A stretch of DNA of 64,000 bases from Kondoa subrosea (Eukaryota), in the NCBI GenBank assembly GCA_039545335.1, contig BCIN01000005.1:558001-622000 (forward strand), read 5' to 3'. Shown in pieces: positions 1-64,000 of this stretch; position 1 is the first letter of the stretch; the number at the start of each line of letters is the position of its first letter. A model generated the notes under the pieces. That model made no database searches. It saw only the letters and a list, made by a program, of their open reading frames with translations, and was not told where the DNA came from. Both the position numbers and the translations under genes were made by a program.

Positions 1-1921
1 GTTCTTTGAACTCTAATGGTTCACTCTCTTCAGGTCGGAACAAACGATCATGAGGACCAAACCAGGATCGATCTTGCGGATCTGAGTTAGGATCATCTGG
101 ATGTCCACCTAACCTCGAGTAGGCTCGAATGATAGTAAGGTTCCTTCTGTCAGGATGGATCACATCCCAGACTTGCTGTACAGAGTGCCATACAATCAGT
201 TGATAGACATTGAAATATGTTTTATCCGCACCTTATCGTATGCCAATTTCACTCTAGGGACCATCAGAATTCGTCCATACCCAGCTTCCCAATAATCGTT
301 GCAAATCAAAGAACATTCACTAGCCGAACATTCGCCTTCTCCTAATCTAGCCATCCTGAATCTGACATGTGGATGCGCATACATCGGAGCAGGATCAAGT
401 ACGGCGATACCATTCCAGCAAGACTGAACTTGAATTGGTAGATGCCTTTGGAAACGATGACCTGATTCTGGATCGCGGAAGATAGCTTCGAAAGGTGCAT
501 TTTCGAGTGCTGTACCGTTCATGTCCCTTGATACCCAGTTATCACTAGATGACCGAATTAAATCACGTCTAACTCAAATAACAGGAAAAAAGCTTACTAG
601 AAGACAGGTTGATTGATCTCGTCGTGGTAAATATAATCGGCTCCACAGGTGATTCCAGCATTCTGACGACGACTTTGCCAGATGAGTTCCAATACATCGT
701 CCACGCAAGGCAAGACATCGTTCTGGAAAATGACTGAATCGAAGACCTGTACGAAGATGGTGTGTGAACAAGGTCTACACCTGATCAGACGCCTTCAAAC
801 GTACCTCTCCTTCTGCATCCCTCAACTCTTGCAAAGGTGCCAGAGCAGCGTTTCGGACTTCTGCCAAGTATTCAATTCGATGATGGAAAGCACCTCTTGT
901 TCTTAAACTGGTCCGAATGATGACTCTTAACCCTACACTTCTTGCCAAAGCATCAAACAATCGCAAAAGTGCCTTCGTTTGATCCGTCGAACCATTTTCA
1001 TAAACGGAGACGAATACGTTTTGGAAGCCAAGGATAGAAGAGACTTTGAACATGGTAGAGAAGAGATCAGGGATGATATCGAAAGAGTTGTAGAGGTTGA
1101 TAGCGAAGAAGTATTTATGACCATCTTGCCAATTACCCATATCGGCGCGATGTTTGCCTTTTCCTGAAGCACCACCTTTTTGCGCATTGAGAATCCCATT
1201 CTTGAGTTCATCTTTTCCTTTAGCTAACAAAGAATCCGAATCTTTCGAGAACCGACGATGATTTCGATCATGAGATTTGAAGATTCGATCCACCTCTTCA
1301 TCGGAATCTCCATGATCGAATCCACCTTTCGCCATCCAAGCTTTTGGTACTACTCTGTTGAGTAATTTGAATGCAGATCTTCTAGCATCTTTTCTCTGAT
1401 AACCGACTAGAGGTTCATATCGCTCATACACCTGCCTCTTGTACGACGTTTGAACCGTTCGAGTACATTCTTTAGTATGATAACCAGGCATAGTAGATAA
1501 GACGTTGAAAACTCGATGTCTTTGAGCTAGAGTAGGTGTATAGTAAGGATTATGCCTTGTTCCTCCGACTCGATTCGAATGAGCCCAAGTTGGCGTTTTA
1601 GCTCCTGATAGCGAGTAAGCGCCACCAGAAGCAGGTTGCAGGGATTGAGCAACCAGGAGGCCCACGACTATTCCGATCAGTAGAGAGCCGACTGCCGGTA
1701 GCTGTATCGTTTCAATGAGCTTCAATCCGCTCCGTACTGCTGAGGACGCATACCTTGCGCTTGAGATAAGCGTAAATCAAGCCAATAGAAAGAGGTTGTG
1801 AAGGGTTCGGTCCATCGTCTGCTGTTGGAACACCCTTTTCGTTATTCGATAAAGAAATAGAGTCGTTAACTTTCCGTCTTCGAGGTGTTGTAGACATCGA
1901 AAGAGCGCTTGCTGAAGACAT
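1..1921 (-). CDS. CAP59: CAP59-like / cryptococcal mannosyltransferase (GT69 family), multi-exon; 3' end runs off the window
   Basis: Motifs YFFAINLYNS, VFVSVYENGSTDQT, HRIEYLAEVRNAALAPL, QVQSCWNGIAVLD and GECSASECSLICNDYW; N-terminal TM anchor; ATG at 1921; GT-AG introns join the ORFs. Confidence 0.85.
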
Positions 1922-3146
1922 GTTGGCGAGAAGCAGGCTCTCAGAGCTTAGGCGATCACGCAAGGGAAAAGAAGGTTGGAATTTCAAGCGGTCTTGGCCT
2001 GCTGAAGATCTGGCGCGTATAAGGGTGCAAACAGCCTGCTGTAGAGGAATGTGCCGGGCTGGCTTGCGTCTGAAAGGATTTGCCAGATGATGGAGGATTG
2101 TAGACAAGATGCGATTTATCAGACTACTGTCTGTACACATTTGGATCCTCGCGTACTCAATTTGTTTCCACACAGTACAGACATTGCGGCGACGATTGAA
2201 CAATGAAAGGAGTCTTTATGCACGAATCCGCCTGTACATAATGTAATCGCTACCATGTCCCAGTCTCATTCCGTTGACATGTATTTTGTTCCTGAGCATC
2301 AAGCAAGACGCTCGTGTGGTTGTGCAGCATGTACCTCTGATTCAGAGGTGCTCTCGCAGCCAGATCAGTGACAGCGTGTTCTGCGGACCTGTTTGTATTG
2401 AACCTTCTTTGGATTAATTCATCGAATCGCTATCTGCGCAGCGAGAGAAAGCTCACCAGCTTGGGCTTTCAGTGTACCATGCTATATGGAAACACAGCCA
2501 ATAGGGAGAAATAGGTCCAAAGGCTAACAACGCCAAATGAACGGCCGCGTTTCGATCGCAATCACCGACCAAGGCCCCCTTCGGCTAATAGTAGCGCTGA
2601 ATTTCGCATGAAGCGTCATTTAAACACAGGACTGATGGCTATAGCGATGTTTTGGGCTTCCGCCAGCGTGTAAAATTACGCTCAAAAGCTCTCAAGCACA
2701 GCAACGGAAGGGGAAAGAATAGACGTGTACATTCATGACGAGATTGAGAAGGCAAACAAGGCAGAATGAAAGCAAACATCGAGAAAAGCAGGAACAAAGA
2801 ATTGAAATGGAATGGCAGAAACTTTAAAAGACAATTGTGGAATTCACGAGCAAATATGTACCACACCAAGAGTACGTAAGCACAGCATGAGAGTAAGAGC
2901 TGACAAAGCATGACAAAGCAGGTCGCTGCATTGGGAGAAAGAGGCAAAAGCCAAAATTGCGTCAAGGTTGTCCAGACCCATCCAACCGCTTTAAGACTTT
3001 CGTAGCCACTACTAGCTACTAGCACCCATCTCAAGCCCAATATTCTTTCTCGAGTCTTTATCAGGAAATTCTCTCAAACAAGTCGGTAAGAGCTGTCCCT
3101 TTTCGAATTATCGCAAGCCCTGGAACTCCGACGTGGTTGCAGCACA

Positions 3147-3872
3147 ATGGGAGTCAAAGTCATCACATCTATGCAAGAGTTCAAGGACGCTATTGCTTCA
3201 CCTCAAGGCGCTGTACTTGATTTCCGTAAGTCAGGCTAAAAAAGAGGCAATCGCGTGTGACTGACTAGGTCGACGCTGTGCAGACGCTGAATGGTGAGCT
3301 TCTCGTCTCCGATGTAGCGTCGCGCGCTTTAGCTTAACGCACTGCTACTCAGGTGTGGACCGTGAGTTCAGCCGCGATAAGATCAGTCAGCCAAAACTCA
3401 TTCAGACTCTAGATGCAAGATGATCAGCCGTACGTCATGTGATCATAATGCTGTATCTAGCTCATGTGTTTGTACGGCGTACAGCCAAGTTCGAACAGGT
3501 GAATCAGGCCAACTCCACCTTGAACTGCACTCAAACTCGTTTATACAGTTCTCTGACGAGCTCTCCGCCCTCAACTTCTACTCCGTCGATGTCGACGCTG
3601 TACCAGATGTAGCTGAAGAATGCGGTATCCAGGTTCGTTTCGGGTCCTTTGGCCTTAGTCGCAAGGTTGAGATATTCCGTAACGAACAGGCTATGCCGAC
3701 TTTCATGGCTTTCCGTGATGGAACAAAGGTTTCGGAAATGAAGGGTGCTATCCCAAAGGCATTAGAGGTGAGTCTATTGTCATCAAGCAGCCAAGCGTTG
3801 CTGACCTCGATGACGGCTGCACAGACTATGCTCCGCTCTGAAGCTGAAAAGGCTTCATCTGTGTCTGCATGA
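3147..3872 (+). CDS. Thioredoxin (112 aa, 8 exons)
   Basis: Exons 3147-3225, 3284-3293, 3353-3361, 3413-3429, 3485-3498, 3549-3632, 3690-3767 and 3825-3872 splice to ...[21 protein letters not shown]...VDVD...AMPTF. Confidence 0.93.
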
Positions 3873-4211
3873 ATACGCTCGGGGGCAAAACTGTAGCTTT
3901 CAGCAATATGAAGTAGAAATTCAATATACATGCGTCAAATGTGTATGCCCAGATTTGCTGAACATGAACGTGCTTGCGAGGATAACGGCAAGATACTGGA
4001 CGTGAGTCTGACTTTAGACATCTGATGCTTCTACTTCTATTGTTGCTCAACAATATGGTCATATGAAACTTGGCTGAATGACCCTTTGTCCTCCTCAAGA
4101 AGATTCGCAGTATTTGCTACTGTCTCTCTTCTGCCTCTTCTCCCAGATCTTTTATAAAGTCTTCTGACGTAGTCGATCTTCTCTTGTATCGCGTAAACTC
4201 GTCTAAACGTG

Positions 4212-5634
4212 ATGGCTACCACTCATCCTCTTCCCCATTCTATTCCAAAGTATTATGGCCGTGTTCCTGGTATCATAGTACAACCTGGACTCGATGCTTC
4301 AGACAACGTCAAGAGATCCTATATTGAGAAGATGGTTACATCTTTTGAAGAGCAGATCAAGGCGAAGAGGGATGGCAAGTCCGACATTTCAGAAGATCAG
4401 TTCAATGCATATCAAATCATGTTGTTTCATTATTACGAAGAATCTCAATCGTCTATCAGTTGGTCACAGGCAACCGCGGCTCTGAAGAGTGATGCCAAAT
4501 TCCAGCAGCGGATCGTACGTTCATTCGGAAGCCGTCTTCTGATATACCTTTGTTGATTACAGTCTACTAGCGCAAGATGGTACAGCAAATCCAAGAGCAT
4601 CACCCCGGTGGATCGCATCCGTCTCTGATTGAACAAGCGAAAGAAGTGTTGAAAGTTGTTGACAAATTATATGAAGTTCGCGCCCGTCAAGGTCCTCTCA
4701 TCCCGTTATCCGATTTGCAGAGGAAGTGCAATTACATGTATCTGCGTTTCAAGATCGATCGACCCGTCGCAATCAAGTACTTGGAAATGAAGTCGCCCGG
4801 CTTCTCCCAGCGCGTTGCCAAAATCGAACATTGGCTTCATTCTGGACCTGCTGCTCCTGCTGGCCCCCCAGATAGTGCACAGCCTGGGGTCTGGGAAGAC
4901 TTCATTTGGCGAATGATGGCCTGGTTCTGTTCTGCTGAACACTATGGACGGCTTTTTACGCCAGAACAGATCAAGAAGGCTGTTATCGCCATAGAAATGT
5001 ACGAGAAAGGATCTTCCGGCTCTTCCGGCTCTATTCGACGGCACCTATACAAGAGCGAGCACTTTCTGCCCATGATCGCGAGTGACCATTGTCTTCTTCT
5101 GGCTTCGGGCTAATCACAGAATTTAGCATAGCGTTGCACGGAGCCTTCAGATCGGCTCGGAATTCACGGGTCAACCAGATGAGGACTTCCGTGCATATGT
5201 CGTTCACCTCGACAGCAATATCAAGCACAGAAATGAAACTCGGACAGCGGCAGAAAATCTTGAGCAGTACATATTTTTGATGCACAACAGACCCCGGAGC
5301 TTTGCTATGTTGAGAGACAACGACCAAATAAAGGTGATGATGGACTTGATAGACGAGAAACGTAAACACCACAGCTCAACACAATGTGTTAGCTAATCGT
5401 ATTATGCTTCTCACAGTCTTTGATCATCAGGGAGCAGCTGACAAGCACCGTCTCCGAGGTACGATGCATGACTGCCATGACAGAATAATTCTCGTACTTG
5501 ATTCAACTGTGGCAGAAACTCAACATACTAGCGAGACGGGCTATCCAGCAAAGCCAACACCAGAAGACTGGGAATTTGATTGGACCGAGTATCGCCAGAC
5601 CATACGCCCACATTATCAGAATCGCTCTGAATGA
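4212..5634 (+). CDS. Hypothetical protein (4 exons, no recognised domain)
   Basis: Consecutive ORFs join in frame through short introns, one of them probably GC-AG (5078-5126). Confidence 0.65.
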
Positions 5635-5684
5635 AGTGAGCTGATGGGGAAATATATGCTTGTATATCAACATTTCAATTCACA

Positions 5685-7665
5685 TTACACTAGAGAATCT
5701 GTCTCTTGACCGCCCGACACAGGTCTTCTTCTAGGCGGGGGAACTGGCGGGGGACCAGTAGGCAGATCCAAAGGTCGTTGAGCTTCTTCTACAACTGAAG
5801 GAGTGAAGATCGCCTCATTCTTTTCCTCTTGATTCTCCATAGTCAATCGCTGAATGAGATTCGAATCATATTCTTGCTGTTCCCTCTCTTCTGTGCTCAA
5901 TTCTGTTGCATTCTCTTTGAGATACTCTTCATGAGCTGTATCGGCTGAGTAGACAGAAGAAGCGTCTGTTCCGCTTGCGATCGATTGAATTGAAGTATTA
6001 GAATCATGTGTTTCTGCTTCAGGACGTTGGGTTTCGATGACAGCAGCAACAGGCGGAACATCATAAGCTGGAGGAGACAAGTCTTCCCTTGCACTAGTAG
6101 ATTGGCGAGGAGGTAAAGGTGGACCTGATTCCGTAACTTCTGAGGGACGAGGCGGTAGGCTGGGAGCGGGTGGTAAAGGAGAGGAAGAACGAGCAGGAGA
6201 GTCTGTGCCGTTTACCTTTCTTATCGGAGGTGGTCTTGGAACAAATAGCTTCTCCTCTTCTGCTTCGGGATCCAGTTCTGACTCTGTGTTCTTCTCTAAT
6301 TGCTCTTGTAGCGTCCAAGCTTCTTGGAACCCGATGCCTTCTTCTGCTTGAAGCTGTTCTGGCGTCGGCGGAAGTCTAAGCGTTTCGCCGTCTTCTAAGT
6401 CTAGATCTTCCGGTATTTCCACGCCGTCGCTAAAGGAGAATTAGCGCACTGATGCGGAAGCAAGGCTAATACCACTTACATCTCGTCAGCATCTATAGCA
6501 TAAGTGTCAGATCTGTTCTCAGCTTCTTCCAGCGCATTATGTAGAGGTTTCGCTTCGTAAGGCATATGAACGCCTCCTGATAAAATTTGTTCGACTTTGA
6601 TTTCGCGCTTGTAGTAGAACCTGTTGAGACATTCAGCCAAATGCGAGTACACAATACTAGCGACTCGCCTAGCAGCTTCATCTGTGCGCATCACGATGAT
6701 AGTACCATTGACTTCAACTCCTGCATAGAAACCGCGACTTTTGACATAAGACCTGGTGACAAATCTGAACATAACAAAATTTCGAGAGTACTTGTGTACC
6801 TCACCAACACGGTACTGCTTCTTTGCCAGATTCAAGCATAACTCCAGCACCTACGGGTCCAGCAGCAACCGTCACTTCTCCTCCCAAAGTAAATTTATGA
6901 TTGTAGAATGATTGAACAGCCTTCTCGGTTCGAAGTATGAGGACAACATCGTATATGTCGACACCCCACATTGCCTGTAGCAACGTCCATGAGCGCTAAG
7001 GATAAAAAGAAAGCTGAGACAGCTCACGCCAGTACTGAGATTGTTTGGCATGATGCGTGCTGGGACGTCAGCGCTTATCGCTTCATTATCGATTGAAGAC
7101 TTATCTACAGGAGCACTCCAGCTGCCATCCGCTACGCAGAGACATGAGCGAGAAGACCAATCTGGGAGAGCTACAGACGTACGTAATCGAGCCATGAGGA
7201 TCCCGCTACCTCCTGCTCCTCCAAAAGGAGCAATCGCAGTCCTGAAAGCTGTATATATCGCTATTCCTTTCGCTTGCCTAATCGCGGAAGCGGGAATCTT
7301 CTTCAGTACTCTTTGCTGTTTTTTGACTTTCTGACCAGTTTTTGGATCTACTTTCTCTTTCGTAATCGTTTCCGGTACTCCCTTCTGAGTGAAAGTTTGT
7401 AAAATCCTAGCACACTTCTCTATTTCATTCTTGGTGTCACCCGCAGCGGGCCAGAAAGCTTCTCCTCCAACTCGTTTAGAAGCATTGTTGGCGTATACGC
7501 TGATCTTGTCAGATACTATCGAGAAATGGAACAGGTAAAGATAAGTGGTCGAAGAATCAAGTTTCGAACAAGTGTGTAAAGCTCACTCTTGTAGGAGGCA
7601 TCCCATACTCGTTTACCCAGAGCAGCAGCTCCTCCACTACTCTTCTTCTCCGCTGGCTTAGACAT
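5685..7665 (-). CDS. SYLF/Ysc84 (DUF500) actin/lipid-binding domain protein with a Pro-rich C-terminus
   Basis: GGAGGSGILMARL, GSWSAP, FTLGGEVTVAAGPVG and SYVKSRGFYAGVEVNGTII are SYLF motifs; PPPVPPPRRRP tail. Confidence 0.85.
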
Positions 7666-7990
7666 CTAGTCTATCTGGACCAAAAGGCAGTGAAGTAGTC
7701 CAACTTTCGGTTTTGCGCGGAGTGATCGAGACTAGATGCAGCGACTCCTGACAGAGCGTTGATCAAAGAGAGTAAAGCGCACTTGCAAGTGAGTCGTAGC
7801 TCGTGAGAAGAAGATATGGCGACCATTAGTCATGCGCATGTTTTCGAAATTCGGCCGCTAGTCTTGGCGCGTCAAACGAGGCAAGGCAAGAGAATAGTAG
7901 AATGTAATGATGAATGATAGATGCATAGGGAATACCATGTAGGTTATAGACAATTACTGATGACCATCTCTTCCTCCCAATCAACGTTGG

Positions 7991-9864
7991 TCAACGCCTG
8001 CTCCTCTTGGAAGATCTAGAGTAGCGACTGCCTCGATCATCTTCATCATCAGAATAAGAAGTAGCTCGTCGACTTCTTTCTCTTGCACCGCTTCTCGATG
8101 ACGACGAGACGATTTCACCTTCCTCGATTTTAGCAACTCTTGATCGACTGCGACCAAATTCTGAAGGTTCGCCTTTCGCTCTTCTAGCTTTTTCTTCAGC
8201 TGCTACAGCTCTGCGGACCACAAGTGAATCAGGGTAATAACGGCGCATGTTGTTTTCGAAAACAGCCGCTTCCCTCTTTCGTGCGTTTTCAAAATCGTTC
8301 AAGAATTCGTCCGCCAGACTGGAATGTTGAGCTATCAGCATACATTATATGCGGAGGTTTGGTCGATATAGACTGACTGTTCATAATGAATTACGTCCTT
8401 CTGTAAAGTTACAGCCTTATTCAGAAATCGCTCGCACCCAGTTCGCTGAATCTTACAGAGCGCTCGTGATTACTTCCAATTGACTTGTGGATCTCCTTGA
8501 TGAAGAGACTTGACCCAAAATCTACAGTCAAAGTATCGTTATGCTGCCTTGAATATAGAACAGGCAAATAGCATACCTGGATCTTTGTGGCCGACAATAC
8601 GATGACTGACGAATGACGTATGGAGTTAGTACTGGATCACTCTTCTGCGAAGGCATCACATACTTCATGGCAGCCACCCGAGTCAGCAACGCATGATAAC
8701 GAGTCAGCACCTTGGAACAATCGTGGTGTTTAAATGTCGCTAGATCACTCTTGGTCAAAGCATTGTCGTTGTAAAGGAATTGGAGAGCCAAAAGCCCGGG
8801 TTCCCAGCTTCGGTTGACTGTTATCAACAGCGTTCAAAAGAATCGTAGGATAGCACTCACTTCATGTCATGATTTCCTCGATTGATTGGAATTTGATTCG
8901 GCATGTCATCGATGATAGGCAGACTGTCGCCCAGTACCCGTCTCGGTTCAAAGCACAACCAGTTGAAATCATCAACAGTGAAATCTCGTGTCTCTTTAGC
9001 AAAGTTGTCTTGAATCTTGTAGTCACCGCTGTGCACCAGAACATTAATTATACTAACGCCAAATGGAGAAAACTATACGCACTTGACTTCGATAGCCCAT
9101 TTCCAAAGTACTTTGAAGAATCGCCAATCAAAATCGGGAGCACGAATAGGTTGATGAGAGATTAAGTCATCCACAGTTAATTCCGTTCCTTCCTTTTTAC
9201 CGCCAATACGCCATTTGCTTTCAGGCCAAGGCGTTTGACGCTTCGGTATCGATTTAACATGATGTAGATCTGAGGAGGTTCTAAGCACTTCACTATGATT
9301 ATAGCAAGAACTAGCTAGTGACTCACTCGGACGTTTCTCGCCTGTGTTTGTAGGGTATATCGATTTGCCCGGATTAGAAGGATAAGGAGCAGAATGATAG
9401 GCCCACTCGAGAGTCTGGTTTTCCTCCTGTTCGGTAGCAGGAATGGAAGAGTCCTCTCGAGCTTCATCAGCAGCGGTAGCAGCAATAGCCTTGTTGTGCT
9501 CTATCGCAGCCATGATCCTTTCGGTTTGCACCAGATAGAAGTCCACCTCTTTGTTAAATTCACGTAAGGTTTCTGCATCCATTGGTAGAGGTTCGATGCA
9601 CAGGTCAGGCCTGTATTGCCCATCATCACAGACTCTGTTCCAATACTTGAGGTTCTCGTCTTCTGGTTCAGGTGTAGCTTCTCCCTCCAAACGCTTGATG
9701 TAGAAAGTACGAGCTTCATTCTCAGCTGTGAGATCGTTCTTGGCCTTTGCGGCATCACTAGGATGGTATTTGAGATTTGTAATGTTATGCGATATCTTCG
9801 AAAGTGCTCACATCAGAGCCTTGAGATTAGCCCTACTCATACTAGCAAGATCAGGAGTCGCCAT
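7991..9864 (-). CDS. Hypothetical protein with an Arg/Ser-rich C-terminus
   Basis: ATG at 9864 (MATPDLASMSRANLKALI...) splices into ORFs 9073-9690, 8862-9044, 8528-8827 and 7991-8341. Confidence 0.6.
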
Positions 9865-10047
9865 TGACCTGGGTTCTGGCTGCTTTCAAGCAGCAATGTA
9901 ACGCGATTCAGAACAAGAGACATCAAAATGCGGAGAGGGTGCGAGTAAATCTCGTTCATCGAAGCTTCGAAGACAGTTTACAATCAGATACAATGCATTT
10001 CAACGCTCTGCGATGAAGTACTAGTAGAATTGGTAGCGACCCTTCCC

Positions 10048-12769
10048 TCAAACGACATCCTCGCGTTTGTCCACCACTGCTGCGGTTGTCATGTCCAAAG
10101 GTTTCTCCACATGCTGTAGCAGACGAGGGGGGTCAGAGGAAGAAAGAGCACGGAAAGAAGGCTCGACGTACCCAATTCATTTGAGATGCAACAGATTTCA
10201 ACAAGAAGACGAACACCATTGCTACAACGGTGAAAGGTATAACAGCGGCCCATCCAATACGGTATGCTTCGGCATATACATTCTGTGATTGTAGATATCA
10301 GCAGATTAAAGCTACTTAAGACGATAGGACATACATGAGACGCCGAAGTTGCAGCTGCAATTACAGCATCTGTTGCGCCTTGCACGCTTGACAGAGGGAG
10401 ACCTTCTGCAAAAGCAGCAAGAAGGCTAGCAACAGAAGATTCCGGTAATCCTGCTTGCACTGCTGCACTTCCCACTCTCTCTGGCAGATTTTGAAGTTTG
10501 GTATTGATGACCGTGGTCAGGATTGCTGATCCGAAAGCTCCTCCGATAGCTCGAGCACTGAAGGCGAGACCTGTTGCTGTTCCGAGCAATATCGGCGGAG
10601 CACAGAATTGGATGAGAGCAGGAATGAGGGTTAGAGGTCCAGCCTGAGAGCACAAGCGGCATCAGCACCAAATCATGAGTGAGGGGCGATGAGCCTTACT
10701 TGGCCGAATCCAGCCAGTATATTGAATAGCCACAATTGCAAGTGCTTGTACGTGGTGGTGTCTTGCAACGTGGCATAAGCGATACATGCAGCCAAGAATG
10801 ATGCGAAGGAGACTTGAAGAGGTGTGATAAGATCTTTACGTCTTGTCGCCCCTGGAGACGCCATGTCAGCTTCTTCAGGTGCACCAGTTGTGCTTGTAGA
10901 CTTACAGATCGTTAGGAACGCAGATCCAAGCTATCATTTTGATAAGAGGATTTCTCGATTGAAGGATGCAAACGACTCACAAGACCAGTTACAGAGAAGA
11001 CAAGCTGGCGAAGCGTGATCTTGAAAGCATCCGTCTCGAAGCCAAGATTCAACACGACCTGATTGGTGAACTGTACAGAACTCCCTTGAGCTTTCGAAAT
11101 GACAACTTGAAGGAATTGTACTCACCTGATTGACGGCGCCGAAGAAGAGGAATCTGTTCACATTCGGTCAGTATACGTTTGACTATACGAGAAATGACAC
11201 GTACCCTTCAACAGCGAAACAGAAAGCAGCATAGCCGAAGTTCTTGTTCCGCTTGAATAGAATATGGTTGATCATTCCGCTACAAAACCCTGAGCAATAT
11301 TCCCAGATCGTGCAGTGTTAGCTTACTCTGATCTTCCCTTCCATTCATACAATCCGAAGACAATGAATAGGACGATACCGACGCATAGCAGACCCAAAAC
11401 ATGGGCCGATTTCCACTGGGCAACCAGTCAGCGGATCAAATCAGCCTAGAAGTCTGTACGTACAGGATATACAGCAGGTGCCCAGTTCAACGGAATCAAA
11501 GTCATAGTAGCCGCAGCAGTGAGCAGTACTGTCTCAACTCAGCAATACTCGTCTTTTTTGATTATTCCGCTTACAAACACCGATGGGATCGCAAGCCCAA
11601 ATAAGCTCTTTGAACGGCATACGGGTCTTATTGCTCTTTGGCGGATGGTACGTGGCCAATAGAGCGATGACAGTAAGAACGTGAAGCCCAACCTGACATA
11701 ATGTTTGATGTAAGTTAATTAGAAGGGAACAAAGTCATGCAAGAGCACCTGAATCCAGTAAATGTTCCTCCATGATGTAGTTTTCACAAGTCCGCCGGCC
11801 ATTGGTCCACCAGTAAGAGATGCAAAGCCTCCGGCGAAGTAACATATCCCGTTTGCGAGGCCTCTATATCTTAAGGGTAAAATTTCCGAAGGAATAGCTT
11901 GAACGATAGCAATTGTTGGTAATGCGAATCCAATAAGGATTGAGCCGCCGATCAGCATGTTTATCGATGTAGCTTTTGCGGCCTATGCAATCAATAAGCA
12001 TCGACATCAGCTCACAAAAGCCTGAAGAGAAGCTTACGATGACAGCACCGACAGCGGCAAGGATTGGAGGAAGTGCGGCGAGATAGCGACGGTTCAAGAC
12101 ATCTGAGACTCGACCATATACCTTTGCGAAAGAAATTAAATGAGCCTTAGATGAGCATTGTCAGAACCGTAGGACTCACCGGCGACAGTACTGATTGAAC
12201 AAGAACAGGACCTTGTATGATCCAACCAATATTGCCTACATTGCCGTATTGTGCTAAATCGCGCGCGATGAAGCTGTAATTATCCAGTCAGCTGACACCT
12301 GAATATAATAGAGACCGCGAGCATACGCAATAACCTGTGCACATGCGACCACTGATATCACTGGATTAGCAGGGGAGCACACCAGCGAACGACATGTATT
12401 CACCGACGAAGACCTGATTGACGTTCCAGTCAGCAACGAGAGAAAAGATTGCTTAGTAAGCCTCACCTGCGTATAGATTGCAATACAGCAAGCAACAACT
12501 ACAGCCCAAGCTTTCCATACAGTCTTTCGATGCACGTCGTCGTCCGCAAAATGACTGTACATTCACGTGAGCATCGAGCATAGCATATCGATATATCGTC
12601 TTACACTTCACCAGGTAGGTATTGGTCTGCTTCTTTTGTTGAAGCTTGTAATGTTGGCAAAGGGTTGCTGTCTCCAAGTGGTTAGCTAGATTCAAGGCTT
12701 TTGCAGACAGCTCCCTCACGATACATGTTCCATTTCTCCCTTGTCCGCATAGCTGTCTTCTGTAGGCAT
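10048..12769 (-). CDS. MFS transporter, fungal TRI12/ARN-like 14-TM efflux type
   Basis: AIPSEILPLRYRGLANG, WRNIYWIQ and GTATGLAFSARAIGGAFGSAI motifs; many hydrophobic exons. Confidence 0.85.
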
Positions 12770-13350
12770 ACTAGGCTTTTGCAGCGAGGTCATGGTGAGC
12801 TGATGTAAGGATTGGCTAGTCGTTCGATAGCAAGAGGTGCAGGATGAATTCCGTAAAGGTCAAATATAGAATAATGGTAAAGCTTTAGAACTGATGTTGC
12901 AAAACGATTCAAGCGGAATTTGAGAGCAGACGGAGCTAGAAGAAGCGGAGCCCAACCGGGGATTCTATGCAAGACCTGAGAGCTCGTGGTGCTACGAGGC
13001 TCACTGTCAGGGACAAAGGGAAGAGAGGAGAGGACGCATGAGCTCGGACAAGTCCGAAAAGACTGCGAAGGGCTCTCTGCATGCCTGAAAACGTCCACAG
13101 GCAAGACAGCATCCTACAGATACAGCGAACTTGCAGCGAGAGGCATCGAGAGCGACAGACGATTCGGAAGGAATTCTAGCGCAGTAGCTGTCAAGCGTGG
13201 CTATCTTCGAGCTCGCTTCGGCGTAAAGTGCAATCTACAGTCTTAATGCTGCCGGATAGATCGTTTCTGGACAGTGCTTGCAAGGGAATAACCTCTTTCT
13301 GCACTGCAACCAATCGCAACGAGCTCAAGGCTATCTGTTTGGCTAATACC

Positions 13351-14587
13351 ATGTACAAGCAGTGCTTACATACCCTACGTACCACTGCAAGAGCTCCAAG
13401 ACAGCCAACAAGACAATTTACCTCGTTCTCTCAGAATCCAAAATTTCGCGCTTTCCGTAAATCGAGTGCTAGCATGTCACAACCTCAAAGAAACTTCTCT
13501 GGGCAGGCTACCAACTTCTTTCCTCAGATATCAGATTCTCTGCTGCCGATTATCATGGCAATTGTTTTGTATGGGAAGCGCGATTCTGAATCAACAGACG
13601 TGACAGATGAAGTACCTTTTCAAGTCCTCGAAGTAGCTCATAAAGGTGGATATGGAGCCTTTGCAACAAGGGATATTGCTAGAGGAGAAGTGTTGATCAC
13701 GGAACAACCGCTAGCTATTTGGTCTTCCGACTTGGATGCCGCGAAAGCAGAAGAACACTTCAATGCAATGACTGTATCAGCTCAGAAACTATACAAGAGT
13801 CTAGCGAATGCTCAACCGGCTGATTCAAAGCTTTCTTCTATTCTTGCTATCAGAGCTACGAACGGCTTCACAGTGTGTCTATCTGTCGCTCTCGGTGGAT
13901 TTGTATTGAGCTACTGTTGAGGTTCAATTACCGCCTATACCATCTGGAACAGCTTCCACATTACAGCAAGCTGATTATATTGAGAATCGTAACCCTTCAC
14001 ACGCAAGCTTCATCTTCCCTCGAATAGCGAGAATCAATCATGACTGTCTACCAAATGCCGAGTACGCTCTTTAGACTCTCTTCCATCCAAATTGATAGCT
14101 GATGTCCTCCAAGTCACGCAATCGATTGGTCTACTCTACAAATGACTGTTTATGCAACTACAGATATACCTTCTGGCAGCGAAATAGCTATCGAATACCA
14201 AAGTGGGATGATACAAAAGACCAGAGCTGAACGAAGACAACTCCTACAAGACGCTTTCGCTTTTACTTGTAATTGTTCATTGTGCGGAAGAGGGGAAAAA
14301 GAAGTTGCGGAATCGGATTCTAGGAGGCAAGAGATTAGCAGACTGGTCAAGCAAGTAGGTGAAGCTGGAGCCAAAGGTATTGAAGGAAGGAAAGAGGTCG
14401 TCGCAGGTTTGTCTGGAATCAAAGAGTTGCTAAAGCAGGAAGGCTACAAAGCTAGTCAGTGCGAGTACTACCAGCTAGACAAGTTCTTGCTGAGAGTGGC
14501 TTTTTGACAGTGCCCGAATTCGACAATGAAGCCGTCTCATCAGCTTTTGCAGTCTATAGTACATTGAAACAACCCCTACAAGCTTAA
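13351..14587 (+). CDS. SET-domain lysine methyltransferase (SMYD/Set5-like)
   Basis: GYGAFATRDIARGEVLITEQP, ARINHDCLPNA, EIAIEY and a post-SET FTCNCSLC. Confidence 0.88.
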
Positions 14588-15772
14588 TCATCTACTTTCA
14601 AGTACGCACTAGCATAGGAGACGCTGCTATCCGAAGCCTTCACGCAAGGACTGCTTTGCTCATACCGAACAAACTTGAGCTCGCTCTTGTCCTTTTTCCA
14701 AACTCCTTCTTCCTGCAAATGACCCGCTGCAGCAAGTAGAACACCGATCGGATGTCGACCACAAACAGTATTGCGAGTTTCCTGCAGATAGGAAGAAAAT
14801 TCTTCATGCGCTGTTGTGGCATCTTTGGACGCGGAAGAGAAGGAGATGGAATCGATCCCAGCTTGATCTAAGTCTCGAATAGATTTATGAATTGGTTGAC
14901 CATCGATCTTGGATGAAGAACGTCGGAGTTGAGTAGCTTCAGCATCTGGGGAAGACTTGTAATAAGTGTAGGAAAATCGAGAACCCCTGTTGCGCGCCCC
15001 ATTTTAGCATGATGCCGGCAAATGATGAAGGGATATTACCAATGACAGAAATCAGAAGAGACTACAAAGAGTGTTCGCGGAGAAGCCAGATAAGGCACGA
15101 GGAGTTCACCATAAGTTTTCTCCTTCGACGTCGAGATGGAGCCAACGAGTACCGGAACGATTTGGATGTCTCGTCTAAGAGAGCTGTAAGCGGAATGTAG
15201 AGCACAGCAAAGATATGTCTGACCCTTCAAACGCCTTGCGAACGTAAGGTAAATGCATTTCGATCGAATGCTCATCTTCGTCCACACTCTGAGACATGTC
15301 GGTGAATTTGCCTGATTGCTTTAGCTCTCCAATAGTGTTGAGATCCAGCGGAAGACTGCCTATCGGTGTTGCATATTCTTTGCATTTAGACAGAGCACAT
15401 CCATCGAGGTAAGAGTGATGCGAAGGTCCGAGAATAAAGACTCGGTCACTGTTGTGACTTGAGCTCAGGGAGAAGAAAGCAACGGAGATTCCTCACAAGT
15501 GTTCTGGATTAATAGCCTTGTAAGCCCAAGCAGCTGGCGGACCAGAATAGGAGTATCCAGCATGACTGAAAAAAGGAGCAAGAATGAGATAAGAGAGAGA
15601 AGAAGAATGGAATAGAAAGAGCGGACGGTGCTATGATAGCTTTTAAGCCGCTGAGAGGATAGCCTAGTGACGAAGCGTCTACTTTCGATAACCAGGTCGT
15701 CAATTGGTGCCCCAATTCAGCTCGATCAGCTGAGTACCAGCTTCCAGCGTGAGAGGCGTTGCGCAGACTCAT
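14584..15772 (-). CDS. MEMO1: MEMO1-family protein (Mho1)
   Basis: RNASHAGSWY, AIIAP-HAGY, ILGPSHH, DEHSIEMH, VVSSDFCHWG, NTVCGRHPIGV and DSSVSYAS. Confidence 0.92.
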
Positions 15773-16023
15773 TAATTGTGCAGCCTTCTTTCTGTCCACA
15801 GGTCCGACTTTGGCCTATACTTTGTTTCTCTCCGACTTAGGAACGGAATTCGAGAAATGATGCAGCAGTTCTAGGTCGCCCTCGAACAATAACCTTGAAG
15901 TGCTGCACCCTGGACATGTGCTTGACAATGATATAGCCTAGGCCTCATATACCCTGCTCAAGCGATCCCGTGAACTTGGCCTCTTTGTTGCTGACCTAAC
16001 TTGGAAAGAAAATTAAAGTTGGA

Positions 16024-19000
16024 ATGGCGCCTGTTCGGACAGGCAAAGCTGAAGAGGTAGCGGACAATGGGGAAGGTCCTATTGTGTGCAATATCTGTCA
16101 GCAGACCTTCAGCAAAAGGGATCATCTAGTCAGACACCAGCGAAGTCGTTAGTCCCCTCAAGTCGCTGCTTTGTTCAGGAAGTGCAGGCTGATCAGGGCT
16201 GCAGATACTGGAGAAAAGCCTTATAGCTGCGATTATTGCAAAAACGCTGGGATAGACAAATCGTATGCCAGAAGTGATGTCCTGCGAAGACACATTATTA
16301 CAAATCACAAGACTGAAGACCAGGACTTCCAGAAGATGGGTCCATTGCGCAAGAATAAGCCTTCCTCTCTTGCTACTCATAGACCGCAGCCTGTGAATCA
16401 GGCTCAAGCATCACCTGAAGGTTACTTGCCAAATGGAGAACCTTTGCGACAAGATCCTGGTGTCGAACTTCTGCAAAGCTTTCAACAACAGCAAGCCTCT
16501 CCTCTCACTATAAATCATATGCCTATGCCCGCTTCTCCACCGGAAACGACTTGGTATGCCAATCCTACGCACGAGCAGGTTTTGCCACAAATGCCGCCCA
16601 TGGTTGGCATGCAAGCAAACACTTCCTCTATTCCTTATCATACTATGCCTGCTCCTGTTTCTCAAAGCGTAACTGGCTTTCCTCCGCAGATGCAAATCAA
16701 CACTTTCCACGACCCACATCGTGCGAGTTCTATGCACTCCTCTATCAATTCCGCGGCTTCGAATTCGAGCTATCCATCTACTTCTACCTCAGCGACATAT
16801 CCGGGCGATCCAAATATGAACGGCGGTTATTCTTCCCTCGATTCAGCTCGTTCTAGCCGAACTTCCATCGCTTCGCTTCCAGAAATGCCAGCTCTTGGTC
16901 ACTCGAATGCAATGTGGGAATCAGGCACCAGCATTGATCTAAGCCTACAAGAAATGCTAAACCAACCTCAACTTCCATCTTCCGTTGCGGGCAGTATTAC
17001 AGATCCAACAGAAGACGATCAATTCTGGTCCTCATCTCTCTTTGATTTCTCTGGTCTTTTCCCTACCGAATCTTGGAATGCGAACCCGGAATTCATGCGC
17101 AATACTAGCCCTTCAGCTCAAGATGCTACACCTGCTGAAAAACTTTCTGAAATTTGGCCAACTAGACCCAGTAGAAGAAAATTAGGATGCTGTACGCCTG
17201 GGTATATCAATTGCGAGATGCCTCCGGATGTGATAGTAGGCACGAGCAGGAAGATGTGAGTTATTGATTGCGTATTAATGTCAGTCTAAGAGACTGACTA
17301 TTTCACAGCGATATCACAGTAGCAAATCGGATGTACCGACATCTCGAAAGTGGTGCCGTCGTCTTCAAAAAACCTTTGCCTTCCGTAGCAGTACTCAACG
17401 ATCTGATCGAGAAGTATTTCCAATACGTGCGTACTTTCAGCACTGCTTAAGCTTTTTGCTTATACTGTCGTCATGGTAATGCACAGTGGCACCCTAACTG
17501 GCCTATGCTACACTACCCCACTTTTGATCCATCAAGAACTAGCGCGCTGGTATTGCTAAATATGGTCGCTCTTGGAGCATTATTCGTCAAGAACGGCGAA
17601 GGCGCTGAATTAGCGGATGCAATCATGGAGAAAATGCATGAAGCGTAGGTGTTGCTACTGCTGCCTTTCAGAATTTCGCTGATACAATCAGCGGCCATTC
17701 TACAGTCTTTCATTCTGCATGTCTGCTCAACTTTCACTCTTTTTCGATGAGTATGATCGAGATGTACTTGCGCTCTGTCAAGCATAGTGAGGCTTGGCAA
17801 AAATCGGTTCAATGACCTTATTGCTGACCCAAACTTCACAACAGCATGATGCGACAGCTCTTCTGGCTTACTGCTGGCGATCGTAATGTGAGCTAACAGA
17901 ACTTCTATGGCGTGTCTTTCAGCTTAGGATCATTCGTTGGATCACAGATGCTCGAATCAACCCAGCTCCTGCACACGACAGTCGCAAACGTCGCAAGACG
18001 AGCTGGCATGTTCAGTGCCGATTCCTGCGAACTTCCGGAAGGCATGACTTCCCTCGAAAGAGAATGGCGACAATGGGTTGGGTGCGAGATCAGAAGAAGG
18101 TAAAATGTCGTCTCGCCAGGTGACACAAGTCGCTGATGCTCGATCCAGGACTGCTCTATGCTTCTGCATCAACGACTTGACTTTCGCTACCTTCTTTATG
18201 ACTCCTGTAAGTCTGGCAGTTGCGTGCGGGATGCGCCGAAGCTGATATGCCCACAATACTAGCCTTATGCAACAGGTATACTTTATGATCCGCTTTCAAT
18301 ACCACGGTGGTCTGATATTTGATGGCAGTTGGCTCCGTGTCCTGGTCATTGCCAGAGAACGATTCGCTGTTCAGTGCCAAAACAGCTGAAGAGTGGCATC
18401 AAAAGCGCTTAACCGGAAGGCCACGAAGTGCCCCCTTGCACGACCTGGCGGCCTCTCTCTTCACATCTCAGCCGGAGTAAGAGGATTATAGAAAGCGAGG
18501 GATAGTATTGAGTTTCTTTCCAGTGTCGTCTTCCGCAACCACAGCCAAAGCAGTTTTAGCACCCATATCTTGGTCTCATCAATCTTTTCTATTGTTCTCG
18601 CGACTCGCGTCAATCGGCCCGACCTGGACAAAGAGCTCTCTAAAGATTGCAAATCGCAAGCACCTTTGGCAAACTCTCTGGCTGCCGCTTTGCGAGCTTT
18701 ATCGGCCGGGAAACCTGATCCATTCGGCTCCAGAGTGACTTGGGATTTGTCTTGGCTACACTTATTGGCTGATATAAAGTTAGTGGAGAAAGGAGTTTTG
18801 ATCAGTCTGTTCTGATTGCTAATTCTTGTACTCCCCACAGATTAATGGAAGTTGTCTCTGGCCGAGAAGGAGGTGAAGCTGCGGAACAAGCTGCCGGATT
18901 GGCAGGCGCCTGGGCATCAACATCTAGAGCTAGAAGAGCAGTCTTGCATGCTGTTTCGATACTTGAAACGGCCAAGTCTATGGGTCTAGGAGGTCGTGAA

Positions 19001-19499
19001 GTGCCGCCTTTAGTGAGCTGCCTTGCCAGCACGGAATTGACATTTGCTGAGCGTGCTGAAAAGGTCTACATTGCCTTGTTCCAATCCTGGATGGTCACTC
19101 GCATCTTCACCAGATGTTCGCCTTCAGCTTATGGTACTATACCTCGAGGCGTTGATTGGCCGTCGCTTGGTGCTTGTGGCCTGGGTGCTCTATCTGCTGG
19201 TACAGATGACTCAGATGTAGTGCAATGGATCCGCTCGGGTGAAGAGATTCACAGCAACAGCAGACTAGATGAAGTAAGCAAATCTGTGATATCACTTGCA
19301 CCTTGTTGCTGAATCTCCTGCTTGATAGATCGTGCCGGAATATCAGTCGACTCTTTGCAGCCTCGGTCACACAAAGCTGCGGATTATGTTGAGCGACCTT
19401 ATGACGAACGTCGAGAATGCACAGCAACAATGTCCTGGTTTGGCAATGCTGTCTCAAGTGAAAGTGAAAACAGACAGTCCTGAAGAGGAAGGCAGATGA
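16024..19499 (+). CDS. C2H2 zinc-finger transcription factor with a fungal-specific TF middle domain
   Basis: [32 protein letters not shown]...ARSDVLRRHIITNH; later HPNWPMLHYPTF and WRQWVGCEIRRR segments. Confidence 0.88.
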
Positions 19500-19608
19500 T
19501 GGACCTTGCTTTATTTATTCGATGTGTGTTTTAATATGTTAATGCCTTTATGATTTAATAACTCGAGGGGTTGGTCATATGTATGCAATATAATCGTTCT
19601 GCAAATGT

Positions 19609-22113
19609 TTATAGCTTCAATCGAACTCCATTCTGTGTCGAGGAATCGACGGGTTTCGCATGCTTCTTGCTCTTCGCATCAGCCTTTTGCGGTTTGCCAT
19701 TCTTGCCAATCACGCTGACACCTTTCGTTCCGATCAGCTTTTGACGTGCCTTCTCCTTGACTGCGGCGGTCGAATTCGCACCAGAAAGCTTATCGACCTT
19801 CTGAGCATTCCGTCTTCGTGCACTACGACCTTTCTGACGCAGAGTCTTCTTCTGAGCAGGAGTCATATCTGACTTGTCTGCCAATGCTGCATTTGCATCT
19901 TGAGCATAAACTTCTTCGGGTGCGAGCAGAGTGGAGGTAGTTGATGTAGTGGGTAAAGCGTCTTCCATCGAAACAGCAGAGATATTTGAAGTGGCTTTGA
20001 TAGTAGTTTGCGGCTGTCAACATCAGGACATGTCAGCATAAAGAATGCAAAACAGGTCCGAATGACTGACCGCTTTGGGTGTGAAATGAGCATTACTCAG
20101 CGCGTCCAACTTCCCGCAAACGATATCAAACAACTCTTCAAGCTCTTTGTGCTCTTTTTCTAATTTAGCATCGCGCACATCAACGACTTCCCTTCCCTCC
20201 GCTTTTTGCCTTTGTTCCGAATATTCGTTCTCGTACAATTCAGCCAAACCAACCTCAGATTGCTTGCCAGATATGTCAAGCAAGCGCGAAGGCAGAAAAG
20301 CAGCCGGATCGAAAGGTAAACGTTTCTCAACATCATCAAAGCGTTCGTCAATAATTCGTTGCTTGATTTTGTCTTCGAGCGATAAGGTCCTTTCAGCAGT
20401 GATGATCGGTGCGCTTTTAGCCATGTGTTCGAATTCTAAATCTTCTTCCAGTAAGGAATTGAGCGGTCGATCTCGAGACCGAGCTTCGCCTCCTAAGGTC
20501 CAGTCTTTCTTGCCAATATTTTCTTGCTCCATCTCGGCAATTTGAGCAGACAGAGTTTTCATGCGCTTCTCGTGTCTTGAAAGTGCGCCTGTAAGCCGGT
20601 CCGAATCCTAAATGAGCACATGCAAAGAGGAGATCGGAGTGTTCTACCTTCTTCCTCATCGTCTTCTTCCTCTTCGAATAGATCATCCTTAAAGCGCTCG
20701 ATAGCCTCACCTTCCTCATCCACTTTTTCTTCGTCGTTCAACATCTCTTCCTCCTCTTCTTCATCATCTGATCCGTCTTGTTGCAGATCTTCCAACTCCA
20801 AGCCTTCCTCATCCAATTCCATTTCAAACTCATCTCCTTCTCCTCCTTCGTCTTCATCCGACGAATCAGGTTGGCCAGCTCTTCTTTTTCGAGGTGCAAT
20901 AGATTTCACACGCACATCATTATTGAACCGAACTGATCTTTTAGACATTGTACTCATATCCGGATCTTGATCATCTTGTTCCATTTGTTCAGCTTGATTA
21001 TCAATTTGGTCTTCCAGACTTGCACCAGCGGCGGCACCTTTCTTTTTCTTGTCTGATGTAGGTAGACGAGATGGTGGATCAAAGAAAGATGCGTAAGTAA
21101 CGTCTGTCAAACCGTCCGATACTGTATCAGAAACGACTGAAGACAGCAATGGACCGGAACTGACCTGCAACGTCTTCCAAATCTTCACCACCATCACCTA
21201 GTTCTAGTTCATCCATATCCATCATAGAATCGCCCGTCCCAGGTAAAGTAGAGAAGAGATCTACATCCTCTTCATCTTCATCAGATTCTGAATCGTTTTC
21301 ATTCGGAGTTGCTTTAGCTTTTTCTAAGAGTTTAGCCATTTTGAATTCCCCTCTATCTGATTGAGCGTGGAAATCATCGAGAGAAAAGAAATCGTCGTCT
21401 ACAGCTGATCTTTTGCCTCTTCGAACTGGACCATTTTGAGCTTGAATAGTAGAAGGATCGTCGAAATTGGATAATGATAATTGTTGGCGACGTGAAGATT
21501 TAGGTGGAGAAGGTGCTGTTAGTGTTTGTATGGATTCTTGTCCTACTTGACTATCTTCTTCATCATCTTCTTCGTCAATATCATCATCATCTGAGAAATC
21601 CAATTCATCCTCTTCCAACATATCTTCGTCATTCGAATCCACTTCGTCCAATCCTTCCTCCTCCCCACCAACGGCATCAAGTTGATCATCATCTTCAAGT
21701 TGATTCGCTGCATCATATTCTGAATTGCCCATAACATCTTTAACCAATCCAGCTAATTTCGAATACTTGAGATCCAACTGATGCCACAAACTTTCTTCAT
21801 CCACACCATCCTCAGTATAGAGTGATTCCAAAGCAGTAGGATCTAAATTAACGTTTTTACTCCTGTCTTGTTGCTTTTTCTTCCGAGCTGCTGATGAAGA
21901 ACGAGTTGTAGGTTCATGATCTTGTAATTCTTTCAACAAATTCTCATATAAAGGTAAAGTATCAGATTCTTCTTTCAAGCAAGTGTTGAATAGGTTGGAA
22001 ATGAGCTTTAAAGCTGGACTGGAAATTGGGTTAGAGCTGCTACTGGTGGACGGTTGAGCGAAGAGATGAGCTTCATCGTTAATCAGTGTAGCGAATTCTG
22101 TTAGGGTAGTCAT
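19609..22113 (-). CDS. MPP10: U3 snoRNP component Mpp10
   Basis: SAVDDDFFSLDDF, KKDWTLGGEARSRDRPLNSLLEEDLEFEH, KLDALSNAHFTPK and LAPEEVY; acidic tracts. Confidence 0.93.
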
Positions 22114-22308
22114 TGGCTTAGCCAGGGGGTATCGACGTAACGGAACAAGAAGAAATATCATGAACAGGCTTGGAGAGAAGCAGTCACTTTAGTCATCCAG
22201 GATTGCTGTGCCGTGTGCAAGAAGTGTATGCCTAGATTGAGTACAGTCGCAACAGCTTTCCGTTTCTTCACTATTGCTGCACAAATCCCTTTTACTCATA
22301 AACCAACA

Positions 22309-23312
22309 ATGTCAACCTTGACTCCTTCTCTCTTATCTTCTTTAAGGCAAACATGGCTAGATGGTCTCTCTCCTTCTTTCCTTTCTTCGCTTTTCTCCTC
22401 GGACTGATTGCGAAATGGACAGGTTGTCCAACCGAACCTGGTGTTGAACCTTCAAGCGAAGCAATCTTCAAACGCTGGTTTATGCCTGATCCTGATTTCG
22501 ATGCTGAATTACGTAAGAAATACTCAAAGGCAGTAGAAGAAGCTTCTACTAAATCAAGTACTGAATTGATTGGAATGGTTAATACACCAGAACAAGGTTT
22601 GGAAATATTGTTGTTGTTGGATCAAGTACCTAGGAATATTTACAGAGGGAACGAAGCTAAAAAGGTGTGTGCTGTGTTCCCTAAATGGGTGTTAGCAGGG
22701 ATGCTGAGGGAAATTGGTTCATACAAGGCATTTGAGAAGACTGATCCGTTAGCTGAAGAATTGGCTTTGAAATTCACTTCACCTCCTTTGGATTATCATC
22801 TCATTCCAAAATGTGCACACTCTTCCCCCTTTTCTCCTTCATCGTGCTGAAATAGCTGTGCAGGGAAAGATCTACCTTTTTTCCAATTATGGTTCATCCT
22901 CCCATGTCGGTCCTTCTTTTACCCTATTACTTTCTATTCAGGACTGATCAGTATGATCATAGTAATGCATTCCGAGAAACTATCATCACATGAGAAAATG
23001 AAAGACATTTTCACTTCTTTGGGCAAATGTGAACATGAAGTAAATGAGAAGCAAAGAGAAACCAACCGAGAGTTCGGTAAGAAGCATAGTAAGCTTCTCT
23101 TTCACCCTCTTTTCCTTCCAGAGCTAACGGAAGCATAATTGTAATAGCTGCCGTGGTCAGTTTTGCAGACTACACCTTTTTGCGCTTTCGACTGATTCAG
23201 GATGTCTTATCAGATTGAGAAGTTCGGGAGATATCCCTCTAGGAATGAAGCGCTTGGTAGAAAAAGTACAGAAGAAGAACTCAAGTTCCTCGAATCTGGT
23301 CCAGGATGGTGA
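22309..23312 (+). CDS. DUF924-family protein, tandem copy 1
   Basis: RWF...FDAELR, LLLLDQVPRNIYRG, MHSE and IEKFGRYPSRNEALGRKSTEEELKFL. Confidence 0.85.
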
Positions 23313-23661
23313 AAGAAGCAATCCCAATTGGCCTGTCTTGTCTGGCACATTAGCCGATGAAATAACTTGTATGAACAAGGCGTGGTAGCATTGTATTATA
23401 ACAACAATTGTTCAATAATATGAAATCTAAGGTTTTCCGCATATATCCAATACAACTGTTGGTTTCCTCGCGTGTGGGCCTCGTGACGAGCACGGAACAA
23501 AGGTCGTAGTAGGGCACGACAGAAGATTGCAGACATTGCTTCTTGACGACGCTTCACGAATGTTTTCCACGTGATGAAGTTACTACGCTAAACGCTTGAG
23601 CTATGGCTTATTTGTTTCCATGCTTCTCTCTCGCTCTCTCTCCTTCATACATCGAACTACT

Positions 23662-24592
23662 ATGTCTACTCCTGCTTTGACTCCTGCTTTGCTCACCGAA
23701 CTACGAACAGAATGGATGACTGGTATGCATTCTGTCTACTCCCGTAGCTGTCTAAGTTACTCACACACCATGGCAGGTTGTCCAACTGTACCTGGAGAAC
23801 CTCTAGATCAAGCAGTCATTATGCGCTGGTTCAAAGGAGATTCTATCTTGGATGAACACTTGAGAAGTAAATATGGTTTGGCAGTGGAAGAAGCCTCTCA
23901 ACGTTCTCCTGAAGAATTGATGGAGTTTGTCAAGAATTCAGACGATGCTTTGGCTATGATGTTGTTGGTGGATCAATTACCACGTAATATTTATAGAGGG
24001 AAAGAAGCTAAGAAGGTACAATTTGCTACTTATGGCTTCAAGAGAGTACAGACTGATATGGATTTTTCAGGCTTATACTATTACGGACCCAATTGGCCGA
24101 GAACTAGCTAAGAGGTTCACTTCCCCTCCATTAGAATATCATCGAGACCCGCGATGGACCGAGATGCCCATTTACCTCTATTGGTTCACTTTACCGAGTA
24201 CGCTCTTTTCAAGAGGGGATACATGAGAGCTGAATTTTGTGATCAAGTGATTCATGCTGAAGATTTGGCTGTACATGATTACATGTATAATGTGATCGCT
24301 AAAATGGGTCCTTATACACATGATGTGCATAAGCAGCAAGAAGAGATGGCTCGCACCTCCAATCTCAAACATAGTAAGCTGTTCATCTAGTAAACCTGTC
24401 ACATCTGCTAACATGTTATATAGCGGAAGTTGTGAGTACGAGCCATCTGACAGGCCAGCAAAGAGCTGACGCGATGGTCGTCCTTCCTTTCAGCTGAAAA
24501 GATTCGGACGATACCCGTCGCGAAACGAGGCTTTGGGACGAGAAAGTACAGCGGAAGAAGTTGAATTCCTTCGCGATGGTCCTGGATGGTGA
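23662..24592 (+). CDS. DUF924-family protein, tandem copy 2
   Basis: MLLVDQLPRNIYRG, IHAED and LKRFGRYPSRNEALGRESTAEEVEFL; paralogous to copy 1. Confidence 0.85.
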
Positions 24593-24958
24593 TACGCTAT
24601 GCAGTTGAGATACCTGTAAGCTCAGCACTGCTCAATTTTTGTCTCCTTCTGATGCCGGGCCCGGAGTTCAGTATTGGCTGAGCTTAAGGCAAACACCGGC
24701 CTTGTGCTTATCACACATTGGCGTGATCCCCACCTATTCCACTACGCACGATATGTGCTTCCTTCTGCTTGCTTGTATCCGGTCTATTTTGGGTCTTGCA
24801 CGGTCCCCAGCTTTAGTCTACTTTCCACGAGCGGAAGTGACCTCATTCGCGTTGTCACTTATGACTTAGTAGTGAACCTTGTCACTAGACTGCACGTTCC
24901 GCTAGTCTGTCGTCTATCCACCGTCTTTTCTTCTCTTTCTCTTTCACACAAACATAAG

Positions 24959-25655
24959 ATGATCGCGAAACTTGTTACATCTCTTCTGCTCGCTAGCTTC
25001 GTTGTCGGGGCACCTCTTGTCAAGAGGGATGATCCATCCTTCCAGATCAACTTGTACTCTGACACAACTTGCTATGAGTATATTGGAGAATTTGTGAGAC
25101 TATAACACATTCAATGTTGTACTGCCTACTGATATGGCTATAAAGGACGGTAACGCCAACACCTTTTTTTCAGAACGATGTAGGTATGCTCCCTTTGCAT
25201 CTATGCTTCAGTCTGACTGCTTATAGATGACAATGCAAATGGCAACGGCGGATATGTATGTTTCACAAAACTCTCGTCTGAAATTTGTTCTGATCTCTTT
25301 ATAAGATCGGATCTATGATGGTAGTCAAGAAGAGCGATGATGGCGGCGATCAATTCGACAGCGTCAATATCGATGGAGAAGCGTAAGTTGTGCTTCCAAT
25401 ATCATTCGAATGCGCCAGCTGAAACAATTTTAGATGGGCTACCGTTTCTTCTTGTCCTCGTACATATAGCTGGAACCCTGATCCAAACCATGGTGGTCCA
25501 AGTCCCTACAGTTGTATGCCTGTTGACAAATTGTTCGTCCTTCCGTTCCAAGTTCTTGTCATGATCATAACTTTATATTTCGAGTTAGCGTCAATACCAT
25601 CGAAGTATACGTTGAACCTTGCGATTCGGGAGGTGTTGGAAACTACGGGCAATAG
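24959..25655 (+). CDS. Small secreted protein (~140 aa, 6 exons, 4 Cys)
   Basis: Signal peptide MIAKLVTSLLLASFVVGA, Kex2-like LVKR site, in-frame splicing through short exons to TAG at 25653-25655. Confidence 0.7.
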
Positions 25656-25883
25656 CTGCTGTAACTTGCCTCGGAAAATGTCCGATCAATGAATTTGATG
25701 TACCATTTCTTGCACCCGAGCAATCACCTCAAAGTGTTCATATTATACGTCGAAGCTTGAACAGACTCGTACTACCGTACCTATCCCTTAGTAGAAGTCT
25801 CTTCATGGATTCTGGCGAATTGCGAGCCTCGACAATACTGGATTCATTCTATTCCATTAGCTTGACAGCTAATTTTCAGCAAT

Positions 25884-27605
25884 ATGGCTAGCTTCTTCGA
25901 ATATCGTGAACCTAGCATCATCGGACTCTTGATCTTAATCTCGTTCTTCTACTTTTTGTCACTTTCGACGTGGATCGCTGCTCGAGTCATCTTTGCAAGC
26001 ATTATTGGACCGATCATTATCGGAATCATCTGTGGAGCACCTTTGGCAAATATCCTGCTGCAAGAATGGCAAGAAACCTTCATGGCTCTAGGCTACATTG
26101 GCTTGATCCTGATCATTTTCGAAGGAGGGCTATCTACTCATTTGGATCTGCTGAAAGCGAATATATTTCTCTCGATGGTGTCAGGTGCGAGCAAGCATTG
26201 CTTTGACCCGATAAATGTCTGAGCAGTCTTCTTGGACGCACAGCTGCCACAGGTGTGATTACGCCTATAGCGCTATCTTACTTGATCCTGTTCCTTGGCT
26301 TTGGATACGGTCCGTTATCAGTATACATTGAGAGGCAATAACTCATTATTTCGTAATAGGGGCCGTGGAAAGTTTCATCATTGGTGCCGCGTTATCAGCA
26401 ACTTCTCTGGGTACAACATTGGCAGTTTTTGGCTCCACTCGCAAGACGTATGATCTACAAGCAACGAGAGTCGGAACTGTTCTCATCAGCGCAGCTATTC
26501 TGGACGATGTAGCGGCTCTCGTCATGCTTAGGTATGCTCTCGATTTGCTGTGGGATGGAACATAATCTGATGACCGTATAGCGTTATACAGAATCTTGGA
26601 ACTTTGAGCGGACCGTCCGCCAATCTAGGCTGGATCATTGGCCGACCGATTATGGCAGCAATACTCATGGCGGCTCTTACGCCTTTCTTGACCAAATTCA
26701 TCATCGCACCCATCTTTCGCCAATATATTGAATCTCGTATCGCTAGAACTGGTCATCGAGGCAATATCTTCATGATAACCCTTGTCTTATCAGCGTTTAT
26801 CGCCATCGCAGCATACGCAGGCACTTCTGTCCTCTTTGGTGCTTATCTAGCTGGCATTTTTCTGACCGCTCTGCCCTCCGACGCTGGACCATATGTAGTT
26901 CAAAGCAAAGAAGAAGGTGAAGCAGTTGAAGGCAAAACACCAACGTTTGTTCAGACTTTCGAGCATTATATTCACGGTCCTCTCAAGTACATTTTCGAAC
27001 CGCTCTTCTTTGCTTCCATTGGATTTGCCATACCCTTCCTTGATCTTTGGACAGGGAAAGCAATATGGCGTGGTATAGTTTATGCATTGCTGATGCTGCT
27101 TGGCAAAGTATGCAAGCCTCTGATATCGTTGAAAATTTGTTCTGATCTTGTGGAAAAGGTCATTGTTGGTATTTGGGTTTTATTATGGCCAACGAGAGAC
27201 AAGAACGGAAAGAAAGAATCGAAGAAGCTACTCTTACCATCTGCTATGCTTCTCGGATCTGCTATGGTCGCTAGAGGTGAGATTGGGTTATTGATCATTC
27301 AAGTTGGCTTCAACGGTGGAACGGACTATCTTTCTGAAGAAGGATTTATTATCGGAATTGTGAGCGTCGAAGGAATGGGCAGAAAACGAAAGCTGACGAG
27401 CTCTCAGTGGGCATCATTGCTCTGCACAATCGCTGGTCCTATTACTGTCGGTTTACTCATCAGGCGGTATGGTCAACAAATTGTCGATTGTAGCTGTGGC
27501 TATAAACCTGCACTTGGCGTACCAAAAGAAGAGAAAACTCAAATTCCGGCAATCAGTACAGCGAGTCCAGATGTAGAAATGACAGCTCGAGAGATGTACA
27601 TTTGA
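25884..27605 (+). CDS. Sodium/hydrogen exchanger (CPA2-like cation/proton antiporter)
   Basis: LGYIGLILIIFEGGL, GAALSATSLG, AAILDDV, PLFFASIGFAIPF and AMVARGEIG. Confidence 0.9.
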
Positions 27606-27657
27606 CTTTCAAACAAACAGACTTGTCCCATAATGTTTCTAATGTTGTAAAAATGTA

Positions 27658-29162
27658 CTAATTGTCGATCCAATCCACAATCTTTTGCCAAGCGCGACGT
27701 TGATGAGGACCTCTGAACCAATCCAAAGTCAAGCTGTCGTGGATGGCATCCTTCTCCTCGACGATCGTGGCATCTACACCAGCAACATCCATTCTTCGCT
27801 TGAGTTCTTGAGCATCGTTAGCTAAAGTTTCACACTCGCCCTAGAAGTCGAACATATGATCAGTTCAAAGTACAAAGTACAGTGGATTTGTACAACTCAC
27901 ATAATGAATGAAAGTTTTTGGGAAACCAGAAAAGAGTTCCGGATTGGTAGGGCATCGTTCTGAAGTAGGTGAACAGTAAGGATCAGCTCCGGGCAGTGGT
28001 TTGTTCTTCTTGTCGTGATTGTTTTGGTAAATATCAGGAGTATAGTAAAGGCCAGATAGGCGGAGATACTATAACCCAAGTGCTTCAGCAAAGACAGTCA
28101 AAACAGAGCAAGAGGAAATGCTGACATCGTAATCTAGATTTGGTCTTTCGTGATTTGGGATATCCATGTTTGACCAAGGTGAGAAGAGAAGTAGTTTTCC
28201 AGGCATAGGCAGGACTTTGCTATCTTTGATGTATCGAATTAATGTCAGCGCAGCATGACCACCTGCTGAATCTCCGGCTACGACTATGCGAGAAGAATCG
28301 ATACCGAGAGTGTCGACTAGATGAGCGTAGCCAGCGAAACAATCTTGTAATTGACATGGGAAACCACCGCTAACTCCTGTGATTAGCTGGATTTTCGTGA
28401 TTGCAAAGTAGCAGACTCACTAAGACAGGGTGCGGTACTCGACCGCAAGGCCTGATTTAACAGTAGAGCTGTACTAAAGCGACAGAAGACTTAGCAGCTG
28501 TGTTATTGGGAGTCTGAGAGCTCACCTGCAACGTCTTGCGAACCAGGTCTGAAGTTGGTGATTTCTCAGTTGCATTAAGTACCTATGAATGGGGTCAGAG
28601 GATTCTTAACACTCTTTCATCATGCGCACATAGTATCCACCACCGTCTGAAAACCGTATGAGTGTGAATACCAGAGTCCTTCAGGTGAACTTACGAAGGA
28701 AGAGCATAACTTTGCCATCTTTCTGGCCTAGAGGTACACCTTTAGGCCAAGAATAACCAGCAATCTTCGCTAAAGGCTTGTGCACAGGATGCTCGATAGC
28801 TCCTTTGACCAGTTCCTTCCGAGGTGCTTTCAACCAAACGAAGCTAGACTCCTTCAGAGTATCTTCCGCTACTTCTTTTGCTGGATTTCTAGTCTCCAGA
28901 GCGATACGACAATGTTCCAAGATGAGCTGGAGTCGCTTCAGAGTATTGATTTTGACTTGTTCAGCAAGAGTCCAATTCTTTCGTAGAGCTATCAGTCACA
29001 AGTCACAGCAGCCTACATAAAAGACCTCACAGCTCTCTTGGTGCCAAAGATTGCATACTTTGCGTACCAGTAGGGCACAGCTAAGAAATAAGTGGTGGAC
29101 AGCACATAGATGACATATGCTGCTTTCCAGGGCTGTCTTTGAAAGGCCGAACGGTCTGACAT
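27658..29162 (-). CDS. Alpha/beta hydrolase (HSL-like, Abhydrolase_3) esterase/lipase
   Basis: HGGGY oxyanion motif, GDSAGG nucleophile elbow, LLLFSPW and catalytic His in DAIHD. Confidence 0.88.
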
Positions 29163-29348
29163 GATTGCGATAGTCAACGAACTGAGATAAGAGGTACTCC
29201 GCTCATTCTGCTGCAGCCCTTTTGAATTCACATGCCGACACTTGTCGCTTTTCTAATCCAGAGCTCACAAGCGCGCTCACTTCGCGCGGAATGCCAGGGC
29301 TCTTCACAGCCAATGACTGACTACAGACCCGACGAGAAGACTCGGTTA

Positions 29349-29370
29349 GACGCGCAAAAAGTTTCGCGTC
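29349..29370. promoter_or_regulatory. Inverted CGCG-core element (MCB/SCB-like) in the divergent promoter upstream of cryptochrome DASH
   Basis: GACGCG-caaaaagttt-CGCGTC inverted repeat containing CGCGAAA on the minus strand; further CGCG cores at ~29271-29288. Confidence 0.35.
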
Positions 29371-29503
29371 CAAATGACATAGTTGTCGATCTCCCTTTTT
29401 TTAACTTTTCGATATAATCCCTGGTCCTGCTTTTTGTTCCTCCCGCTTATCGTCTATTCTCTCTTTCTATACTACCAAAATACTGGCTTCTCTAACAAGA
29501 AGG

Positions 29504-31613
29504 ATGGGCAAGACGGTAATCATCTTACATCGAAACGATTTACGTTTACGAGATCAAGCTCATTATCTCGCTGCTCACAATGATCCAAAAGTCGATAAAG
29601 TCTTACCTGTTTTCGTATTTGATGAACGAGCTCAAGAATTGAGCGGTTTGCCTGATTACAAGAGAGAAGGACCTGAAGCACGAACGAGAGTTTGTGGTTT
29701 CTGGCGAAGTGGAGCTCACAAGACTAGGTGCGAACAATCGTGTATTATAGCAGAGATGGCACTGATATGTGTGAACAGGTTTCTGGCTGATTCTGTTTAC
29801 GATCTGCAAAGCAATTTGAACAAAGTGGGAAGCAACTTGCTCGTTCGCTTTGGCAAACCAGAAAAGATTGTAGCAAGTCTGGCGAAGGCTCTACAGAGCG
29901 ATGGTAGCGAAGTAGCTATGTACACGCAGAAAGAAGTAGGTTTTCCTGTCGATAACCTTCAGCTCTTCGACTAAGGAAATGCGCAGTTCTGTAGCGAGGA
30001 ACTTTCCGTCGAACGCAAGCTCTCTAAAGCACTATCAGAGATGTCCGTAGAAACGAGATACTTCGACACTACTACTCTTGTTCGACCTGAAGATCTTCCT
30101 TTCAAAATCGAGGATTTACCAAACGTTTATACCGCTTTCAGAACAGCTGTAGAAAAGCTCGAAGAGATGGCTAAACCACCCGTAGAGACTCCAAAGAAGT
30201 ATAAACCTTGCCCAGAAATACCTAAAGACTGCGGTTATGGGGAACAATTCGACAAAGAGTCAGACCAGTTGAACGCTGTACTTCCATAGTAAGTCAGCCG
30301 CCTAATTTGTCTGTAAAACACTGAGTGTTTTTCTAGTCTTCTCAAACCCCTCGAAGATTCACCTCAGATGCAATTCGACCGACTTTCAGACAAAACAGCA
30401 GTTCCTTTCCGAGGAGGTGAAACGAGTGCATTAGAACGAGTTCAGTATTACTTTCAAGAAGGTAAAGAAGGTTCAGCACCACCAGTCAAGACATACAAGA
30501 CTACTCGAAATGGAATGTTAGGTCATGCTTATTCTACCAAACTTTCAGCTTTCTTCGCTACTGGTTGCATTTCACCTAAAACTGTTATTCAAGCTTTGGA
30601 TGAGTATCATCAGAAATATGGAGAGACTAAAGATTCGTATTGGGTTTCTTTCGAGATGCTTTGGCGGGATTATTTCTTGTTCTGTGGTCGCAAGTTTGGA
30701 ACGAAACTGTTCAGTGAGAAATCAGATTCTTGCGTTGAGAGTACTTCTCATACGTAGATTTGGCTGTCTCACAGCGCTGGACGGTTTCGAGGGCGCTATC
30801 AATCCTAAAGCAGCACGACAGAAAGCGGACAAATGGAAATCTTGGGATCCAAACGACAAAGTCCTCAAGTCTTGGCTAGAAGGGACTACTGGTATTCCTC
30901 TGATTGACGCAAACATGAGAGAACTCGTTCAAACAGGGTTAGATCATGAATATCTCTCTCTCGAGCTCTCACTTATGTTGTATTGCAGATTCATGTCGAA
31001 TAGAGGAAGGCAGAACGTTGCATCTTTCTTGATCAAGGACTTACCGTACTACGACTGGCGAATTGGAGCTGAATACTTTGAAGCTATGCTGTTTGATCAT
31101 GAGCCATGCGCGAATTCTGGTAACTGGCAATACCAAGCGGGAGTGTGAGTCCTACCTATTTCAGTCCTATTTCAGTACTTATCTACCGTTGCAGAGGAAA
31201 TGATCCGAGAAGTGATAGACAATTTAGTGAGTCTTTTGGAATGTTTCTGCACTTTGACTGACAAAAAGCAGATCCTATCAAGCAATCAAAAGATTACGAT
31301 TCAGATGGAAGCTGTGCGTATCGTCTCATCTGTTGCTACTTCTTCCCCTTATGTTCTTCCCGTAGATGTCCGTCAATGGATTCCAGAATTGAAGAATGTA
31401 CCAACTGTTTCAGTGCACAATCCTTGGGTCTTGTCAGCAGAAGACAGAGAGAAGTACGGTCTAGGCGATTACCCAGCTCAACCTGTTGTAGAACAATCTT
31501 CGTGGAAAAGTCATTACAACCGAACATCGAAAGAATCAGGCAACAAGGGCAAAAACAACAGGAAAGGACAACACAGGAAAGGACCTCAAAACAAAGGAGG
31601 AAAGAAGCATTAA
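29504..31613 (+). CDS. Cryptochrome DASH (photolyase/cryptochrome family)
   Basis: RNDLRLRD, GGETSALERV, YKTTRNGMLG..YSTKLS, EMLWRDYF, GTTGIPLIDANMREL, MSNRGRQNVASFL and SGNWQYQAGVGNDPR. Confidence 0.93.
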
Positions 31614-31859
31614 TCGTCAAAACACACAAAATGCATGTTTATAGACTTAAGTTATCAAATGTACACTCACATCGTTACACAATTGTTGCCGCAACATTTG
31701 TAATAGCCGAAAGACACGACTCGACAGACAGCAGTGAGATTCCTATAACATCACAAATCAGAGATAGAGGATCCTTATAATCCTGAAAGAAACCTTACTG
31801 ACTATCTATCGAGCTAAAGCAACGTTGCTTTGCGCCGAAAGAACATTGCAAAGTGAGAT

Positions 31860-33065
31860 CTACTCCTCTGCCGCTGCCGCTGCTGCAGCTTCAGCTCTTG
31901 CCTTTCTTCTCTCTGCAGCCAATCTCTTGAGTTCTTCGACTTTAGTCTCATCATTCCTCTTTGCAAGTTTCGCAACTTTAGCCAACCGATCCTCTTCTTC
32001 CGCTTTCCTCTTCTTTTCATTCGATTCCAACATCTGAGCTTCCAATTCTCTAGACTGCCTTTCCCTCATTGCTCTCTTTCTAGCAATATCCGCTTTCGAC
32101 AAGAAGGCATTTGCAGGTTTCTCTGCTTCTGCATTCTTCTGCTCCTGGTTTCTTTGCGAAATAGGTATCGAGAAACCGGAGCCAGCAGCAGGGATTGAAG
32201 GGCCTTGAACCGGTCTCTTCTTTGCAATGTTCAAACCACCAGTGAGCAGTTCTGTTTTATCGACAATTTCACCATTCTCATTCAATTCCACTACTCGTCC
32301 GATAGTTTGAGCAGCTTCTCTTGCTAATTGAACATCGGAAACAGGTTCTTCGTCATAAACAGGTGTAGGACGTTGAATGATTCCAGGAGCAGCTTTATTT
32401 GAAGCAGCTTTAACAGCAGCTTCATTCTTTGCTTCATTGTTGGCCAAATATTCAGTAAAGAAGGAAGCCATGCCTTTGCCTTTAGCTTTAGCACTTTGAG
32501 CAGCTTCCCGAGCTTTCTCTTCTTCTTCAGCTTTACGTAATTCTTCTTGCTGTGCTAGATAAGCAGGAGTAACGAATGCATCCTTATCAGCAAATTCGGA
32601 GCCTTCTTTCTCTCTTTCCCGTTGAGTCATGATATCTTCAGCTCGAACTCGATCTTGTTTCCTTTGTTCAGCAGTTTTGAGTAATCCCTCAATATAGCGA
32701 GGCTGTTTAACATCGTCCGATACTTCAGCAAATGTAGTACACACGTAAAACACAGAGCTAACCTTGCGTTGTTGCGACTCTTTCTTGCGTTCCAGCTCAA
32801 CTGCCCTTTCGCCCGCTTTCATATTATCGTAAACCTCATCATACTCATAAACAGTAGCATCCAATGCCTCAGCTTCTTTAACCCTTTGCTTTTCAGCTCG
32901 GGACAAAGGTGCATTCACTTGAATGGGTAAACGAGAAGTTGAAGCTTGAGGTTGATCGTCGTCATCTGCTTCAAAGGCTGAAGGTTTCTTTTTGATTGAG
33001 CTGGTTGCTGTTGCAGAACCTTTCTTCAGAGCCGAAGGCTTCTTGAGACCGCCAATACTCAACAT
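31860..33065 (-). CDS. NSRP1/CCDC55-like (DUF2040) nuclear speckle splicing regulator
   Basis: DATVYEYDEVYDNMK, PRYIEGLLKTAEQRK and EREKEGSEFADKDAFVTPAY; coiled-coil character. Confidence 0.85.
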   Translation of the reverse strand: MLSIGGLKKPSALKKGSATATSSIKKKPSAFEADDDDQPQASTSRLPIQVNAPLSRAEKQRVKEAEALDATVYEYDEVYDNMKAGERAVELERKKESQQRKVSSVFYVCTTFAEVSDDVKQPRYIEGLLKTAEQRKQDRVRAEDIMTQREREKEGSEFADKDAFVTPAYLAQQEELRKAEEEEKAREAAQSAKAKGKGMASFFTEYLANNEAKNEAAVKAASNKAAPGIIQRPTPVYDEEPVSDVQLAREAAQTIGRVVELNENGEIVDKTELLTGGLNIAKKRPVQGPSIPAAGSGFSIPISQRNQEQKNAEAEKPANAFLSKADIARKRAMRERQSRELEAQMLESNEKKRKAEEEDRLAKVAKLAKRNDETKVEELKRLAAERRKARAEAAAAAAAEE

Positions 33066-33332
33066 TATTGAATTCCGTCGTTCTTGTCCAAAAGCAACCA
33101 TTTTTGATTGTACCCTGACTAGCTGTGGCTTAGCCTCAGCCTCTGTAGACCACTCTCGTTCATTCACTGCTTGGGACCTCCATTCGGATCCAAACATGCT
33201 TTGCGAAACTATCATGCAGCGTTGCGTGCTTCTTTCTCTTTGGCAACGAGTTTGGAGCCAAGTCGAACGCAGTTACGCGGTAACATTGATCGTTATATCT
33301 TGCTTTTGTACTGTTTCAGCTACTATTACAAA

Positions 33333-34288
33333 ATGACAATCTCTCGACGCATTACATGCTTCGCCTCAATTGACTATACCTCGAAGCTTCAATTACTCTT
33401 CTTTTTTTCTGCTCCATCATACTTCCTGATATATCGTTTCTACGCTCTTGCTTTCTTGTCCCGGTCAATTGCTTATCTTCGTCCTGTCTCAAAATCAGCA
33501 CGAAAAAGCAGGAGCGATAAGGTTCACGCATACCAAACTGGTATTATCAATGGGAGATATTCGGTTCGCGACCAAAGCTGATTGAGCAGTAGTGGGCTGT
33601 CCAGGTCGATGCCGTCCGGAATGAAATGGCACGGCAAGTTTGGGATAAAGAGTTTTCTCTTCTCTCTTGCCTCTTCAACCAAGCTTTATATACCCTTGAA
33701 GTCTTTGGAGGATATTTCTGGATCTTTGGAGATTACCCTAAGCCGCCCTTTTACCCGTAGATGGCTCAGAAGATAAGTTGGCTAGCATTCCTATTTGTTT
33801 TCAAAGCTCATTTCAGCAAGCTTGATATACAGGATCTTTCAGAAGGCAAGCCAGTAGATCTGCGTTTAGTTGTATCGGGGTGTGGAGCGCCCAACCCTCA
33901 ATGGAGCTACTATCCAGATCTACGAAGCTTGCCTTCTGGGGCAAGATGGCGAGGAATGCGAGACTAACAGGCGGGTCAGTTCTCCCTCAGCTATCTTCCA
34001 CTGGACGACTTGGCCGATTCTTCAGCTTGTTGCGACATGGACTACTCGTCAGCTCGACTGGACATCAACGGGATCTTGAGACTTTGACCTGGTAGCAAAG
34101 TTCTCTTTCCTTCGTCTTCTGCAAACTTCTCAGCATACCCTCAGCAACCCTTCTTTCGCTCTTAAACGTCTTGGCCTCTCTCGACCGGCTCGAGTGGTTA
34201 TATACTATTACATTGTCTTGTCTACTTGTGCTCCTTTGTCACAATTGGTCATATGAAATGATACGGCATTCATCACTACTTGATTAGT
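33333..34288 (+). CDS. Possible multi-exon hypothetical membrane protein
   Basis: A phase-consistent but weakly supported splice path joins hydrophobic segments; no domain recognised. Confidence 0.35.
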
Positions 34289-34362
34289 TCATTGATCCAG
34301 TCCGCTTTTGCCGGAAGAATGAGATCCTTCGAAGCTCTGTACATATTACATTGTTACAAATA

Positions 34363-36802
34363 CTAAGGAATACTAGTTGTCCCAGCTCCTGCGGCTAACC
34401 AATTCCCAACTTCTTCTTTGACCAAATAGGAATCGAAGCTCGACAAATCTTTAGCCAAATGTTTCTCATGAAACTCATGCCATCTTGCTAAACCTAATCT
34501 TTTGAAATGTTGAGGTCCTCGAATCCCATGTCTCCATAAGACTTGAGCTGCTGATTGTCCTAATCCTTCTTGCAAACTATCGAGGAATTCGCCCAGTTCT
34601 TTGTATGGTTCTGAAGCGAGGTAGACTGAAGAAGAGGGTAAAGTGGCAGAAGGTATGACAGGAGAGAGGGTAGAGCGCATAGAATCTGTATCAATAGCGA
34701 TCGAAATAGGTGCCGGAACTGGTCTTTCGACAATCGGAGGAGGACTTGGTTCAACAATCGGTCGAGGTTTAGGTGCCAACAAACGTGGATCAGATGTAGT
34801 TCTTGATTCAATAGGGCGAGGCTCGACTGGTGTAGCAGATCGACTTTTAGGTCGAGCGTAAGCCAATTTCGCTCTTGCGGAAGGTGCCATGGCTTGCTCT
34901 ACCGGTTGAGCTTGCACCGTTGTGATCGGAGCAACAGTAGCAGCTCTTGAAGCATCTTCCTTGTCTTGACCTGGCTTATGCTTGAACGAAGGCATCCCGC
35001 TGAATATTGACTTTGAGGTCGAAGGCACAGGTGCAGACGGGGCTCTCGTAACAGCTTTTGGCGGTGGAAGAGGTTTGGACTTTGATTCGACCGCTTTAGG
35101 TGCTTTGATGGTATCCTTCTTCGCCGGTGCAAGTCCTCGTAAAGGAACATCTTCCTCTGAACTGCTACCTGATTCAGCTTGTTGATCGGCATCTTCCATT
35201 TCTACGTCTTCATCTTCTGGTTCTGGTGAAGTAGAAGGTGTGGTGAGAGAATGAGCGCTGTGATTGAAATTGGATAGAGCCAGTCGCCAACCAGCAGTAT
35301 CGTCCGCTTTCAATCTGTGATTCAAAAGTGGAAACTCAGCTGGAATTCTAGCTGGAGTTCCCCAATCGAGCTCACATGACTTTGAAAGGGCATCTCTTTC
35401 CCCTATCACAACGATAGACGACTTTTTGATCCGATTGACTTTCTTTGATCATTTTCCAACCCAAATCCGATTCAGGTCTCAGTTCCACTTTGGCAACTCT
35501 CGTGAATGCCTTCATACTTGGGAAAGTTGAACCAGAGGGAAGAGATCGTTTAGGTGCTTTAGTGTCTGCTTCTTGCCATGTCGATTGATCTCGGACTAGA
35601 GCGATAGCTTCTGCTCCTACTTCCGCTGGAGAGCTTCGACTATCTTGAACTATAGGAGAAGGAAGACGAGTAGCTGTGGAGGACTTGCGCCGTTTATTGG
35701 CGGGAACAAGAGGGATTTCAGAGGGAGGTCGTTTTCTTGTTGGTGCAGCAGATTTGACTGTCGACGTACGAGCAGGTGGTGGTGGAGGGGTTGGTTCATG
35801 AAGGGATTCTTCTTCTGACATTTCTGCTTCGGCAGGTTCCTCCTCTTCCGCTTGAACAGGTACTTCAATATGCCTATGTTCATAATGGGCGCGTTGCACA
35901 ATCCTGTCATACCCAGCTCGAATCAACTCGGAACTCGTGAAGATCAAGTCTAAGTACTGACCATTGATTATGCAAGGTATTTAAAGCAGCATGAATTTGA
36001 AAAGTACACCTCTTGTTAGGATCATCAATAGCTCTCTTCCCACCATAATTGCAGCACAAATGAGAATGAGGTCGAGTCTTGCTTTCCGATTGATAGACTA
36101 CCAATTCCACGTTTTGTGACTTCGCATAAGCTCTCGCGGCTTTTTCGAACTTCTCCCGATCTTGAAGTTTCTGCTTTTCTACTAGAGGTGCCACGATAGA
36201 AGAAGAAGCTGTTGGGTTATTAGTTGTGGTTTTACGTAGTGCTACAGCAGCTGTTGGATCTATGGGACGTCGAGCAGGTAAATTGGCTGGATTGGCTGAA
36301 GCTTGATATACTTGAGAGCCGGTTGATTTGTGACCTTTGGATTTGACTGCAGGTCTGACTTGAGTTGCTACTTTGCTGCTAGATGCTATAGGATGATCAT
36401 GTTCGAAATCACATTCTCTGACGGTCCTGTGTTGAACGATTGTTTAGTCCGTCTGGACAATACTAAACAGGAAGCAGCTGACCAGACACCTGGTACCCTC
36501 TCAATGACTGTAGCAGCGAAACTACAGCTACATAACACCTCGCATGAGCCTAGCAAATCCAGTAGAACCTGAAATAATACAACATACCGATTCATAGCAT
36601 CGTTGTACTTTTTCGCTCCACCATCAGAGCAACACAAACACCATCTCCCATTGACCCTTTTCCCTTCATCATCCATCTTGGACAAGTTGCCAGCATATTT
36701 CACGAGTGCGATATGATGCTTCGCAGCATAAGCTCGGAAAATAGCTTCAAAGTCTTCTTTGCTGGCGAAAGTACTCCCAACTTTGAAGGGTATTGGGCTC
36801 AT
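34363..36802 (-). CDS. Protein with three tandem MULE/FAR1-like (WRKY-GCM1 fold) Zn fingers and a C-terminal SAM-like helical domain (~734 aa)
   Basis: Removing introns 36528-36587, 36427-36482, 35904-35961 and 35315-35375 gives an open 2205-nt frame with three C..C.F..W..HxH/HxxH repeats. Confidence 0.75.
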
Positions 36803-37024
36803 TAACTCTCTCTAATACTTGAAATGGTATATTTTAGTCACTGTTTGTTGAAAACCGAAGAAACGGGGTCAAAGTGCTCGAATGTCTCTCAATCTTAGCA
36901 TGGCAAAGAAAGACGCGTGACGATGTAAGAGCAAGAAACACAGCAAGAGTGACTCATGTGATGGCAGGCGATGTAATCCATTTTATCTTCTGATCCTGTA
37001 CAAGTCCCTTCAAACTCCGTCATT

Positions 37025-37768
37025 TCATTGCGGTTTCGGTGTCAGCGAGGCTGAGCCAATCTTCGCTAGTCCTTCGTCAGTATAGGCCTAAATACAATGA
37101 GTACAGAATGCGTAGACCTGGAAATACAGCTCACCAGCTTGTTGCCATCACTTGATAATGACTATCAGCATGCAGAAGTTGAGGAAGGGAGGTAAACTCA
37201 CCCGTTATCGCCAATGTTAATAGCTTTGCCCGTCTGTCATTAACAAGCGACGGTTTAGATGACAATACATCAGACCAAGCTCATACTGACCTTAGCTATT
37301 GTCTTGAAGACGTCTTCCTGTAGGATGCAGATATCTGCCTGATCAGATATAATCTGATGCAGGAGACTTATGCCCCACATATGAAGCAGATCCAGGAGTA
37401 ACGGAAACGGATTGAGTCTTGAGATCTACCTCAAAGTTCCTGTTCGAAAAGACCATATTGGTATCAGTACTTCAACTGAATCCAAATAGTCCCACGAACT
37501 TTACCCGGCCTGTCATAAGCTATCAGCGAATTGAGCACCGCTTCCAATATTGACGAACTTACCGTCACCCTTCGCTTTCTCCAATACGCGTGTGATTGCT
37601 CCAGAGCAGCCACTGTTCGTGAAAGAGCTTAGGCGTGGCTCAGATAGACACTGTCAAGAGCGAACCTGCATGTCATTGTGCAGTCGAATTGATAAGGTGA
37701 GTTCTTGAGTAAACATCAACTTGCGTAGATGACAAGCGAGTAGGAGTAGGGAAGCACACCATAGCCAT
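37025..37768 (-). CDS. ATX1: Copper chaperone Atx1 (HMA domain), 9 exons, 101 aa; absent from the ORF track
   Basis: Spliced product MAMNSPYQFDCTMTCSGCSGAITRVLEKAKGDGRVKNFEVDLKTQSVSVTPGSASYEDVFKTIAKTGK..., with MTCxxC and KTGK motifs. Confidence 0.88.
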
Positions 37769-38477
37769 ATTGGATCAAGTCGTGAACAGTAGCCAAGAGA
37801 GAGAGAGAGAAGCGCAGGCAAGCGGCGGTATCCAGAAGAGTTGCGTTGCCATGACAACGAAGCTTGTCTTCGAACGCTTCATCTATTGCGTTTTCTCTTC
37901 TTGTTTGCGCGTAACACTGTCGTTTCAGGTATTTTCTGTGATCTGCAACAGCAGGCTGTCTGTCGAAGAGGATCTCGAGCCATACATGCATACAGGCTGT
38001 CGGCAGAATCTTTATATTTCCATTTGAATCTCCTGTTGCTGGAGTATACCATTCAATCTGGTCTCTCGGCTGTATATATTCAGAGATATAGGTCAGTAGT
38101 GCATATTCAATGTTCCCTCTTTATTCAATGGTGTTCCATTCATTGATGTCAAATCCCGGCGCTCCTCTTCGTATCTGCCTGCCTGTGATCGCTACCGTCT
38201 GTCTGCTTTTTTCGATGACTCTTTGCCTTCGCACCGCCTGTACCGACTCAGCTTGAAAATGACTTGATATCGCTTCTTGCTAATCGTCGCCGTTGGTTTC
38301 TGGGGAAGAACATGCTATTATCTTCCTGCTGAAGTTACCAAGCTATTGTGAGCTGGCGCAATTGGTATACTGCACAGCTTTGGACTCCGCCTTGAGCGAA
38401 TGACTTCGAGCTTTGAGTTGACTCTTCTTCTGGTCCATACTTTTTCATATCTTCCATCTTCTTTCATCATCAATATC

Positions 38478-38924
38478 ATGGCTCCTCTACCTAATCATTC
38501 GACTACTACTCATGCCCCCAATCCGTACGATACGGCTGCTAGCATCGCCACGCATGTCGCCAATGGAAAGACTTTCACGGAAGCAGCTGCTCATCATACT
38601 CAGACAGCTACTACTACCTCTCATCCAACCGTCACGCCCATTCATTACGCTGCCTCTCAAGTTCTCTATGCAGGTCACACTGCCACTTTTGACCAGGGAT
38701 TCTTTAAGCCTCATCCCGAGATCGACCCAGATCTTCGAAGCCACGACGGGCCACTGATGTTGGGCATCGCTGGCGCGGGCCTTGTAGGAATAGGACCAAC
38801 AGCCGCGACGATGTCAACTTATAAATGGAGGGAACGCGAACATCAGCTTGCGCGTAACCGTGCGCTCCTCTCAGGGGAGCTCTCTGTGTCATACGGTACT
38901 ACACGAACAACTGGAACTCATTAG
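38478..38924 (+). CDS. Hypothetical Thr/His-rich small protein with one hydrophobic segment
   Basis: Clean ORF after a pyrimidine-rich leader; LMLGIAGAGLVGIG segment. Confidence 0.5.
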   Translation: MAPLPNHSTTTHAPNPYDTAASIATHVANGKTFTEAAAHHTQTATTTSHPTVTPIHYAASQVLYAGHTATFDQGFFKPHPEIDPDLRSHDGPLMLGIAGAGLVGIGPTAATMSTYKWREREHQLARNRALLSGELSVSYGTTRTTGTH

Positions 38925-39049
38925 CCCTCAGATCATCCAGAACTAGTCCATCTTTGATTTATTGTAGTACATTTTTTTCGGTCTGCTTTACAACCCTTCT
39001 TTGACCCTACATGTTTCTCTCTTTCCCTTCATCTTTCGTCTTCTCATCT

Positions 39050-40372
39050 TCATTCTGGAACATACTCACTTTCAGCCGAGCTATCCCTCTGCGGTCCTCT
39101 AAACCCTTGATGTCTCTTTCTTCGTTTCTCAGCTTGCAAAGCTTCATTCACTTCAGCATCCCCATCACCTTCTTCTTCCTCCTCATCTTCTTCATCTTCA
39201 TCAGAAGGTGGAGTGGGTTCTCTCTTTTTAGGTGCTGCTTTAGTTCTTCTACTTCTCGGACTAGCTTGAATTTGAGGTTGTTGCTGCTGTTGCTGTTGTT
39301 GCTGAACTTGTTGTTTGAGTTGTTGAGCTGGTGGAGGAGGACCTCTAGAATTTGGTCGAGGTTGAGAAGAGAAGAAGCCCTGTCATCGGACATTGAGTAT
39401 ATATTTTACAAGGGGAAAAGGAAAGAGCTCACATCTAAATCATCCATAGTAACTGGATTGTGCGCACCATACGCTTCCATATCCATTCCCATAGCAGCTG
39501 GCATACCTCTAGCAGCAGAAGTGGAAGAAGTAGCTTGCAAGAAAACTTCCGTAGCTGAGTTTGCGTTGGAGTTAGGCATGTTGCGATTCAACCTTCTTGA
39601 AGGGCTAACGGCTGGAGGTAAACTGAGATGACCATTTTGAGCTAGGGCCATGTAATCTACAAAAGGAGGTCCACGAGTTGGATCCATTTGAAGTGGATAA
39701 TGAGGAATTGGCATGTAAGAGGCATAAGGAGGATAAGGCTGTTGAGGCATTGAAGTCGGAAGAACAGGTGGACCATAAGGTGCATAGTACTGCGGAAAGT
39801 GATTCTGACCATTTGACATGGCGGGTGGACGCTGAAGACCTTGAGAATGCATTGCTGGAAGACCAGAGTTGTTCCAGAAAGCTTCATAAGCTGCTGGATT
39901 TGCGCCTGGTGCGGTCATAGTAGGAGGTCTCATGGGAGGAGGAGCAGCGGGATTTCCTGCAACTGCTGATGTGCCATTGCCTTTCCTCATAGCAGCTGGA
40001 CTAGGTGGATCATCATCTCTTTGCCTTCGTTTGCCTAATGCGGTAGCACTAGGGGCTGGAGGAGCTTGTTCCTTCGAGACCTGAGCAGCTTTAGCGGCTT
40101 CTTGCTGTTGTGAAGAAGTAGCTGCGGCCGCCTGTTGCTGTTGCGACTTGACAGCAAGCGAATGTAGCTGTTCTACCTCATGTAGACTCTTGTCATGCAA
40201 GCCTTGTTCCACTTTGAAGCGAGCGAAATGAAGACGAAGGAAGAGCTTCAAGCAAAGGTCCATAAACGAATGTCAGAATAAAGAGCGGGGGATAGCTCAC
40301 ATTCGAGCTGACTTGGGCCATAGCCTGGCTCTGCCTAGGCTGAGAGTACTGCTGTTGCATGTTGTACTGCAT
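39050..40372 (-). CDS. Hypothetical Gln/Pro-rich, probably nuclear protein
   Basis: Three exons splice in frame; poly-Q and acidic tracts; basic KRRQR and KRRKRH clusters. Confidence 0.65.
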
Positions 40373-41331
40373 CTGGTCCTTTTGGCTGCTTCCAAAGGAA
40401 TTGGTTGCAAGTCAAGATTTACAGTGCTAAATTAAATTGACTGATGTGACAACTGTACAGTCGTGGATCTGATTTGAATGATCGCTACACTAGTTATACT
40501 ACTACTGTCACATGCTGTAGATCCGTATCCAGGGCGCGGAATACTAAAGACATTGCTAAACAAACCCACGACGGGTCGGAAAGTGCTGACAAATATCACC
40601 GCAAGGAACCTTACAATCCGACAGACCACGGAAGAAGGCTTCCATCAGCTCGGTCGACACCTGCCACTTGGTGCATGGTCTACCGACTGCGAAGTCAAAA
40701 GATGTATAACAAGTGATGCTCGGGTCAAGAATAGAAGATAGGAAAGCTGTTACAGCACTCGGAATATGATGCTCGCCAGAGCAGAGTGCAGCAAAAATGC
40801 ACAAGCGGAGCTGCATCTCGCCTCAAAGAGATCCAGCTGCAACAATACCACATAGAGAGATTCTGTCAAGGAGCAGTGGTATAATATGATAACGCAGCAA
40901 CAAGAGCAGAGAGTTCTCAGACACTGCTGTACTGCAAATAACAGCGCAGATCGTGCCAGGAGCGAGAGACATATTCGTCGAGCAGAATCAAGACGAATGC
41001 CAACGGAGATGCCAGAAGGGAACAGAAGAAGAGAGACACGCTTTCGCATGACGTGCCCAATGTAGGGTAGAGAACAGCATAGAGAAGCCAATCGACGCAT
41101 TGAGTTCAGGGCCATCGCCGGGCATATCTATCAGAAGCGATGGCTCAAGGCCGATGCCTCTCTTCTGATGGGAAGGCAGCTTATTCTGTCAGCTAGAAGC
41201 AACGACATACGGCTTGCCCGAGCACCTTCAGCCTGCAAGATATGATACATTCGTAGCCGCTTTTCATTGCTTGAATCTGCTGCTTTTCTTCTGTCCAATA
41301 CCAGCTACCGTAGCTCACTTGTAGTCCAGTC

Positions 41332-42882
41332 ATGCGTAATTTAGGTGAGTGCCATAATTTCCAGGGCGAGTTGCTGTTGAGCCGTCGCACCAGGTCCAGC
41401 TTTTGAGCGTTACTCGTGGTCTAGAACTCTTGTTGGCTTTCCTTCCTTGGTCACGCTTGCTGTAGCAGTCAAAGATTCGCCTGCTCTTCGTCAAAGCATC
41501 GCAGACCGAGTCGTCGCCGTTGCAGAAGCTTATCCTCTGTTGAAATGTCGAATCGTCGATGGGCGTACTCGCCAGCCTCGGTTGGAAGCCTTCAGAGAGC
41601 AAGACATCGAGTTTATCATTCACGATGTCAAGAAGCCGGCAGCTATTAGCGAAATCTTCGTCCTGGAAAGCCGCATCAAGCGCGACTATGAGTCAGAACA
41701 CCTTTGGAACCTCAGCTACTATCCCCATGCGGATGACAAGACTCTTATTTGGATCACTCTAAGCGTACATCATTCACTTACAGATGGCAAAGGCCTGTTG
41801 AACTTGCTTCAAGCACTTCTCTCGGATTCACCTCTGCCTGTCACTCCGTGTGTCTCTCCTACTCTAGAGCAGGTCAGTGTCTTGCTCTCGTTTCAGGCTC
41901 GTACCGATGTTTCAAGTAGCTCTTCGATGTTAGACCTAGCTATCTGACTCTAGCCAAAGCGGTCTTCGAAACTTTCATTGCTCCTCACTTACCGTCTTTC
42001 CTCTTACCCAAGCCTGTCGCTCGGTGGCCAATTATAGCGAACGAGAGACCTGCTACCTGTCCAGTTGCTGTTCGAGTGTTCAACATTCCTGCATCGGTCT
42101 TACAAGCAGCGAAGCAACAAGCCAAATCTCGCTCAAATATCAAGACACTCGTAAGTATACAATAGCCCTATTCGTATTCTTCTTACCACGAGTACAGCAA
42201 CCTATCCTATTCGCCGCAACCCATCTCAGTCTCGCTCATGCAATCAACCATTCTTCAAGCACACCTCTCCTAATCACCGGTTCTACACCAGTATCTAAAC
42301 GTCCTTCTTCCGTTCAAATCACAGGCAACTTCTTCGCTACAGTCCGAACCAACCTCACTCTCTCTTCCTCCACACCGATTCCAGATCTTTGGATTCTAGC
42401 AGCTCAACATCGACATGATTTAGATAACACAACCGAAACTCAATCACTCGAATCATTCGGACTATTAGCTTACGTACCTGATTCACCTACTTTTACTTCA
42501 AAGACGAATGAGAATTACGGAACGCAATGGGAAGAGTTCTTTGGTTCGAAATTGGACAAAGAGAATTCTTTTACCGGGTCTTTTGAGATGTCCAATTTGG
42601 GTATGATCTTGGGTGAAGCAGGGACGAAAGTGGAAGAAGCCTATTTTTCTCAAAATCCAAACCCGGGTGAAGAAGTGAGTTGTTTCTTTCATACCTGTAA
42701 GGGAACAACGAGAACTGATAAGTTGAGATGTTTAGGCAATGCATATCAATATGATCAGCTCAAAGAACGGTTTAGGCATCACCATCAGTTACAGAGAAGG
42801 TGCACTTGATGAAAGCTTGCTCGATAGAATGATTGAACGGTATCAAGAGCTAATGACCGAGGTTGCTGAGCAGAGCAAGTGA
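41332..42882 (+). CDS. Alcohol acetyltransferase / condensation-fold CoA-dependent acyltransferase
   Basis: HHSLTDG (HHxxxDG) motif, AYPLL and C-terminal SFEMSNLG...AYFSQ. Confidence 0.8.
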
Positions 42883-43153
42883 TCACCATCACTTGATAAA
42901 GCAGGACCGACAAGGACAGGAGTCAAGAGGATCTTGGTAAGCCAGAGCAGGAGCATAGAGCAATACAGAATTAGTAGATGTAGACCTAATAGAAAATTTC
43001 AACAGAGAAGTCGCTTTACATAGACCGAGAGAGGGAAAGAACAACAAAACAACAGGCTATGCACAGCATGAAATTTGTGCGTGTCCTGAACTCTTGCTAA
43101 ATGAATGCTACCATACAAAGGTCTCGATGGGAAAAATAGAAAGAAAAGTGTCC

Positions 43154-44650
43154 TTATTCGCTCTGCGAGATCCACCATTGCCCAACTTTCAAACGGTTCG
43201 ATCAGTAACCATTTCACATTTTGCCGTAAGACAGGGACTCACTTTCAGTCAATTGATTGTTATCGTCCACAAAACGTCCATTCGATGACGCATACCCATC
43301 AGGGTTCTTGCTCCAAGCACCAAACCAAGCAATGAGCGTTACGTAATCCAATCCTTCTACGAAAGCAGTTGCATCTTTTGCGAACTGCAAGACTTGTTGC
43401 GTTGATCCTCCAGATGAAGCAGTAACGGAGTATTCAGTCTGTACGTTACACCAGTAGGCTTCATCAGCGACGAGAACCTGAAAAGGGACTGCACCAACGC
43501 ACGATCCACATTTCAGGTGCATAAGACTTGAAGGCGTCCCAGAAGGAAGTGACTGCGTTCTGGAAGTCTCGAGGCTTGTTGACGTCGCCATACCTGTAAT
43601 TCACTAATTTCACCCAGCTGTACAAAGCTGGAGCAAATCGGTGACTCACCAGTGCATTCCGATAGCGTCGAAAGTGCAGCCATCACAAGCGTCAAAGAAC
43701 TGACGGCAAAATGTAAGCTCTCTCAACACCAGAAAGAGGAACAGGCAAACGCACAGATTGATACCAAGTATGGTCCCAACTCAGTTGCGGCGCAGCCAAT
43801 TTGACACCTTTTGCAGCGTAAGGCTGAATGTATTGCTTCCACATTGCAGCCGCTTCTTGAGGGTTCATGTTTGCTTGCATCGAAAGATCAGGTTCGTTAA
43901 CTGAATATATGTAAAGATCAGCAAGATATGCAATTAGATTGATTCAAATAAGCTCACAGCCAATGATCCATTCTGGTAGATTGCCATCTGAATAGCTGTT
44001 CATAACATCCAAGAACATGTTCAGCTTCGTTTTGCCCTGAAAACGCCAAGGTATCAAGAGATGCTGGCAGGTACATGAAAGAACGCCGGTCTTACCCAAA
44101 GCATAGGCTTGTATTGCATCTTGTTTTGTAATCCAGCAACTTGATCATTCTCCCAGCTGCAGTTAACGTTAGCAAATTGACTTGCATTCAATTTCAAAAG
44201 GCACAGAGACTGACTGGTAATAATTCGTAATAGGCGAGTTCGTAAATAAAATAGCAAGACTGTCATCCATAGCCCAAGCCAACGACCTATGAAAGTTTAT
44301 TGTTGTCTGAGCGCGTCGCACACAAAAGCTATTTATAAAGATTCTTGCACGAACCTTCCCAGGCCAGAGGTGGACTTCTGATCTCCTAGCACAGAGCTGA
44401 CAGTCTTGTTCACAGTAGAACCAACAACGTTGCCGAGGTTGACATTCACATTGCCAACAGGTGATGTAGAAGAGGAACCCGAGTTGCTGCCAGAAGAGCA
44501 TTTGCCCCGACGGACATGGCGTATGTGATGCCTACGCGAGGAAGGTTCGTAGTCTGATCGTTTTCGTAGAATCTGTGAGTCTTGTGAAGGTGTAGCCAGT
44601 ACAGAAAGTCCGAAAATAGCGAGAAATGCTAAACAAGAAGAATGGACCAT
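43154..44650 (-). CDS. Secreted GH128-type beta-1,3-glucanase (ASL1-like)
   Basis: Signal peptide; YKPMLW, NEPD acid/base motif, AAAMWKQYIQP, HWYG and MWI-TEY. Confidence 0.8.
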
Positions 44651-44878
44651 TTTGAAGAGAAGTGAGTCAGTGAGATATGTGGAAAGGAAAGAGGTCAGTC
44701 AGATATAGAAGAGACTTTCGAACCAGCGAAAGTAGTGAAAGAGAATGTGATGGTTGAAGACAAGCAGTTTTTGTGAAAGTCAGCAAACGTCAAACGCGCG
44801 GACCTTCTGAAAGAACGAACGCGGTCCCTTTGTACAATAGACCTTACATTCGCATGCTATTATTACTCGTAATACACA

Positions 44879-47800
44879 TCACCTTCTACCTCTATTCGAC
44901 CAACCATTGTCCCTAGGCAAACGCGACTCATCAAACGACCTTCTTCCTCCTCCTCCTCGACCACCTCTCGAATCTCTTGAATCTCTTCGATAATCATCGT
45001 CGTAATCATCTCTGTATCCTCCTCTCCCACGAGAAGGTCCACTCCTTCTAGGTGGAGGTGATCTTGATCTAGATCGATTTCTAGGTGGTGGTCCTCTTCT
45101 GTCCCAATCTCCATCTCTTCCTCTGTCATCATATCGTTGCTGAGGATACGAATTTCCCGAAGGAAGAGGAGGACCAAAGCCGTTGTTTGTTGTATTAGAA
45201 GGAGGGGGACCACCTGGAACAGCAGCTAAAAGCGTTTGCAACAAATTAGGATCTGCAGCCAGGTTCTGCATCAGGCTAGGAGTAGAGTTCAACGCTGGCA
45301 TTAAGTTAGGGTTATTCATAATCCCGGCTGCTGCTTGATTGTTTGTCGAAAACAGATTTTGCAAGGCTGCAGGAGAAGATAAAAGACCTTGCAGAGCAGC
45401 TGGATCGATCAAGGAGAAATCAGGTAATGGAGGAGGAGCGGTCGTAGCAGCTGGACCAGTCGGCACACCAGAGAAAGCTGCTGGACCGGTAGGAATGAAT
45501 TGCTGCTGTGGTGTAGGTTGAGGAACAGGTTGCGGAATTGCTGGTGCTGCTGTTGGAAGAAGAGGGATTCCGCCAGATGGAACAGCTCCTTTGACCATCA
45601 CCATAACAGTCAACAAGAGATCAAGATCTCTTTCACCAGATTCGCCTAGAGCATGTTGATCCAACAATTCAATGTATTCAGGCAATGGATCTTTCGCCAG
45701 GAGAGGGACGACATAGATGTCCTTGACTATTTTCTTGAGTTGTTCAGAAGGAGGGCAAACACCAACTCGCTGTTTAGTAGCTAAATACTGAATAAGATGA
45801 TTCTGCTTCGCTGTGGCCGCTTCTCCAGAAGGTTTGTCTGATCGTTGTGGTGTTGGACCTCCTAGGTCTGGTAAACAGGCAATAACAACTAACTCCCTAG
45901 TCGGCGCAAAAGCGCATTGAATCAGATAATCCGAAGCCGTTTTCGAGCCTAGGCGACCTTCCATAAACATCTGTGGTGGTAGAATACTTCGCCAAGTAGC
46001 CGGATTATCACCAAGAGCACGGCCAGCCACTTGAACAGCAATAGATGGATAGCCACCCTCATCTGGCATAAGGACATCTCCAGTCCAAACCGGTGCGAAA
46101 GATCGAATAAATTCTGATTTAGGAATAGATTTTATCACTGGTGGACTTCCGGGAGGTGTTGTGCTGACCACAGGCGGTTTAGAAGCGCCGCTGAGTAATT
46201 CTTCCAGTTCCATATCCACATCATCTCCAGTTGTGGCAGGTACATTAGCGAACGGATCGTACTCTTCATCTTCGTCATTTGCAGTCGCTGTAGCTTCTTC
46301 TTCAACTTTAGGGGTAGTTGGCGCTTTGAAAGATCCCCAAATTGATGCAAAGTCGAATCTGCTCTTGGTCGCTGGTGATTGAGCAGGTGCATCATTTGAT
46401 GTAGTGGGGGGTGTTCCATCTTCTTTGCCTGGTGCCGGAGTAGACGGTAAAGAAGTCGGTTCAGAGACAATCAGTTCGTCCAGCAAAGCGTTCTCTTCCG
46501 CACCAAGATCAGGTTCAGGGATGAAAATTGATGAAGACAAGCGTTGACTCGTACTTGGCCTACGTTGATGCTGAGGCGAACGATTGAAGTCATCCGGAGG
46601 AGGCATAGAAAGAGACGGTGATCGAGAACCATCAAATCCGTCGTTGAAGCCTTGTGGACTTTGAGGATCGATTTGCATAGCTGAAGTAGAGGCTCGCATG
46701 ACTGGTCGACTTTCTGTCTCTGTTCGACTGGAAGTGTCAGCAGTAGCGGCTTCTTCGACCAATTCTTCTCCTTTGTGAGTCTTACGAATTCGTGGAGCAG
46801 CATCGACTTGCTTGACACTATCCTTCAGACTCCTCGCTCTGACATTTTCTGCCATGGCACGCAATTCCGGTGTAAGGAGATCTTCCATTGACAGATTGAC
46901 TAATTGAGTAGGTTCAAGCTCGCCAGTACCAATCTTTAGACGTAAAGTCTCGTTTGTCTTTAAATTGTAGAGCAGAGATCGAAATTTGCCAAGGTACTTT
47001 GTTTTGGGTGCCTTTTCCCCGCGATCAAGTTCAGCATATTGCTCAAACAATTCGCTTTCGACAGTTGAAGAGAAGTCGAAAGAGCGCTGAGAAGGAGGAC
47101 CAGGTGGACCTGGAGCAAAGATGGCTTCCAATTGTTTGGCCAAAGTTTCGATGCAGGATTGACGAGTCCGATCTGATTGCGGTACTGATCCGCCTGAACT
47201 GTTCGTTCGACGATGTGAAGAAGAAGATGGTTTCTGCTCAAGAACTGTCAGCATCAGAACAATGGGATGATTACAAAGACATACCCTCTGTTTGGTCAAA
47301 CCCAATCTTTCTCGCCTATCTTCAGGCAATTCCGCATCTCCTTCACCAGTGTAATCATCATCTTCGTCTTCGCTACTACTCAGACCTTCTGCTTTCTTTT
47401 GCTTCTTCTTCTTCACAGCACTGGCTCGACTCGTAGTGGGTTTGGCTGGTGCCGCACGACGTTTCTTCTTCTGTTCAACAATTCGAACATGATCGTTTTC
47501 GGACTCGTTCATTCTGGTGTCCGATCCAGCACCTTCTTGGTCTGCGTAGTCTTCTTCTGGTTCATAGCCTTCGGGCAAGACTGTATGAAAAGAATTCAAT
47601 TAGTACTTTGGTCAATGAAGTGTAACATGTTCAGGGGAAAAGAGAAACAGGTGCAGCTACGGGATTGCTTGAGTAGCACGAATCACCTGTTCGCACGACT
47701 TATTGGCTAGAAGCTCATCCTCAGGAGCAGGCGAGAGCTATGTACTCGTTGCACATTGCTGCAGCCACAGGCATCGGTTGCTGAGATAGTACGCAAAACA

Positions 47801-48522
47801 TGCGTGCGGCGAGGGAAAGCGAGCATGCGATGGCTTAACAGATCTTTGCAAACACAAACATAACAGCTTGTATCTGGCAAAGAAATGTATCCAACCCTTT
47901 GCTTGCTTTTTGTATTCTAGTAGCTGCACCCTTCCAGACTCTTGCTGACACTAGCAGAAAATCTGCGCTAGCCATAACAATAGCCCCAAATTGGCGAAAG
48001 GGAAGCAAGGGGGAAAAAAAGCGAAGAAAAGAGGAGGAAGAAGCTAGAGCAGAGGACTTACACTGTGTAACTCCAGCACCAACTTCTGTGCATATCTCGC
48101 AGTAGTAGGCTTGAATCCTTCCTGCAGCATGTGGATCCATATCCATGCATCTGAAATGAAACCTGTAGATAACACCCATAAAAGTAAGCTGCCATATCAG
48201 CATACCAAGGGAAAGCAACCTACCAATTCTCGCAACCTTCGCATTGAATCATCGGAGTACCATCATCCGTTCCCAAACAAATACAATACAGCTTGTTGGC
48301 CGCAGGTCCATCTGTACCAGTTGCTGCATCTTCATTAACTGCATTGGAGGTCTTTGCCGTAGCGCTGCTTGCCTGGCTTGCCTTTTTCGATGATTTCGCA
48401 GCGGATTTTCTCTTAGTACTGCTGGAAGAGGCGGCAGGAGCAGACGATACTAAGATCGGTGCGTCTCGGGACAAGGCTATCTCCACTGCCTTGGATGAAG
48501 GCTTTCGCATTCGACTGCTCAT
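44879..48522 (-). CDS. BYE1: BYE1/DIDO-like chromatin factor (PHD finger + TFIIS-M + SPOC)
   Basis: LYCICLGTDDGTPMIQCEGCENWFHFRC PHD finger, KYLGKFRSLLYNLK TFIIS-M region, VWTG...MEGRL SPOC region. Confidence 0.85.
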
Positions 48523-48951
48523 ATTGCTGTTCTTGGGTTCCGAATTTGCAGGAATAAAAAGGTGGATGGGCTGGATAACGGAACAGGATACTTGGGAGCC
48601 CTGATAATAACGGCTCTCGTACTCTACTAAAGCTAGTATTGCTCGCCCTCTCAGATTAATATGAAAGGGAAAATGGTTTGGAAGAGACAACGCCTTCGGT
48701 TTTACATAAGGTGAAATTAATACTTCGGCGGCGAATGTCTATACACAGCTTTGCAGTGCGCTCTTTGGGATTGCAATGAACACATTGGCAGAGATCGCTC
48801 GACGAGCGAAATACATTATTAGGTTCACATCACTTTGACGTACAACTGCGATTGACTTTTTGAATTTATGCTAGAATGACGGTGCAACGAAATGAGCACC
48901 AAGATCCTGTGGCACGAAGGATTAGCCGAATGATGAGACTATGAGAAGAAG

Positions 48952-50314
48952 TCATACTATCTTCTGCCGCAAGCTGAAAAAGCAGTTAGCTGGGTTCCGG
49001 CTTGACAAGTAGCAAAAGTACCTGTTATAATGCTCTCCTAAGCCATACATATGACGATGATACCTGTTGACCCATGTTAACGATCAATTCCGGATAATCA
49101 GGAAATAACAGAGTACGAACGATAGTCGTAAAGGCAGTGCTTTGGCAAACTCTTCGTCGCCAATCTTAACAGTCTTGGTATGTGCTTGATATACATGAAC
49201 AGGTACTTTAAATGCTTTAGATGCCGCTATTATCTGTAGTGCAACGCGAAGATCAAGATTGGAAGTAGTCTTACTGCGTAAGCACCTACTTCTGGTTGAC
49301 CACCCCATTCCGTGGTCTTCTCTATCTTGTCACAGTACTCCGCGTATGCCTCTGTCAATCACGATTTATCATAAATTATAATTTGATATGTGACAAATGA
49401 CGACTGACCTGGAGATAACAATCCATCGTCCTCCGTACTTTCAGAGAGCAAGAAAGGTAAGAAGTCATCTGGGTGTTGTCGCATATGTTCTGCCACGTTG
49501 GTCCGCACTGTAGCATACGATTCCAGCTGCAACCGCGAATAAGTATAGTACCAGAGCGGGATGAGCTGTGAATCACTTCTCTATTGAATCGATGCGAGTT
49601 GATCTGATCCGCCAATGCCGCATACAAACTGTTCATCTCAATACTTAGGCAATGCCCTCCTCGAAGATGAGAAGGGGAAGCCCACCAATGACCATCTGGT
49701 GGTATCTCCCTCAGTTCAGCATGCAAGCTCTTGCAAATGCGCATCATCTCCGCATGTTCCTCTTCAGCCCAATCCGTATCTTTATTCTCCTGCAATTCCT
49801 TCCTCGCAGCCAGTTGCATATCGACAAACTCTTTCTCCCTCCGCTCTTTCCTCGCTTGCTGTCTACCTTTAGCTCTACTAGGTGAAAACAGATCTTTGAC
49901 TCCTTCCTTGATGGATTTCATGGAACTGGAAGATTTGGCTGAATTCTCAGAAACGACTGACACGGCGCTTGATTCTGTATTGGTCTTCTTCATTGAAGCA
50001 GGAGGTATAGAAGCAGTAGAAACGGTTTCTACTTGTCTAGAAGAAGCTTTATCGTTTGCCGCAGCTTCCTCGTCCCGTGCGTCCAATTGGGACAATAGCT
50101 GATCCGCGAGATCATCGACTTGGCCTTCATCTGCCGAAGTCAAAGGGACAGGTTCTGTTGTTGCTACTGTTCCATTGGGACGGGAAGGTGGTGGTGTAGC
50201 CTTCTTTTTAGCCTTTGTGATTTTCTTGCGATTGAACAAGGCGGCAGCTAAATTTCCAGGAGCTGAGGTTGCAGTTTTTGATCCTGCAGCAGATTGCGAA
50301 ATTGTAGTGGCCAT
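48952..50314 (-). CDS. OTU2: OTU-domain deubiquitinase (Otu2/OTUD6-like)
   Basis: EIPPDGHC-LYAALADQ, TTEWGGQPEV and LSYHRHMYGLGEHYNSLR. Confidence 0.88.
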
Positions 50315-50540
50315 GTGTCGAGAGGGATGAGAGCAGAGAGCAAAGAGCTGTTGAAGCTTTTTGCCAGCAAGGTTGAGATTCGGCAAGGTCAAAATCTGGA
50401 GAACATCATATGAGGAGGCGGTGACATTGACCTCGTCATTACCCTCGACAGCTTGATCATGACTCTGTTGAGGATTTGCTGGTGTTTTGCTGATTATAGT
50501 GCATGCTTCCACGAGCAACGGCTCAGGCGACAAGACTCGC

Positions 50541-51725
50541 ATGAACACTACTAGTCGACTCACTGCTCTGATTGACCGCCTGGGCAATTGCAGCTCTGAC
50601 CTTGATCTTCCTCTCTGCGTAACCTGTTCCACGCAAACCTCTTACACTGGCTCAGATCTCTCGTTGACTGCCTCGGACGCGGATTACAAATGTTTGATTT
50701 GCGCAGACCCACGGCAATACATGTAGGCAGGCTGAACTATGTAATACAGCTGCTTACGTAATTTGGGTCCAGCGGTATACAAGGTCAGAAATGGACGACT
50801 CTTCCTGCTCTGATATCTGACGAGAAGAACTACCATAATGAGTTCGAAGAATTGATTCCAAATCAGGTTTGGACAATCAGGACTCAGCCTTCCTTCGGAA
50901 TAGGTCAAAGAGCTTTTCTAATCAAAGATCCGTCTATGAATGGGTTGGTTATGTGGGATTGCATCGCTTTCTTGGACGATGACACTTTGGCAAAGATCGA
51001 CGAGATTTCAGAAGGCAGAGGAATAGCGCATCTGATTATCTCCCACCCTCACTACTTCTCAACCACATCGATATGGGCAGCAGCTTTCCCTGAAATGAAG
51101 CTGTGGATTGGAGGGAAAGACTTCCAGCCTTGGTATCAAAGAAGAGACGTTGTGGAAACTTATGATAATCTCTCCTCCTCTTCCTCTCCTTCCGCTTCTC
51201 AAATAGCCAAACAAGTCCATTTGGTTATGGAAGGACAGACTAAGCTTCATTCTTCCACCCCTGACTTTACAATCCTTAATTGTGGCGGCCACTTTCCTGC
51301 TTCGTTGGTCTTGCTTTGGCGAGACAATCTGTTCATAGCCGACACTATCCAAATTATTCCTTCTGGTATGTATCAATCTGAGAAGCCGCAGCGAGAAGGA
51401 GTGACTAGCGTGAGTTTTCTATGGAGGTGAATTCGATATCATACATCCCGCCAAGGCGTTGTAAGCTAATCTCGTTCTTGGCTAGCTATCCAAACCAAAT
51501 TCCTTTGAGCGCAAGTGAGGTAATAAAGGTTTGTAAACCCCTGGAGCAAGTAGACTTCAGCAAAGCTTTTGGCGCATTTCAGTGAGTCCTTCTGCGAACA
51601 GCATTAAGCGATCGGGTGTTATACGGATGATGCTCTGCAGCAATTACAACATATGGGCCCACGCGAAGGAGAAGATCTTGCAATCAAGAGACATAATAGT
51701 AGCAAGATTAAGGACGGAAGCCTGA
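50541..51725 (+). CDS. Metallo-beta-lactamase-fold hydrolase with N-terminal CxxC/CxxC
   Basis: CVTC...CLICADPRQY, FGIGQRAFLI, MWDC, ISHPHYF, GGHFPAS, FIADT and SYPNQIPL. Confidence 0.85.
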
Positions 51726-51866
51726 GCCACTATAGGAAGTAGAAAGCATTCTCGCATGAGGACACGTGAGACAGTGTAGGTGGTTGCGTAGAAGAAGTGA
51801 TATATTACGTGTCGATTAGATATGCGGATGCCCAACGAAGCTATGTACAGGATATCAAATCATACT

Positions 51867-54008
51867 TCACTTCTGTGCCGATGAACTACTGTCGCTATCC
51901 TTTGTCTTAGTTCTGGCTTCTAAAGCATATCGTTCATCGACAGTCTAATAGAAGTACTTAGCTAAGTTTGAAGCGCAAGGAGTTAGAAGCTTACTTCTGC
52001 CAAAGGAATATCTTTCATTACAATTGAAGCCAGGATCAGTAGAGCGCATAGGCCACAGCAGACGGCCCAAATCATAGAGATAGAATCGGCGAATGCTGCT
52101 CGAACTTGGTAGCGAAGAACAGGTTCTCTGCAAAGATGCTCAGCGAGGATCTGACGTAATACGAGGCAGAGAAACATACAGGTTTTTGATTGTGGGGATA
52201 GAAGCGAAAGCAGCTTCCCCTATATTGACATCACCAAGAGTTCGAACAAATTCTTCAGGTAGTTTCTTGGTAAGTTGGTTCTGAAGGACAACAGATCCTA
52301 TCGTAATACCCACTACTTGACCAAAAGAGCGGAAGAAGGCAACAAGCCCTAATGCATGAGCGGATTGTTCTACCGGGCTGATAGCAGCAATGTCAGCAAT
52401 GATCAGAGGAAAAGGTGTCAATGATGCCTACATAGGCGCAAGAACAGGGAATCCCGTGGATGAATACAAGAAGCCCATACCAATACCTGATTGCCATATG
52501 AGCAACAACTTAGGGACTAGAGGAGATAATGCTGACCTGCTATAGTCGGTGTTGCGATCCAAACCGCATCGCTCGAATCCGCCTTGATCAGGATCATACA
52601 ACCAAAGCCAATAGCCATGATAATTGATCCAGCCAAATTTTGATATCTATAGGTCTTGAGAATGCCAATTGCTGCTCAACCTCCATCAGAAATGCCGGTC
52701 GAGGGATAAAAGACAAGAACATACAAGCTCCAATGATGATCGCAAAGGGTGCAACAGTAAATGAGAGAGTAAACATGCTGATCCCAGCGCGGACAGGATT
52801 TTGACCTTTGCTCGCTTGAAAGTAGAGTGGTAGATAATACATCGTCGCCAGAACGATAAGACCATGAATGAAGATCATCAAGTAGCCAGAGAGCGATGTA
52901 CGATCGTTCATGAGTACTCTTGGTAAAGTTGGTTCATTAGGATGGCCACTCCATTCGTAGACGAAAAAGGCTGCCAGACCGGCCAAACCAGTTAAAAGAG
53001 GAACCAAGACAGCTGCTGATGACCACGCGTAGCTTCCGCCTGCCCAAGTCAGCTGTAATCATCAGGTCAGCAATTGATTTGAGAAGCAATTCGCAAAGCA
53101 ACTCACGCCCAGAATGGTCAAGGTGGAAGATATGACAAACAGAACATTTCCAATCCAGTCAATCTGACGCATCTTCTCCCTAAAAGTGGTTGTAGGTACT
53201 TTGAAACGAAGGAAGACCATTGCGAGCAGGATGCTAAGACTACCAAGCGGCAAATTCAGCCAAAAGAGCCACCGCCAATTCGATTGGGCGAATGCGCCGC
53301 CCATTACAGGACCAATAGCTGAGGCAATTGACCATACTGATCCAATAATACCCATGTAGACCCCTCGTTCAGAGAGGGAAACCAAATCTGCAGTGATGAT
53401 CTCTACCAGAGCCAGGATCATGCCGCCCTTCAAAGATAATGAGTACAGGCACACAAGACTGAAAATACTACGACTCACTCCTATTCCTTGAACTGTTCGA
53501 CCAGCAACAATGAGACCAAGACTGTTTGCCCAACCAGTCATTGCTGAGCCAATCATCTGTGTTAAAATAGTTGTCAAAACTATACACGTAAAGTAAGAGA
53601 AGGATCTACGAAGAGAACAATAGCGCTAATGAGGATAGGACGACGGCCAAAAATCGCAGCCAGGGGGCCACTGATTGGGAGGAAAGCAGTGGAAGAAAGA
53701 GCGTATGCCGAACCAATCCATGTGAAATCGGTAATATGTAGTTCAGCAGCAATAGTTGGCAAAGTATTCTGTACGGTTGTCAGCATCACTGTCAAAGACA
53801 TACGAGTGTTACTCACTGATACTGAAGTTAAATCGAGTGCAGACAAGAAGACTGTGATACAGAGGGAAAGAAAGACCATCCAGAAGGTGAAGTCTTTGGG
53901 GTTCTCGCTTTTAAGTGGACCAGCTTTGAATTCAGCTATTTTTTCGACATCGGAAAGTATCGAGGGCATTTGTTCCATAGGCTTTTCGGAAGTGATAGCA
54001 GAAGACAT
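51867..54008 (-). CDS. MFS DHA2-type (14-TM) drug/H+ antiporter
   Basis: VFLSALDLTSV, LPTIA, WIGSAYAL, IFGRR, GRTVQGIG, ERGVYMG and WRWLFWLNLP. Confidence 0.92.
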
Positions 54009-54527
54009 GATGGAGATGAGAATGAATGGAGAAAGAGAGGGAGAGGAAAGAGGGATCTCAATATCTGGACCGAGTGACCGAATACCGTCGAAAGATTTTG
54101 AAGCTTAGAATATCAGGCCGAAGGGCTTGCGCAACTGCTTAGTAGAGTCACAGCATCCGGCAGCATTGAACAACTGAGCCCTGACAGTCAGCACATGCAT
54201 ATTTGCCGGCGACTTCAAGTTCGAAGTGTGAGAAGGAAGAAAGACAGGTAGCGGAGTTGCAGTAAGAGCACAGAAAATCATACGCAGATTCTTTCGCTGC
54301 TTGTACTCAGCACGAACAAGTACCGATGTTGACTCGGAGAGTCGCTGTCCTGAAGAGAGCCAGTCAATACTTTGACACCATTCGACCAAGACTGTGTTTT
54401 TCATTCCTCTCTGTAGCGCCAGCAGCGCCAGTCTGCTTTTCTCCTTCTCTTCTCTTCCTACATTCATTCAAACACACTCCTTTATTCTCACCGCCGATCT
54501 TTCCGCCCAACCTTGTTTACAAATAAC

Positions 54528-55900
54528 ATGAAAGTCTTGTTCGCTCTCCTGCTTCTAGCTGTATATGTTAGTGCAAGCAATTCAGTCTCAAAGCACGTAA
54601 CACGAGCCAACAGCAAGAATTACAAGCTCGTAGAAGATCTATCTGGCCAAAACTTCCTGAAGGCGTTCAACTTTGAAGCTGGCAGGGATCCAAATGGAGG
54701 AGCCAGTATAGTTCGTCTGATTCTGCTACTACTCGTTGAGTGAGCTGATGAAATCTCAGTACGTCCCAGCTGCTGTAGCCAAAGCAAGAAAACTCGTCAC
54801 CGTCACAAACAATGCCGTCCAGCTTCGTGTCGATAACACGAAGAAAGTGCCAGTCAGACAAAGCATCAAGCTGGTCTCCAAGAAATCATACAATTCAGGT
54901 CTGTTCATTGTTGATATAGATCGTGAGTCTTCAAGATACGAGTTTATGATCCAATTAACAATCTTGGAAAGATCTGCCAAGTGGATTGGGTATTTGGCCT
55001 GCTCACTGGATGACTTCCTCTCTAGGCAAATGGCGTAAGTCGATACCCGCAGATTAATTATGAATTTAAGCTCATGTTTCGTACAGCCGACAAGGGCGAA
55101 GTGGATATTATTGAATACGTTCACGACTTTACCAAGAACAGCAATTCCCTACACACCTCATCGGGCTGTACTATGTCTCGTAAAGGCTTCACCTCAACAT
55201 TCATGCTTCAGCAACCGAATGCAGCCAATTGCGATGTCAGAGCAACAGATAATCAGGGTTGTGGACTGCGTGATGTCCGATCAGGAACAGCTGGTGCTCC
55301 TTTTAACAAAAACGGAAGAGGTGTATGGGCAACTCAATGGACTAATCAAGCGATTTCTATTTGGTTCTTCCCTAGAAACTCAATACCTAAAGATATTACC
55401 GCCAAGAGACCGCAACCTAGCACTTGGGGAACTCCTGCCGCTAGATTTGCTGGCTTTAATGTGAACAAGTGCGTTCAGGATCAGAATTTGGTATGTCTTT
55501 TTATTCTATATGCACGAGATGCGATCGTGGCTGAGCTCACTTGCTTAGATCTTCAACACTCTGTTGTGTGGTTCATGGGCTGATGGAGTATGGAATCAAG
55601 GTCAGTTGCTCTTTGGTACAAAGGGCTTGCGTTTGGCTCACATATTTACATCAGCTAATCAAGCTGCTGGGCAAACCAAATCTGCTGCTGCACAAACTGG
55701 ATACAAGAAATGTGCTGATTATGTTCTCAATAACGGACAAGATTTCCAGTGAGTCAGCAAGCTACGTCTGAGCAGAAGATTACTGAAGACTACACATTAA
55801 ATAGGGACGCCTACTGGTCTATTCGCTCACTACGTATCGTGAGTTCGCATACCTCCTTATGTACTGATTATTGACCGCCTCGTCCGAACAGTATCAATGA
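54528..55900 (+). CDS. Secreted GH16 endo-1,3(4)-beta-glucanase (fungal laminarinase type)
   Basis: Signal peptide; WPAHW, WPDKGEVDIIE catalytic motif, SLHTSSGC, FNTLLCGSWA and AYWSIRSLRIYQ. Confidence 0.9.
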
Positions 55901-56453
55901 TCTTCAGATTCCTCAAGCCAAATCAATCGGTGTCACAGCGTGCTCTGGTAGCATGGCTTTATTTTCTAGTATATATAGGTTCATAATAGGTCATAATGTT
56001 ATAAAATAGCGACATCGATATGCCTGGTAGCAGCAGTCTGTCTCGGACATCGACCTCTGCCAGCTTTCAGCAAGCGACGTTGGTAGCGATGTCCTTGCTT
56101 CGCTGTAGCAGTTCCGTATGTGTCTCTGATTCTTCCAACACGGCTGGCAAGGGTCTTCGTCTTGCTTCGTTTGCCTCGAATCCATTTTGTACTTGGTGAT
56201 TGTGAATGATGAGAGACTCGCTTCGGTCTCTGCGAGAAGTCCAGACTGGCCTCTTGTATGCACGCTTGGCTCTTGCCTCGCATTTGCTATCCATTTTGAG
56301 CGACTCGAGCTTCGACTTTTGGCCTGCTACCTCAACATCGGTTGCTCCTGTCTGCTTACCTCACTCTTGACTTGTTATAAATACGAAGTCTTGCAGAGGA
56401 CGTGCTCTTCTGCGCTATGGTCCTCGCAAAAAGTGATCTGCAGGGTTCGCGCT

Positions 56454-58154
56454 ATGTCTCGTAACCTTGATTTACTCCCATGCGTGATTTCTCCAGCCGG
56501 GGCCACTGACGCCCAAGTCTCCATAGCAATTAATGGTCTTTCTGCATCTTCCCTGAATCGTACTTGCATGTATCTTCTTGATCTTGCTTGAGTTCAGCTC
56601 AAAATGGCCGAGGTTCCTCCTGTGCCCTATCAATTCCTGATCTTGTCACTGGCCGGAGCGGGTATTGGACTGCTATCAGGAGGTAGATTACATCGTACCA
56701 CGGTCTTCTGCATCCATTGATAAATTTGGACAGGCTTTGCTTTAGGGTGAGCTGTTTGCGACAAGGCTGCAATTGCACTGATTCTATAATGCGCAGACAA
56801 TGCGTTACTTATCTCGTAAGCTGGCACTTATACGTCATGTTAGCAGCTGCTAAACAACTATACAGGCTCTGACCAAAAATCAACCGCTGTACAAATGGCT
56901 AGTCGGGATTCTTATGGTCCTCTCAGCTACTTGTAGTATCGCCAATCTGGTCGATTCCGTTCAGCGCTATGCTGCTAACTTCGTCAGCCGTGATCAATAT
57001 TCAGGATCCTATGCTTATCTTGATGTGCAGGGTAATGTCGAAACGCAATTCGTCGTCAGACCTTCCACGGCTACAAGTGTGATTGCTTCAGGTGTAACGC
57101 TTTGGATGTTAGTTCTTTCCGCTCGAGTCGTACTAGCTTTCTGACGTGTTTGCCATGCGTAGCATCCTCGGCTTCTATACATATCGATCTTGGGTCATCA
57201 TGCACAAGAACGTCATTGTCTTGATCGTTCTTGTACCTTTTGTTCTGGCGTACGTATGACTATTCAAGTGAGTCATTAATTAGCTCATGCGTTGACTTTC
57301 TGCAGTTCCGGATGTGGAGATATTTGGCTGGCAGCATACCAAGTATGCTTCCACTTTCGTAATGAGGTATCACGGTCTCTGAAGGATGATTTTAGCTCTC
57401 TATAGGCAATTACATTCAGGTCGATAAGAACGTTGGATGGGTCGGAGGAATCTCTTTCATTTTCCCTGCTGTGGCCGATGTGGTCATTACTTCTACTATG
57501 TTGTTCGGTCTGTGGAGATCACAGAAGATGGGTGTCAGCGAAGAAAGTACTCGAGTCCTTAAGCGAATCTTCTTGATCGCTCTGGAAACCAACTCGTTGA
57601 CCACTGTAAGTACTGACGGCTGTCTTAGTGCCCGTGGCTCACGTCTCACTGCAGCTTGTGCAATTAGCGGCACTTATATGCTGTCAGTGTCTTATGTACC
57701 ATTTGGCTCGAGCTGAACTGGCGAGCAGATGTTGCCGCTCCTCCTGCTCATATTGTCTTCGTGGCTTCCTTGCCTCAAATTTACATCGGAACCTTCGTTC
57801 TCTGGCTAGTTAGCAGATTGAAAACGCGTGCGATAATTGCTCGTTCTTCCTCCGAAGGAGAGAACGAGTCGAGCAAGAAACCCAACGGTGCAAGATTGAC
57901 ATTCCAGGTCAGTCTGAACTTCTCAACGGGCTTGTTTTCACGTTGATCTCGAGTCAGCCTGCCGGTATTCATGTTTCTACTATCCGATCGATGAGCGTCG
58001 ATGTTGATAAAGAGGGTCTCCCCGATTCTTCGTACGAATTAGAAGATCTGGAGAACGGAAACAAATCAAGCGTAGTTCGCTTCGATCGAGTTTAGTGCTT
58101 GGGCAGCAAGAAAAGGAAGGACATTTGGGTTTGAAAGGGTTTGCAGTCGTATGA
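56454..58154 (+). CDS. DUF6534-type multi-pass membrane protein
   Basis: PAVADVVITSTMLFGLWRS...RVLKRIFLIALETNSLTT and LPQIY; many small hydrophobic exons. Confidence 0.7.
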
Positions 58155-58242
58155 CTCGTTTGCACTTTGATGAGTATACAATGGAAGCTTGGTATATCAT
58201 GTGTTAAATCTTTGGTCTGTATCAACATAAGGGTCGAGCTTG

Positions 58243-58611
58243 TCATATATAGCGAAAACTGCTGCAGTGTCATGATTACGTAAGCAACTTCTCAGAAGAG
58301 AATATCAGCAAAACCTCACAAGTTTGACTTGACATTCCTCTTAATACTTGCAGGCTTGCCATCTTCGTACTCAACGGCACTTGCACCACCTACCCAGAGT
58401 GATGAATCTTATGTTACGTAAGCATCAAAGCGTGCTTACCTTCGCCTGAATGCTCTTCAAGAGCTTTCATAGCCAGAGCGTCCCTCTCTGCTATTGTGAG
58501 CTTTTGCTTCTTGCGTTCTTTCGGCTTGTCCTCCTGCAATTTGGGTGGAAGAACTTCTTTCGTTCGACCTGAAGACGTCGAGAAAGATCGCGAGCATTGT
58601 CTCAGACGCAT
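58243..58611 (-). CDS. Small conserved fungal protein, probably mitochondrial
   Basis: Arg/Ser-rich presequence MRLRQCSRSFSTS; LTIAERD...GEGGASAVEYEDGKP...VKSNFFRYI. Confidence 0.65.
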
Positions 58612-58820
58612 TGCTGCCAGTCTCATGCTCCCCTCCTGTGCTGCGACTGTCTCTACGCCGTTGAGTCGGTTGTTTACGTAAGACAACAGTGTCGGAAATT
58701 TATGTCATAGCAGCCGCTTGCCTCCCTTTTGTTCTCACCGTTACCTGGTCTCTCTCTCTCCCTCTCGCATCTGCTGTCCATTGCTTCTCGTTGCCCACAG
58801 CAGCTACAACAGCTTCTACA

Positions 58821-60724
58821 ATGGCAAAGCGAGAAATGGAGCATATTCTTATATTGGGCTCTGGCTCGAGTGAGTGACAGTCGATTCATGGCTCCTCTAC
58901 TTCATCATGAGCAATATACCTGATCTCTTCATGTCACTCTTCAAGTGGGCTCTGGAATGGCCAGTCTGTTCTCCGAAAATGGATCAAACGTGTCCATCTT
59001 CGACAAAGACAGCAAAGCTGTTGACTCAGTATTGATTACTACAGCAAAGAACGAAAAGCTCGCAAAAGATCAAGTGAAAGGGTATTCTGATCTCAAGGAA
59101 TTCCTCAACAGTGGACCTAAAACTCAAAAACAACGCATCATTGTTCTGTCTTTACCTCATGGATCTGTAGTCGATAGCTTGCTCGATGAAATGGAAGGCT
59201 TACTGGATAAAGGTGATATCATTATGGATTGTGGAAATGAATGGTGGCAGAGTACTGAAAGAAGACAAGAACGTTGTTCCAAAGACTCTTTTGGAAAAGG
59301 TCCGATCCATTGGATGGGATGCGGAGTATCGGGTGGCTATCAAGCTGCTCGTAGAGGGCCCTCTTTCTCCCCTGGAGGCGATAAAGGTTCGTGATGCAAG
59401 ACAATGACCTATATTGTTGCCCACTAACAGTCTCGGTCAGAAATCTATGACCAAATTGCCCATCTTCTCGAAGCTTGGGCAGTCAAAGACAAGAAAGGCA
59501 CTCCTTGCGTTCAGTATATAGGAGAAGGAGGCGCAGGACATCTTGTGAAATGCTTGCACAACGGTATCGAACAAGGCGAACTTAGTGCGATTTGTGAAGT
59601 CTATACCCTCATGAGACAGACTTTAGAGTTGGAGAATGATGCGATTGGTGATATCTTCGAGAAATGGGACAAGAAGGGTGGATTGAGTGGAAATTACTTG
59701 CAGCAGATCGGTTCTCAGATCACTCATTTCAAAGAAGGCGATGGAGTGAAGAACAACAAGGGCATTGTTGATGATATCGAGGACAAGGTGAGAATTTGAT
59801 CAGTGCACAGTGCAATGTGTTGAATCGCAGGCAGGTCACGCAAGATGCAGACGATTCGGAAGGAACAGGTCGGTTGGGCATGAAGCGTTGAATAAGGCGC
59901 TGAATACTGGTTTCTAGGTGTATGGTCGGTTTGGGAAGCTGCTACTCGTCACGTTTCTGCGCCAACACTTGCTTCCGCTCATTTCCTTCGACTTGTTTCC
60001 GCCAACCGAGGTGAAAGAGAGAAGACAGTCAAGATGATGAAGTTGCCTCAGCCCAGTAAAGCTCCGTCAAACGTCAACAAGGAAGAATTTGTCGATAAAC
60101 TGCATGATGCTCTTTATGTTACTATTCTGGTTTCTTTCATCCAAGGACTGAATGTCAGTGCGCATCGGTGATCGTAAGTCGCGTCTAATTAATGTGACAG
60201 GTTATCGCAAGAGCGTCCAAAGACAAGAACTGGAACGTCTCGCTCGAAAGATGCATTCAAATTTGGAGAGCAGGTGAATGCATTCGTTCACTTGATTGCG
60301 ATTCCAATCTAAATGCTTCTTCATAGGCTGTATCATCCAGTCCGATGGTATCGCCGATCTGCTAGAGCACGTCTATCACAAAAACCCTCACTTGATCAAT
60401 CTCTTGCTGGACGACAGCATCTGCAAAGAAATCGCTCGCTGTTACTCTGCACTGAAAGATGTGGTCACTCTAGCTATCCAAGTTGATGCGGTCATTCCTG
60501 CTTTGTCTGCCTCTCTGGAATACATCAAGTCTGTTGGAGGATATGAACTTCCGACCAATTTCGAAGAAACTGAGATGGATTACTTCGGCCATCACAACTA
60601 TGATCTTCAGAGCGAACATAAGGGAGATCCGGTCAAAGGAGCTCATCATAGTGCGCGGTTTTTGTCCTTGAGTTTGGTGAAATGATCTAACTTGCTTGAT
60701 TTAGCCGAGTTCAAACCAGCATAG
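58821..60724 (+). CDS. 6-phosphogluconate dehydrogenase-like protein (divergent)
   Basis: GSGSMG Rossmann motif, MDCGNE, GCGVSGGYQAARRGPS, GAGHLVKCLHNGIE, WRAGCII and DYFGHH. Confidence 0.88.
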
Positions 60725-60913
60725 ACTGCCAGACATCTGTAAAATAGGTATCATTCATGAATACACGTTTTTCCACTAACCTGATCTGTATTCCATCTAA
60801 CCGGCTCTCACGTTTTTCCCTTGCCGCTAGCTCACTGTTCTTCTCCTCCTATGTCTGGAATTTCCTCTTGTCTTTTTCTTCTTTCTTTCTCCTCGAGGTA
60901 TTGCTCTCCCAAT

Positions 60914-61759
60914 ATGCAGCCTTCAGAGCAATATATCAAGGCGTCAAGCGTTGCTGGGACTCCCGACATTATTTTGATCTCCTCTGATGGCGCTCGATAC
61001 CCGGCTCATATAGCTTACTTGAAGACTTCTTCTGGCTTCTTTCGCGATATGGATGAGATTTGTAGTCCGACAAGAAAGGAAGGTGAAGTACCAGAACTGG
61101 CAATGCAAGACTTGGCGGAACACCTCATCTTGGTACTTCCATTCTGCTATCCTGTGGAGTCACCGTACCTATTCGACTACGAAATGGACTTTCTTATCGA
61201 TGCAATTAGGGTCGCAGACAAATATGCAATTGTCAGGGCTGTTGAAGCAATTGGACATAGCTTATGCAGACGGCATATCCCACCAACTCTTTCGCTGCCA
61301 AGCTGATGCTGTCGCAATATTCAGGTCGCTTGTCGCTGAAAATGCACCTACGCTGTACACGATCGCCATCGAAGTGCAGCACCGGGTTCTGAAGCAATTC
61401 TGTGAGGGTCCGGCATTGGCGCATAAGGATCTTCTGGGCATTATAGAAGATCGTAAGCTCCGCCTGGGGACAGATACAACGCTACAGGTAGTAAGCTGCA
61501 TAGTGGAAACAGTGACAAGAGACGCTGATGCCAATGCTTCCAGCTTGCTTTAGCGGGCTCAAAAGGCTACATATGCACTCGCGCCGAAATTTACGACAAG
61601 TGGACAGCAACAAAGGCAGGTAAATGCGTACACGGATGTGCAGACGCCCGTTGTAGGGTTACTGAATGTTACAGAGAGTATCAGAATAAGCAGGCGGCCG
61701 AGACCTGGTTTGCAGAATGCAGTCCCGGGAAAGATGCAATCGCAGCGATTGATCTGTAA
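60914..61759 (+). CDS. BTB/POZ domain protein
   Basis: PDIILISSDGARYPAHIAYLKTSSGFFRDM, LPFCYP and ADKY. Confidence 0.8.
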
Positions 61760-61783
61760 TAACCTCGTGCAAATCGGTATAGA

Positions 61784-64000
61784 CTACATGCGGGATAATT
61801 CCCCTTGTCTCTCTTTCAACCTCTCCCACGCTGCTTCCTCTTCAAATGTACTCTTCGTCTTGCCTAGGAAAGATCGTAATATGCTTCGAGCTTGATAATT
61901 CCAGTCCTTCAGCACTAGCTCTCCGTCTTGTTCTCTCGACCCGGTGTTTTCAAGCACATCTACTACATCCTCCACCTCTTGACACGCTTCTAGGAACAGC
62001 TTTCTATTGTTTGCCAAATCCGAATCCTGAGCTACACCACATCGATACGCCTTGAGATGATCTTCAACACTGCCTTTGAGATTTCCAGCCCAGCGCAATA
62101 ATCGAGCGTGAGCCAGAAAGATACGACCATTCGAAGAGAAGCGGGTGAGAAGTACTTGATCGAACAGCTCTTGCACTCTTGCTGCTAAACCCCTTGCATG
62201 ATCTTCCGCTACAGCCGCTGCAGCATCTTGAGTAACGGCATCGACTAGCCTTTCCAGGACTGGAAGATCCACACAGGCATCTTGGTCTTTCGCTGCTCGC
62301 ATTTCCACTATTCGCCTTAGTGCTCGACATGCTTCCGAAAACTCGCCAACATCGATAGATATGACCATGTAGTTCTGCCATATCCGCCAGGAATCGTAGC
62401 TATAGCGAATAGCTTGCCGTAGACATTGGTACGCAGCACGTTTGCGAGAGTGAGGTAAAGAAGGAGCATCGGAAGGAAGAGCAGAGATCTTGGTTGGCAT
62501 CGGTTCTTCCTCTTCATCCGAGTCTGTAGTAGCCAAAGGTCGATCATCGTCCTCCTTGTCGACCATACGAAGATGAACGCTAGCCAAGTTGTTCCAGCTT
62601 TCGCCGTCCTCATCATCCAGAGCGACACATCGACCAAAAGCCTCTTCTGCGCCAGCCCAAGCGTTCCGCCGCAGCTCGCTACATCCCAAAATATACCATG
62701 ATCGAATGAATAGAGGATTAATAGCTGTTGCGCGTCTTAGGCATTCCGATGCTTGATCATATTCTCCAGCAGCGAAATGATGACCACCAAGCGACCGCAT
62801 AGCTCTTGATGACGACTGGCTAGACACTTCCCAGGCTTTTTGATACCACTCTGGCTTCTTTTCCAGATCGCCTAAAGCACACCAAAGTTTCGATTGCCGA
62901 CTTGCACTCATTTTGGCAGATTCTCTTCCGCTTCGACTCTTCATCACATTCTCACTCTCTTGCATTTTGCCTTCGAGTAGTTCTTTAATGATGGAAATAC
63001 CCTTTTCTGTTCGACCAGCAGAAGCATAACATTGGACAACATCTTCCCACATTTCCAATCGTTCAAAGATTTCTAAAGCAGACTTGACAACTCCAATATT
63101 GAGGTATCGTTTCGCCAACTCTTTCTCCATTTCCCATCGACAAGGTAAAGCGAGATCATGGAAATATCTCAACCTTTCCGAAACAGGTGCGCCAATTTCT
63201 TGTAAAGCAGAAGCAGAAGTATCTTCTAATCGCAGTTGATCGACCAGTGATTGGATTTGAAGTACACCTCGTTCGACAGTCCTTGTTCTTTGTGCTTCTA
63301 GACGAGATCGCATTAGTAGACCCATTGAGTGAACTGACCAATTTTCAGATTGTTCCAAAACTCTTGCTACAAAAGTTGCTATTTGATTAGTTGTAAGACC
63401 ATGAGTAGGTGAATCGTTTGCGTGATTAAAGGAAAGAGCTAGGAGAAGGGATTGATCTAATGGATGTAAAGCCGGTTGATGATTCAGGTCTATGGTAGAC
63501 AGGGCAGGTCTTGAAGATGATTCGGAAGAAAGAGAAGTGAAAGCAGTCTTTTCAAGTAGAGTATCATCGTTCAGCAAGAGTGTCGAGGGCTGATCTTCAG
63601 GAGTAGTTTGGCTTGAGGTACCGTTCGTGGCCTTCCTAGATGTCCAGCCAGACCTTTCTCTCCCTCGAGCAAGTACAACCAGTTGTGCCTTCTCGTCTTG
63701 CTGAAATTTGGTTCTTTTGCCTAATCTTCCTGTCAATTCGTACTCTAGTCCAGCTTCATGTGCTGCTTGAAGGAAGAGAAGAGCCGATTTGCGTTCTGAA
63801 GAAGGAGTATTGACTGAGATAATGCGATGATAGTGACCCAAAAGAAGCGTTTGAGAAGCTATCAGATCTTGTTCTTCTTTCGGAAGACTATCGCGAAAGT
63901 GTTCTAAATCGCTTAGCAATTGGTCAGGCAGTAATACAGGGTCATCCAATATCCGCAGATGTACCAGGCAAGTTCTGAGTCGCCAAGATGGTATTGATTT
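61784..64000 (-). CDS. EMW1: TPR protein EMW1/TTC27 (5' part beyond the window)
   Basis: NWSVHSMGLLMRSRLE..RTRTVERGVLQ, RWEMEKELA, SALEIFERLEMWE, SWNNLA and WRIWQNY. Confidence 0.88.
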   Translation of the reverse strand, partial: KSIPSWRLRTCLVHLRILDDPVLLPDQLLSDLEHFRDSLPKEEQDLIASQTLLLGHYHRIISVNTPSSERKSALLFLQAAHEAGLEYELTGRLGKRTKFQQDEKAQLVVLARGRERSGWTSRKATNGTSSQTTPEDQPSTLLLNDDTLLEKTAFTSLSSESSSRPALSTIDLNHQPALHPLDQSLLLALSFNHANDSPTHGLTTNQIATFVARVLEQSENWSVHSMGLLMRSRLEAQRTRTVERGVLQIQSLVDQLRLEDTSASALQEIGAPVSERLRYFHDLALPCRWEMEKELAKRYLNIGVVKSALEIFERLEMWEDVVQCYASAGRTEKGISIIKELLEGKMQESENVMKSRSGRESAKMSASRQSKLWCALGDLEKKPEWYQKAWEVSSQSSSRAMRSLGGHHFAAGEYDQASECLRRATAINPLFIRSWYILGCSELRRNAWAGAEEAFGRCVALDDEDGESWNNLASVHLRMVDKEDDDRPLATTDSDEEEEPMPTKISALPSDAPSLPHSRKRAAYQCLRQAIRYSYDSWRIWQNYMVISIDVGEFSEACRALRRIVEMRAAKDQDACVDLPVLERLVDAVTQDAAAAVAEDHARGLAARVQELFDQVLLTRFSSNGRIFLAHARLLRWAGNLKGSVEDHLKAYRCGVAQDSDLANNRKLFLEACQEVEDVVDVLENTGSREQDGELVLKDWNYQARSILRSFLGKTKSTFEEEAAWERLKERQGELSRM

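What the first reader, a model, noticed from the sequence alone, without database searches (positions are those of the whole stretch)
34363..36802. Orphan protein with three tandem MULE-transposase-type Zn fingers and a SAM-like tail: candidate domesticated, triplicated DNA-binding regulator
Seen: the spliced ORF (~734 aa) contains three repeats. Repeat 1 is VGSTFASKEDFEAIFRAYA...CCSDGG...RCSF...WTVRECDFEHDH. Repeat 2 is KLQDREKFEKAARAYA...CCNYGG...RCTF...WIVQRAHYEHRH. Repeat 3 is GSTFPSMKAF...CDRGKRCPF...WRLALSNFNHSAH. Pro/Ser-rich linkers separate them, and the protein ends in a helical module (ELGEFLDSL...AAQVLWRHGI). Established: C..C-x-F..W..HxH preceded by G-x-x-F is the WRKY/GCM1-fold DNA-binding domain of Mutator-like transposases and their domesticated derivatives (FAR1/FHY3, Aft1/2, FLYWCH). 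I see no DDE catalytic core and no terminal inverted repeats. Inference: this is a host-captured, multivalent DNA-binding protein that may oligomerise via SAM, acting as a transcription factor or a repressor of MULE termini.
Basis: partly seen in the sequence, partly recalled or inferred. Interest (0 to 1): 0.72.

Follow-up and report, generated by a model that had tools for sequence, protein, structure and literature searches.

The report
Fungal gene with transposon-type zinc fingers
This is a single-copy fungal-type gene for a probable DNA-binding protein whose zinc fingers most likely descend from the DNA-binding part of a Mutator-type jumping gene, a known route to new regulators, so it is a modest new family member rather than a new kind of system.

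Summary
A 5-exon gene on the minus strand (ATG 36802, stop 34363-34365, four GT..AG introns of 56-61 nt) gives a 734-aa protein containing the quoted strings.

Repeats 1 and 2 are clear duplicates: Smith-Waterman z = 16.6, with 0 of 1000 shuffles reaching the score. They share a phase-2 intron inside the conserved Trp codon. Repeat 3 is not detectably similar in sequence (z 1.4 and 2.4; HMM score -2.9), but it has the same C-x13-W-x8-H ligand spacing (166 of 200,000 shuffles). It is a separate short-spacer finger, not a third copy.

Assignment to MULE/FAR1-type WRKY-GCM1 fingers rests on motif architecture plus weak, mutually consistent signals. Pfam gives ZSWIM3_N E 0.041, AFT 0.091 and DBD_Tnp_Mut 0.15, all below cut-off. 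ESM Atlas scores are 0.78-0.81.

No whole domain could be tested, because introns split each one. Structure models were low-confidence.

There is no transposase domain or convincing TIR. The gene has one copy in a ~19-Mb assembly and housekeeping neighbours.

It is not a strict orphan: three unannotated ORF clusters are 41-48% identical, with all Cys ligands invariant. The SAM-like tail is unsupported. No RNA data exist.

The parts
36588..36802 (-). Exon 1 (ATG at 36802). It encodes the N-terminal two thirds of finger R1, up to the codon before the third Cys.
   Evidence: Pfam ZSWIM3_N E 0.041-0.047, 14.7-14.9 bits against a cut-off of 27.8.
36528..36587 (-). Intron 1: 60 nt, GTATGT..TAG, phase 2. 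It is in frame and stop-free if retained.
   Evidence: ORF 36386-36811 reads through it. Splicing it out gives R1 the same CC-x14-C spacing as R2.
36483..36527 (-). Exon 2 (45 nt). It encodes the third Cys of R1 up to the split Trp codon.
36427..36482 (-). Intron 2: 56 nt, GTCAGC..CAG, contains ACTAAC. It splits the conserved Trp codon of R1 (phase 2).
   Evidence: Similarity of orthologues P0004 and P0007 begins just after this acceptor.
35962..36426 (-). Exon 3. It encodes the last strand and HxH of R1, linker 1, and most of R2 up to its split Trp codon.
   Evidence: It is 41-48% identical to P0001, P0003, P0004 and P0007. ESM Atlas gives FAR1/AFT/ZSWIM3_N leads at 0.78-0.81.
35904..35961 (-). 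Intron 3: 58 nt, GTCAGT..CAG. It splits the conserved Trp codon of R2 (phase 2), the same position as intron 2 in R1.
   Evidence: P0001 ends, and the other three orthologous ORFs lose similarity, right after this Trp.
35376..35903 (-). Exon 4. It encodes the end of R2 (HxH), acidic linker 2 with a bipartite basic cluster, and most of R3.
35315..35375 (-). Intron 4: 61 nt, GTGAGC..CAG, phase 2. An in-frame TGA overlaps the donor, so splicing is needed to continue the frame.
   Evidence: Alternative junctions are listed.
34363..35314 (-). Exon 5. It encodes the end of R3 (W, H-x2-H), the 207-aa Pro/Ser/Thr/Ala-rich linker 3, the helical tail and the TAG stop.
   Evidence: Pfam found 0 families.
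36393..36784 (-). Finger R1 (residues ~7-98, spans introns 1 and 2): CC-x14-C-x13-W-x8-H-x-H, insert type.
35870..36179 (-). Finger R2 (residues ~170-253, spans intron 3): CC-x14-C-x14-W-x8-H-x-H, insert type.
   Evidence: Pfam AFT E 0.091 over the Cys core. The Cys ligands are invariant in 4 of 4 orthologous ORFs.
35251..35533 (-). Finger R3 (residues ~366-439, spans intron 4): C-x5-C-x13-W-x8-H-x2-H, short-spacer type. It holds exactly 2 Cys and 2 His.
   Evidence: It has no significant sequence similarity to R1 or R2.
35684..35737 (-). Bipartite basic cluster (residues 298-315: RKR, 11 residues, KRRK). Candidate nuclear localisation signal.
   Evidence: Pattern found. The reading as an NLS is inferred from the recalled classical bipartite consensus.
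34366..34623 (-). C-terminal module (residues ~649-734). Helical in a low-confidence model, aromatic-rich, fold unknown.

Best explanation
The locus is a single-copy host gene of a basidiomycete-like yeast. It encodes a nuclear, sequence-specific DNA-binding protein, most likely a transcription regulator. The DNA-reading part is an array of zinc fingers of the WRKY-GCM1 superfamily.

Fingers R1 and R2 are of the insert-containing type found at the N-terminus of Mutator-like (MULE/FAR1) transposases. They arose by tandem duplication of an exon-intron unit inside the gene. Finger R3 is a separate short-spacer C-x5-C...H-x2-H module of the same general design.

Each finger would bind one Zn through 2 Cys and 2 His and present a small beta-sheet to the major groove. 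Three fingers on flexible Pro/Ser-rich linkers would read a composite or repeated site. Acidic stretches and a bipartite basic cluster in the linkers would provide activation and nuclear import. The C-terminal helical module is of unknown fold and role.

Shown here: the gene structure by sequence, the R1/R2 homology, the ligand spacing, the single-copy state, the lack of a transposase domain, and conservation in relatives. Inferred: the WRKY-GCM1 fold, zinc binding, DNA binding, nuclear location, the regulatory role and transposon ancestry.
For: Gene model:
- The frame is open across five exons, with four canonical 56-61-nt introns.

R1 and R2 are homologous:
- Smith-Waterman z 16.6, 0 of 1000 shuffles reached the score. 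tblastn E 2.8e-5.
- Both are interrupted by a phase-2 intron in the same Trp codon.

- CC-x14-C-x13/14-W-x8-H-x-H in R1 and R2.
- A helix then three strands in the R2 model, at low confidence.

R3:
- C-x13-W-x8-H spacing matching R1, seen in 166 of 200,000 shuffles; 2 of 200,000 with the second His.
- All 10 Cys of the protein sit in the three modules.

Weak database signals all point to one clan:
- ZSWIM3_N E 0.041 on R1, DBD_Tnp_Mut E 0.15 on orthologue P0004, AFT E 0.091 on the Cys core of R2.
- In the ESM Atlas, all ten best hits that carry a family fall in one family or clan (FAR1, AFT, ZSWIM3_N), at scores 0.78-0.81.
- The clan was named before the search. Counted against its roughly ten Pfam models (a recalled number) instead of 24,736, these E-values are about 1e-5.

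Conservation:
- 3 real clusters among the 6 hits at E<=1e-3 from 1.84 billion representatives.
- R2 is 33-36 of 72 residues identical without gaps, against 20-21 of 66 in the linker for the full-length rows.
- The LCC, GG and RC positions are invariant in 5 of 5 rows.
- One relative has HxC where R1 has HxH, a swap that keeps a metal ligand.

Host-gene status:
- One contig covers the gene in each of two ~19-Mb assemblies at >=80% likeness.
- 0 of 22 distinct ORFs scanned, out of 49 of >=150 aa, hit a transposase family. Neighbours include Mpp10, a Na/H exchanger, photolyase, NSRP1 and TFIIS-SPOC.
Against: - No Pfam family reached its curated cut-off: best 14.9 bits against 27.8, 13.5 against 21.6, 12.2 against 25. 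An unrelated family (CwfJ_C_1, E 0.018-0.047) scored as well on R2.
- The ESM scores are below the 0.9 that the tool treats as more than a lead, and a third of shuffled proteins also give ten concordant hits.
- A profile of the orthologue alignment found no WRKY, GCM or AFT chain among PDB sequences.
- R3 has no significant sequence similarity to R1 or R2. Its spacing rests on an unverified splice junction.
- The two assemblies are from the window's likely source sample, so the copy-number result is not independent. Diverged copies below 80% identity would be missed.
- The relatives are known only as exon-3 ORF fragments. Conservation of R1's start, R3 and the tail is unknown.
- DNA binding, zinc binding and expression are untested.
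Confidence: 0.6

Rival explanations
1. It is a remnant or non-autonomous derivative of a Mutator-like element: a 'solo' DNA-binding-domain gene that is, or recently was, mobile or parasitic on active MULEs. It would regulate or compete for transposon ends and would have no host function.
For: The finger type is the one typical of MULE transposases. PMC1702500 (section 15 passages read) proposes defective elements carrying single or multiple WRKY-GCM1 domains that spread in fungal genomes. One weak inverted pair brackets the gene: 33763-33788 and 36971-36996, 26 nt, 77% complementary.
Against: - Only one contig matches the gene at >=80% likeness in each ~19-Mb assembly.
- There is no second copy in the 64-kb window.
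- The bracketing inverted pair is no better than the 10 other chance-level pairs in 6.3 kb.
- No transposase family was hit in 22 of 49 ORFs scanned or in the gene itself.
- The neighbours are housekeeping genes.
- Relatives at 41-48% identity keep the ligands and the intron position, which argues for long vertical maintenance.
Confidence: 0.1
2. The Cys/His modules are real zinc-binding domains of this fold, but they serve protein-protein or RNA recognition. The protein would be a scaffold or adaptor and not a DNA-binding regulator.
For: The best single Pfam signal is to ZSWIM3_N, a family whose members are not established as DNA-binding factors (recalled). About half of the protein is disordered-looking linker, typical of scaffolds. 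DNA binding is untested.
Against: The characterised members of the superfamily (WRKY, GCM1, FLYWCH, Aft/Rcs1, Rbf1, MULE transposase N-termini) are DNA-binding domains (PMC1702500, abstract and section 8 read). A bipartite basic cluster and acidic stretches fit a nuclear regulator.
Confidence: 0.15
3. The gene model is wrong or the locus is decaying. The 734-aa product would not be made as drawn: the junctions differ, intron 1 is retained, or R3 and the tail belong to a separate or untranslated part.
For: No RNA evidence was obtainable. Several other GT..AG pairs keep the frame: 24 candidates for intron 4 and 20 for intron 3. Intron 1 is in frame and stop-free. No relatives were found for exon 1, or for exon 5 and its tail.
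Against: - The chosen junctions have the best consensus (GTRAGY-like donors, YAG acceptors, one ACTAAC) and a uniform 56-61-nt length.
- Three of four junction pairs restore matching ligand spacing between repeats.
- P0001 ends, and the other three orthologous ORFs lose similarity, at the intron-3 donor. P0004 and P0007 gain similarity at the intron-2 acceptor.
- All five exons are open over 2.2 kb.
Confidence: 0.1

Closest known systems
Insert-containing WRKY-GCM1 family: N-terminal DNA-binding domain of MULE transposases and their stand-alone fungal derivatives (Babu, Iyer, Balaji & Aravind 2006, PMC1702500; Pfam FAR1 PF03101, DBD_Tnp_Mut PF03108, ZSWIM3_N PF21599)
   Same: R1 and R2 have the insert between the Cys ligands, a conserved Trp before the HxH, C-x22/23-HxH spacing and a predicted N-terminal helix. 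The gene stands alone without a transposase domain, as the paper notes for genes in Cryptococcus neoformans and Ustilago maydis.
   Different: No Pfam model reaches its cut-off. Two such fingers sit in tandem with a third of another type and a long disordered C-terminal half with an unassigned helical module.
Aft1/Aft2 (Rcs1p) and Rbf1p, yeast transcription factors derived from MULE DNA-binding domains (PMC1702500; Pfam AFT PF08731)
   Same: Same proposed route: a transposase DNA-binding domain kept as a host regulator in a narrow fungal lineage. There is a weak AFT match over the Cys core of R2 (E 0.091).
   Different: Those factors are not described there as tandem arrays. Here there are two to three fingers. 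There is no evidence here of iron regulation or any other specific role. The lineage is basidiomycete-like, not Saccharomycetales.
[quoted passage not shown]
   Same: Several fingers of this superfamily in one polypeptide, joined by linkers.
   Different: Those arrays repeat one finger type. Here the array is mixed: two insert-type fingers plus one short-spacer H-x2-H finger. The WRKYGQK and FLYWCH signature motifs are absent.
SAM (sterile alpha motif) domains (Pfam SAM_1 PF00536, SAM_2 PF07647)
   Same: The tail is a small C-terminal module, helical in a low-confidence model. SAM_TNK, SAM_1/SAM_2 and SAM_NCD1 clusters appear among ESM leads at 0.83-0.86.
   Different: There is no Pfam or PDB sequence match. 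The top ESM hit is EcoEI_R_C, and only 1 of the ten best hits with a family agrees with it. The low-confidence model shows three long helices, not a compact five-helix bundle.

Membership tests
WRKY-GCM1 superfamily, insert-containing (MULE/FAR1-type) family | Four metal ligands in the order Cys, Cys, His, His, with about 22-23 residues between the second Cys and HxH | tested here: met
   R1 has C73-x22-H96-x-H98 and R2 has C227-x23-H251-x-H253. R3 has C413-x22-H436-x2-H439, with two residues between the His. Zinc binding itself was not tested.
WRKY-GCM1 superfamily, insert-containing (MULE/FAR1-type) family | Insert between the two conserved cysteines (PMC1702500, section 8) | tested here: met
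   R1 and R2 have 14 residues between the CC pair and the next Cys. R3 does not (C-x5-C), so R3 is not of this family type.
WRKY-GCM1 superfamily, insert-containing (MULE/FAR1-type) family | Conserved Trp in the fourth strand (PMC1702500, section 8) | tested here: met
   W87, W242 and W427 each lie 8 residues before the first His. The Trp is kept in 3 of 3 distinct orthologous R2 sequences. Its placement in a strand is inferred.
WRKY-GCM1 superfamily, insert-containing (MULE/FAR1-type) family | [quoted passage not shown] | tested here: inconclusive
   The AlphaFold2 model of the R2 N-part (5-row alignment) has a helix at 10-23 followed by strands at 27-31, 40-45 and 60-65. Mean pLDDT is only 55.5.
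WRKY-GCM1 superfamily, insert-containing (MULE/FAR1-type) family | Significant profile match to a family model (FAR1, DBD_Tnp_Mut, AFT, ZSWIM3_N, WRKY, FLYWCH, GCM) | tested here: inconclusive
   Only sub-threshold matches were found: ZSWIM3_N 14.9 bits (cut-off 27.8), AFT 13.5 (21.6), DBD_Tnp_Mut 12.2 (25). Every query was a domain piece cut by an intron. The spliced domains could not be submitted.
WRKY-GCM1 superfamily, insert-containing (MULE/FAR1-type) family | Four-stranded beta-sheet fold with a zinc site | tested here: inconclusive
   The truncated R2 model has low confidence. The best VIA match had Z 4.1 and Foldseek gave no hit at E<=0.001. No WRKY or GCM chain was listed.
Autonomous Mutator-like element (MULE transposon) | Transposase catalytic (RNase H-like DDE) domain, often with a SWIM finger | tested here: not met
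   Pfam on the four large exons (716 of 734 residues) found no MULE, transposase or SWIM family, even at E<=10. Among neighbouring ORFs, 0 of 22 scanned had one.
Autonomous Mutator-like element (MULE transposon) | Long terminal inverted repeats flanking the element, and multiple copies in the genome | tested here: not met
   The best bracketing inverted pair is 26 nt at 77%, within the noise of 11 pairs found in 6.3 kb. One contig covers the gene at >=80% likeness in each of two ~19-Mb assemblies. Target-site duplications were not examined.
Classical WRKY family | WRKYGQK motif in strand 1 with a short Cys spacer | tested here: not met
   No WRKY motif occurs in the 734-aa translation. R3 has the short spacer and a Trp-Lys 16 residues before its first Cys, but not the motif.
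[quoted passage not shown] | Short spacer between the N-terminal Cys, and HxC in place of HxH | tested here: not met
   R3 has the short spacer (C-x5-C) but ends in H-x2-H. The orthologue P0001 has HxC at the R1 position, on an insert-type finger.
SAM domain | Profile match to SAM_1/SAM_2 or a related Pfam model | tested here: not met
   Pfam found 0 families on exon 5 at E<=10. phmmer against PDB sequences found 0 hits at E<=10.
SAM domain | Compact five-helix bundle fold | tested here: inconclusive
   The single-sequence model has pLDDT 61.3 and shows three long helices and one short one. Foldseek gave no hit at E<=0.001. ESM leads to SAM families score 0.83-0.86, below the tool's 0.9 mark.

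The most novel reading that the evidence does not exclude
A small, unannotated, lineage-restricted family of regulators was built from a captured MULE DNA-binding domain. An intron-bearing finger unit was duplicated inside the gene: R1 and R2 share a phase-2 intron in the same Trp codon. It was then joined to a finger of a different WRKY-GCM1 subtype and to a C-terminal helical domain with no known relative. The result would be a mixed three-finger reader that recognises a long composite site, possibly the ends of resident MULEs, as a genome-defence repressor.
Probability: 0.2. Interest if true: 0.5.

Novelty: new member of a known kind. Interest (0 to 1): 0.32.

Why it matters
Transposase DNA-binding domains are a known source of new transcription factors, including FHY3/FAR1 in plants and Aft1/2 and Rbf1 in yeasts. 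Stand-alone WRKY-GCM1 genes in basidiomycetes were noted in 2006 but remain uncharacterised.

This locus adds a clean example: single-copy, intron-bearing and conserved at its ligand positions. The shared intron records the internal duplication, and the finger array is mixed in type.

It also shows that such genes escape standard annotation. No Pfam model passes its cut-off, and the only relatives are unnamed ORF fragments. The interest is moderate: the finding extends a known theme and does not open a new one. Function remains untested.

Tried and rejected
- Whole-genome search: no genome is held for this window.
- Word-index homologue searches found nothing: exon 1 against longer proteins, exon 5 against longer proteins, and the tail region against proteins of near length. 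The tool itself calls such blanks weak evidence.
- Two metagenome-contig scans, with alignment A3 and with P0007, confirmed no locus. Synteny, full-length orthologues and dN/dS could therefore not be done.
- Sequencing runs: no RNA holder is listed. Only two DNA runs of the probable source sample hold the stretch, so splice junctions could not be checked with reads.
- PDB sequence searches with exon 1, the tail and profile A3 gave no meaningful hit.
- Structure: the tail model (pLDDT 61.3) and the R2 N-part model (pLDDT 55.5) were too uncertain.
- Fold searches found no match at Foldseek E<=0.001. The best VIA Z was 4.1, to a secretion-system protein. No WRKY, GCM or SAM chain was listed.
- Self-association of the tail: the complex job returned 'no answer'. 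It is not used as evidence either way.
- The three other profile hits (P0002, P0005, P0006) are tandem-repeat proteins that match short CC..GG-like stretches many times. They were dropped as artefacts by inspection.
- MAFFT misaligned R3, so R3 was judged by ligand spacing instead.
- tRNA and Rfam scans of 33000-38500 found nothing.
- Earlier-findings look-ups returned nothing bearing on this locus. The 'FAR1' word search returned unrelated genomes.
- A literature search for domesticated FAR1-type fingers in Basidiomycota listed no paper on such a gene (listing only). This is not proof of absence from print.
Full report
**What is there**

The interval 34363-36802 is a complete coding sequence on the minus strand.
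- It starts at the ATG at 36802 and has five exons: 36802-36588, 36527-36483, 36426-35962, 35903-35376 and 35314-34363.
- Four GT..AG introns of 60, 56, 58 and 61 nt separate them.
- The open CDS is 2205 nt and encodes 734 aa, ending at the TAG at 34365-34363.
- The intron sizes are uniform and the donors are GTATGT, GTCAGC, GTCAGT and GTGAGC.
- The acceptors are TAG or CAG, and intron 2 contains ACTAAC. This is a fungal-type gene.
- Other frame-keeping GT..AG pairs exist: 24 candidates around intron 4 and 20 around intron 3.
- The chosen pairs have the best signals and give matching spacing between repeats.
- No RNA data could be found, so the junctions remain predictions.

**The repeats**

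R1 (residues ~7-98) and R2 (~170-253) are homologous beyond doubt.
- The local alignment score is 100, against 24.3 +/- 4.6 for shuffles. That is z 16.6, and 0 of 1000 shuffles reached it.
- tblastn of the protein on the window finds R2 with R1 at E 2.8e-5.
- Both have CC-x14-C-x13/14-W-x8-H-x-H.
- In both, a phase-2 intron splits the codon of that Trp. The unit was therefore duplicated as DNA after the intron was there.

R3 (~366-439) differs.
- Pairwise scores are at chance level: z 1.4 with 100 of 1000 shuffles reaching it, and z 2.4 with 29 of 1000.
- An HMM of R1, R2 and three orthologous R2 pieces scores R3 at -2.9 bits.
- Yet R3 contains exactly two Cys and two His, arranged C-x5-C-x13-W-x8-H-x2-H.
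- The C-x13/14-W-x8-H part, defined from R1 and R2 alone, turned up in only 166 of 200,000 shuffles of the 480 residues after R2. With the second His it turned up in 2 of 200,000.
- All 10 Cys of the protein lie in the three modules. The linkers are 48-52% Pro/Ser/Thr/Ala and have no Cys.

So there are three Cys2His2 modules, but the protein is a duplicated pair plus a distinct short-spacer finger, not a triplication. The R3 spacing depends on the intron-4 junction.

**What family**

Babu et al. [quoted passage not shown] These are an insert between the conserved Cys, a conserved Trp in strand 4, and a helix N-terminal to the core, with HxH as the last ligands.

R1 and R2 meet the sequence-level features. 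A low-confidence AlphaFold2 model of the R2 N-part shows a helix followed by three strands (pLDDT 55.5).

Database support is weak but points one way:

| Query | Pfam family | E-value | Bits (cut-off) |
|---|---|---|---|
| R1 | ZSWIM3_N | 0.041-0.047 | 14.7-14.9 (27.8) |
| R2 of orthologue P0004 | DBD_Tnp_Mut | 0.15 | 12.2 (25) |
| Cys core of R2 | AFT | 0.091 | 13.5 (21.6) |

- The ESM Atlas lists FAR1, AFT and ZSWIM3_N clusters at 0.78-0.81, and all ten best hits that carry a family fall in one family or clan.
- The clan was named in advance. Correcting for its roughly ten Pfam models (a number I recall, not one from a call) instead of 24,736 brings these E-values to about 1e-5.
- Against this, none passes a curated cut-off. 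An unrelated family (CwfJ_C_1, E 0.018-0.047) scores equally on R2. The ESM scores are 'lead only' by the tool's own calibration.
- Each query was a domain fragment, because an intron cuts every finger. The spliced domains could not be sent to Pfam or to the structure tools.
- Fold searches with the poor models gave nothing usable.

I put the MULE-type WRKY-GCM1 assignment of R1 and R2 at about 0.8. I put R3 as a finger of the same superfamily at about 0.6.

**Not a transposon**

- The protein has no transposase or SWIM domain.
- 0 of 22 distinct ORFs scanned, out of 49 ORFs of >=150 aa in the window, hit a transposase family.
- The neighbours that do hit a family are ordinary genes. They are a CAP59-type mannosyltransferase, Mpp10, a Na/H exchanger, photolyase, NSRP1, TFIIS-SPOC and a TPR protein.
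- Inverted repeats in 32500-38800 are all short and imperfect. The pair that brackets the gene is 26 nt at 77%, one of 11 similar pairs.
- In each of two Logan assemblies of about 18.8-18.9 Mb, one contig covers the whole 5.5-kb stretch at identity.
- The only other record laid at >=80% likeness matches just an 81-nt intergenic piece.
- These assemblies probably come from the window's own source, so this shows low copy number in that genome only.

**Not a strict orphan**

An exhaustive profile search (R1 and R2 N-parts against 1.84 billion representatives) gave 6 proteins at E<=1e-3.
- Three are tandem-repeat artefacts.
- Three are real: P0001 (1.8e-15), P0003 (4.3e-12) and P0004 (3.3e-11). 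P0007 is a member of P0004's cluster.
- All are unnamed ORF fragments from Logan, ENA or JGI assemblies.
- They are 41-48% identical to exon 3.
- R2 is 33-36 of 72 residues identical without gaps. The linker is 20-21 of 66 in the full-length rows and 18 of 38 in the partial P0003.
- L-C-C, G-G and R-C-T are invariant in all five rows.
- P0001 ends, and the other three ORFs lose similarity, right after the R2 Trp. That is where intron 3 begins here, so the intron position is shared.
- P0004 and P0007 also carry the end of R1 with HxH. P0001 has HxC there, a change that keeps a metal ligand.
- Nothing was found for exon 1, for exon 5 or for its tail. The loci could not be fetched.

**The tail**

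Residues ~649-734 are aromatic-rich and helical in a low-confidence model (pLDDT 61.3).
- Pfam and PDB sequence searches are blank.
- The ESM top hit is EcoEI_R_C at 0.88. SAM_TNK, SAM_1/2 and SAM_NCD1 follow at 0.83-0.86, and there is no agreement among the top families.
- Foldseek found nothing at E<=0.001.

The SAM reading is a lead that I could neither support nor exclude. I give it about 0.2.

**How it most likely works**

This part is inferred. The protein is a nuclear DNA-binding regulator.
- Each finger binds one zinc through two Cys and two His and inserts a small sheet into the major groove, as in solved WRKY and GCM1 domains (PMC1702500).
- The flexible linkers let two or three fingers read a composite site.
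- Linker 2 holds a bipartite basic cluster (residues 298-315), and linkers 2 and 3 hold acidic runs. These fit nuclear import and activation.
- Descent from a MULE transposase DNA-binding domain follows the published pattern for fungal stand-alone genes of this family.

**Verdict**

This is a new, divergent member of a known kind: a transposon-derived WRKY-GCM1 zinc-finger host gene. It has a mixed finger array and an unassigned tail. Interest is moderate to low.

Noticed in passing
window 36528-36587 (minus strand): Intron 1 is exactly 60 nt and has no in-frame stop. If retained, it would add 20 residues inside the inter-cysteine insert of finger R1, giving a 754-aa isoform. ORF 36386-36811 reads through it.
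   Followed up: partly
window 34039-34119: An 81-nt stretch in the intergenic region just downstream of the gene has a second copy on a different 9.9-kb contig of the same assembly, with 15 differences in 81. It is not a tRNA or an Rfam family.
   Followed up: partly
window 36290-36325 (linker 1, minus strand): A short patch of the otherwise divergent linker between R1 and R2 (Y-x-A-S/T-A-N/Q..P-A) is conserved in all four related ORF fragments. It could be a short linear motif.
   Followed up: no
P0001 (related ORF fragment): At the end of R1 this relative has HxC where the window and P0004 have HxH. This is the ligand pattern of the separate 'HxC family', but here it sits on an insert-type finger.
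   Followed up: no
window 29405-31613 (+): A photolyase/cryptochrome gene is split over several ORFs: DNA_photolyase E 7e-12, and FAD_binding_7 E 1.2e-26 and 6.9e-6. An NSRP1-like gene lies at 31860-33272 (-), directly downstream of the finger gene.
   Followed up: no
window 44879-47599 (-): A 906-aa ORF carries TFIIS central and SPOC domains (a Bye1/PHF3-like architecture). There is also a CAP59-type mannosyltransferase at 775-1776 (-). Both fit a basidiomycete yeast-like genome.
   Followed up: no
P0002, P0005, P0006 (database proteins): Three tandem-repeat 'proteins' reached E<=1e-3 against the finger profile only through repeated CC..GG-like words. This is a reminder that short Cys-rich profiles pull in repeat artefacts.
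   Followed up: yes
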